Part shown: in pieces, positions 1-44,968 of the stretch | Layout: each line of letters starts with the position of its first letter | Numbering within the stretch: the stretch's first letter is position 1 | Source of the DNA: Candidatus Bathyarchaeia archaeon | Lineage (GTDB): Archaea; Thermoproteota; Bathyarchaeia; Bathyarchaeales; Bathycorpusculaceae | Assembly: GCA_038882655.1 (NCBI GenBank) | Contig: JAVZNT010000005.1 | Coordinates: 1-44,968, forward strand | Length of the DNA stretch: 44,968 nucleotides | Direction: 5' to 3' | Notes under the pieces: model-generated | What the model saw: the letters and a program-made list of their open reading frames with translations, nothing else | Database searches by the model: none | Told to the model about the DNA's origin: nothing | Position numbers and translations under genes: made by a program

Positions 1-372
1 TCTGACACGGATGTCCACGGAAACAATTATCGTCTGGTTTAGCGGGACCTTCGAAAAGCCAGCCCCAGCCCAATCAGGCCACCATGTTCCAGCCGCAACA
101 TGCCCATACTTCCCTTCATAAGCCTCCAAAACTAATGTGGCATAACTGTCAAAAGTGGCATTCCACTCGCTGCCTATCTCTTTGGCTATGTTGCCACCAG
201 CGCTGTGGGGATGCCAAAAACAAGCGTCTTGAAGCGCGTCAAACTCTAAATCGCCATCAACGCTCAAAACCACTTTATTAAAGATGCCGCAAGCCAACCT
301 TTGCCCACAACCATTTGTAAAAGAGAATAAAATTATAATTGATGCTAGTGCAAGGGCGGCGTACTTGAGCAT
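1..372 (-). CDS. Secreted/exported hypothetical protein, 3'-truncated by the window edge (not in the ORF track)
   Basis: Own translation from ATG at 372: MLKYAALALASIIILFSFTNGCGQRLACGIFNKVVLSVDGDLEFD... with no stop to position 1; N-terminal hydrophobic signal peptide. Confidence 0.7.
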   Translation of the reverse strand, partial: MLKYAALALASIIILFSFTNGCGQRLACGIFNKVVLSVDGDLEFDALQDACFWHPHSAGGNIAKEIGSEWNATFDSYATLVLEAYEGKYGHVAAGTWWPDWAGAGFSKVPLNQTIIVSVDIRVR

Positions 373-507
373 TTGCAATGGGGCAACCCATTCAAAAGCG
401 CCTAAGGCTTAGACAGAAAAAGAACTGCGCGGACAGAAAGAGACATACAACTAGAAGCGGCAAAACTAAATTCTAGCTATACTCAAAGGATATCTGAGCG
501 TAAAACA

Positions 508-870
508 ATGAATAAGAAATTAAGCGTTATAAGCCTAGAAATCGGAGCTTGCGGAGTTTTCTGTGGCTTCTGCAAAGTTTTCAAGCGCATAGAACATCAA
601 TGCCGCGGCTGTAATTGGGTTAACAAAATGTTAAAGTTAAGCAGAGAAGACGGAAAGGGCTGCATATTTTGGGAATGCACACAAAACAAAAAAGTTGAGT
701 GTTGTCTTATATGCGGGGAATTTCCATGCCCAAAGCACTATGACGAAAAGGAGGCCATTTACACTAAACAGGTTTTAGATTCGTGGAAGAGTCTAGATAA
801 AAGCGGACTCACATTTGGAGGAAGAAGAGAGAAGCTTGAATCCCTATTGGAAAAAGGAAAGCAAGCATGA
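508..870 (+). CDS. Cys-rich DUF3795-like metal-binding protein
   Basis: ACGVFCGFC...CRGC...CIFWEC...CCLICGEFPC cysteine pattern. Confidence 0.7.
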   Translation: MNKKLSVISLEIGACGVFCGFCKVFKRIEHQCRGCNWVNKMLKLSREDGKGCIFWECTQNKKVECCLICGEFPCPKHYDEKEAIYTKQVLDSWKSLDKSGLTFGGRREKLESLLEKGKQA

Positions 871-880
871 AAGTGAAATA

Positions 881-1194
881 TTATTTAGGTGCGGCTTCGA
901 ACCCTTGCCACCTCTTTATTTCCATATCCAATTTCCTTTCCAAGGCTTTCCACAAATCAACTTTGCAAACTCTAGCGCAAACATAGGCGGTTATCACAAC
1001 ATCCGCTAACTCGTCACTAAGCCTCCTCCTTATCTCCTCAACATCGTAATTCTCCCTTCTGAAGCCCACCGACTTAAAAACTAGTTTATCGCCTCTCCAA
1101 CCTCTTCAGCTATCTTCGCGGCTTGAAAAACCGGATGCTTCTCAGAAGCCTTTTCATTGAAAAGCCTAAACAAAGTTTCAAATTTATCTTCCAT
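881..1194 (-). pseudogene. MazG-like nucleotide pyrophosphohydrolase, frameshifted (pseudogene or assembly indel)
   Basis: ATG at 1194 gives MEDKFETLF...KIAEEVGEAIN* (EExGE motif); the DELADV motif continues in another frame (881..1069); one extra base near 1083-1086 restores ...EAINLVFKSVGFRR. Confidence 0.75.
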
Positions 1195-1297
1195 TTACCT
1201 TTCCCCTAATCGGGCAATACGACTCTTGTCTATAAATGCTTTAACAAACATCCATAGACCTTGAAATTAAGCCAGGTTGATGGAAGCTATGCTGGGT

Positions 1298-1618
1298 TTA
1301 TGCTTTGTGTAGTTTCTTGTAGATTGCTGTTGGAGATTGCGTCACAGTTGGTTGCGGCGTGTTCGTCACTATTGGACGCTTTTGCATATACTTATATCCA
1401 CATTCACAAGCGAAGCCCACCATTTTTCTGCCTCGGTAGATTTCCCGCCATCTTTTTGAGTCGCATTTGGTTGTTTGTTTATGGATTTTCCATAAGAGTC
1501 TTGCCTCGTTTGGCGTTAGCGGCGCATAATGTTTTGCTGATGTGAAGTACCATGTTGCATACGCTAGAAAGCAAATCCATAATGTTATAGCTAATAGTTC
1601 AATCATCTTCTCTACCAC
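1298..1618 (-). CDS. Membrane-anchored hypothetical protein with possible Zn-ribbon
   Basis: N-terminal TM helix; H..C...CECG residues. Confidence 0.65.
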   Translation of the reverse strand: MVEKMIELLAITLWICFLAYATWYFTSAKHYAPLTPNEARLLWKIHKQTTKCDSKRWREIYRGRKMVGFACECGYKYMQKRPIVTNTPQPTVTQSPTAIYKKLHKA

Positions 1619-1737
1619 GTGTATTTTTGTTCAGCACATATTCAATATGTCCATTTATTGACATATCTATTTTCGAAATATACACATCTTACGATATAAG
1701 CATTATCTCAAAAACCGAATACTTGCATAAAAAGCTT

Positions 1738-2208
1738 TTAAAACTGCTTCAAGACATCACTTTTCTCCACGATATAGCCACAATAGTGACACTTTAGGAT
1801 TAAGGGCTCCTCACTTTTAACATAAAACTTTGATTGAACTGGCTCGTTGCTGTTGCTTATACAAGCAGGATTTGCACATTTAACAATGCCCTCAATAACA
1901 TTTGGAAGCTTAACTCGCTGTTTTTCGACAACATTATAGTTTCTTATGATGTTTATGGTTGCATGGGGCGCCAAGAGAGCGATTTTATGTACTTCTTCTG
2001 GTTTTAGTTCTCTACCCTCGATTTTGACTATGTCTTTAACCTTAAACCGCTTGCTTGGAACGTTAATGGCTATGGTGATTATGCGCTTCTCCTTGCCTGT
2101 TATCCCTAAAATTTTAATGACGTCTAAGGCGTGTCCGCCAGTTATGTGGTCTATGACTGTTCCATCCTTAATTTTTGAAACGTAAAGCATTGTTTCGCTT
2201 TCGCTCAT
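1738..2208 (-). CDS. pyrI: Aspartate carbamoyltransferase regulatory subunit
   Basis: GTVIDHI motif; CANPACIS...CHYCG Zn site; SD-like AGGTGA upstream. Confidence 0.97.
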   Translation of the reverse strand: MSESETMLYVSKIKDGTVIDHITGGHALDVIKILGITGKEKRIITIAINVPSKRFKVKDIVKIEGRELKPEEVHKIALLAPHATINIIRNYNVVEKQRVKLPNVIEGIVKCANPACISNSNEPVQSKFYVKSEEPLILKCHYCGYIVEKSDVLKQF

Positions 2209-2393
2209 AAGGCTTACTCACCTTTTAGAACGGTATTGTCGGCGCGGAGATAAAAGGTTTTTATTCTTGGAAGCATCCGTAACTTTAAATTTAACAGCTC
2301 GTGAATGGCTAAATTTGATAGCCCCCTATAGTTTTCTGCTTAACAGAAGTGCGAATAAAAAGTTATTTAAGCGGAACTTGTCGCTTTGTTTAA

Positions 2394-3326
<933 letters not shown>

Positions 3327-3332
3327 GTTTTG

Positions 3333-5525
3333 TTAGAAGCGTTTAAAGGTTGTTAACGTGCCAACAGAACTGCATATTGGACATTTTTGAAGCATGCCAA
3401 ACCAACTTTTGCGGCACTGGCTGCAATGGGTTAGGTTGCGGTTGTACGTGAAAAACCATAGCTTGTAGTCTTCAACAAGCTTTTTTGTAAATGAAAGAAG
3501 CGTTTCTGACGTGTATTCGGTTTCTCCTAGCTCAAAAACTGTTAGGCTTCCGCCAGCAAGCGGATCGTAAAGCTCTTTTTCAATGGCTAGAATTTTTGAT
3601 TGAGTTTCCCAGTTTTGAAGGTTTATTCGGCCGTAGATTGAATAGTGGGGTTTTTCTCTTGTTCCTTGGAAACGAACCTTTGCAATACCGAATCTTTCAA
3701 TGTCTTGTTTTGCCAGCCTTTCAGAGGCCACGGCACACGGCAAAGCGGATGGAATAAGCCTTTTCTCGCGTCTTCCACTTTTTGGTAAGAATTCCAAGAC
3801 GTGTTTTATGATTTCGGAGGCGAATTTTTGGGTCTTCTCGTCTTCGTATATGCTTTTTCCGCTGAGGGCTTCTGAAGCCTCTTTTAATCCAACCAAATTT
3901 ATTAAACGTGCAGCGCCTTCAACTCTGAAGTATTGGTCGCCGTTGGCTGAATGCGTCAAAAATGGGAGAAAGCCTCTTCCCCGCTGTTTTAGAGCTCTAT
4001 ATTTTATTTCTAGGGCTCGTGCCGCCATTTCAAGTCTTTCCCTTAAAAGCGCGGAGAGTTTCCTTTCGTCCTTGCCGCATTCGTAGGCTATCCTTGGCAA
4101 ATTAACTGTTACAAGTCCTAAAATGCCCGTGCGTAGTGTGTCGATTTCCCAGTCTTCTTTGAAATCCGCTTTGAGGACGCTTCCTGACGGGGAGAAAACT
4201 GTGTACTGCTCATTTTTGCCAGAAAGGTTTACGAAGTATGGCATACCTCTTTCTAAGGCTAAGTGATGTGCCTTTAGGAGGATGTCCGCTGCATTATTAT
4301 TTTTGAGGGTTTCTGGGCGGATTTTGACTATGAGTTTTGGGTTTAGAAGCGGTTTTTCAGCGTTTTCTTCCTCAAAGACTTCAAGCAGTAGGGAGGCTAA
4401 AAGCTGGCTTTCGTTGAGATAATCGCCATAACAACCGCCTGCCAAGCCTATGGCGGGCTTATCCGCTAAAAACTCTGGAATTGTCAACTCGAGATTTATG
4501 GAGGCGTTGACATGGTTGCTAACGCTGATAATGAAAAGCCTCAAAGCCTCTTTGAGGGTGTCTTTATCCAAACCTTTCAGGAAGGGCGCAAAAAAAACAT
4601 TGAAGTATTCAAGCACTTGTGTTCCATCGGTTTCCTTTGATGTTTGTAGAAGAATGTTAAGGGTTAGATTTAGGGCGGATTCAAAACTTTTCGGCGGCCT
4701 TATGGACGGCTGGAAAATATTTGAAAGGCTTGGGTCTAAGCCGCTTTTTATGAAGAACCTTAAGTCGTGAATTATTTCGCTTGGTTTCAAAATCCAGTAG
4801 CCTAAACCGTGGAGATGAATCTCGCCTGAAAGGTATGCGTCTGCAATGTCCCTCGGTAACACATTTAAAAGGGTGTACTCTTCAAGGACGTTTCTCCCGA
4901 AATCTTCGCAGACGGAAGACGCGTTAACTGTAGCTTTGCCCTTCAAGAGATAAGCTGAAACGTCGTGCACTGGCAGCCCCAGACGGGTGAGTTTGTGACG
5001 GTATTCCTCTAAGCCCTTTTCAATGAGGATTCCGTTAACAACCTCCCTTACTAATGGAGCCGTCAAATAGCGGATCCTAGCCTTAAGAAGGCGTTTTTCA
5101 GCTTCTTTTGCTATTTTTTGGGCTAGTTCTGGGGGCATTCCAGCCTCCTTAATAAGGCTGTTGGCAATTTTTGTGGTATCAAACTCTTCTAAGGTGAAGC
5201 GGGATGTTCTGACAAGGATTCTCTCTGCTCTTAAACTTCGCTTTTCAATTTCTTCAGCCACGCCAATAACCATCTTGCCCAAATCTGTTAAGCGGTACTT
5301 CTTGGATTCCACATCAGCCTCAATCAAATCCGCCTTAAGCAAAAACTTGAGATGGTAGGCAAAACGACCAGCATCCCTACTAGGGTTCATCTTTAAAAAG
5401 CTCATAAGCTCAGTATAGGAAAGCGGACCATAGTCAAAGAGAGCAGTTAAAATGTTAAGCCTAACAGCTGAAGAAACCGCCTTCAAAACGCGGATTCCCC
5501 GCAGACGCTGATGTTGACTGGACAA
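3333..5525 (-). CDS. ArsR-like wHTH + ATP-cone + class III (NrdD-like) ribonucleotide reductase fold, apparently catalytically dead
   Basis: N-terminal wHTH (LKAVSSAVRLNIL...FAYHLKFLLKADLI); ATP-cone (VRTS...LTAPLVREVVN...TRLGLPVHD); NrdD motifs EIHLH, DTLRTG, VNLPRIAY and C-terminal CxxC/CxxC; catalytic Cys residues and RxxGY absent. Start placed at TTG 5525 after a GGGGGG SD (track start 5612). Confidence 0.85.
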   Translation of the reverse strand: MSSQHQRLRGIRVLKAVSSAVRLNILTALFDYGPLSYTELMSFLKMNPSRDAGRFAYHLKFLLKADLIEADVESKKYRLTDLGKMVIGVAEEIEKRSLRAERILVRTSRFTLEEFDTTKIANSLIKEAGMPPELAQKIAKEAEKRLLKARIRYLTAPLVREVVNGILIEKGLEEYRHKLTRLGLPVHDVSAYLLKGKATVNASSVCEDFGRNVLEEYTLLNVLPRDIADAYLSGEIHLHGLGYWILKPSEIIHDLRFFIKSGLDPSLSNIFQPSIRPPKSFESALNLTLNILLQTSKETDGTQVLEYFNVFFAPFLKGLDKDTLKEALRLFIISVSNHVNASINLELTIPEFLADKPAIGLAGGCYGDYLNESQLLASLLLEVFEEENAEKPLLNPKLIVKIRPETLKNNNAADILLKAHHLALERGMPYFVNLSGKNEQYTVFSPSGSVLKADFKEDWEIDTLRTGILGLVTVNLPRIAYECGKDERKLSALLRERLEMAARALEIKYRALKQRGRGFLPFLTHSANGDQYFRVEGAARLINLVGLKEASEALSGKSIYEDEKTQKFASEIIKHVLEFLPKSGRREKRLIPSALPCAVASERLAKQDIERFGIAKVRFQGTREKPHYSIYGRINLQNWETQSKILAIEKELYDPLAGGSLTVFELGETEYTSETLLSFTKKLVEDYKLWFFTYNRNLTHCSQCRKSWFGMLQKCPICSSVGTLTTFKRF

Positions 5526-5642
5526 GTCTTCTAACCCCCCTAACACTTGGATAGTTATAGCCCCGGATAAGGGTTTAAAGGTTAAGAAAACACCTTTATT
5601 AAACCTACACAAAACTAAAAATGTGATGCATAAAAACCGAGA

Positions 5643-5717
5643 GGGGCTGTCGGCTAGCTTGGTCTAGGCTCTGAGCCTCGGGCGCTCGGGACCCCGGTTC
5701 AAATCCGGGCAGCCCCA
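5643..5717 (+). tRNA. tRNA-Pro (anticodon CGG), no intron
   Basis: Acceptor stem GGGGCTG/CAGCCCC, anticodon arm TGAGC-CT CGG GC-GCTCG, T-loop GGTTCAAATCC. Confidence 0.95.
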
Positions 5718-5740
5718 CTACAAGCTGTTTTCGCACCGCC

Positions 5741-6727
5741 TTACGTTATGAAGTGTTTGTAGATCGGGTGTCCCTTAAAGCGTAGCGTCGTCTCTGATTT
5801 CTCTATTGTTCCGCTTGGAAGCCTTATACATAAAGAGCTTACTACAGCCCCGTTTGAGATGAAGCGCACTCCGTCTAGGAGTTCGCCTTTCGTCACGCCA
5901 GAAGCACAAAAAACCAGCTCACTGCCCCTAGCCAACTCATCCTGATCATAAGTTTTGTCCACATCCACGCCTTCAGCTTCCAATCTCTTAAGCCTTTTCG
6001 GGTCATCGCTTTTGTCTCTCCAAACCCTGACAAGCATTGTTCCACCCAAACATTTCACGGCTGTGGCAGCTATGGTTGCCTCTGGTCCAGCACCAGCGCC
6101 TATCAGTAAGTCTACACCCGAACCTTGAATGCATGTTGCCACCGCTGCCGCAATGTCCCCGTCTGGTATTAGGATTATCCTTACACCAATTTTTCTAAGC
6201 GTCTGAAGAATTTCCATGTGCCTCTCCCTCTCAAGCATTATCACTGTAAAGTTTTCTATTGACAACCCCTTTGCCTCTGCCACTGTTCTAACAATTTCTT
6301 CTATTGGCATTTTCAGCGAAATCTTTCCCAAGGCATGGTGGTCCGCCGCCACCTTAAAATAGTAACCATCGTCTGGGAGAACTTGCAAACAGCCTTTCGG
6401 TGCACATGCCAAAGCGGAAATGGCATCTTTTCTCCCCTTTGAGGCTGCTGTTGTTCCGTCAACAGGGTCTATTACAAACTCAACTCTTGGTCCTCTTCCA
6501 GTTCCAACTTTCTCCCTGCGGGAAAAGGCTGGGGCATTGTCTTTAGGTCCTTCGCATACAATTACTTCGCCATCCACATCCGTCTGGGCTAAGACAGCCC
6601 TTGAAAATTGAACAGCCTTCTCATCTATCAAATTCGGGTTTCCTTGACCGATATGGAGTGCCGCGCCAACAGCCGCTGCAATTGTAATTCGCGTTAAAGA
6701 AGGCGCCAAAGCCCTTAAAGAGACCAC
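5741..6727 (-). CDS. glpX: Fructose-1,6-bisphosphatase class II (GlpX)
   Basis: EGPKDNAP, IDPVDGT, LERERH, PDGDIAAA and SGVTKGELLDGV motifs. Confidence 0.9.
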   Translation of the reverse strand: MVSLRALAPSLTRITIAAAVGAALHIGQGNPNLIDEKAVQFSRAVLAQTDVDGEVIVCEGPKDNAPAFSRREKVGTGRGPRVEFVIDPVDGTTAASKGRKDAISALACAPKGCLQVLPDDGYYFKVAADHHALGKISLKMPIEEIVRTVAEAKGLSIENFTVIMLERERHMEILQTLRKIGVRIILIPDGDIAAAVATCIQGSGVDLLIGAGAGPEATIAATAVKCLGGTMLVRVWRDKSDDPKRLKRLEAEGVDVDKTYDQDELARGSELVFCASGVTKGELLDGVRFISNGAVVSSLCIRLPSGTIEKSETTLRFKGHPIYKHFIT

Positions 6728-6810
6728 ACTTATTCCTCAAATAAATGTATGAAGGTTTACTTCAGATATGCTTTTAGCTTTAAAAAGCGGTAAATTCATG
6801 GAGACACATT

Positions 6811-6942
6811 TTGTCCCAAAGCAACTCTGGCAGAAGCAGAAAACCAAGGCTTTTCGACATGCCGGAGTGCAAAAACTGCGAGTATAAAGGCAGTCGTTAC
6901 TGCTGGAACGAATGCCCATACAACATATGGCGAAAACGTTGA
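6811..6942 (+). CDS. Small four-cysteine protein (43 aa, below the ORF-track cutoff)
   Basis: TTG start after GGAG; MSQSNSGRSRKPRLFDMPECKNCEYKGSRYCWNECPYNIWRKR. Confidence 0.6.
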   Translation: MSQSNSGRSRKPRLFDMPECKNCEYKGSRYCWNECPYNIWRKR

Positions 6943-7001
6943 ACCAAAGAATTTAATTTTGGAAAACACTAAACTGTTACAATTCATAGGGATGAGTCGA
7001 C

Positions 7002-7697
7002 ATGAGTAAGGTGAAGAGCATATTCGCAGAGGTTCGCAAAGCCGGAAGGAAGCACTTGTTAGAGATGGAAGCAAAAAGCATGTGCATGGAGTATGGCATT
7101 CCGGTTACCCGGTTTAGGTTGGCTAAAAGCGAAGCCGAGGCCGTCAAATTTGCAGAGGAGACAGGCTACCCAGTCGTTTTAAAAATTGTTTCGCCAGACA
7201 TTATTCACAAGTCTGATGTTGGAGGAGTAATGCTTAACCTTAAAAACGCAAAAGAGGTGCGAAAAGCCTACAAACAAATAATGGAAAATGTGAAAAAACA
7301 CAAGAAAGACGCCAAAATTTTAGGCGTGCTCGTACAGGAAATGGCTCCACCCTCAACAGAAGTTATAGTTGGAGCCATCAAGGATCCGCAGTTTGGCCAC
7401 GCCTTAATGTTTGGGCTGGGAGGCGTCTTCGTAGAGGTTTTGAAAGATGTCACCTTCAGAATCGTGCCAATAATCGAGGAAGAAGCCCGTGAAATGATCA
7501 GCGAGGTTAAGGCGTACCCGCTCTTGAAAGGGTATAGGGGGATGCCGCCGGCAGACATAAACGCCATAGTGCAAATTCTCTTAAAGACTTCAAGGCTTGT
7601 TTCTGAACATCCTGAAATCAAGGAGCTTGACCTAAACCCAATAATGGTGTACGAGAAAGGAGCAAAAACAGTAGACGCGAGAATAATTTTAGAATAA
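7002..7697 (+). CDS. ADP-forming acyl-CoA synthetase (acetate-CoA ligase) beta subunit, ATP-grasp
   Basis: GYPVVLKIVSPDIIHKSDVGGV, FGLGGVFVEVLKD and ELDLNP motifs. Confidence 0.92.
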   Translation: MSKVKSIFAEVRKAGRKHLLEMEAKSMCMEYGIPVTRFRLAKSEAEAVKFAEETGYPVVLKIVSPDIIHKSDVGGVMLNLKNAKEVRKAYKQIMENVKKHKKDAKILGVLVQEMAPPSTEVIVGAIKDPQFGHALMFGLGGVFVEVLKDVTFRIVPIIEEEAREMISEVKAYPLLKGYRGMPPADINAIVQILLKTSRLVSEHPEIKELDLNPIMVYEKGAKTVDARIILE

Positions 7698-7722
7698 ACA
7701 TGGCTAAGCTTAGGTAAAAAGG

Positions 7723-8515
7723 ATGACTGAAAACAAACAACCGACGAATCGTTTTAGAAGCTGGCCTAAAAACGAGATCCTTTCAAAAACTTCTGTTCCG
7801 CCGGAAACACCTTTTTTCGTAAGGCTTGACGGCTGGAGGTTTCGCGAACTCGCAGAGGATGTAGGCGCGGAGAAACCTTTCGATGAAAGGTTTGCGCGCT
7901 GCTTGGTCAATTCGTGCAAAGTCTTATTTGAAAAAGGCTTCAGCCAGACTTTGGTTTATGTAGTCAGCGATGAATTAAACATACTTTTTGATGGTAAGGC
8001 GCCATTTAACGGCAGAATTGAAAAGATAGACTCAGTTATTTCAAGCCTAGTCTCAGCGATGTTCTCACTTGAAGTGCAAAAGTTCTTCGACAAAAAAGTT
8101 TTCGTCGCCTTTGACTCCCGCGTAACCGTCGCCCAAAACAATGAGAAAATCGTGGAGTATTTGGCTTGGAGGCAAACAAACGCTTGGAGAAACCACAACA
8201 ACGCTTATGCTTACTGGCTTTTCAGGAAAATGGGGCTATAAGCCATCAGAAATAGCTAAAATATTGAGAGGCATGAAAACCGAGGAACTTCACGAAATGC
8301 TCTTTAAATATGGCGTAAACTTGGCTAAAACGCCCCAATGGCAGAGAAGGGGCATACTCATACATAAAAAGCCATGCCAAAAAAGAATCGCAAGCAAGAG
8401 TGTCACCCAGGGGAAAATAACAGAAAATTGGAATCTGCCCTTGTTCTTCTCAGAAGAGGGAACAAAATTAATCCGACGGATCATCGAAGAGATGAGGCAG
8501 AAAAGGAGAACCTAA
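7723..8515 (+). pseudogene. thg1: tRNA(His) guanylyltransferase / Thg1-like protein with a +1 frameshift
   Basis: VRLDG..F, SDE, FDSRV and WRQ..AWRN motifs in the first frame; P.WQRRG in the second frame; extra G in the GGGG run at 8232-8235. Confidence 0.85.
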
Positions 8516-9382
8516 TTGTCACAAAGCGAAAAAATACAAAAAATTGAGGAACTAACTGAAAAACTTTCAGCTTTAAAAGGGCAGAGAAGCGCCTTGGAAG
8601 CTGAAGCTGAGAACTACGCGGAAAAAAGAGACATGCTAAACCAAGAGTTGAAGAACCTACGCGGCGAAATTTTAAGGCTGAAAGCCACGCGAGATGAGAT
8701 AAACGCAAAGGTTAAGGAGTTAAAACAGCAGAGAAACCAGATTAAAGCAGAAATAGCCCAAAAAATCGCCGAGCTTAAAAGTTTGAGGAATGAACTTGAG
8801 CCACTCATAAAAAAGAAGTCGAAGCGTAGCTTGAAGGTTTTGGAAAAGGATGTTAAAAGCGTCGAATGGAAAATTCAAACAACTCCTTTAAGCCTACAGG
8901 AAGAGAAAAAACTCGTCGAACAAGTTAAGGAGCTGGGAAGCCATATTAGCGTCCACAAGAAAATTGAGCAGCTAAACCAAAGAAGAATCGAATTGAAAGC
9001 TGAGTTAAAGGCATTTCAAGCGAGGGTTGAGCATTGCCATAAGAGCATTATGGAAAATGCAGAGAAAAGTCAGCAAATCCACGCTGAAATGCTGAAAAAG
9101 GTTGAAGAAGCCAAGAAAATCAGAGGCGAGGCTGACAATTTTCATAGGCTTTATCTCCAAACAAGGGAGAAAATAAAATCCATTCAAGCGGAAATAACGA
9201 ACATACTGGATGAAATTAGGAAGTTTAGAGGAGAGATTTCCGCTGATGTAGAGAAACGACGAAAAGAAGTCGAAAAAAGGCTCCTAGAAAGCGTTGAAAA
9301 ACAAGCCCTTGAAAAATTGAAGCGTGGCGAAAAACTAACTTGGGAAGAATTTAAAGTTTTAGCCGAAAAAGGATTAGCATAA
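8516..9382 (+). CDS. Archaeal coiled-coil protein (COG1340-like)
   Basis: Long heptad K/E/L pattern; EWKIQTTPLSLQEEKKLV; C-terminal EKLKRGEKLTWEEF. Confidence 0.8.
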   Translation: MSQSEKIQKIEELTEKLSALKGQRSALEAEAENYAEKRDMLNQELKNLRGEILRLKATRDEINAKVKELKQQRNQIKAEIAQKIAELKSLRNELEPLIKKKSKRSLKVLEKDVKSVEWKIQTTPLSLQEEKKLVEQVKELGSHISVHKKIEQLNQRRIELKAELKAFQARVEHCHKSIMENAEKSQQIHAEMLKKVEEAKKIRGEADNFHRLYLQTREKIKSIQAEITNILDEIRKFRGEISADVEKRRKEVEKRLLESVEKQALEKLKRGEKLTWEEFKVLAEKGLA

Positions 9383-9425
9383 ACTTAAAGTAACTTCGCA
9401 TAAATATTGAATTGGAAGAGAACAG

Positions 9426-10613
9426 ATGACTGAACCGGAGCAGAAACAAAAGAAAATTCTAATTCTCTGCGTTGACAGAGATGGAGACCTAACGGCAAAA
9501 GCAGAAATAAAAACGCCGCTAATTGGAAGGGAAAAAAACCTTAATGCGGCTGTTTCCTTAGCATTAAAAGATCCAGAAGAGCCAGACGCCAACGCCATGT
9601 TTGAAGCTCTAAGAGTTTATGATCGCCTACTTAGCGAAAATAATCCGGATGAGGTCTTTGAAGTTGCAACAGTTTCCGGTTCAGAGTTGGGAAGCATCAG
9701 CGCTGACAGAAAAATAGTTGCCGAGTTAAACGAAGTCTTGAAGTCTTTCCCCGCTAGCGAGGTTATTCTCGTAACGGATGGTTATTCCGATGAAGCAGTT
9801 TTACCTCTAATAGAATCTAGAGTTCCAGTTTCGTCTGTAAGAAGAATAGTTGTTAAGCACAGCGAATCCATCGAGGAAACAGCTGCCCTATTTTCAAGAT
9901 ATTTTAAAATGATTTTGGAAAATCCCCGATACTCCCGCATAGCTTTAGGATTGCCTGGACTCCTCTTCCTAATCTTAGGCATTCTTGCAATATTCAACTT
10001 AGTCCATTACTATTTAATGGCTTTCATCATCGTTTTAGGAACATACATGTTCATCAAGGGCTTTGGAGTTGATAAAATGGTAAAAAAAGCTTATGTTTGG
10101 GTAAAGGAGTATTCTCCACCGCCTCTTCCTGTGCAGATTTCAGCGTTCTCCATGCTTGCGGGCATATTGTGTATGGCTATTGGCTTTTATCTGGGATATA
10201 ATGGGGCATCCGAAGTTATATCATCGTATGGCATAGACGTGTCCAACTGGTTGAACATTTTTTCACCGCTGGTTGCGGGCTTCTTTATTATGGATTCAAA
10301 AGACCTCGTAATTATTGGGATTTGTGTGGCATTAACTGGGAGGGCTATACGCTGGTATTTTGAAAGAGATTCGAGGCTTTTGCGCAATGCAGCCTTAATA
10401 GTGTTGGTTGGGTGGACGAGGCAGATTCTTGAATCAGCCTCCAACATTTTGATAAACCCAAAAATCGGCTACGAAGTTTTAATATTTTCAATTATCGTGG
10501 GCATTCTGCTCGGTGTTGCTTCACTGCTGATTATGGTTGTGATCCATAGGTCTGCGAAGGAATTTTTTAAGGAGTCTGAAGAGAAAGTTGAAGAGTTTAA
10601 GGAAGAAGGCTAG
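9426..10613 (+). CDS. DUF373 family membrane protein
   Basis: ILCVDRDGDL...P.IGRE.NL...DPEEPDANA, VTDGYSDE, then multiple TM helices. Confidence 0.88.
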   Translation: MTEPEQKQKKILILCVDRDGDLTAKAEIKTPLIGREKNLNAAVSLALKDPEEPDANAMFEALRVYDRLLSENNPDEVFEVATVSGSELGSISADRKIVAELNEVLKSFPASEVILVTDGYSDEAVLPLIESRVPVSSVRRIVVKHSESIEETAALFSRYFKMILENPRYSRIALGLPGLLFLILGILAIFNLVHYYLMAFIIVLGTYMFIKGFGVDKMVKKAYVWVKEYSPPPLPVQISAFSMLAGILCMAIGFYLGYNGASEVISSYGIDVSNWLNIFSPLVAGFFIMDSKDLVIIGICVALTGRAIRWYFERDSRLLRNAALIVLVGWTRQILESASNILINPKIGYEVLIFSIIVGILLGVASLLIMVVIHRSAKEFFKESEEKVEEFKEEG

Positions 10614-11385
10614 AGTCGCAGTTATTGGTGGAACAGGCTTTGAGAAACTTTTCGCAAACTTTGAAAAGGTTATTGTTGGGACTCCATATGGGGTTTCTCC
10701 GCCGTTATTTGTTGGAGAAATTAGTGGCAAAGACGTTGTTTTCCTTCCAAGACATGGTCTTGAGCATTCTGTTCCCCCGCATAAGGTTAATTATAGAGCG
10801 AACATTTACGCGCTGTATAAGGTCGGTGTGGAAAGAATTGTAGCCGTCAATGCTGTGGGCGGGATAAACACGCGCTTAAAACCGGGCGACATTGTTGTTC
10901 CTCATGATTTCGCAGATTTTACGAAGATGCGTCTCACAACTTTTTATGATGAAGCCCCAGTTATACATATCGATGTCTCTCAACCCTACTGCCCAGAAAT
11001 TCGCAAAATCCTAATTGAAACTGCGAAAAGGCTTGGTTTGACTGTTCGTCCTAGGGCTGTGCTCGTTTGCACCGAAGGTCCGCGTTTTGAAACTCCTGCT
11101 GAGATTGAGATGTTTAGGCGTTTAGGCTTTGATATCGTCGGCATGACTGGGTTGCCAGAAGCTGTGCTTGCCCGAGAGCTTGAAATTTGTTACGCATGCG
11201 TCTGTTTTGTTTCTAATATGGCGGCTGGCATGCAGGAGCGTTTAATACCAAAGGAGGTTTTTGACATTTCACTGGTGGTTCAGCCTAAAATAGAGCAACT
11301 TTTAATTAAGACCGTTGAGGCTTTACCAGTTGAACGGAAAAGTTGCCCATGCGTAGACGCGCTTAAAAATGCGAGGCTCAAATAA
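10588..11385 (+). CDS. mtnP: S-methyl-5'-thioadenosine/thioinosine phosphorylase (MTAP family)
   Basis: IGGTG, FLPRHG.HS.PPH.VNYRAN, EGPRFETPAE and VGMT..PE motifs. Confidence 0.9.
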   Translation: MKSLRKKARVAVIGGTGFEKLFANFEKVIVGTPYGVSPPLFVGEISGKDVVFLPRHGLEHSVPPHKVNYRANIYALYKVGVERIVAVNAVGGINTRLKPGDIVVPHDFADFTKMRLTTFYDEAPVIHIDVSQPYCPEIRKILIETAKRLGLTVRPRAVLVCTEGPRFETPAEIEMFRRLGFDIVGMTGLPEAVLARELEICYACVCFVSNMAAGMQERLIPKEVFDISLVVQPKIEQLLIKTVEALPVERKSCPCVDALKNARLK

Positions 11386-12168
11386 ATGCTAAGATCAATA
11401 CTTTCAGCTGTTGGCGCATACAAGCTTTATGAGAGGTGGCTTTGGCACCAAGTTAAGAACGGTGTAAAGCCAGAGCACATTGCCATAATCTTGGACGGGA
11501 ATAGAAGGTGGGCTTTAGAGAAAGACCTTAACCCATGGTACGGCCACAAGGAAGGCGCTGAAAAAGTTGAGAAGCTCCTCGAATGGTGCTTGAAACTTAA
11601 TGTTAAGTCTATAACGCTGTATGCTTTTTCGACAGAGAACTTTCGCCGCCCACGAGAGGAAGTTGAAGAGATTATGCAGATTGCCTCGGAAAAACTTCAG
11701 AAAATCATAACAGATGAAAGAATCCACAAGAACAAAGTTCGAGTTAAAGTCATCGGAAGAACGAATTTGCTTCCAGAGAATTTGCAGAAAATTATAGCCG
11801 ACGTGGAGAAAGCAACACAGAACTACGATAAACACTTTTTAAACATAGCCTTCGCCTATGGTGGGAGAGCCGAGATAGTGGATGCTGCAAAGAAAATTGC
11901 TGAAAGAATCAAGAAAAAAGAGCTAGCTCCAGAAGACGTTGATGAAGAACTATTTGAGCAGCACCTCTACACTTCACACCTGCCGAAACAAGACCCAGAC
12001 TTGATTATAAGGACCTCTGGAGAGGAGAGACTTAGCGGTTTCTTATTGTGGCAGTCAGCCTATAGCGAGCTATGCTTTCTGGATGTTTATTGGCCAGACT
12101 TCCGTCTAATCGACCTTTTGAGGGCTGTTAGAACCTTTCAGAAGCGGAAAAGGCGTTTCGGCGCCTAA
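11386..12168 (+). CDS. uppS: cis-prenyltransferase (polyprenyl diphosphate synthase)
   Basis: HIAIILDGNRRWA, FSTENF.R and RTSGEERLSGFLLWQ motifs. Confidence 0.96.
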   Translation: MLRSILSAVGAYKLYERWLWHQVKNGVKPEHIAIILDGNRRWALEKDLNPWYGHKEGAEKVEKLLEWCLKLNVKSITLYAFSTENFRRPREEVEEIMQIASEKLQKIITDERIHKNKVRVKVIGRTNLLPENLQKIIADVEKATQNYDKHFLNIAFAYGGRAEIVDAAKKIAERIKKKELAPEDVDEELFEQHLYTSHLPKQDPDLIIRTSGEERLSGFLLWQSAYSELCFLDVYWPDFRLIDLLRAVRTFQKRKRRFGA

Positions 12169-12178
12169 ATTTGGTGGA

Positions 12179-13402
12179 TTATGCTCTTTTTTTGGCGCTT
12201 ACTATTGAGATGACGTCTCTATCCTTAAGTATGTAATCTTCTCCGACGCGTTTTCTTTCTCTGGCTTCTATGGCGTAGATGAAGCTTTCGCCAAGCTCTG
12301 TGTGGATTAGGTAGGCGAGTTCACGGGCTGTTGTTCCGTAAGGCACTAGGTAGGCGTCTGGCAAAACTCTTCCATGATGGTCGGATAGGTGCTCTAAATC
12401 CTCGACTGGATAAACTGTAATCATGTTTAAGAGTTTAAAGTACGCCATGTTTACCGCTTCTTGAACGCCAGTGGAGCCGAATCTCAGCAAAACCTTCTCC
12501 CTAATTCTTTCTAAGGCTTTAAGTTGACTTTCACTAAGCTTCTCTGGATTATTGATTTTAAAGCTGCAGTCTCCTGGCCTGTAATCTATGAGTTTTTTCT
12601 CGGCAGCCCTTCGCAGTGCAAGTTCGGCTTCAGCGCAGCATGGAACGACAAGGTAGTTTAGCTTTTTGAGTCTTTCAAGGTTTTCCTCGGCTGTAGGCAC
12701 ATCCATCTTGTTTGCCGCTATAAGCATTGGCTTTGCAATCTGCCTTAAAGTGGTAATGAACCTTAAGAAGTCTTCCTCGCTCCAGCTTGTGGGTTTGTCA
12801 GCGTTTAAACAGGTTCTTCTTGTAGCTTCGAAAATGTGGGCTCTTCTAATGGCTAGACCGCTGAGTCTCTCCTCTAAAATTGAAATTAGGTCTGTTGACC
12901 CGGATTCAGCTGTTCTTGCGATTTTTGCCCAATCTTTTTTGAGGATATTTGCCATCCACATGGTTATTTCATGTTCGAGAAACTTTACATCTTCCACAGG
13001 GTCGTGTTCACCGGGTTTGCAGATTCTCCCCTCGCAATCTGTTCCACCAGAGGCGTCCACGATGTGGATTAGCACGTCTGCCTTCCTTATCTCATCTAAG
13101 AACTGGTTGCCTAAGCCTCTTCCCTGCCATGCGCCCGGAACCAGTCCGGCACAGTCAATGAACTCAACTGGGATTAGGCGGATTCCTTCGAGGCATAAAG
13201 AGTTTGCTGGCGTGTCTTTTACTCTAAACTCTTTGCAGACGCACGGCGTTCTCACATAGCCTACGCCTCTGTTGGGCTTTATTGTTGTGAAGGGATAGTT
13301 TGCAATTTCAGCCGGTGCGAGAGTTGCAGCGCTGAAGAATGTTGATTTTCCAGTGTTAGGTTTTCCAACAATCCCTAATAGCCTTGAGTAAGACTTTTGC
13401 AT
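12179..13402 (-). CDS. ychF: YchF/Obg-family translation-associated NTPase
   Basis: GKPNTGKSTF, NYPFTT, DCAGLVPGA, NKMD; C-terminal TGS domain. Confidence 0.92.
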   Translation of the reverse strand: MQKSYSRLLGIVGKPNTGKSTFFSAATLAPAEIANYPFTTIKPNRGVGYVRTPCVCKEFRVKDTPANSLCLEGIRLIPVEFIDCAGLVPGAWQGRGLGNQFLDEIRKADVLIHIVDASGGTDCEGRICKPGEHDPVEDVKFLEHEITMWMANILKKDWAKIARTAESGSTDLISILEERLSGLAIRRAHIFEATRRTCLNADKPTSWSEEDFLRFITTLRQIAKPMLIAANKMDVPTAEENLERLKKLNYLVVPCCAEAELALRRAAEKKLIDYRPGDCSFKINNPEKLSESQLKALERIREKVLLRFGSTGVQEAVNMAYFKLLNMITVYPVEDLEHLSDHHGRVLPDAYLVPYGTTARELAYLIHTELGESFIYAIEARERKRVGEDYILKDRDVISIVSAKKRA

Positions 13403-14809
13403 TTAAACCCACGTTACATTAATGTTAAATGTAACTGTGGCTATATGGCTTGTGTAAACCCTTCCAGATAAACCCTTTCTAGGACGCCTAAAAAAGACTA
13501 TTAAAATGAGCACTAACGCAATAAGGATGCCCATATACAAGGCAAAAGCTTTAAAGATGAGCATCCAAACGTCATATAAGGCTTGTTCTGCATTTTCAAG
13601 CGCTAATAAGGCGTTTGAACTCGCAATTTGAGCTGATGTCCCCCATGTGTCTACAGCGTTTTGAACATGGATTTTCGCATTTAGAAGCTTTTGCTCAACC
13701 TCTCGCGTTTCAGACGAGAAAACAATGGATGCTCCGAAAATTTTTCCAATAGAAATGGCTGTCTCCGCCTGCTTAATCCTCTGAACCGCGGCAGTGATGT
13801 TCTGGGCAAAAATATAATCGTCGAATGCGCTTGGCTTAAGCGCGGTCAATTGAATCATTTGTCCATTCACAAGTCCTGAGGTATCTGTGCCGTTAATATA
13901 GTAGTTCGAGTATGGTATAGTTTCGGGTATACTCCAAATAGAGCTGAAGTGTTTATTGTCCATGGCGTTAAAGAGCTGCCATGTGGCGTCTACGGGTATC
14001 CATCCATAATTTTCAAGATAGTATTCAGCCCACATGTGTCCATCTTCCAAAACTTGTCCAGCATAATGGAAAGCGAAACCAGCTTGAACCCTTGCTGGAA
14101 TTCCGGCAGCCCTACACAAGGCAACAAACAGGTAGGAGTATTCAGAGCAGTCCCCTACGCGATTTTCTAAAGCCCATAGGGCGCCTCTTTCCTCATCTTG
14201 TACTTCATACTGCAAATAGTTAATCACAAAACTATAAATCAGACGCGCCTTTTCATAGAGGTTTTCTACACCTTGCGTTATATCCCGTGCCTTTTCGACA
14301 ATTTCTCTATTGTCCGACTCTATGAGTTCTTCGGGCTGTGTGTATTTAATGTAAAGCTCAGAACTTTCATCATAACTTCTTATCATGCTAGAGTTGACCG
14401 TATAGGTGGTGCTGAAGGAAAGAACACGGTAATTAAGTTCCACGGTGAAAGTTTGACCTTGTGGAATTATCAAGTTCTTCCAGTAAACGTACATGTTTCC
14501 AGAACCATCTAATAGGTGACTATAGTTCTTTGTCGACTCAACATTGTAAAGTATGGCATAGTGTCTTGCAGTTTCGTTATTAACCAGTGGAACGTAAAGG
14601 TTCACACCATCAACCCTACGTTGTGTTAAATTCGTAATTTTAATTACATGTTTAAGCTCGCCGATAAAAACATCATTAACAACATATTTTAGGAAACTCG
14701 ATTTTTCAGAATTTATGGCATACTGGGCGTTCTTCGATAAGATAAGTGGATGGAAACATAATAGAACAACTATTATGAACGCAACGGTCGGCGGAAAGAC
14801 TGTTTTCAT
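13403..14809 (-). CDS. Exported, membrane-anchored transglutaminase-like protein
   Basis: Signal peptide; GDCSEY / GHMWAE / PVDAT Cys-His-Asp triad; C-terminal TM. Confidence 0.85.
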   Translation of the reverse strand: MKTVFPPTVAFIIVVLLCFHPLILSKNAQYAINSEKSSFLKYVVNDVFIGELKHVIKITNLTQRRVDGVNLYVPLVNNETARHYAILYNVESTKNYSHLLDGSGNMYVYWKNLIIPQGQTFTVELNYRVLSFSTTYTVNSSMIRSYDESSELYIKYTQPEELIESDNREIVEKARDITQGVENLYEKARLIYSFVINYLQYEVQDEERGALWALENRVGDCSEYSYLFVALCRAAGIPARVQAGFAFHYAGQVLEDGHMWAEYYLENYGWIPVDATWQLFNAMDNKHFSSIWSIPETIPYSNYYINGTDTSGLVNGQMIQLTALKPSAFDDYIFAQNITAAVQRIKQAETAISIGKIFGASIVFSSETREVEQKLLNAKIHVQNAVDTWGTSAQIASSNALLALENAEQALYDVWMLIFKAFALYMGILIALVLILIVFFRRPRKGLSGRVYTSHIATVTFNINVTWV

Positions 14810-14859
14810 CTTTATCCTTAAATCAAACGCTCGGGAAGTAAATAAATTATTCGAGAAGA

Positions 14860-15297
14860 CTAGTCTTCCGGGGTTTGGGCTGCAAATTCTATGGCTTGGA
14901 TTAGCCCCCTCGCTATTGATAGGAGGTTTATTACAACCATTATTGCCAGCAACGGAATGAACTCCACAGTGAAGGTGAAGCCTTCAAGATTTATAGTGAA
15001 GACGCCGAAGTTTGTTGAATAGGCAAGATAGACTATTATGAAGAAGGACCTAAAGATGATAAGGATATATTTGTAGATGGTGCCTTCGCTTACTCTTGTG
15101 GCGAAGGTGAAGAAAAGCGATACATAAACAAAAATCCAATACAACGTTGAAAACTGTTGGAAAATTGGTCCTAAGAAATTTGAAAGCAAAAGCCAAATAA
15201 TGAGCCATCCTACTCCATAAATGGCTGTTATAGCTCCAGCCTTAACAATCTTGATAACAAGTTTTCGACGAGTAGATTTAGCTTCAGCTTCGTTCAT
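14860..15297 (-). CDS. Hypothetical 4-TM membrane protein
   Basis: Four hydrophobic segments; overlaps the upstream gene. Confidence 0.75.
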   Translation of the reverse strand: MNEAEAKSTRRKLVIKIVKAGAITAIYGVGWLIIWLLLSNFLGPIFQQFSTLYWIFVYVSLFFTFATRVSEGTIYKYILIIFRSFFIIVYLAYSTNFGVFTINLEGFTFTVEFIPLLAIMVVINLLSIARGLIQAIEFAAQTPED

Positions 15298-16057
15298 GGA
15301 GACCCCAACGCTTTTCGAAGATTAGCACGTCCGCAAAGTATAGGCGAATTATACCATCTGGGGTTAATCCGAAGACGGGTATTTCAAACAGCTTTGCATA
15401 AGGTTCTTTAGGGGGCACATTGAGGCTTAGCTCTGTTGAATATAATAGAACATTTGAAGAGTTATAAAGTTCCAACTTCAATGGTCCTCCGCTTAAAGGA
15501 AAAGAGGCATTGTTGAAGAAGCTTACCTGAAAGGACGCATGCGTCAAATTAAAACTGACCTGAGATATGGTTAAGTTGCTGAAGGGCGCATCCCACCTGT
15601 AAGTAAAGTTTTTGGCGACGTTAAAGGCTAGCACGTTAGCCACTCGAAAATGCAAGGAAACATCAATATTCAAGTCTGTACTATTTGTTAAGAGCTCCAA
15701 ACCCTTTGTAAGCGCGTCCGTCAAGCTAACAGAGGCACTTAAATTAGACTCGACCATTCTTCCAGCAGGAATATCTAGTGGTTGTGTTGAAAATTCTATA
15801 ATTTCCCCATTCTTATAGCATATCCTTATCTTCACATACAATTCCGAAATGTCATAAAAGCCTGTATTATTCATGTAGAAGGGCACCGAGATTGAAAAGT
15901 TTTCATCCGACACAGAGAAGCTAGGCTCTCCTATTCCCACGTTATTCCTCGCTTCGAAAATCTCCAAGAGTGAAAGAGCCACGGTCACTGGCAGGAGTAA
16001 AACAGCTATCCATAGAACTACGATTATTAATCTTAAGGCTCTAGCCGTATGCCGCAA
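15284..16057 (-). CDS. Hypothetical membrane-anchored beta-rich extracellular protein
   Basis: N-terminal TM; many N-x-S/T sequons. Confidence 0.75.
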   Translation of the reverse strand: MRHTARALRLIIVVLWIAVLLLPVTVALSLLEIFEARNNVGIGEPSFSVSDENFSISVPFYMNNTGFYDISELYVKIRICYKNGEIIEFSTQPLDIPAGRMVESNLSASVSLTDALTKGLELLTNSTDLNIDVSLHFRVANVLAFNVAKNFTYRWDAPFSNLTISQVSFNLTHASFQVSFFNNASFPLSGGPLKLELYNSSNVLLYSTELSLNVPPKEPYAKLFEIPVFGLTPDGIIRLYFADVLIFEKRWGLHERS

Positions 16058-16089
16058 TGCTGGATTCCTCTTATCCTACGTTAGCATTT

Positions 16090-16482
16090 TCAACTTTTCT
16101 TTTCTTCTGGTTTCGGCTGCTGGGCTTGTTGTGGCAGTTGAGGGGTTTGAGGGGGCGAAACTTGTTGGAGTTTCGTAGGCGGAGGCGATGGAGGTGAAAT
16201 TGGTTTTGCCTTTACCTCTTTGTAGAGCTGTATGCCCCTCATCGTTGTAATTGAACCAGTCCAGCCCATTATGCCTAAGAACATGATTTTAATAACAGCC
16301 TCAACTATTGGTCCAAAAATTTGTCCCAGGGCTTCTGAAATGTTTGTGGATGTTATTATGCGTGCAACGGATTCCAGTTTCAGATAAGCCATTATGAAAG
16401 TTATGACCAACAAGAGCAAGCCTACAGCTATGAGGATGTATGCCACAAGCTCTGCCCTTTCCATTTTCACTTCCAACACCAC
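16090..16482 (-). CDS. Hypothetical 2-TM protein with a Pro/Gln-rich tail
   Basis: Two hydrophobic helices followed by PPSPPP/QQ low-complexity sequence. Confidence 0.75.
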   Translation of the reverse strand: MVLEVKMERAELVAYILIAVGLLLLVITFIMAYLKLESVARIITSTNISEALGQIFGPIVEAVIKIMFLGIMGWTGSITTMRGIQLYKEVKAKPISPPSPPPTKLQQVSPPQTPQLPQQAQQPKPEEKKS

Positions 16483-16599
16483 TTATCTGCTTTGAGGCTA
16501 TTCTACGTTTAATACTAGTATAAAAGCAATATGATGTTCCAATAATGATTTTGCAAAAGTCTTAAGTGTTCTGATGGCTGTGAAAACCATTGATTCAAA

Positions 16600-17625
16600 A
16601 TGAAAGCCGCCGTATATCACAGCCAATCCGACATTAGAATCGAGGAAATGCCAATCCCTCAAATTGGCGATGACGAGGCTCTTGTTAAGATGAAAGCTTG
16701 TGGAATCTGCGGTTCTGATTTAATGGATTGGTACTTGAGAAATCGCGCTCCACTGGTTCTTGGACACGAACCGGCAGGCGTTATTGTTGAGAAAGGTGAA
16801 AATGTTAAAAGTTTTGATATCGGCGATAGAGTTTTCGTTCACCATCATGTGGCATGTTTGAAATGCCACTACTGCCTGCATGGCGATTACACTCTATGCG
16901 AACAGTTTCACAAAACAAACATTTTTCCTGGAGGTTTCGCCGAATACTTCAAGGTTCCAGCCCCAAATCTTCAACTAGACACGTTGAAAATTCCAGACAG
17001 CCTATCTTTCGAAGAAGCCACCCTAATCGAACCCGTGGGCTGTTGCATAAGAGCCATAAAAAAATGCGGAATTAAGAAAGGCGACTCTGTTGCGGTGATA
17101 GGTGCTGGGACAACAGGCATAATTCAAACAGTTTTAGCCAAGATTTATGGCGCTGGTAAAATCGTTGTAAGCGACTTGGTTGACTTCCGATTGAAACTTG
17201 CTGAGAGATTCGGAGCCGACGTCGCCGTAAATCCACTAAACAATGATTTAGCCGCAGTTGTACGGAAAGAAATCGATGGTAGGGGCGTTGACCTAGCAAT
17301 TGTTACAGCCCCAAGCCTAGAAGCCTACAAGACTGGGTTGGGCATATGTAGAAAAGGCGGGAAACTCTGCGTTTTCGCCCCAACAGAGCCAGGAAAAATT
17401 TTGGAGATAAGCCCAAAACAGCTTTTCTTTAATGAGCTGCAGATAATTCCTTCCTATTCAACTTCCCACGTGGAAACCAAAGAAGCCCTAAAGCTGATAA
17501 AATCTGGAAAGATACACGTTAAGGATTTGATAACCCATTGCTTTCCGCTTGAGGAGACTGCCAAAGCCTTTAAAACTGCTCTGAAGGATAAAGAAAGCCT
17601 AAAGGTCATTGTGATTGGCAAGTGA
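16600..17625 (+). CDS. Zn-dependent medium-chain (polyol-type) dehydrogenase
   Basis: CGSD, GHE, CxxCxxC-x7-C and GAGTTG motifs. Confidence 0.93.
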   Translation: MKAAVYHSQSDIRIEEMPIPQIGDDEALVKMKACGICGSDLMDWYLRNRAPLVLGHEPAGVIVEKGENVKSFDIGDRVFVHHHVACLKCHYCLHGDYTLCEQFHKTNIFPGGFAEYFKVPAPNLQLDTLKIPDSLSFEEATLIEPVGCCIRAIKKCGIKKGDSVAVIGAGTTGIIQTVLAKIYGAGKIVVSDLVDFRLKLAERFGADVAVNPLNNDLAAVVRKEIDGRGVDLAIVTAPSLEAYKTGLGICRKGGKLCVFAPTEPGKILEISPKQLFFNELQIIPSYSTSHVETKEALKLIKSGKIHVKDLITHCFPLEETAKAFKTALKDKESLKVIVIGK

Positions 17626-17631
17626 AAGGTT

Positions 17632-18660
17632 ATGAAGGCAGCCATGCTTTACGGAGTTAAAGACCTAAGAGTCGAAGATGTGGAAACTCCAAAGGTTGGG
17701 GCTGGCGAAGTCCTTGTTCGAGTTAAGGCTGCCACAACATGCGGTACAGACCTGAAGATTTTCCAGCGGGGCTACGTTGAAAAGGTGATAAAGCTTCCAA
17801 CAGTTTTTGGACATGAATGGGCAGGCGAAGTTGTTGAAGTCGGCGAAAGAATAGAATGGCCGAGAAGGGGCATGAGGGTTCGTGCTGGCAACAGTGCTCC
17901 ATGCCTGCGCTGTTTCATGTGCGGTAAAGGCAAGTATAATTTATGTGAGAACATGATTTGGCTTTGGGGAGCCTACGCCGAATACATAAAGGTTCCAGCT
18001 CACATGGTCCGCGTCAACATGCAAGAAGTTCCACCGCACATATCTTATGAGGAGGCTGCCATAACAGAACCTTTGGCATGCGTGCTTCATGGAGTGGAAG
18101 AGGCGAGGGTTAGGCTCGGCGACTTTGTGGCAATTATCGGCGCTGGACCAATAGGACTGCTGCACCTTTTAACGGTTAAAAAAATAGGCGCTGAAAAGGT
18201 CATAATGATAGACCTCGTTGATGAAAGGTTGGAATTTGCCAAAAGGATCGGAGCAGCCGAAACCATAAATGCTGGAAAGGAAAATGTTAAAGAGGCTGTC
18301 CGCAAGGCAACAGGCGGCTATGGAGCAGACGTTGTTATTGAGGCTATTGGGCAGCCAGCCACATGGGAGCAAGCCCTAAAACTTGTCAGGAAAGGCGGAA
18401 CAGTCCTAGAGTTTGGCGGATGCCCGCCCGGGACGGAAGTGCGGTTTAACGCTGAACAACTCCATTACGAGGAAACTACCGTACTGGGCGCATTTCACGC
18501 CACGCCCCTCCACTTTAGAAGAGCCCTAAACCTAATAACCTCAAGAGCAATTGACGTTAGACCATTAATAACAAGAAGGATGCAGCTGGACGAAATTAAG
18601 GAAGCCTTCCAAATTCTCGCCACATCAAAAAGTGAAATTAAAATTGCGATAATCCCGTAA
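17632..18660 (+). CDS. Zn-dependent medium-chain (polyol-type) dehydrogenase
   Basis: CGTD, GHE, CxxCxxC-x7-C and GAGPIG motifs. Confidence 0.93.
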   Translation: MKAAMLYGVKDLRVEDVETPKVGAGEVLVRVKAATTCGTDLKIFQRGYVEKVIKLPTVFGHEWAGEVVEVGERIEWPRRGMRVRAGNSAPCLRCFMCGKGKYNLCENMIWLWGAYAEYIKVPAHMVRVNMQEVPPHISYEEAAITEPLACVLHGVEEARVRLGDFVAIIGAGPIGLLHLLTVKKIGAEKVIMIDLVDERLEFAKRIGAAETINAGKENVKEAVRKATGGYGADVVIEAIGQPATWEQALKLVRKGGTVLEFGGCPPGTEVRFNAEQLHYEETTVLGAFHATPLHFRRALNLITSRAIDVRPLITRRMQLDEIKEAFQILATSKSEIKIAIIP

Positions 18661-18674
18661 TCAGCTTCGCGAAA

Positions 18675-19148
18675 GTGCTATTAGGAGTAAACATGCAAAT
18701 TACTGTATTGGTGCCATGCGTGAAGTTTACGTACACAGGCATCCGCGTCAGAAACCTAGAACGCTCAATAGAGTTTTACACAAAAACAATGGGCATGAAA
18801 ATATTGCGCAGAGGCAAAATGGAAGCAGGCGGCATCTACGTGCAACTCAAAAGCGAAAGATCACCGCAGATTTTGGAGCTAAACTATTACCCGCCTGGAA
18901 CAAAGTTCTATGAGGAATACGTTGCTGGTTCCGAGCTTGACCATCTGGCTTTTTGGTGCAAAGACGTCCGAAAAGAGTATGAGCGGGTTCTTGCCAGCGG
19001 CGCGACCACGGCTGTTGAGCCTTGGGATGAGAGTGGCTATACGTTGGCGTTTGTTAGAGACCCCGACGGAATTTGGATTGAGCTTATAGGACAAGCCTCC
19101 AAAAAAAATAGTTTAAACTACGCCTTAAAGCATGGTTGGCGGAAATGA
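18675..19148 (+). CDS. VOC/glyoxalase family protein (start uncertain)
   Basis: YTGIRV.NLERSIEFY, LELNY, HLAF and FVRDPDGIWIEL motifs. Confidence 0.88.
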   Translation: MLLGVNMQITVLVPCVKFTYTGIRVRNLERSIEFYTKTMGMKILRRGKMEAGGIYVQLKSERSPQILELNYYPPGTKFYEEYVAGSELDHLAFWCKDVRKEYERVLASGATTAVEPWDESGYTLAFVRDPDGIWIELIGQASKKNSLNYALKHGWRK

Positions 19149-19543
19149 CCGCGTCTAAAGGCTTAATTTTAAGAATAGCCACTAAAGAGTGGGTTGAAAG
19201 GGTATTCGACTCAGCCATTTATTATACTGGAGCCCGTAGAAAATGGCAATCTGGGCAAACAGTGGTTTTTGTTAGCAAGACGGAGGTTGGCGACTCCTTC
19301 ATCGGCTATGGCGTAATAGAAAATGTTTACAGGAAAGAGGAGCTTTCAGAAGAAGAGCAAAAGGAATGCGAAACCCACGGATGGCGGAAAGCCCTCGAAT
19401 TCAAATACCTTTTAAGATTTAAAAAGCCCTTGCCCTTGAAGGAAACATTCTTAAAAGACTTGAAGCTTCGCGGAAAGGTACTTCATGGTTTACCGTTAAC
19501 ATTAGAACAGTTAAATGCCATCATAAATCAGGCTGAAGGATGA
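19136..19543 (+). CDS. PUA/EVE/ASCH-like domain protein
   Basis: GQTVVFVSK...FIGYGVI...F.KPLPL pattern typical of EVE/ASCH folds. Confidence 0.55.
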   Translation: MAEMTASKGLILRIATKEWVERVFDSAIYYTGARRKWQSGQTVVFVSKTEVGDSFIGYGVIENVYRKEELSEEEQKECETHGWRKALEFKYLLRFKKPLPLKETFLKDLKLRGKVLHGLPLTLEQLNAIINQAEG

Positions 19544-19546
19544 CTT

Positions 19547-20176
19547 TCACCAGAAAGGCTGTATATACTCTCTAATTCTAAACTTTACGCCTATCTGTTT
19601 GGCGATTTCCTCAATCCGAGAAACGTCAACTTCCGGAATTCTGACGGCTGTCACCTCAACATCTAAAAGTTTCTTAGCTTTTTTAATAAACTCCATGACG
19701 CTTTCGAACGCGTTTCTAAAGGCTGGTCTGCATACTATGTTATACGTTTCTTTATCATGGGCGTTTAGGCCTACGCTTACCTTGTCAACACCAGCCTCTT
19801 TTAACTCTTCAACAACGCTTCGTCCATTGTTAAGTAGGAGGGCTTGACCGTTTGTGTCCACCCTTATTGCCACGATTTTTCCATAATGCTTCCTTATCCA
19901 TCTGCTAACTTCTAATAGGCAGTCCAGCCTTTCAAGGGGTTCTCCAAAACCGCAGAAAACAATTTCACACCAGTTCCGCCTATTCACGACGTTTTCAAGC
20001 TCTGCTATTATTTCGTTAAGGGCAGGCTCTTTTTCAAGCTTGAGGTTGAAGCATCCTACGCCGTTGCGGAAATTTCTCAAGCAAAAGTAACAGTTGTTGG
20101 AACACTTGTTTGTTATGTTTAGGTATAGGTTGTCTTCAAGCCAGTAGACGATGCTAGGACGCTTTTTAGCCGCCAT
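19547..20176 (-). CDS. TatD-associated-type radical SAM protein
   Basis: LYLNITNKCSNNCYFC, VFCGFGEP and DTNG motifs. Confidence 0.88.
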   Translation of the reverse strand: MAAKKRPSIVYWLEDNLYLNITNKCSNNCYFCLRNFRNGVGCFNLKLEKEPALNEIIAELENVVNRRNWCEIVFCGFGEPLERLDCLLEVSRWIRKHYGKIVAIRVDTNGQALLLNNGRSVVEELKEAGVDKVSVGLNAHDKETYNIVCRPAFRNAFESVMEFIKKAKKLLDVEVTAVRIPEVDVSRIEEIAKQIGVKFRIREYIQPFW

Positions 20177-20255
20177 TGCAGTTCTCCACCTTAACTAATG
20201 GCAAATTTAGGAATAAAAAGTTAGGCGGAACATGCAAGAATAAATTTAAAAGCAG

Positions 20256-21929
20256 ATGCGAGGCTTATGGTTTTGTTATTACAAGGGGCAAAATTGCATG
20301 GTTAAATACATTTTTGTCACCGGCGGCGTTTTAAGCTCCGTTGGTAAGGGTATTGTAACTTCATCTATTGGAAAGATGCTTCAAGCCAGAGGGTTTAGGG
20401 TTACCGCCATAAAAATTGACCCTTACGTGAATGTTGACGCTGGAACCATGAACCCCTACATGCACGGCGAGGTTTACGTGACAGACGACGGTGGCGAAAC
20501 AGACTTAGACTTAGGCTGGTATGAGCGTTTCCTAGACTTAGACTTGAAAAGGGAGAATAACATTACAACAGGCATCGTTTATAAGGCTGTTATTGAAAAG
20601 GAGCGGCGGGGCGACTTCCTTGGAAGATGCGTCCAAATAGTGCCCCATGTGACGAATGAGATAAAGAGCCGAATAAAAAATGTGGCTTTAAACGCGAAGG
20701 TTGACGTGGCCCTGACGGAGGTTGGCGGAACAGTAGGCGACATTGAAGGCTTACCCTTCCTTGAGGCTATAAGGCAGATGCGCCTCGAGGAAGGCTATGA
20801 AAATACTTTGTACGTGCACGTCGCCCTAGTCCCAATACTGGACGTCACGAAGGAGATGAAGACAAAACCACTACAGCACAGCGTTAACGAGTTGCGGCGC
20901 ATCGGCATACAGCCGGACATAATAGTTGCAAGATGCTCCCAAATGATAGATTCAGAAGCCTTAAGAAAAATAGCCTTGTTTGGCACAATTCCAGAAAACG
21001 CCGTTTTCTGCTCATACAACGTTGAATCCATCTATCAAGTTCCGCTAATTCTCGATGAGCAAGGAATGGGCAACTTCATATGCAAGAGGCTTGAGCTTCC
21101 AGAGCGCAAGCCAAACTTTGAAGACTGGAAAAAGTTTGTTGACGCAGTGTTAAACCCAGAAAACGAAGTCAAAATAGCCTTGGTTGGCAAATATGCTGGA
21201 TTAGCAGACAGCTATGTAAGCATGAGTGAGGCGCTTCGCCACGGCGGCGCAGCATGCAAAACGAAAGTGAACATCCACTACATTGAAGCTGAAACCTTCG
21301 AGAAAAACCCCAATAAGGTTAAAACATTAAAGGACTTCGACGGAGTCTTTGTTCCATACGGTTTTGGTCCAAGGGGGACGGAAGGAAAAATTATGGCGAT
21401 AAAATTTGCAAGAGAAAACGACATACCGTTTCTAGGCATATGCTACGGCTTCCAATTAGCCGTTGTGGAATTCGCTAGAGACGTCTGTGGCTTGGAGAAA
21501 GCAAACAGCACAGAAATAGACCCAGACACGCATTATCCGGTGATAGACCTTATGCCAGAACAGAGAGGCGTAGAGTATAAGGGCGCAACAATGCGCCTAG
21601 GCGCCCACAAAATAATCATAAAACCAAACACCATGGCGCATGCGCTCTACAAAAGCGTTGAAATTTATGAACGCCACCGCCACAGATTCGAAGTCAACAT
21701 GGACTACATCGAGAAACTTGAAAAAAACGGCTTATTTTTTTCTGGAAGAAGCCCGGACGGAAGAAGAATGGAAATCCTTGAACTGCCAGACCATTTCTTC
21801 TTTTTCGCCTCTCAATTCCACGGAGAATTCAAAAGCCGCCCAGGAAAACCAGACCCAGAATATTATGGCTTTGTTAAGGCTTGCTTAGACAAGAAGCTTG
21901 GAAAAACTAAACCGAATTTTAAGCTTTAG
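20256..21929 (+). CDS. pyrG: CTP synthase (likely start at MVKYIF, 20298)
   Basis: [30 protein letters not shown] and ERHRHR motifs. Confidence 0.98.
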
Positions 21930-22483
21930 AGACCTATTTCTTTTGCTATTTCCTTTAACCCGTTCAAGGCTATTTCAAAGAACTGCTCCCTCTGAAGTCC
22001 AATTTCCTCGCAGAGCAAGATTCTTTCTCTTTCGGCGCCACGGGCAAAGTCCTTATCCTTAAACTTTCTAGCGACAGTTTCCACTTTCACTTCTGCCAAC
22101 TTTTTAGAAGGCGTTACAAGAGCGCATGCCACCAGCAAGCCTGAAATAGCGTCACTAGCGATTAGGGCTTTCTCCATTCTACTTTCCGGTTTTACGCCAG
22201 TATGTTTAAAATTATGGGCTTTTATCGCCCTCAACAGTTCTTCAGGTAAAACGTCTTTGAGCAGTTGCTCAGCAATTAAGCTGTGCTTTTCTGGCGTGGC
22301 TTCTGTTTTTTCATAGTCAATGTCGTGGATTAAGCCCACCAAACCCCATTTTTCCTCGTCTTCCCCGAAATGCCTTGCCAGACCCCGCATTATGGCTTCA
22401 ACAGCGAGCATATGATAAACAATGTTCTTTTTAGAGACATGTTGTTTAACAAGGTCTAGGGCTTTCTCGCGCCTAAGCATCAA
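21926..22483 (-). CDS. HD-domain (HDIG) metal-dependent phosphohydrolase
   Basis: H...GLIHDIDYE...H...D pattern. Confidence 0.88.
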
Positions 22484-22511
22484 TGCATCACTAGGTTAGG
22501 CATTTTAGGCT

Positions 22512-23423
22512 TTAGCCATTTAAGCCTTCCCCGTACATTTGGTCTGGAGTCAACATTTCTGGAAACTTGACTCGCAACATTTGCCGTGCAGTATAGCACA
22601 AGTGGCACGCATCCGCATAAAATTCATCATGAGGCAAGTCGTACTTTTCAACAAGCGCCACCGGACCGCCACGAATTAATGGCTCAAGTATTGGATTAGC
22701 GTAAGGGTCGTATTCCTCAACTATCTTTGATAGGGGTTTATGCCAAGCATTTCCGATGGATATTCCTTGGCAAACATGCACATATCCAAAGGGGTCTATG
22801 TGAACCCTTTCTTGCTTAACAAAATCCTCATAGGGACATTTTGTATACTCACGCCAATGCCGTTTACTGGCTTTGCTTGCCAGTTTTGAGCATGCTCTAC
22901 CGCGATACATAAGCTCATACAAGCCAACCTTCACTCCATCAACTTCCGCCGGACACTGTGCCTCTACATCTGGACATTTAATAGCCATTACTCCGACTTT
23001 CATGTTTAGGGCTTTTGCGGCATTAACAGCATTTTTAACCTCTCCTGTTACCCACTTGTCACCATGATATGGGTCGCTGCTTAGGCTCAATTCCACATCT
23101 TTTGCTTTTGCTATTGGCATAAGCCACTCAACAGCGTCTTCTACACATGTAGCCCAATAACAATTTGAAAGGACTTCAACATGCAAGCCTAACTCAACGC
23201 TTCTATTTACAGTCTCAACCATTATTGGATAGTAGAGGAACGGTTCACCGCCCTCTATTGAAACATAATTAACCGAGCCGATTTTCCTAGCCTCTGCTAA
23301 TATTTCACTAACTTGTTTAAAGGTGAACGTTCCCTTAGCGTTTGGGCTTCCCCAAACAAAACAGTGGTCGCATTCAACATCACATCGATATGTAAGGAGA
23401 AGGTGAACACCTCTCAAATTCAT
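22512..23423 (-). CDS. Radical SAM protein with additional C-terminal Cys residues
   Basis: CDVECDHC, GGEP; C-terminal CPY/CQ/CHLC. Confidence 0.88.
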   Translation of the reverse strand: MNLRGVHLLLTYRCDVECDHCFVWGSPNAKGTFTFKQVSEILAEARKIGSVNYVSIEGGEPFLYYPIMVETVNRSVELGLHVEVLSNCYWATCVEDAVEWLMPIAKAKDVELSLSSDPYHGDKWVTGEVKNAVNAAKALNMKVGVMAIKCPDVEAQCPAEVDGVKVGLYELMYRGRACSKLASKASKRHWREYTKCPYEDFVKQERVHIDPFGYVHVCQGISIGNAWHKPLSKIVEEYDPYANPILEPLIRGGPVALVEKYDLPHDEFYADACHLCYTARQMLRVKFPEMLTPDQMYGEGLNG

Positions 23424-23553
23424 GCGAACACCAACAACATATATTATGGCGTAAGCCCTATTTTGAAGTTGCTGAAAGCCGCCAACATGAAGTTGGGTAA
23501 AATATATAATGTGGCTAGAAGATTTTGTGCGTCATTGTGAGACGTAGGCGCAG

Positions 23554-24639
23554 ATGACTTCCATTAAACCAAAAATCGCATGGAAAACCATAATCATGCT
23601 CTTGATCGGCATAATAGCCTTCATTCTATACCTTTTCATCCTACGGGTTGACATACCAGAAATCATTGTAAAGATTCAAAGCGCAAACATGCCGCTATAC
23701 TTGCTGGCTGCCTCACTAGTCTTCGTTGAAATGTTTCTTTACTCAATGGCTTGGCACTCGCTGCTTAAATTTCTTTCAGTGAAGCTTTCAATTCTAAAAT
23801 CTTACCTGTATGTGTGGTATGGAAATTTCATGGACATCATTATTCCAGCTGAATCCATAAGCGGAGAAATTTCTAGGGCATACCTAATCATAAGAGAGCA
23901 AGGAAACGACGTAAGCGGCAAAGTCGTCGCATCCCTGGTAACTCACAGACTAATAGGCATGGGCATTGGCGCCGCAACAATTGGAACCGGAACAATAATG
24001 CTTTTAATAGCACCGGTTAACCCACTAATATTCAATCTAAGTGTTTTCGTCACAGCAGCAACAATATTCTTCACCGTTTTACTTGTCATCTTATGTGTTA
24101 AAATAAGTTGGACATTAAAACTCATAGACCGCATAATCAAAATTTTTGAATTTATCAGTAAAAGTCGGTGGAAATCGAGGCTAGCGAAGGCTAGAGAAGA
24201 CGTCTTAAAAATTGTTGGGACGTTCCACGATTCAATGAAGGAATATGCCCATGCGCCAAGAGTCGTTTTAACCTCCATAATTTTGTCCGCGTTTTCGTGG
24301 CTCTCTTATTTGGCTATCTGCTACATAGTTTTTCTTGCATTAGGTTTTAAAGACCTCTCATTAAACATGATTGGCATAATTTTCGTGACGCAATCCATAA
24401 CAACGGCTATAAGGTCCATTCCCATAGGTGTGCCCTTTGAGGTTGGGCTGCCAGAAATAACCATGACGACGCTGTACGTGGTTTTTGGCATACCGTTCGA
24501 TGTAAGCGCAACAGCAACAATCCTCACTAGAATTTTGTCGCTCTGGCTAAAGTTTTTCGTGGGATTTGCCATCCAACAATGGGTTGAAATCTCGTCGATA
24601 AAAGCGTCGCTTAAGGCCGCTAAAACTGATAAAGGCTAA
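23554..24639 (+). CDS. UPF0104 / lysylphosphatidylglycerol-synthase TM (flippase-like) protein
   Basis: Multi-TM; P...GE..R and P.G..G..E patterns. Confidence 0.8.
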   Translation: MTSIKPKIAWKTIIMLLIGIIAFILYLFILRVDIPEIIVKIQSANMPLYLLAASLVFVEMFLYSMAWHSLLKFLSVKLSILKSYLYVWYGNFMDIIIPAESISGEISRAYLIIREQGNDVSGKVVASLVTHRLIGMGIGAATIGTGTIMLLIAPVNPLIFNLSVFVTAATIFFTVLLVILCVKISWTLKLIDRIIKIFEFISKSRWKSRLAKAREDVLKIVGTFHDSMKEYAHAPRVVLTSIILSAFSWLSYLAICYIVFLALGFKDLSLNMIGIIFVTQSITTAIRSIPIGVPFEVGLPEITMTTLYVVFGIPFDVSATATILTRILSLWLKFFVGFAIQQWVEISSIKASLKAAKTDKG

Positions 24640-24676
24640 ATCTCGCCTTCTCTTCTGTTTAATTAAGGGGTCGGCA

Positions 24677-25132
24677 ACGATAAAAATCGAAGACGCCTCA
24701 ATAACGCATTTGGACAGGCTTTTCGAAATTGAAATGGAATGTTTTAGGAGTGAAGCTTTCACAAAACAGCAAATAGCCCAACTGCTTACAAACCAGAACT
24801 GCGTAAGCCTAATTGCAAAGGAAAATAGCAAAATTATAGGCTTCACCATCGGAATGATCTACGTCGAGGACAGCGTTTTAACTGGACACGTATTAACTAT
24901 AGATGTTTCTCCAAGCCATCGTCGCAAAGGCGTAGGAATCAAACTACTAGAAGAATTGGAGAAAATATTCAGAGCTAAGCAAGTAAAAGTTTGCCGTCTG
25001 GAAGTGAGGGAAGACAACATTGCAGCATTAAGCCTCTACCAAAAACTTAGCTACAAAAAAGCTGAAAAGCTCCGCCATTATTATGGAGATGCCCACGGAA
25101 TACTCCTAGAAAAAACGCTAGCTCAGCCTTAA
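24677..25132 (+). CDS. rimI: RimI/Ard1-type GNAT N-acetyltransferase (start probably upstream of the track TTG at 24710)
   Basis: HVLTIDV...RRKGVG, LEVREDN and YYGD motifs; in-frame N-terminal strand IKIEDA lies upstream of 24710. Confidence 0.82.
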   Translation, partial: TIKIEDASITHLDRLFEIEMECFRSEAFTKQQIAQLLTNQNCVSLIAKENSKIIGFTIGMIYVEDSVLTGHVLTIDVSPSHRRKGVGIKLLEELEKIFRAKQVKVCRLEVREDNIAALSLYQKLSYKKAEKLRHYYGDAHGILLEKTLAQP

Positions 25133-25543
25133 AAGCTTAAGCTTTGTCTTCTCATCAAAAGCCCTCTGCAAGTTTAAGCCCACACCCTCAATTATGGCTA
25201 GCTCCGCTGTGGCGCCAACAACCGAGCCTTGCATTAAATGTCCGCCAAAAGCCTCGCCCCGTTCATTTGTGGCAACTATATGCACATGAATTATTGTTTT
25301 GCCTTTCTCGTCAACAGCAATATTTCCAGTACATGAGGCAATTTCTAAAGGTCCGTCTAACCGAATATTTTTATATTTGCCTTCCTTGTAGTAGCCGAGT
25401 ACAACCGTTTTTAAGCTTCCAATAGCAATTATTAGGCCAGCTTTTACCCCGCTTTTTTCAACTCTTACTTTGATGGCGTCTACTAAATCTTCTCCTTTGA
25501 GTATTCGTGAGAAAATTATTTTTCCAATTTTTCCTTCTAACAT
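25118..25543 (-). CDS. PPC domain (DUF296) protein
   Basis: AIGSL, EIASCTGNI and HVH...GGHL motifs. Confidence 0.9.
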   Translation of the reverse strand: MLEGKIGKIIFSRILKGEDLVDAIKVRVEKSGVKAGLIIAIGSLKTVVLGYYKEGKYKNIRLDGPLEIASCTGNIAVDEKGKTIIHVHIVATNERGEAFGGHLMQGSVVGATAELAIIEGVGLNLQRAFDEKTKLKLLRLS

Positions 25544-25646
25544 GGCGTTCAGCCTTAGTTTAGGCTAACATTGTTGAATACTTAAACATATAGGTTTCTA
25601 AGAGGGGTAACGTAAACTCTAAAAGCGTCCATTTTATAATTTTAAT

Positions 25647-25907
25647 GTGAGGATGGGCTTGAAGGATAGGGGAAGGTTTAGAAGAGCAATAGTTGTGCTT
25701 ATTCGTAACACTACGTGGAGATGTGGAAAACTTGAGAGACTAATAGTTAAACATCTCCACAAGGAAAGCATTGGGCTTGGAAGGCCGGGGACGCCTTTGA
25801 CGGATATGCTTCAAAGCTTCAAATTGTCTGGGAAAAAGCGTAACGAGTTTTTAGATGCCATAAAAAGGCTGGAGAGAAGGAATATAGTAAAAATCCTAAG
25901 CGTATGA
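25647..25907 (+). CDS. Small basic hypothetical protein, possible winged helix
   Basis: AIKRLERRNIVKI wHTH-like C-terminus. Confidence 0.6.
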   Translation: MRMGLKDRGRFRRAIVVLIRNTTWRCGKLERLIVKHLHKESIGLGRPGTPLTDMLQSFKLSGKKRNEFLDAIKRLERRNIVKILSV

Positions 25908-25930
25908 ACTCTGCTTTTGAGCTTAGCCCT

Positions 25931-26443
25931 TTAGGATTTTTCAGTCAGCCTTTTGGCGTTTTCAATCCATCTCTGCGTTATTTTCGGTGAAATCTTAAGT
26001 TTAGCGGCGAGTTCTTTAGCTGAGGCTTTTGCGAGTTCTTCAACAGTATTTATGCCTAAGGCTTTAAGCTGCTCCGACCTTTTTCCACCTATGCCCTTAA
26101 CATTAGTTAAGGGTGTCCCGGCGGGGGCAGCAATTTCCACGACTTTTTCTTCAACTGCTGCGGTTGAGGTTGGAACTGGGGATGGCGGTGTGAATTGGGT
26201 AGGTTGAATTGTCGGCGGGGGCGTTGGTGGTGCAGCCACTGCGGTTTGCACTTTTGCTCTTGGTCTTTGGGTATAGCCTAACCCTATGAAGAAAATCCCT
26301 AGAACAGCTGTTGTGATTATTCCAAGAGATTTGTATGTTTGGTCCATTTCGATGGCGAGCACTATTCCGGTTATTATGAAGAATATTATGGCGACTGCGT
26401 ATAGCGCATAATCTGAGCGCATTTCGTCTTTCTCCCTAGCCAT
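25931..26443 (-). CDS. 2-TM membrane protein with a C-terminal helix-hairpin-helix domain
   Basis: Two TMs, Pro/Thr linker, LTNVKGIGGKRSEQLKALGI HhH motif. Confidence 0.8.
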   Translation of the reverse strand: MAREKDEMRSDYALYAVAIIFFIITGIVLAIEMDQTYKSLGIITTAVLGIFFIGLGYTQRPRAKVQTAVAAPPTPPPTIQPTQFTPPSPVPTSTAAVEEKVVEIAAPAGTPLTNVKGIGGKRSEQLKALGINTVEELAKASAKELAAKLKISPKITQRWIENAKRLTEKS

Positions 26444-26516
26444 CTATTTTATGGAATAGTTTAAATAATTTTCTACAAACTCAGAAAAGAAAGCAGATTT
26501 TAGTGTGTTTTAGCCT

Positions 26517-27944
26517 TTATTTCAGCAATTCTTCTTCTGGCGGCGGCTTCTTTATCAATCCTTCCTTCATTAAGACTTTTAGGCTTTCTCTAGCATTCTT
26601 TATTATTGAGACTGCTCTTTCGTAGAGTTCCTGTCTGCTAAGTTTTACTCTGGCTACGCCCTGCTCTATGGATTTTAAGGCGCATGCCACTGCCTCGCGG
26701 GGGAAGACTTCCCACTCTTCCATTCTTGGCAATATGTCCTCCTCATGTATTCCTCTCTCCTCAGCGAACTTTGCAAGTTCCTCTGCAGCTGCGATACACA
26801 TGTCATCAGTAACCGTTTTAGCCTTCACGTCCAAGACTCCGCGGAATATCGCCGGAAAGCCCAAACTATTATTAACCTGATTTGGAAAGTCGCTTCTTCC
26901 AGTCGCCACAATGCGTGCCCCAGCCTCTTTGGCTTCCCAAGGCCATATTTCCGGTATGGGATTTGCACATGCGAAAATTATTGCGTTGTCAGCCATTGTT
27001 GCTACCCACTCTTTCTTTATCGTTCCCGGTCCTGGTTTTGATGCTGCCACCACAGCGTCTACGCCTTTGAAGGCTTCTGTTATGTCACCTGTTCTGCCTT
27101 CAGCGTTTGTTTTTTGGGCTAGTTCGTACTTCCATGGGTCTTCCTCTTTTGACAGGTCTTTTCTTCCAGCGTGGATTATGCCCCTTGTGTCGACCATTAT
27201 TATGTTTCCTGATTTCATTCCCCATCTTATTAGGACGTAGGCTGTTCGGATGTTGGCTGCTCCAGCACCTATGAGCGTTATTAGGCTTTCCTGTGGCTTT
27301 TTGCCGACTATTTTGAAGGCGTTTATTAAACCCGCCAATATGACTGTAGCTGTTCCCTGCTGGTCGTCATGCCAAACCGGAATTTGCAGACGTTTTCTGG
27401 CTTCTTCTAAGACGTAGAAGCATTTGGGTTTCTCAATGTCTTCTAGGTTTATCCCGCCGAATGAAGGCTCGATAAGCTCACATGCGCGGACAATTTCATC
27501 TGGGTCTTTGGTTTTTAGGCATACGGGGAAGGCGTCAACACCGCCTAAATATTTGAAGAGTAGGGCTTTTCCCTCCATGACTGGCATGGCTGCCTCTGGA
27601 CCTATATCGCCCAAACCTAAAACACGAGTGCCGTCAGAGACAACAGCCACATAATTCCAACGGTTTGTCAACTCAAAGGACTTTTCTGGATTAGCGTGAA
27701 TTTCTCTGCACGGAGCTGCAACACCAGGTGTATACCATATCGCAAAGTCATCTGGACTTGTTATAGCACATTTTGGCATAACTTGAACCTTTCCTTCATA
27801 AAACTTGTGCATGGGCGGTGCAAGTTGAGAGGGCTTTTTTGCCTTTGCAAGAAGCTCTTCAACTGTCGGCTTTCTCTCTTCTTTTCCAGCTGGGCACATT
27901 ATAATTTTCTCCTTTTCTTTTGACGAATTGGTTGTTTCATGCAT
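26517..27944 (-). CDS. NAD(P)-dependent malic enzyme
   Basis: YTPGVA, GTRVLGLGDIG, NLEDI, HDDQQGT and GRSDFPNQVNN motifs. Confidence 0.95.
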   Translation of the reverse strand: MHETTNSSKEKEKIIMCPAGKEERKPTVEELLAKAKKPSQLAPPMHKFYEGKVQVMPKCAITSPDDFAIWYTPGVAAPCREIHANPEKSFELTNRWNYVAVVSDGTRVLGLGDIGPEAAMPVMEGKALLFKYLGGVDAFPVCLKTKDPDEIVRACELIEPSFGGINLEDIEKPKCFYVLEEARKRLQIPVWHDDQQGTATVILAGLINAFKIVGKKPQESLITLIGAGAANIRTAYVLIRWGMKSGNIIMVDTRGIIHAGRKDLSKEEDPWKYELAQKTNAEGRTGDITEAFKGVDAVVAASKPGPGTIKKEWVATMADNAIIFACANPIPEIWPWEAKEAGARIVATGRSDFPNQVNNSLGFPAIFRGVLDVKAKTVTDDMCIAAAEELAKFAEERGIHEEDILPRMEEWEVFPREAVACALKSIEQGVARVKLSRQELYERAVSIIKNARESLKVLMKEGLIKKPPPEEELLK

Positions 27945-28149
27945 TAGAGCTTTAAGGGTTGCGGTAGAATTTAGATAAACCTTAAAGTTGGATTATGAAC
28001 TTTGCGATTTAGATTTGCCTTTCATAACTTATATATTTGGGCGGGAAACTCCGTACTTCTATTATTCCGCATCAGAGATGGCATGCTCTTCCGAGAAAGA
28101 CACGTGTAAACATAAACTGAACATCATGTATCTTCAAGGAGACATGTAG

Positions 28150-28905
28150 ATGCTAGGGGTTTACAAGGCTGGTCTCTTAATAACGGTTGGTTTAATACTG
28201 ATTTATGCCCTTCAAGGGTTTTACCCGGATTTTATCGGCGTTTTTTCCAATGCTTTCCCACCTATCATAGCTGGTGCAGCGGTTGTTGTGTCCGGCTTTT
28301 CTCTGGAGAGGTATTGGAGAAAAGCTAAAGGACAATTTTCCATTATTTGGCTATATTTCACGTGCGGGCTGTTCCTATGGTTTATTGGAGAAGCAGTTTG
28401 GACTGGATACACGCTGATTCTTGGCGTGGAGCTGCCTTATCCCTCAATTGCCGACGTCTTTTGGATAAGCGGATACATTCCATTCTTCATCGCTTTATAT
28501 CTTTACGTTAAACTGTTTGGCGGCACACTAACGAAGAAAATGCTTGCATCATCCATGGTCATAACAGCTGCTCTAACTATCTTGTTCACAAGTGTGCTGC
28601 TGACACCAGTTCTAACGGCTGAAGAGAATCCAATAGCTGTGGTCATGGACTTTGCTTATCCAATCCTCGACCTTTTACTCTTTTCAGTGGCGCTTTTGGG
28701 TCTCATAATTTTCCGGAATGGAAAACTTGGAAGGTCATGGCTCTTAATTAACATAGCTATATTGATGAACACTTGCGCCGACATGCTGTTCAGCTGGACA
28801 ACCGCGCAGAAAATATATTACAGCGGACACGTGTTTGACGTTCTTTTCGATCTTGCATACCTATTCTTTTTGATGGCTTTCTACGCTCACGCAAAAGAGT
28901 TTTGA
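28150..28905 (+). CDS. Stand-alone multi-TM sensor-like membrane protein
   Basis: 7-8 TMs; PYPSIADVFW..GY and AYPILDL patterns like membrane sensor modules of kinases/cyclases. Confidence 0.65.
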   Translation: MLGVYKAGLLITVGLILIYALQGFYPDFIGVFSNAFPPIIAGAAVVVSGFSLERYWRKAKGQFSIIWLYFTCGLFLWFIGEAVWTGYTLILGVELPYPSIADVFWISGYIPFFIALYLYVKLFGGTLTKKMLASSMVITAALTILFTSVLLTPVLTAEENPIAVVMDFAYPILDLLLFSVALLGLIIFRNGKLGRSWLLINIAILMNTCADMLFSWTTAQKIYYSGHVFDVLFDLAYLFFLMAFYAHAKEF

Positions 28906-28906
28906 G

Positions 28907-29242
28907 GTGGGCATGATGACCCAGAGAATGGAAGCCTTCAAAAAAGCTTTAGCAGAGGCTGTCGATGAAGGGTTACTCACGTTGGGAGAAAACGGAAGAG
29001 AAGTCATCTATTTTCGCCTCAAACATTCTTATGCCCTCAAAAAAGAGGATATTCCAAGCTACCCAGAAATTTTTGTTAAATGCTTAAGGAGCATTTTCGG
29101 CTCCGGTTCAGAAGTTATTGAAAAAGCCGTTATTAAGAGCTTGTACAGTAAGCTTGGAATGGAATTTAGCGCTAAGAAGGGTTTTGGTTTTTTGGAATAC
29201 CTAGAAGAAGCTAGAAGAGCCTTTGAGGAAAAGTTGAATTAA
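28907..29242 (+). CDS. NitrOD5/DUF3227-like small helical protein
   Basis: AVDEGL..LG...IYF.L...IP..PE.F...L..IFG.G..VIE..I...LY pattern. Confidence 0.7.
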   Translation: MGMMTQRMEAFKKALAEAVDEGLLTLGENGREVIYFRLKHSYALKKEDIPSYPEIFVKCLRSIFGSGSEVIEKAVIKSLYSKLGMEFSAKKGFGFLEYLEEARRAFEEKLN

Positions 29243-29479
29243 AGTCTTTAAATCCAAATTTTGGTCTAATTATTCTCTTTAATAGCTTATAGTGGAATTA
29301 GAAACTTATCCAGATATCTACGAAAACCAGTTTCATTAGTAATGTTGCCTTCATTTTCCGGGACATGGCTAAAGAAGTTGAAAAGACTGAGAAATTTAAC
29401 AGACCAAAAACGTTGCTGCGGAGAAAATAAGAGGCTAATAAAAGGGTTTACGACAATTACGGAGTGGAGCTTTAATTGT

Positions 29480-29956
29480 TTAGTATCTTCTTTGGCGGAA
29501 CCCGCCTCTTCTTTCGCGTCCGCCGAAGTCTCTTCCGCTTCTTCCTCTGAATGGGCGTCTTTGCTGTTCATAAACTTTTGATGACAGATTGTTTTGCGTG
29601 TTCACCTCAACGGTTAATGCTTCTTTTGCGACTTCAAGTGTGCCGTATCTTCCAACGTTTAAGCGCATGCTCCCTTTAAATAGGGTTACGTATCCGTTTC
29701 CTATGTTTATTGTTTCTCCTTCTTTGACTTTGGCTATGTTGTCGTCCCATAGGGTTAGATAGATGCATCCTGTTTCGTCGCCTACTAGGGCGTCGCAAAC
29801 CGTGTGGGGTGCGCCGTCCCTTCCGGAGGCTATGCTTCTAACTTCGCTTTTTGAAACAACCTTTGCTTTTACGTTTACAGCCCTTGAGGCTGGGGTTAAT
29901 TCGCCTACTTTCACGTCTACTGGTTTTCTGCTTCCCGAAAAACCTTCAACTGCCAA
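29480..29956 (-). CDS. ssb: Single OB-fold ssDNA-binding protein (crenarchaeal SSB type)
   Basis: ALVGDETG.I.LTLWD and NGYVTLFKG.MRLNVGRYG motifs; G/R-rich tail. Confidence 0.85.
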   Translation of the reverse strand: MAVEGFSGSRKPVDVKVGELTPASRAVNVKAKVVSKSEVRSIASGRDGAPHTVCDALVGDETGCIYLTLWDDNIAKVKEGETINIGNGYVTLFKGSMRLNVGRYGTLEVAKEALTVEVNTQNNLSSKVYEQQRRPFRGRSGRDFGGRERRGGFRQRRY

Positions 29957-30037
29957 ACCTAAATCAACACCTTTACATCTGATGCAAGAACATATCGCCG
30001 ACTCTTCACTTAAGCATTTTGGTTATTTAAGGCGCTT

Positions 30038-30925
30038 TTAAACGCTTTTAAGTCGCGGTCCCCTGCCCTCTACTTCGTAGGGAAGCCTATCAGTTCTAAA
30101 GACGACGAGTTTATCTTCAAACTCTGCCAAATAAGCTAGAACAAGGCGTTTTCCCTTATCCGTTAGGGCATAAACAGGTATTGTTACGCCCAATTGCAAC
30201 AGTGCTTTTTTGCCTGTTTCCTCTCGAAGTATTTTCGAAGCGCTGGCACACACAACATCCGCCTTAGCTATGTACTCCACGTCCGCCTTGCCGATACATG
30301 TGTTGCAAACGGAAAAAATTAAAACGTCAGCTTTTGTATCAGCCTCAACTTTTCTAATCTCGTTTATGGCTTTCGATTGAAAACCAGCAACGCTTACAGC
30401 AACCCGCCTAAATCCAAAATCTAAAGCCCTTTTCACCCCGCTAACTTGGTCAATTGAGGCTGATGCCTCGTCAAGAACTATTCCACCGTCGTCTTTGATT
30501 TTTCGGATTATTTCCAGTATTGGCGAAGTCCTCACTATTCCAGTTAGGCGGGCGCCGATGGCTTGCACAAGCCTCCCATTAGAAGTTATTACTGTGCCAG
30601 CGCCTTCACAAACAATAACCGCGCAATCGATAAGTTTCTTTTCAAGCCATACCCGCATCATCTCGGAAGCCCCATAAGCCACAATTGGCTCATCGTTGAA
30701 GGCGCGGTTTCCACAGCAAAAGCCAAAACCAGCAATCTTCATTTCAACGCTTTTTCGCACAGCCTCAACGTCAATCTTTTTCGTGCCGTAAAGAGCTTCA
30801 TGAAGAGGGCAATACTCAATCATTGGCTCGCTTAAAACTTCTACGCCTTTTCCCGAAATGCGTACGCGGGCGCCGCAGCAGTATATTTCATGCTCGCCCT
30901 CAACACGCATAACACTAACACTCAC
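30038..30925 (-). CDS. DUF2099 / methanogenesis marker protein 8 homolog
   Basis: EP.IEYCPL, GASE, VIVCEGAGTVI...LVQ.IG.R..G and CASASK motifs. Confidence 0.8.
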   Translation of the reverse strand: MSVSVMRVEGEHEIYCCGARVRISGKGVEVLSEPMIEYCPLHEALYGTKKIDVEAVRKSVEMKIAGFGFCCGNRAFNDEPIVAYGASEMMRVWLEKKLIDCAVIVCEGAGTVITSNGRLVQAIGARLTGIVRTSPILEIIRKIKDDGGIVLDEASASIDQVSGVKRALDFGFRRVAVSVAGFQSKAINEIRKVEADTKADVLIFSVCNTCIGKADVEYIAKADVVCASASKILREETGKKALLQLGVTIPVYALTDKGKRLVLAYLAEFEDKLVVFRTDRLPYEVEGRGPRLKSV

Positions 30926-30954
30926 TGAACAAAAGAGAATAGAGTGAACGCTGA

Positions 30955-31287
30955 TTATTCCTTGTTTGTCGCCTCGTTAATCTGCTGCTCCATCATGTGC
31001 CCGCGACAATAAACCAGCGCTTTTTTAACACCTGGAATCTTTAGGGCTTCGCGTTTTATGTCCATGGCTAGTTTGAAGGCTATGGGGCAGAAGGGACTTG
31101 AAGGAATAAACTCAACCTTAACAACACCAGGCTCTTCTTCCTTAACGCTTTTAATCATGTGCATCTCTGCAAACGTCATTCCAGTTTCTGGGTCGACAAC
31201 CTTGCCAACAGCCTCATACACTTTACTTTCCAACTCATTCAATTCTGACACATCCAAATTTTCTCGGAAATAAAGGCGAACTGCCAT
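30955..31287 (-). CDS. DUF59 / Fe-S cluster assembly (SufT/MIP18-like) protein
   Basis: VVDPETG and PSSPFCP motifs. Confidence 0.85.
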   Translation of the reverse strand: MAVRLYFRENLDVSELNELESKVYEAVGKVVDPETGMTFAEMHMIKSVKEEEPGVVKVEFIPSSPFCPIAFKLAMDIKREALKIPGVKKALVYCRGHMMEQQINEATNKE

Positions 31288-31296
31288 AATAAAAGG

Positions 31297-32829
31297 TTAT
31301 GGTTTTTTGGCAGCCAGTTTCTTCTGGTACATCCGCCAACTCAAAGCCATTGTCTGGGGATGGGAAGCCCTAACCTCGTCAAGCCTACGAACAGCAGTGT
31401 CGTGGGGTGCTCTCAAGACTTGTTCTGGTTTTTCGCGGGATTCTCTACAGATTTCCCGCATGGCCTCTACGAAGCGGTCAAGCTCCTCCTTTTCAGCGGT
31501 CTCCGTCGGCTCAATCATTAGGGCTTCCTCAACAATTAATGGAAAATAAATCGTGGGCGCATGAAACCCATAATCTAATAGGCGTTTCGCAATGTTTAGG
31601 GCTGAAACCCCAGTCTTATTCTTCAAAGGCTTAGCACTAAAAACACACTCATGCTTTCTAGGCTTCTCGCTGCCGTAGGGAAGCACCAAACCCTCAATCT
31701 CCCTAAGCTTCCGCATAACATAATTCGCATTCAAAACAGAAACTTCTGCAACCTCCTCTAAGCCTTCCCGTCCAAGACTGAGAATGTAAGAGTAAGCCTT
31801 CGACAAAACGGCAACATTCCCATAAAAGCATCTAATTTTGCCAACGCTGTGGGGCCTATCATAGTCTAAGCGGTAACGCTCACCATCAAAAACAATCCTT
31901 GGAACAGGCAGGAATTTGGCCAACTCTTCAGCAACTCCCACCGGACCAGCGCCCGGGCCTCCACCACCATGGGGTGTGCCGAAGGTCTTATGAATATTTA
32001 TGTGGACTATGTCGAAGCCCATGTCGCCTGGTCTAACCTTGCAAAGTATCGGGTTTAGGTTTGCCCCATCATAATAAAGGAGCCCGCCAGCCTCATGAAC
32101 TATTTTGGCTATTTCCTCAATGTTCTTCTCAAATATTCCAAGCGTGTTTGGATTTGTCAACATCAAACCAGCAGTTCTATCAGAAACAGCCGCCTTTAAA
32201 GCTTCTATATCTACGCAACCATCCTCGTCGGATGGAATCACAACGACATTGAAGCCAGCCATTGCTGCACTTGCCGGATTAGTTCCATGGGCAGAATCTG
32301 GAACAAGCACATCTTTTCGCTTTTCAGATTCGCCTCTCAGTTTGTGGTAGGCACGCATTAGGCAGACGCCTAAAAACTCACTATGAGCGCCAGCAGATGG
32401 TTGCAAGCAAACTTCAGCTGTTCCAGTTATTTCCGCAAGCCAACGCTCAAGCCTATAAAGGATTTCCAAAATGCCTTGCACGGTGGTCTCATCCTGGTAT
32501 GGGTGGAGCGTGCCCAATTTTGGCAGACCAGCCAAAAACTCGTTTATTTTTGGGTTATACTTCATTGTGCAGCTTCCAAGAGGATAAAGCCCCGAATCAA
32601 CACCATAATTCATCTCTGAAAGCCGAATGAAGTGGCGGACAACTTCAGGCTCTGAGAGTTCCGGAAGCCTAGGCGCATTTTTCCTCTGCAAGTTTTCGGG
32701 AATTAATGCATATAAGTCACCAACAGTCCCTTTAACATCCTCCTCAACCTTTGGCAAAGTATAGCCCGCTCGTCCAGCTTTTCCAAGATTAAATATTATT
32801 GGCTCATCCCATTGGGCTTGCTTAAACAT
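31297..32829 (-). CDS. gcvPB: Glycine dehydrogenase (decarboxylating) subunit 2
   Basis: PLGSCTMKYNP, SAHGTNPASA and HKTFGTPHGGGGPG motifs. Confidence 0.97.
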   Translation of the reverse strand: MFKQAQWDEPIIFNLGKAGRAGYTLPKVEEDVKGTVGDLYALIPENLQRKNAPRLPELSEPEVVRHFIRLSEMNYGVDSGLYPLGSCTMKYNPKINEFLAGLPKLGTLHPYQDETTVQGILEILYRLERWLAEITGTAEVCLQPSAGAHSEFLGVCLMRAYHKLRGESEKRKDVLVPDSAHGTNPASAAMAGFNVVVIPSDEDGCVDIEALKAAVSDRTAGLMLTNPNTLGIFEKNIEEIAKIVHEAGGLLYYDGANLNPILCKVRPGDMGFDIVHINIHKTFGTPHGGGGPGAGPVGVAEELAKFLPVPRIVFDGERYRLDYDRPHSVGKIRCFYGNVAVLSKAYSYILSLGREGLEEVAEVSVLNANYVMRKLREIEGLVLPYGSEKPRKHECVFSAKPLKNKTGVSALNIAKRLLDYGFHAPTIYFPLIVEEALMIEPTETAEKEELDRFVEAMREICRESREKPEQVLRAPHDTAVRRLDEVRASHPQTMALSWRMYQKKLAAKKP

Positions 32830-32835
32830 TCATTT

Positions 32836-34233
32836 TCACCTCTTTTGGACGATTTTCTTAAATGATTTCGCAAGAAGTTCAATGTCCCATTTAGAATGGA
32901 TTTCAGTCACACAGTATAGGGCTGTTTGACCAAGTTCTGGAAACTCCTTTGAAATGTCTTTGCCCCCGTGAATACCCATGTCCAGAAGCTTTTTATTAAT
33001 ATCTTTAACGCTTAAGCCAGCGTCATCAAAGTTTACGGTAAACTCCTTAAAATGCACAGATTTGAAAACTGGAGCCTTTACGCCCTCTATCTTTGAAAGA
33101 AGACGCAGGGCATAATTAGCCCTATACATTATTGTTTCGCCCAACTCCCGTAAGCCTTGAGGACCCAGCAGGGCCATGTAAACAGCTGAGGCCACAGCGC
33201 ACAAGGCTTCGTTAGAGCATATATTTGAGGTAGCCTTCTCCCTCCTAATATGCTGCTCGCGAGTTTGCAAAACCATACAGAACCCGTGCTTACTCTCATT
33301 GGTGGTGGTTGTTAGGCCTATGATGCGTCCGGGCATCTGCCTAACAAGGTTCAAGTCGTCACGACACGCGAAAATACCCAAAAGGGGGCCGCCAAAATTC
33401 ATAGGGTTTCCAAGGGGCTGAGCCTCGCCGACCACTATGTCCGCGCCATACTCGCCTGGGGGCTTAAAAACTCCAAGGGATGTCGGGTCAACACCAACGA
33501 TGAAGAGGGCGCCATGCTTGTGAGCTATGCTGCCTATCTCATCAACATGCTCCTCAACAAAGCCCAAATAGGATGGGTTCTCTATGTAAACCGCGGCTGT
33601 TCTGTCAGAAATTTTGCTTTCCAAGTCGTTTAAGTCCAATTGCCCAGTTTCGGGGTTGTAGGCTATCTTCTTTACGCCAATGTCAGCCGGTTCAGCATAA
33701 GTTTGAAGGGTTGCCCTCCTTTCCGGATGAATGATCCTTGGAACAAGTATTTCGTTGCGTTTGGTCACTCTTGAAGCCATGCGTGCCGCCTCGCCTAGGG
33801 CTGAAGCCCAATCATACATGGAACAGTTGGCAACATCCATGGCTGTTAATTCGCAAATCATGCTCTGATACTCGAAGAGGGCTTGAAGCATACCCTGCGA
33901 AATTTCAGGCTGATAAGGCGTGTAAGACGTTAAAAACTCGCTTCTTTGGACAACTTCCTTTACGGCGGCTGGCACGTAATGGGGCCAACATCCAGCGCCC
34001 AAGAAAACTGGCATGTCCTCACATGTCTTGTTCTTTGATAGTAAGGCTTCAACATGCCTTTTAACCTCAAACTCTGATAGTGCTTCGGGAAGGTTCAGTG
34101 GCTTTTTGAGGAAGTATTTTTCTGGGATGTCTGCGTAAAGTTCCTCGATGTGTTTTATGCCGATTTCCTTCATTAATTCTTTTTTGATTTCCGAGTTAGA
34201 GTTTGGAATATACGGATGACCTTTCCTTTTCAA
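32836..34233 (-). CDS. gcvPA: Glycine dehydrogenase (decarboxylating) subunit 1
   Basis: YTPYQPEISQG and TREQHIRREKATSNIC motifs. Confidence 0.97.
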   Translation of the reverse strand: MKRKGHPYIPNSNSEIKKELMKEIGIKHIEELYADIPEKYFLKKPLNLPEALSEFEVKRHVEALLSKNKTCEDMPVFLGAGCWPHYVPAAVKEVVQRSEFLTSYTPYQPEISQGMLQALFEYQSMICELTAMDVANCSMYDWASALGEAARMASRVTKRNEILVPRIIHPERRATLQTYAEPADIGVKKIAYNPETGQLDLNDLESKISDRTAAVYIENPSYLGFVEEHVDEIGSIAHKHGALFIVGVDPTSLGVFKPPGEYGADIVVGEAQPLGNPMNFGGPLLGIFACRDDLNLVRQMPGRIIGLTTTTNESKHGFCMVLQTREQHIRREKATSNICSNEALCAVASAVYMALLGPQGLRELGETIMYRANYALRLLSKIEGVKAPVFKSVHFKEFTVNFDDAGLSVKDINKKLLDMGIHGGKDISKEFPELGQTALYCVTEIHSKWDIELLAKSFKKIVQKR

Positions 34234-34288
34234 GCGTTTTCCACCGTTGAGAATTAAACACTAAACTGTTGAGCAGCCTTTAAGCTTT

Positions 34289-35062
34289 TCAATCAGCTTT
34301 TGAAAGCGTCTTCAAGACGGCGTTGATTGCGATTTTTGTGCTTTCCTTAACTGCTTCATGCTCAAAGGCTGGAAGCCAACCAGTTTCGGATAAAACATCC
34401 GATATGACTTGCACAGAAGCTGCCTTAACGCCTCGATATTTTGAAACTGCAAAAATGGCTGACGTCTCCATGTTTACGGCCAAAACACTGGCCCTCTTAA
34501 ATTTGAGTAATTTGCCGCGGGTTTCCCTATAAACACCGTCCGTTGACCAAACCATGCCACAACAGTATTTGACGTCATCCGCGTTTAGCTGCTTGAGTAG
34601 CCTGTTCCTCAAATCTTCAGAGGATTCAACTTTCACTTCGGGCGGAAAATAGTGGTGCGATGTTCCTTCATCCCGTATTGCCTCGGTCACTACAATAATG
34701 TCGCCTGGTTTTAGGAACTGCTGCAAGCCCCCAGATAACCCAACCTCGAATATTTCCTTTGCACCACAAGCAATTACCTCTTCTAATGTTGTTGCGGCAG
34801 CTGGTGCGCCAATCCAGAAACGCCCCAGCCCGACTTCCACATCATTGAATTTTCCCACACAGAAGGGCTGGTTTTCTCCATAAATCCACCATTCAATGAA
34901 TTTGCCGTTGATAAGGTACTTTGCATATTCGTAGGCGCTGTTCTGGTACGTGATTAAAAGGCGTTGGGGAACTTTTATTGTGCTTATGGGAAGCTTTTTA
35001 ACTTCTGCTACATAGCGAATAAAATCTTGCGGTGTGAAAATTGGCTCATCTTCTCTGTTCAA
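34289..35062 (-). CDS. Nucleoside phosphorylase (PNP/UDP family)
   Basis: IGAP, AIRDEGTS.HY, STD..YRET and VNMETSA motifs. Confidence 0.88.
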   Translation of the reverse strand: MNREDEPIFTPQDFIRYVAEVKKLPISTIKVPQRLLITYQNSAYEYAKYLINGKFIEWWIYGENQPFCVGKFNDVEVGLGRFWIGAPAAATTLEEVIACGAKEIFEVGLSGGLQQFLKPGDIIVVTEAIRDEGTSHHYFPPEVKVESSEDLRNRLLKQLNADDVKYCCGMVWSTDGVYRETRGKLLKFKRASVLAVNMETSAIFAVSKYRGVKAASVQVISDVLSETGWLPAFEHEAVKESTKIAINAVLKTLSKAD

Positions 35063-35082
35063 CTCAAAGCCTCACGTAGACT

Positions 35083-35595
35083 TCAGTATTGTATGCCTTT
35101 TGTTGTAACCATTTCGGCTGGATGCTTAATGTCAACAATCTCGTTAACGAACTCAGCTCTATCAATTAACTCTTTGGGAGCATACCGCCCAGTTAAAACA
35201 ACATCTGTTTTCTTCGGAATTTTTTCTAAAAATTCTAAAACCTCTTTTACATCTAAAAGTTTGCAGTGCAGTGCCAAATTAATCTCGTCCAAAACAAGCA
35301 GGTGGGGCTTTTTCTCCCTAACAATTTTCTCTGCAAACTTCAACGCTTTCTCAGCCAGTTTCTTGTCTTCTTCGCCTAGATTGCTTAATCCATGCCAGCC
35401 CTTGCGTCCAAACTGGTATATCTCATAGTAGGGGGCTAGCATCTTCCTAACTTTATATTCTCCGGTGTTTTTCCACCATTTCAAAAACTGAATTATGACC
35501 ACCTTGTGCTTGTGACCGATGGAACGCAAGGCTAAGCCTAAAGCGTTTGTTGTCTTTCCAGCGCCGGTTCCAGTGTATAGGTAAATGTAGCCCAA
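35083..35595 (-). CDS. cobO: Cob(I)alamin/cobyrinate adenosyltransferase (CobA/CobO/BtuR)
   Basis: YTGTGAGKTT.ALG, QFLK, LDEIN and VLTGR motifs. Confidence 0.92.
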   Translation of the reverse strand: MGYIYLYTGTGAGKTTNALGLALRSIGHKHKVVIIQFLKWWKNTGEYKVRKMLAPYYEIYQFGRKGWHGLSNLGEEDKKLAEKALKFAEKIVREKKPHLLVLDEINLALHCKLLDVKEVLEFLEKIPKKTDVVLTGRYAPKELIDRAEFVNEIVDIKHPAEMVTTKGIQY

Positions 35596-35683
35596 ACAAT
35601 TTCCCGTCCATTATGTTTAATTGTTTTGATGTATTAAGTTTTAAATAGAATGATTTCTTTCATGTTTCTTGGAGCACTAACCA

Positions 35684-36094
35684 ATGAAATATGACTATGA
35701 AGCGCTGCTGAAAAGGGCGCGTTCCCAACTTCCAGAAGTGACTTCAAAACGGGAGAGACTGGAAATTCCAAACATCCACTACACGGTTGTGGGCATGCGC
35801 ACAATAGTGCACAATTTTAAAGAAATTGCTGAAGCATTGAATCGCGATCCACAGCATATTTTAAAGTTTCTGACGGGGGAGTTGGCGACAGCAGCAATAA
35901 TGCAGGAATCACGAGTTATTTTTCAGGGCAAGTTCCCAAGAGAAACCATTGAGAGGCTTCTCCAAAGGTATATGGAAACCTTTGTCACATGCCCCGTATG
36001 CAAACGCCCAGACACAAAAATCGTGAAGGAGAAACGCCTATCCTTCCTTGTATGCGAGGCTTGCGGCGCAAAATCCTCTGTCAGACACTTGTAA
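35684..36094 (+). CDS. eif2b: Translation initiation factor aIF-2 beta
   Basis: YEALL.RA, NF.EIA..LNRDP; CPVCKRPDT...CEACGA Zn ribbon. Confidence 0.95.
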   Translation: MKYDYEALLKRARSQLPEVTSKRERLEIPNIHYTVVGMRTIVHNFKEIAEALNRDPQHILKFLTGELATAAIMQESRVIFQGKFPRETIERLLQRYMETFVTCPVCKRPDTKIVKEKRLSFLVCEACGAKSSVRHL

Positions 36095-36107
36095 GAGTGT
36101 TTGAAAG

Positions 36108-36404
36108 TTGAAATGCTACATGAAAATCCGGAAAATCGGCAACAACGTACTGTTGTCCATCTGCGATACCGAAATTCTTGGAAAAACACTGCACGAGGGA
36201 AAAATAGTCTTCCGCGTAACAGAAGAGTTCTATAAAGGCGCGGAGGTGGAGCTTGAAGAAGCCATAGCCATGATAGAAAGCTCAACCATCGTCAACATGA
36301 TTGGAAAAAACATCGTGCAAAAAGCTATTGAAAGAGGTTACGTCCATCCAGAGGCTATTTTAAATATAGAGGGCGTTCCGCACGCGCAGATAGTGAAGCT
36401 TTAG
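36108..36404 (+). CDS. DUF424 family protein
   Basis: ICD.EILGK, EEFYKG and N..G...V..AI..G motifs. Confidence 0.88.
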   Translation: MKCYMKIRKIGNNVLLSICDTEILGKTLHEGKIVFRVTEEFYKGAEVELEEAIAMIESSTIVNMIGKNIVQKAIERGYVHPEAILNIEGVPHAQIVKL

Positions 36405-36502
36405 TTTTCTAGGCTTTTGTGTTAAGCATACATGCTTTTAAGGGAGAAGCGTGCTTCTTTATAAGAGAAGTCTGTTTAAGGCTGATGCTTTGAGGTGCTT
36501 GG

Positions 36503-36808
36503 TTGGGAAAGAAAAAGGTCATAAGCGAGGAAGAATTAAGCGAGATGGTGTTACCGTCTGGAAGCGATGTTTTAGGCGTAGCCGTTAAACTTCTCGGTTT
36601 TGACCGTATACTTGTTAAGTGTCAGGATGGAAATGAGCGGTTATGCCGTATAAGGGGTAAGATGAAGAGACGGGTTTGGATTCGCGAGGGAGATGTTGTT
36701 CTAGTTTCTCCATGGGATTTTCAGTCTAACATTCGCGGAGACGTTATTTGGCGTTATACCCATGCGCAGGCGGAGTGGCTCCGCAAGAAGGGTTATTTGA
36801 CGATTTAG
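36503..36808 (+). CDS. eif1a: Translation initiation factor aIF-1A
   Basis: LCRIRGKMKRRVWIREGDVVLVSPWDFQ. Confidence 0.96.
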   Translation: MGKKKVISEEELSEMVLPSGSDVLGVAVKLLGFDRILVKCQDGNERLCRIRGKMKRRVWIREGDVVLVSPWDFQSNIRGDVIWRYTHAQAEWLRKKGYLTI

Positions 36809-36809
36809 G

Positions 36810-37622
36810 ATGTGGATTGTGGGTTTGGCTTTTCGAGAGCGTGTTGAGAAGAAGCTCCGCGAAGAGGAAAAAGAATACGAAGTTGAACAGTTGATGAAGG
36901 AGAAGCGTAGCGAGGAATATGAGGTTTTAGAGGAGGTTTTTGACCGCTCAACCCTCATGGTCATATACGACTTCATGAACGGCGGCACAATAGACAGAAT
37001 CTACGGCGTTGTAAAAGCCGGGAAAGAGTCCCGCGTTTACTGGGGCAAGGACAAGGCTGGAAATGAGTTAGCAATAAAAATCTACCTAACAGTTTCCGCC
37101 GAATTCAGAAAAGGAATGCTCAAATACATCGAAGGCGACCCGAGGTTTAAGGGCGTAAAACGCGACACGCGTTCGCTGATTTTTGCATGGGCCCAGAAGG
37201 AGTTCAAAAATCTTGAGCAGGCGTTAGCCGCAAAGGTTAGGGTGCCAAAACCCATAGCTGTAAGAAACAATGTTCTCATAATGGAGTTCATCGGGAAAAA
37301 TGGTGTAAGCGCACCGTCGATGAAGGAGCAACATCCAGAAAATCCTGAAAGAGTTTATAAAACGCTTATAACCTATCTGAAAAGGCTTTATCAGAAGGCG
37401 GAGCTTGTCCACGGAGACTTAAGCGAGTACAACATTATGATTTGGAGGGGACGCCCAGTGCTCTTCGACATGTCGCAAGCTGTCCCATTATCCCATCCAA
37501 TGGCTAATTTTCTCTTGAACAGGGACATAGCCAACATCAACAGATTTTTCAGCCGCTTAGGCGTTAAAGTTCTTCCATCAAACGAGTTTTACAAGGTGAT
37601 TACTGGAATTGGCTCAGCCTAA
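36810..37622 (+). CDS. rio1: RIO1 family Ser/Thr kinase
   Basis: GKESRVY, AIKIY, HGDLSEYN and FDMSQ motifs. Confidence 0.95.
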   Translation: MWIVGLAFRERVEKKLREEEKEYEVEQLMKEKRSEEYEVLEEVFDRSTLMVIYDFMNGGTIDRIYGVVKAGKESRVYWGKDKAGNELAIKIYLTVSAEFRKGMLKYIEGDPRFKGVKRDTRSLIFAWAQKEFKNLEQALAAKVRVPKPIAVRNNVLIMEFIGKNGVSAPSMKEQHPENPERVYKTLITYLKRLYQKAELVHGDLSEYNIMIWRGRPVLFDMSQAVPLSHPMANFLLNRDIANINRFFSRLGVKVLPSNEFYKVITGIGSA

Positions 37623-38190
37623 CACTTTCGTGAGAATTCCAAAAGAACGTGTCGGCGTGCTAATAGGACCTAAAGGCGAGACCAAAAGGGCTATTGAAAA
37701 GATGCTTTCAGTTGAACTTCAAATAGAAAGCGACACGGGCGGCGTCACAATAACGCTGACTGAAAACGCTGAGGATCCCTCAGCCCTTTTAAGAGCAAAA
37801 GATGTTGTAACAGCCATAGGCAGAGGCTTCTCACCAGAACACGCCTTTAAGCTAATCCAAGATGAAGAAGCTGTCTTGGACATTATAGATTTGCGAATAA
37901 TTTTTGGAAGGGCAGAATCAGACATAAGGCGTGTGAAGGGGCGGATAATTGGCATGGACGGCAAAACACGGAGGATAATAGAGGAGTTAACTGACACAAA
38001 CATAGCTGTTTATGGGCACACTGTAGGCATTATTGGAAAAGTTGAACATGCCCAAGTGGCGAGGGAAGCCATTCAAATGCTGATTGAGGGGCGGCAACAC
38101 GCAACCGTCTACAAATTCCTTCACAGAAAACGCAGAGAACTTAAGAAGAGAATGCTGGAACTCTGGCAGAAACCAGAAGACATTGGATAA
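37609..38190 (+). CDS. KH-domain pre-rRNA processing protein (Dim2/Pno1 homolog)
   Basis: GVLIGPKG, AIGRGF and GRIIG.DG.TR motifs; in the aIF1A-RIO1 operon. Confidence 0.92.
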   Translation: MAQPNTFVRIPKERVGVLIGPKGETKRAIEKMLSVELQIESDTGGVTITLTENAEDPSALLRAKDVVTAIGRGFSPEHAFKLIQDEEAVLDIIDLRIIFGRAESDIRRVKGRIIGMDGKTRRIIEELTDTNIAVYGHTVGIIGKVEHAQVAREAIQMLIEGRQHATVYKFLHRKRRELKKRMLELWQKPEDIG

Positions 38191-38202
38191 AAGCCAAAGC
38201 GT

Positions 38203-39333
38203 TTAGGCTGTTTCTTTTAGGATTTTAATGTCAAATTTTAAGCCTACTTTTGCGGCTTCTTCCTTTATTTCCTTTAAGATGTTTTTATGTATTGGTATCC
38301 CTATTTTCTTCCTTGTTTCCATGGTTAGCCATGCCTTTTCGCCGGGAATCCAAATTTCGGCATCTTCCGATATCTTTGTTAGGTTTTTCACGTAAACTTT
38401 GTACTCTTCGATTCTTTCTAGGAAAGTGTCTATTGGTTTTAGCTTGCCTATGTTTATGGCTATCATGAAGTGCCCGACGTTGGCGCGTTCCGTTTCCGTC
38501 GTGTGCTTTACATTCTTGCCATAGTTGGCTCCGGTTAAAACACCACATAACAAGTCTACCACGAGGGCTAAGCCAGCTCCTTTATGTCCTCCGAAGTCTT
38601 CGCCAAGCCCGCCCAGTGGCAGCAACGTCCCCTTCTTGGCTAAAACTTCTTTTGGGTCTTCTAGAAGTTTGCCTTCGGGAGACATAGCCCAGCCTAATGG
38701 TATTTTCTTCCCTTCTTTAGCGTAAACTTCAATCTTTCCTATTGGCACGACGCTTGTTGCTGCATCAAACAGCACCGGCGGCGGCTTTTTTGTTGGAAAG
38801 CCCACGGCTATGGGGTTTGTGCCAACGTTTCTACCAACAGAATGTGTGTAAGCCACTAGGGCTTCCGAGTTGGTCATCACCATGCCTATCATGTTGCACT
38901 TAACAGCTTGAAGCGCATAATAACCAGCTATGCCAAAATGGTGGCTGTTTCTGACTCCCACGACTGAAACGCCCAGCTCACCAGCCTTTTTAACGGCTAC
39001 TTCCATAGCCTTGTAAGCAACCACTTGACCTAGCCCAGAGCCCCCGTCAACCAGCGTTGTTGAGGCTGATTCGCTTACAACCCTAATGGTAGGTTTTGGG
39101 TTTACAGAGCCCACTTGAATGCCCGTGGTGTATCTTCTAAGCCTCTGCACCCCATGGCTTTCAATTCCCATAAGGTCAGCAGTCACAAGCACATCGGCAA
39201 CTATCCGCGAATCTTTTTCAGGCACGTTGTAGGAGGTTAAGACGGCAGCAACAAAATTTTTCAAGGATTCATGGCCAACCCTAACGTACTCTTGTGGCGG
39301 GATTGGGACAGTCTTCTCATATAGCCGTGCCAA
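38203..39333 (-). CDS. Ldh_2 family (malate/L-lactate/sulfolactate-type) oxidoreductase
   Basis: G.ESHG, NSHHFG, GTNPIA and GGHKG motifs. Confidence 0.9.
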   Translation of the reverse strand: MARLYEKTVPIPPQEYVRVGHESLKNFVAAVLTSYNVPEKDSRIVADVLVTADLMGIESHGVQRLRRYTTGIQVGSVNPKPTIRVVSESASTTLVDGGSGLGQVVAYKAMEVAVKKAGELGVSVVGVRNSHHFGIAGYYALQAVKCNMIGMVMTNSEALVAYTHSVGRNVGTNPIAVGFPTKKPPPVLFDAATSVVPIGKIEVYAKEGKKIPLGWAMSPEGKLLEDPKEVLAKKGTLLPLGGLGEDFGGHKGAGLALVVDLLCGVLTGANYGKNVKHTTETERANVGHFMIAINIGKLKPIDTFLERIEEYKVYVKNLTKISEDAEIWIPGEKAWLTMETRKKIGIPIHKNILKEIKEEAAKVGLKFDIKILKETA

Positions 39334-39401
39334 TTATAAGCCCTCAGAAAACTATTATGCATGTTTAGGAATTTTACATTTGCCATCTAAGCCGATAAAA
39401 A

Positions 39402-39472
39402 TTATGGGCGGGCTCCCGCACTCAAGATCCCAATCATTTTTCAGCGGGGCCAGAGTCGTCATCGCCCACCAT
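39402..39472 (-). ncRNA. Putative K-turn / C/D-box-like small RNA
   Basis: GC-rich island in an AT-rich spacer; terminal stem GTGGGC/GCCCGC; C-box-like ATGACGA; D' CTGA; C'-like ATGATT; TATA-like TTTTTATT about 25 nt upstream; T-tract downstream. Confidence 0.55.
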
Positions 39473-39537
39473 CAAAACTAAATTGCTTGACTTGAATAAA
39501 AAGTTATAGCTGAAACCTTGTTAGCTGTTGAAGAGCT

Positions 39538-40524
39538 ATGCTTGAACATATTAGGGTTGTGCCGCTTGCCGCTGAAAGCTTAGGCGTTCGTTCAATGTGC
39601 ACATACGTGGAAACTCTGGATGTTAAAGTTCTATTGGATGCCGGGGTTTCCCTATGCCCAAACCGTTACGGCTTGCCTCCCCATCCGCTGGAGTATAAAG
39701 CCATAATCGAAGCGAGGAAAAGGATAACCGAGGCTGCAGAAAAAGCTGATGTGGTGACGGTTAGCCACTACCATTTTGACCATCACACACCTTCCTATGA
39801 GGATTGGCTCTGCAACTGGACAGAGGCTGATGAAACAGCCAGACAAATCTATCAAGACAAGACAGTCTTAATAAAAAATCCAAAAGAGAAAATCAATTTT
39901 AGCCAAAGGCGCAGAGGCTGGGTTTTTCAAAAGACCGGCGGGAAATATGCTAAAAAGCTTGAGGTTGCAGATGAAAAAACATTCACTTTTGGAGAAGCCA
40001 CAAAAATTAGGTTTTCAGAACCTGTTCCGCATGGACCAGAAGATTCGGCTTTGGGGTGGATTTTGATGGTTACCATTGAATGTTATGGTGAAAAGTTCAT
40101 GTTCGCCCCAGACGTTCAAGGTCCGATGTCAAAGCAAACTTTAGAACTTATTGTAAGGGAAAAGCCTCAATTACTAATGATTGGCGGACCGCCTCTATAC
40201 TTAGCTGGCTTTAGGGTTGACGAAGAGTTGGCTAAAATTGGTTTGAGAAATCTTGGAAAAATTGTGGAATTTGTGCCTTGCACAATTTTGGAGCATCATA
40301 TTTTAAGGGATGAGCAATGGTGCGAAAAAGTTAAAGAAGTTTTTAAAATAGCTCAAGAAGCTGAAAACAGAGTCTTGACCGCAGCTGAATTTCTTGGCAG
40401 AGAAAACGTTTTCCTAGAGGCTAAAAGAAAAGTGCTTTTTACTGAGCATCCGCCCTCCAAGGATTTTGAAAAGTGGGCTCGAGAGAGCTTAAGAATGAGG
40501 AAGAAGATTAAGCCACCAATCTAG
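39538..40524 (+). CDS. Metallo-beta-lactamase-fold hydrolase (UPF0282-like)
   Basis: ESLGVRSM, SHYHFDH, PHG, DVQG and EHHILRD motifs. Confidence 0.85.
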   Translation: MLEHIRVVPLAAESLGVRSMCTYVETLDVKVLLDAGVSLCPNRYGLPPHPLEYKAIIEARKRITEAAEKADVVTVSHYHFDHHTPSYEDWLCNWTEADETARQIYQDKTVLIKNPKEKINFSQRRRGWVFQKTGGKYAKKLEVADEKTFTFGEATKIRFSEPVPHGPEDSALGWILMVTIECYGEKFMFAPDVQGPMSKQTLELIVREKPQLLMIGGPPLYLAGFRVDEELAKIGLRNLGKIVEFVPCTILEHHILRDEQWCEKVKEVFKIAQEAENRVLTAAEFLGRENVFLEAKRKVLFTEHPPSKDFEKWARESLRMRKKIKPPI

Positions 40525-40527
40525 CGG

Positions 40528-41031
40528 TTAAAGGGTTAATTCCATAAAAACTATGTCAAAAGCCTCTCTTTTTTCAACATTTTTAACTTTAAACCCGACT
40601 TTTTGAGCTGCCCTTAACATGGCCTTGTTTGAAGAAATAGTTTCTAGCTTGAGTTTGGTGAATCCTTCAGCCTTAGCCTTTTCAACAGCCGCCTTTAATA
40701 GGCTTGTTCCAAATCCTCTTCCCCAATGGTTTGGGTGAACAGAAATGCCAACTTCCCCAACATGCTCTAAGCCTTCATTTATAGAACGCACTCCGACAAA
40801 ACCAACAACCTCGCCGTCACATCTCCCAACAAGAAATATTTTATCCTTATCAACTTGAAGCTTTTCAACGGCTTCTTTAAAGGCACGATACATTTCAGCT
40901 TTGTCGCCTTTATATGTTTCAATGTTCCAACGCATAACATCCGGATGGGACTCAATCTCAGCCAGCATCCAGAAATCCTTATCTTTAAACATATAAAATC
41001 TTGCATCCATTATTGTTAGGGACATAGGCAA
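40528..41031 (-). CDS. GNAT family N-acetyltransferase
   Basis: VHPNHWGRGFGT and N.AM....KVGF motifs. Confidence 0.88.
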   Translation of the reverse strand: MPMSLTIMDARFYMFKDKDFWMLAEIESHPDVMRWNIETYKGDKAEMYRAFKEAVEKLQVDKDKIFLVGRCDGEVVGFVGVRSINEGLEHVGEVGISVHPNHWGRGFGTSLLKAAVEKAKAEGFTKLKLETISSNKAMLRAAQKVGFKVKNVEKREAFDIVFMELTL

Positions 41032-41048
41032 CAGCCAGCCAATAGTTA

Positions 41049-41125
41049 TGGGGCCGAGGCCGGGATTTGAACCCGGGCGCCGGGCTCCACAGGCCCGTAG
41101 GCTTCCAGGCTACCTCACCTCGGCC
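41049..41125 (-). tRNA. tRNA-His (GTG) with genomically encoded G-1 and CCA
   Basis: G-1 at 41125; acceptor GCCGAGG/CCTCGGC; C73 then CCA; anticodon arm CGGGC-CT GTG GA-GCCCG. Confidence 0.96.
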
Positions 41126-41346
41126 ACCTTGGTTGATTTTCGGCTACTTTTAAGGGTGATTAACTTATTATTTTGTTTTTCTAAGCCATTATTTTAGGGG
41201 CTGTGGTTGTCGCTTGTTCGCTTTTACAAAAATACTAGCCTTTCTATACTTTTTCAGAGGGTGAACTTTGACTTTTGAGGCATTTAAGTCTTGATTCCAA
41301 TTTTAACTGAAAGCGGACGTAGGTATTTATTCGTTTGTTTCATCTT

Positions 41347-41802
41347 CTATTTTTGGAGCAGCTTTTGGGTTCTTGTTTTTACGAAGGCTGCAATTTTTTC
41401 CGTTGTTAGCATCTCTTCTTCTCTTTGTTTTTCAAGTTTTTCTCGGATAACTTGGAGTAGTTTTTCATAGTTGACTGGTTTTATTAGGTATGCGTCTGCG
41501 TTGTAGTTTAGAGCCTCAACAGCGTTTTGTAAGTTTGGATAGCCGGTCACCATTATCTTTATCATTTTTGGTGTTGTCTCACGAAGCTTTCTGAGTAGTT
41601 CTGTTCCAGTTATGTCTGGAAGCATGATGTCCAATAGGGCGATGTTATAGGCTTTTTCTTTCGATTTTTTTATAGCCTCTGCTCCAGAGTTGGCTACATC
41701 CACGCTGTAGCCTTCGCCCTCGAGGATTAGGCTTAGTGTTTTGCATATGCCTATGTCGTCGTCCACTATTAAGATGCTTACCTTTTCCTTCAACATTTTC
41801 AC
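41347..41802 (-). CDS. Stand-alone response regulator receiver (REC) protein with a C-terminal helix
   Basis: VDDD, LLD (phospho-Asp), MVTG and KP all intact. Confidence 0.93.
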   Translation of the reverse strand: MKMLKEKVSILIVDDDIGICKTLSLILEGEGYSVDVANSGAEAIKKSKEKAYNIALLDIMLPDITGTELLRKLRETTPKMIKIMVTGYPNLQNAVEALNYNADAYLIKPVNYEKLLQVIREKLEKQREEEMLTTEKIAAFVKTRTQKLLQK

Positions 41803-42239
41803 CTCCGCTTATCCAAAGCCTTTGACTTTAAAGTTTTGAAGAGGTACACTTCCCTTAGCTTATCTACCCATTCGGAAAAGATTATGGGGCCTTTCTCCTC
41901 GAATTTGACGCCAAATTTTTTGCATAGAATTTCTATTATTGTCCTCTCCAAAAGCGAAACTATCCCAAGCGGGGAAACCGTGTGGAAGCGTTGCCCATCA
42001 AACTCCAGTACGCTTCTTAACTCGTTAAAGAAGAATTCCAGATTTTGCGGTATGCTTGTCAAGGAAAAACCCCTCCTTTTCAAATAGTCATAAAAGATTT
42101 CAACCGTCTTTTTGCCAAGCGAATACCGAAGCGTCTCGTCAATCACCTCTAACAGCGTCTTGTCAAACTCGTCCAAACCATCACCAAGCATTACTTCAGA
42201 GTCTGCGAGTTCTTCGAATATCGTCAACGTCAGCGCCAC
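41799..42239 (-). CDS. NitrOD5/DUF3227-like helical protein
   Basis: LLEVIDETL..LG...IFYDYL...IP...F...L..LERTII..L pattern; 4-nt overlap with the REC gene. Confidence 0.6.
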   Translation of the reverse strand: MALTLTIFEELADSEVMLGDGLDEFDKTLLEVIDETLRYSLGKKTVEIFYDYLKRRGFSLTSIPQNLEFFFNELRSVLEFDGQRFHTVSPLGIVSLLERTIIEILCKKFGVKFEEKGPIIFSEWVDKLREVYLFKTLKSKALDKRR

Positions 42240-42296
42240 GCTTTATGGTTAATTTCTAGAGGCGTTATCAAAAATTTTGCCAATTAACAATCTTAA

Positions 42297-43220
42297 ATGA
42301 AAATCCTAATTTCTGCTATAAAATTGTTGACGGGCCCGCCGGGAATTGAACCCGGGACCTACGGGTTAGAGGCGGAAACCTACGGTTTCCGCGCTTCCCT
42401 TGAGGGTTTAGGCGGTTTTTACGAGTTTTTGCTTGTGGATTTGCAGAAAAGCGAGTGCACGGCTAAGTGTTATGTTGGTGTTGTTAGGCGGTTTCTACGC
42501 AGCCTTGAGGGTGGCTGTTTAACTGTGGATGCTGTTCGAGCTTTTTTGAAAGGGGTTAAGGATAGATGTAGCCGTGACCGTTACAATTTGACGCTTAGCG
42601 CTTTGAAGGCTTACCTTAGAGATTATTTGGGGCAAGGGTGGCTTGTGGCGAGTTTTAAGCATCCGCCTAAAGTGTTTAAGCCTAAAACTATTCCGAGCCG
42701 TGAGGATTTGAGGCGGTTTTATGTGGCTTTGCCAAGCCTTAGGCTTAAAGCGTATTTTCTGGTGGCTGCTAGCAGCGGTTTGAGGCGGGGCGAAATTTTG
42801 GGTTTAACGTTGGATGATGTGGATTTTGAAAAGCGTATGCTTCGCCCCCATATTCATAAGGGCGCTTCTAAACATTCATGGGTTAGCTTCTACAACCGTG
42901 AAGCCGAAGAAGCCTTGAAGGTTTACAGGGCAGGCTTAAAGGGTAAAGCAGCCAGGTCGAAGAGGCTTTTTCCGATAAGCCTCCGCGACTTTAAGGCTGA
43001 ATGGCGAACAGCCCAGCTGAAGACAGGCTTGAAGATTACAAGTAAAAGCCTCCGCGACTGGTTTGCCGAGGAGATGGGGCGGCTGGGCGTGGCTGACCGC
43101 TACATAGACGCTTTTCAGGGACGCGCTCCGGCTTCAGTTTTGGCTAGGCATTACACGGACTATTCGCCTTCAAAACTGAAGGAAATTTATGAAAAGGCAA
43201 ACCTGAAAATCCTAGGCTAG
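42297..43220 (+). CDS. SSV1-type tyrosine integrase, C-terminal fragment int(C), containing the att site
   Basis: SGLRRGE (R), KSLR (K-x-x-R), FQGR (R) and HY (Y) match the SSV1 Int R-K-R-R-Y catalytic set; GPPGIEPGT is encoded antisense to a tRNA T-arm. Confidence 0.9.
   Translation: MKILISAIKLLTGPPGIEPGTYGLEAETYGFRASLEGLGGFYEFLLVDLQKSECTAKCYVGVVRRFLRSLEGGCLTVDAVRAFLKGVKDRCSRDRYNLTLSALKAYLRDYLGQGWLVASFKHPPKVFKPKTIPSREDLRRFYVALPSLRLKAYFLVAASSGLRRGEILGLTLDDVDFEKRMLRPHIHKGASKHSWVSFYNREAEEALKVYRAGLKGKAARSKRLFPISLRDFKAEWRTAQLKTGLKITSKSLRDWFAEEMGRLGVADRYIDAFQGRAPASVLARHYTDYSPSKLKEIYEKANLKILG
42331..42370 (-). repeat. att site: duplicated 3' half of a tRNA (Lys-like; Arg-UCU possible)
   Basis: Minus strand TCTAACCCGTAGGTCCCGGGTTCAATTCCCGGCGGGCCCG; no D-arm or 5' acceptor strand upstream. 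Confidence 0.85.
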
Positions 43221-43265
43221 AAACAGAAAAATACGCCTTCTCCACCGCCAACGCCAAACATTCGG

Positions 43266-43847
43266 TTAAAGCTGCTCTATCATGCTTGAGGCTTGTCGGA
43301 GTAGGAGTGCACACGCCCGCTTAAGCCTTCTCTCGTAGAGAAGACTTGCACCTTCCAAGATTTCCCTGAACAGGCTGTCTGAACCTTCACAGTTTAAAGC
43401 TTCTTGAGGCTTAGGCGTAGCCTTATTTTCCCTCTCCCTCATTTTCCGCAGAACCGTTGTAGCGCTGGTTTTGAAGCCCATTTCTCTAAGCTTTTCAGTT
43501 ATACGCATATAACTGAAACCCTGTTTGCGCATGTCCTCGATAAGCTTGAAGGTTTCCTCATTCCACACGAGAGGCTTAAGCTCCGGCTTAGGCTGTTGCT
43601 GAGAAGCCGGTGGGGCTTGCGGATCAGCTTGAGCTTGGCTGTTTTGCACCTCGCCATTGCCAGTTTTTCGGATAAAGAAGGCTGCCTTGCCAAGGTAATC
43701 GGAAACCAAGATTTTGCAGCCTTCACTCCTTAACAGCTTTTCCCATTCACTTTTAAAGTCTTTCGAATTTATAATGAGGACAGGCTCCTTGAAGGGTTCA
43801 ACAGTCTGACAGCCAAAACGGCTAACCAATTCCTCGTATAAACCCAT
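43266..43847 (-). CDS. Element-encoded HTH-containing protein
   Basis: WNEETFKLIEDMRKQGFSYMRITEKL..MG...SATTV HTH after a Q/P linker. Confidence 0.7.
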   Translation of the reverse strand: MGLYEELVSRFGCQTVEPFKEPVLIINSKDFKSEWEKLLRSEGCKILVSDYLGKAAFFIRKTGNGEVQNSQAQADPQAPPASQQQPKPELKPLVWNEETFKLIEDMRKQGFSYMRITEKLREMGFKTSATTVLRKMRERENKATPKPQEALNCEGSDSLFREILEGASLLYERRLKRACALLLRQASSMIEQL

Positions 43848-43911
43848 GTTAGCCCAACTGAAACTTAGCCGTGTTTAAACATAAACGTTTTTCTCTAAAG
43901 AAATGAAAGCG

Positions 43912-43929
43912 GTTTAGTCTAGGCTAAAC
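43912..43929. promoter_or_regulatory. 18-bp near-perfect palindrome (candidate operator)
   Basis: GTTTAGTCT|AGGCTAAAC, one mismatch, upstream of the HTH gene. Confidence 0.4.
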
Positions 43930-44040
43930 TAACTCTGTTTATGCTCCTCTGTTGGACATTACTAGCGTATATATTTATATTAATAAATTGGAACCCAAAA
44001 AGGAGCTTTTTTCTGGCTTTTTTTCGCGTTAAGACTCATT

Positions 44041-44070
44041 AAGTAAACCTTATGTGTCTAACGTTTACTT
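44041..44070. repeat. 12-6-12 inverted repeat (candidate tyrosine-recombinase core site)
   Basis: AAGTAAACCTTA-TGTGTC-TAACGTTTACTT; arms 11/12 complementary. Confidence 0.5.
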
Positions 44071-44149
44071 CACGTTGAATCCATTCACTTACTTGTAATT
44101 GCGTATAGTTGTGGTTTAGGAGTGTAGTATATAATTAAACGGTAAGCGT

Positions 44150-44416
44150 TTAAAAGCGTTGTTTAAGCTCCTTTCGCAAAACCAAGTCTGTTATAGGCGT
44201 TGATGTGCACCAGCTGCCTTCACCATAACGCTTAAGGCTTATTTGAAGCTTCAAGCGCAACTCTCTTATGGCGGCTATGGTTCTTTCAAGGGCGAAAACC
44301 CTCTGCCAAGAAAGGCTGTTTCTGTTTTGAATGAGGAGCTGAGTGGCTTCCTCTTCCCTCAACTGTAAGCTGTCAATTATAATTGCAAGTTGAACCTCGC
44401 TTAACCTAACACGCAT
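44150..44416 (-). CDS. Hypothetical helical protein of the element
   Basis: 88-aa ORF overlapping the stop of the upstream recombinase. Confidence 0.6.
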   Translation of the reverse strand: MRVRLSEVQLAIIIDSLQLREEEATQLLIQNRNSLSWQRVFALERTIAAIRELRLKLQISLKRYGEGSWCTSTPITDLVLRKELKQRF

Positions 44417-44968
44417 GGCTTTCAGCCTCCAACATTTTAACGGCTAAACCTTTCCAGCCTTTCCGCGAATAGGTTAAGGCGGTTCCCAAGTGAAGCCAGC
44501 TGAACCAGTCTATCAAGTCGTGCAGCTCGAAGCCGTAGTCTGCTACAAGCTGGCTTGCCCTCTGCGCCCTGAACCAATGCAGCCACAAGTGAAGCTTATC
44601 CATTATCCTTTTTCCACCCTTAACAAAAGGCTTGTCTAAGCCTAGCCTATGCCTTAAACCGTCTGGAACAGCTGCGTCTAAGCTTCTTATGAGCTTGTAA
44701 GCCCAGAAGCGGCTTAAAGGCTTGCCAGCCCTGCGGGGGCTTGGAAATAGAAGCCCTTCACGTGTGGCTTCTAACAGTTGAAGCAGGTATGGGACGAGGG
44801 GCTCGTTTAAGGGTATGGGGAAAGGTTTGCGGGTTTTCTCCAGGCGTTCGGTTATCCATTTTCGCCTTCCAACAGCCGGCTGCTCCGCGATTTTTCTATA
44901 CCGCTTGTAGAGGGGCATTCCGCGAACAATGATTAAACCCTCGGTTTTGCGAACTTCAAAGTTTTCAG
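44406..44968 (-). CDS. Second tyrosine recombinase, 5'-truncated by the window edge
   Basis: Frame open to 44968 (ENFEVRKTEGLIIVRGMPLYKRY...); LLFPS, HWFR, W and Y catalytic-type motifs. Confidence 0.8.
   Translation of the reverse strand, partial: ENFEVRKTEGLIIVRGMPLYKRYRKIAEQPAVGRRKWITERLEKTRKPFPIPLNEPLVPYLLQLLEATREGLLFPSPRRAGKPLSRFWAYKLIRSLDAAVPDGLRHRLGLDKPFVKGGKRIMDKLHLWLHWFRAQRASQLVADYGFELHDLIDWFSWLHLGTALTYSRKGWKGLAVKMLEAESHAC

Follow-up and report, generated by a model that had tools for sequence, protein, structure and literature searches.

A predicted transcription regulator with a winged helix on a non-catalytic NrdD-like body, widespread in Bathyarchaeia

A gene in the analysed 44,968-nucleotide stretch of a Bathyarchaeia genome (the window) encodes a relative of the anaerobic ribonucleotide reductase (RNR) NrdD in which the radical machinery is missing and a winged helix-turn-helix (wHTH) domain is placed in front. 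With a probability of roughly 0.6, we consider the protein to be a non-catalytic NrdD descendant serving as the sensor body of a predicted transcription regulator. The features on which this reading is based are collected in Table 1.

Table 1. Positions of the gene, its domains, the altered catalytic motifs and the neighbouring features in the window.
Feature	Position	Strand	Basis or remark
Complete gene (wHTH, ATP-cone, non-catalytic NrdD barrel, Zn ribbon)	3333..5525	(-)	730 aa
wHTH, residues 13-88, DUF7347 / ArsR-type HTH_5	5262..5489	(-)	Pfam profiles
Divergent ATP-cone, residues 105-175	5001..5213	(-)	Pfam match marginally below threshold
NrdD-type ten-stranded barrel without radical machinery, residues 202-723	3357..4922	(-)	NRDD profile
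KPSE, E250 at the first catalytic Cys (E. coli C175)	4776..4787	(-)	NrdD alignment
SPSGS, S449 at the thiyl-radical Cys (E. coli C384)	4179..4193	(-)	NrdD alignment
Cys4 zinc ribbon, C701/C704/C715/C718	3372..3425	(-)	family alignment
Conserved promoter core, CTTTAAACCC, TTTAAAC box	5571..5580	(-)	homologous upstream regions
pyrB, aspartate carbamoyltransferase catalytic chain, convergent	2400..3326	(+)	neighbour
pyrI, aspartate carbamoyltransferase regulatory chain, divergent from pyrB	1738..2208	(-)	neighbour
tRNA-Pro(CGG), divergent from the NrdD-like gene	5643..5718	(+)	neighbour

The initial annotation had described an uninterrupted frame of about 730 codons, and the open reading frame indeed comprises 730 residues. 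It starts with a TTG codon at 5525 that is preceded by the Shine-Dalgarno-like sequence GGGGGG, and on the minus strand its last codon extends to 3336 and is followed by the stop codon at 3333-3335. A longer in-frame extension reaches up to 5612; homologues start at the position equivalent to 5525. No RNA data set is recorded as containing the stretch; contigs labelled as metatranscriptomic from two runs overlap parts of the gene, but both runs are flagged as probably DNA.

The proposed architecture of an ArsR-like wHTH, an ATP-cone, a full NrdD-like barrel and a CxxC..CxxC zinc site is confirmed by profile matches in agreement with Foldseek, with the cone being divergent. For the N-terminal domain, DUF7347 (Pfam PF24038) was matched with 32.5 bits (cut-off 27.6) and HTH_5 marginally with 22.8 bits (cut-off 22), while NCBIfam HTH_metalloreg stayed under its cut-off of 55 with 24.5 bits. 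The family alignment revealed a near-invariant DAG[KR]FAYHL within this domain. The Pfam ATP-cone reached 25.5 bits, marginally under the cut-off of 25.8. Its phosphate-binding motif reads RTSR in comparison to the canonical KRDG, the family consensus being VRTSR, so that Thr-Ser replaces the canonical Lys-Arg; V105 and R106 are invariant across the family and S108 is almost invariant. In P. copri NrdD this Lys-Arg pair is described as being in contact with the phosphates. As the motif is non-canonical, ATP or dATP as ligand is taken as an assumption here. The barrel aligns with profile positions 9-532 of the 562 of NRDD (Pfam PF13597, E 2e-66), and the NCBIfam NrdD equivalog TIGR02487 scored 251.4 bits, below the cut-off of 326.35. 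All four ribbon cysteines are invariant across 66 diverse family members. An AlphaFold2 model was obtained with a mean pLDDT of 89.7, and in a Foldseek search against the PDB the best 36 of the matches listed were all NrdD structures.

The loss of the catalytic residues was investigated by alignment with E. coli NrdD, in whose sequence the C175, C384 and G681 motifs were verified, and with the NrdD of Methanobacterium virus PhiF1. All three losses claimed at the outset were recovered, both altered motifs at the very coordinates given there: Glu and Ser occupy the positions of the two catalytic cysteines (Table 1), and the tail is devoid of R[IV]xGY, since the C-terminus follows 12 residues past the last CxxC, where live NrdDs carry on into this glycyl-radical loop. 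In alignments to solved NrdDs, I468 takes the place of the active-site Asn and A598 that of the Glu in the PAE motif, a mapping that depends on our own count of the tag offset in the 8p23 chain. The losses are shared by the homologues from Bathyarchaeia and those labelled Nitrososphaerales, as had been anticipated. None of 120 close homologues has the first catalytic Cys, none of 120 close full-length homologues has RxxG[YF] in its tail, and 119 of the latter end 12-18 residues beyond the last CxxC. The thiyl position is occupied by C in 49 of the 120, followed by F (31), S (17), Y (16), G (5), I (1) and V (1). In an alignment of 111 sequences, the catalytic residues are missing from every wHTH-bearing representative. 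In the window's own genome, whose assembly is 84% complete, the best matches to NrdG activase profiles were 48.6 bits (cut-off 131) and 22.5 bits (cut-off 126).

Pyruvate formate-lyase can be completed by GrcA, a separate small glycyl-radical protein. A corresponding spare part for the truncated NrdD-like protein was considered and rejected because both catalytic cysteines are gone as well.

A separate intact RNR, whose existence was to be checked, was found in the own genome as nrdJ (986 bits, cut-off 961). In the relatives, a full-profile NrdD is present in 27 of 29, and both MCCR and RVVGY occur in 25 of the 28 long nrdD frames. NrdR (TIGR00244) gave zero matches in the own genome, the gene under study included, and the 376 genomes sampled from other families than the window's likewise yielded no NrdR. 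Among the other sampled genomes of that family, however, 24 of 25 carry a true NrdR alongside the NrdD-like gene, in 22 of 23 cases directly upstream of a live nrdD. The suggestion of a putative nucleotide-reading analogue of NrdR is partly supported: all predictions accessible to computation were upheld, with two reservations: the cone is non-canonical, and the coexistence with NrdR means that in this lineage the analogy cannot stand for a replacement of NrdR.

The position beside pyrB/pyrI had been regarded as meaningful, which is substantiated by a pyrB neighbourhood kept far above background and by relatives that adjoin nrdJ, nrdD, pyrH and pyrI. In the window, the stop codons of pyrB and the NrdD-like gene are 6 nt apart, a convergent layout unlike the divergent or tandem order in which regulators and their targets are commonly found. 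Among 80 Bathyarchaeia loci, pyrB is present at 79 and arranged tail-to-tail in 78, with a median stop-to-stop gap of 7 nt, and the opposite flank is not conserved; as the sampled genomes are related and not independent, synteny counts of this kind overstate the number of independent observations. The near-abutting tail-to-tail layout may be functional itself, for instance if the transcripts overlap at their 3' ends or transcription of one gene interferes with that of the other. The tRNA-Pro(CGG) gene is likewise found upstream in about one third of related loci. For a wider context, 20 loci from 18 other families were inspected. Convergent pyrB occurred in seven of them, convergent pyrI with divergent pyrH in two and adjacent nrdJ in two; seven loci lacked a nucleotide-metabolism neighbour, and two had argF instead. 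Directly downstream of the NrdD-like gene, a co-oriented nrdJ follows in 53 of the 60 genomes of family f15, and a live nrdD in all four of family f5.

Upstream of the gene, the TTTAAAC box of the conserved core is probably a BRE/TATA element, for which no operator function is claimed; GTTTAAA, the canonical form of this 7-mer, was found in 60 of 72 homologous upstream regions. Strand-collapsed 7- and 8-mers were counted in these 72 regions, which were also aligned, and in 74 regions upstream of pyrB. Within the own genome, the sequences upstream of nrdJ and of the NrdD-like gene and the pyrI-pyrB spacer were compared, and the relatives contributed the upstream regions of 24 live nrdD, 14 nrdJ and 16 NrdD-like genes (16 of 29 loci, with a frame of at least 500 residues). 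Each promoter type exhibited its core signature, namely AGTTTAAA for the NrdD-like gene (45/72), GTTATTTA for pyrB (47/74) and a GAAAACTTTATAT-like one for nrdJ. No word common to the gene and pyrB sets exceeded about 15% of both, and neither alignment nor word counts, with which a degenerate operator could be missed, revealed an operator shared among the promoters of the NrdD-like gene, pyrB, pyrI and nrdJ.

This outcome, together with a pyrB pairing that is tight and conserved, yet convergent, would also suit a nucleotide-binding regulator of proteins or RNA (aspartate carbamoyltransferase, RNR or mRNA) in which the wHTH makes those contacts. We regard this as unlikely: the N-terminal domain lies above the cut-offs of DNA-binding wHTH families, and the partner gene changes by lineage (pyrB, pyrH/pyrI, nrdJ or nrdD), for which rewired promoters are an easier explanation than rewired protein contacts. 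A small share of probability also goes to a transcription factor whose ligand and regulon are unrelated to nucleotide pools, the neighbourhoods then being inherited synteny. The non-canonical cone is in accordance with such a factor, as are the loci of other families that have no nucleotide-metabolism neighbour or have argF. On the other hand, four different nucleotide-synthesis partners recur across lineages at 29-45% protein identity, and the lack of conservation on the opposite flank likewise speaks against mere synteny.

Selection was estimated by comparison with the relative L006, which gave dN 0.076, dS 0.536 and a ratio of 0.14, in line with the purifying selection on homologues that had been predicted. 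Resolved by part, dN/dS was 0.10 for the wHTH (residues 1-100), 0.11 for the cone and 0.155 for the barrel, so that all three are under purifying selection. In the family alignment the wHTH, the cone and the linker are better conserved than the barrel, with the cone and the linker after it (to about residue 190) as the most conserved part. The selection on the barrel might indicate an enzyme whose old fold now supports a new reaction of non-radical type, for example on a nucleotide; wHTH and cone would then be accessory or moonlighting parts. N475, P477, R478, G546, E549, R603, D608, Y628 and G659, all invariant or nearly so in the family, could be read in the same way. Most of these positions are, however, the same or similar in live NrdDs according to the alignments to solved structures, and for this reason they resemble motifs that maintain the fold or hold nucleotides rather than a new active site. 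As the residues around the old active site are free to change among the homologues and conservation peaks outside the barrel, a new enzyme seems rather improbable.

The family itself is near-universal in Bathyarchaeia and extends to several further families of the phylum; one carrier protein cluster is labelled Nitrososphaerales by NCBI. Among 600 candidate stretches from species genomes, at least 599 contain a gene for a relative, and of the 401 genomes sampled from the phylum 288 have the 200-residue N-terminal module. That the gene is an nrdD pseudogene or allele in decay, its frame still open by chance, might be suspected from the absence of every catalytic residue in the window's protein and from the Cys retained at the thiyl position in some homologues, which could resemble recent loss, but is refuted in practice by family-wide conservation, with the losses and truncated end common to all close homologues and to representatives as low as about 25% identity, an uninterrupted frame in at least 599 relatives, the low dN/dS and separate live nrdD genes in the relatives. 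The view of the initial annotation that the frame does not reflect random decay is thereby borne out. According to the tree, the wHTH-bearing dead clade has a single origin: together with P0185 it forms 85 tips with a support of 1.0 and zero live NrdD within. Four true NrdDs extended at the N-terminus by about 90 residues (P0179, P0183, P0202 and P0262) were considered as live wHTH intermediates and rejected, the extra part being a second ATP-cone. No paper describing the family was found, and the accessible portions of PMC4390871 and PMC9531940 do not mention a wHTH-fused or dead NrdD; the sequence tables of RNR phylogeny papers may list such proteins.

For the non-catalytic sensor body of a transcription regulator, a mechanism can be outlined. 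The winged helix would bind promoter DNA, with the protein probably dimeric and its subunits joined at the barrel, as they are in NrdD. Nucleotide binding at the ATP-cone would shift the oligomeric state or the DNA affinity, and the fossil barrel sites perhaps bind nucleotide as well. As a result, transcription of the genes for pyrimidine and deoxyribonucleotide synthesis would be tuned. Since pyrB/pyrI are the persistent partner and NrdR already sits on the nrdD operon of the relatives, the main target expected in the window's lineage would be pyrimidine de novo synthesis, nrdJ, or both. A wider picture, which we put forward tentatively as possible rather than probable, sees the family as a general regulator of nucleotide supply across much of the phylum, Bathyarchaeia and ammonia oxidisers alike. 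The variant cone, and perhaps the old substrate or effector pockets, would read the pools, with targets rewired by lineage (pyrB/pyrI with pyrH, nrdJ, or nrdD). In the window's family, the work might then be divided with an NrdR that arrived in a bacterial-type nrdR-nrdD operon, NrdR being in charge of class III reduction and the NrdD-like protein of pyrimidine de novo synthesis.

To our knowledge, there is no answer to how most archaea regulate the provision of precursors for DNA and RNA, and NrdR, the bacterial solution, turned up in a single family when 401 genomes of the phylum were sampled. With a candidate that is carried by most sampled genomes and located beside key genes, this question becomes testable with a single purified protein. 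If the reading as a regulator is true, the family provides a clear example of a radical enzyme recycled into a sensor. It was also foreseen that automated annotation would mislabel the gene as nrdD, and sources do name the protein 'anaerobic ribonucleoside-triphosphate reductase', a label wrongly implying an oxygen-sensitive enzyme and anaerobic dNTP synthesis. We infer that many of the carriers are ammonia oxidisers, a group of importance for the global nitrogen cycle; if they are indeed aerobic ammonia oxidisers, the label is most misleading in them.

Among known systems, NrdD (PF13597; TIGR02487) shares the barrel fold, the ATP-cone in front of it and the C-terminal Cys4 zinc site. The best structural matches among those listed are the NrdDs of S. 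thermophilus, P. copri, T. maritima and phage T4, and the phage protein most closely related to it is the NrdD encoded by Methanobacterium virus PhiF1 (26.5% identity, E 6e-38). In comparison to NrdD, the protein is devoid of the glycyl-radical loop, the thiyl Cys, the first Cys and the active-site Asn and Glu, adds the N-terminal wHTH and has an equivalog score below the cut-off. NrdR, the bacterial RNR-specific repressor composed of a Zn ribbon and an ATP-cone (TIGR00244), likewise joins a predicted DNA-binding domain to an ATP-cone. The placement of the gene directly upstream of an RNR gene in relatives (53/60 in f15) is also NrdR-like, as in Streptomyces, where nrdR lies upstream of nrdJ. 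In contrast to NrdR, a winged helix replaces the zinc ribbon as DNA-binding domain, the cone is without the canonical KRDG and a dead enzyme of 520 residues is attached. An enzyme fold retained as the ligand-sensing body of a regulator is a principle in common with PyrR and MocR/GabR. PyrR, which is homologous to uracil phosphoribosyltransferase and regulates the pyr genes of bacteria, binds RNA and has kept its enzyme activity; it is also tied to pyrimidine synthesis. In MocR/GabR, a wHTH is fused to an aminotransferase fold. Both folds are unrelated to that of the NrdD-like protein, and we know of no member of these families that descends from a radical enzyme. The N-terminal 90 residues, finally, match both HTH_5 and DUF7347, as in ArsR/SmtB and DUF7347 wHTH proteins; unlike the small stand-alone metal sensors of the ArsR/SmtB type, the wHTH here forms the head of a 730-residue multidomain protein.

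The NrdD-like gene encodes 730 residues. An alternative longer frame extends to 5612; the start at 5525 is favoured because the homologues begin there and because its TTG follows a run of GGGGGG. The arrangement proposed in the initial annotation, a wHTH followed by an ATP-cone, an NrdD barrel and a zinc site, agrees with the Pfam domains and with the structural model, the cone scoring slightly below its cut-off. With 251 bits the protein stays below the cut-off of 326 for the NCBIfam NrdD equivalog. An AlphaFold2 model, with 66 family members as input, reached a mean pLDDT of 89.7 and a pTM of 0.80, and in a Foldseek comparison of this predicted structure with the PDB the best 36 matches listed were all NrdD structures, other glycyl-radical enzymes ranking far lower.

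Features of the window, domains of the NrdD-like protein and the nrdR gene of one related locus (L170)
Feature	Position	Strand	Remarks
120-aa Cys-rich ORF	508-870	+	several CxxC pairs
106-aa ORF beside pyrI	1298-1618	-	hydrophobic N-terminus, Cys-rich C-terminus
pyrI	1738-2208	-	
pyrB	2400-3326	+	
dead NrdD-like gene	TTG 5525 to stop 3333-3335	-	ORF, 730 residues
DUF7347	residues 13-88		Pfam, 32.5 bits, cut-off 27.6
ArsR-type HTH_5	N-terminal		Pfam, 22.8 bits, cut-off 22
ATP-cone	residues 105-175		Pfam, 25.5 bits, slightly below cut-off 25.8
NRDD	residues 202-723		Pfam, E 2e-66; profile positions 9-532 of 562
tRNA-Pro(CGG)	5643-5718	+	divergent from NrdD-like gene
class II fructose-bisphosphatase (glpX)	5741-6727	-	264 bits, cut-off 259; ordinary neighbour
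ADP-forming acyl-CoA ligase beta-type domain protein	7002-7697	+	ordinary neighbour
canonical nrdR	L170:701-1147	+	Zn ribbon and ATP-cone, TIGR00244; overlaps start of live nrdD

The residues on which class III chemistry depends were located in an alignment of 111 sequences, consisting of 109 family proteins and two reference enzymes: E. coli NrdD (K-12 record), in which the motifs around C175, C384 and G681 were verified, and the NrdD of Methanobacterium virus PhiF1, the nearest phage relative (26.5% identity, E 6e-38). E250 of KPSE aligns with the first catalytic Cys and S449 of SPSGS with the thiyl Cys. The protein ends 12 residues past the last CxxC, where live NrdDs, the working enzymes, go on with R[IV]xGY. 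The loss of the PxC cysteine, the thiyl cysteine and the glycyl-radical loop claimed in the initial annotation is borne out by this alignment, and the nucleotide coordinates given there for KPSE and SPSGS are exact. Aligned by HMMER to the enzyme of P. copri, with residue roles as given in the published report on it (PMC11226230), the protein has I468 in place of the active-site Asn and, within the PAE motif, A598 in place of the Glu, a mapping that relies on our own count of the tag offset in the deposited chain. The protein is almost certainly not a working RNR.

The loss is shared by the family. Among 120 close full-length homologues (59–100% identity) the first position is never Cys (E 107, Q 9, D 3, S 1), RxxG[YF] is missing throughout from the last 40 residues, and 119 terminate 12–18 residues past their final CxxC. 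Residues at the thiyl position are mixed (C 49, F 31, S 17, Y 16, G 5, I 1, V 1); Cys is thus not kept there. Comparison with the closest locus gave a dN of 0.076 and a dS of 0.536, a ratio of 0.14, with values of 0.10 for the wHTH, 0.11 for the cone and 0.155 for the barrel. Conservation within the family is highest in the wHTH, in the cone and in the linker that leads to the barrel, and the four zinc cysteines are invariant. A decaying allele is ruled out by the family-wide loss, the short ends of the close homologues and this ratio; that homologues share the loss under purifying selection, a question raised at the outset, could thus be affirmed.

The wider set, representatives at 50% identity, comprised 1907 matches at E ≤ 0.001 and 396 at E ≤ 1e-30. 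All wHTH-bearing proteins aligned from it are without the catalytic residues; live NrdDs from the same match list retain all three. The tails of the wHTH proteins are short like that in the window in 27 of 66 and long and degenerate in the other 39, where a decayed glycyl-radical domain is still recognisable. A tree was built with FastTree from 529 columns of the barrel and rooted, arbitrarily, on E. coli. It groups the wHTH proteins and one dead protein with two cones (P0185) in a clade (85 tips, support 1.0) that contains no live NrdD; the node uniting the wHTH proteins alone has a support of only 0.15. The catalytic residues are missing from further NrdD-like proteins too (P0185, P0203, P0184, P0214, P0217, P0225, P0234, P0243, P0255 and others), of which P0185 and P0203 carry two ATP-cones and no wHTH. 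Except for P0185, these proteins fall into clades outside the wHTH clade; the radical machinery therefore seems, as far as these sequences indicate, to have disappeared on several independent occasions. One genome of another family (G183) holds a second NrdD-like copy without wHTH between the wHTH gene and pyrB (L118:8535-10463, forward strand; 32% identity over residues 105–722).

A pattern scan of species genomes yielded at least 599 relatives among 600 candidates. Of the best 80 of these, 78 are titled Bathyarchaeota, Bathyarchaeia or Bathycorpusculum, one 'uncultured archaeon' and one 'Nitrososphaerota archaeon'. Taken by itself, the N-terminal module (200 residues) has a match in 288 of the 401 genomes sampled from the phylum, and the weakest of these matches may be to a cone or a wHTH only; for the 150 that were listed, E is ≤ 8e-48 and the open frames measure 446–1096 codons. 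Some families carry it throughout or nearly so (for example 56/56, 31/32, 24/24 and 17/17 genomes), others not at all (0/23, 0/12, 0/15). One distant cluster bears the NCBI label Nitrososphaerales. This order includes aerobic ammonia oxidisers, to which an oxygen-sensitive reductase would hardly be suited. Source names for the protein are 'anaerobic ribonucleoside-triphosphate reductase' or 'ArsR family transcriptional regulator', the former being the mislabelling as nrdD that had been predicted. Literature searches, and term look-ups in main-text passages of papers on RNR evolution, brought up no description of a wHTH-NrdD family.

In the genome of the window (1.02 Mb, 84% complete) the dead gene is the only NRDD match and nothing reaches the cut-off for the activase NrdG. 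The separate intact RNR sought there is a B12-dependent nrdJ with its own canonical ATP-cone. A second, full-profile NrdD occurs in 27 of 29 high-quality relatives (472–672 bits). MCCR and RVVGY are both present in 25 of 28 long NrdD frames; the other three read RVTGY, their thiyl loop being missed by the simple pattern used. A class I/II-type barrel was found in 15 of the 29 relatives. The other 14 have none at E ≤ 1e-20 (G169, G190, G155, G077, G234, G366, G354, G210, G258, G318, G336, G300, G276, G109) and seem to depend on the class III enzyme alone, the opposite of the window's genome with nrdJ only. Many live NrdDs (P0175-P0178, P0196, P0204, P0209; 1100–1700 aa) and two nrdJ frames of relatives, on contigs G330:C10 and G282:C21 (1055 and 1062 codons) are far above the usual length, with matches broken into several stretches as would be expected for inteins.

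The canonical cones of live nrdD, nrdJ and NrdR in these genomes read [KR]KRDG, and Lys7 and Arg8 of the P. copri NrdD cone touch phosphates according to the published report (PMC11226230). The corresponding stretch here is VRTSR; among 66 diverse family members V105 and R106 do not vary, and S108 hardly does. The cone is thus conserved yet altered. Phosphate binding might have passed to the arginines one position away on each side; alternatively, the ligand may be a different one.

The position beside pyrB and pyrI, pointed out in the initial annotation, proved to be a conserved pairing: pyrB is present in 79 of 80 Bathyarchaeia loci, the 80th stopping at the end of the NrdD-like gene, and pyrI in 30. 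The gene and pyrB are convergent in 78 loci, with a median stop-to-stop distance of 7 nt (6 nt in the window; ≤ 60 nt in 72 of 78 pairs). In the window's lineage, pyrB/pyrI is the persistent partner. The opposite flank (glpX in the window) recurs in one of the 80 loci. Twenty loci from 18 other families, with proteins 29–45% identical, showed convergent pyrB in seven, convergent pyrI with divergent archaeal pyrH (193–200 bits, cut-off 158) in two, divergent argF in two and adjoining nrdJ in two; none of these was nearby in seven. In one further family (f15; 61 genomes, 27 genera, module in 60) a class II barrel begins about 3.0–3.1 kb downstream on the same strand in 53 of 60 genomes, which places nrdJ directly after the NrdD-like gene; in the remainder it is divergent (1), on another contig (5) or represented by a partial RNR record only (1). 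In another (f5), live nrdD lies directly downstream in 4/4 genomes. Related genomes are not independent samples in such counts. Nevertheless, the presence of four different partners from nucleotide synthesis in deep lineages, with no conservation of the flank on the other side, argues strongly that the gene has a role in nucleotide metabolism.

Elsewhere around the gene, tRNA-Pro(CGG) lies upstream in about a third of related loci (3' end in 24 of 72 upstream regions). The 106-aa ORF keeps its place in 21 of 80 loci and the 120-aa ORF recurs in only one; neither has an NCBIfam match. No operator common to the promoters of the NrdD-like gene, pyrB, pyrI and nrdJ was found, each set having its own core promoter only, and there are no RNA runs on record containing the stretch. 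The sequencing run with most of 1700-5800 (0.79 of the words sampled) bears the label hot springs metagenome; the DNA may have come from this very sample, and the run is therefore not independent support.

The gene thus encodes a fold-preserving dead NrdD with conserved wHTH and variant cone, held under purifying selection beside pyr and nrd genes. With a probability of roughly 0.6 we consider it a non-catalytic, nucleotide-responsive transcription regulator of nucleotide-synthesis genes. The wHTH would bind promoter DNA, probably as a barrel-mediated dimer, nucleotide occupancy would alter DNA affinity or oligomeric state, and the regulator would tune transcription of these genes. The pseudo-enzyme regulator of the initial annotation is in part supported: its computable predictions all held, and the regulatory function we infer.

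Functional analogy to NrdR, the bacterial RNR repressor, had also been suggested. The C-terminal end of a small protein was seen just upstream of relatives' live nrdD genes, and the small ORF in L170 combines a canonical cone with a CxxC...CxxC head. Among the other genomes sampled from the window's family, 24 of 25 have a TIGR00244 match above cut-off (149–163 bits), versus 0 of 376 elsewhere in the phylum, and by coordinates NrdR is immediately upstream of live nrdD in 22 of 23 genomes with both located; the window's genome and one relative have neither. This looks like a bacterial-type operon acquired by one archaeal family. Since the dead reductase and NrdR coexist in 24 of 25 genomes there, the former is not simply an NrdR replacement; outside the family its distribution is complementary to that of NrdR, which fits an analogous role there. 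The protein would be an enzyme-derived, ATP-cone-bearing regulator.
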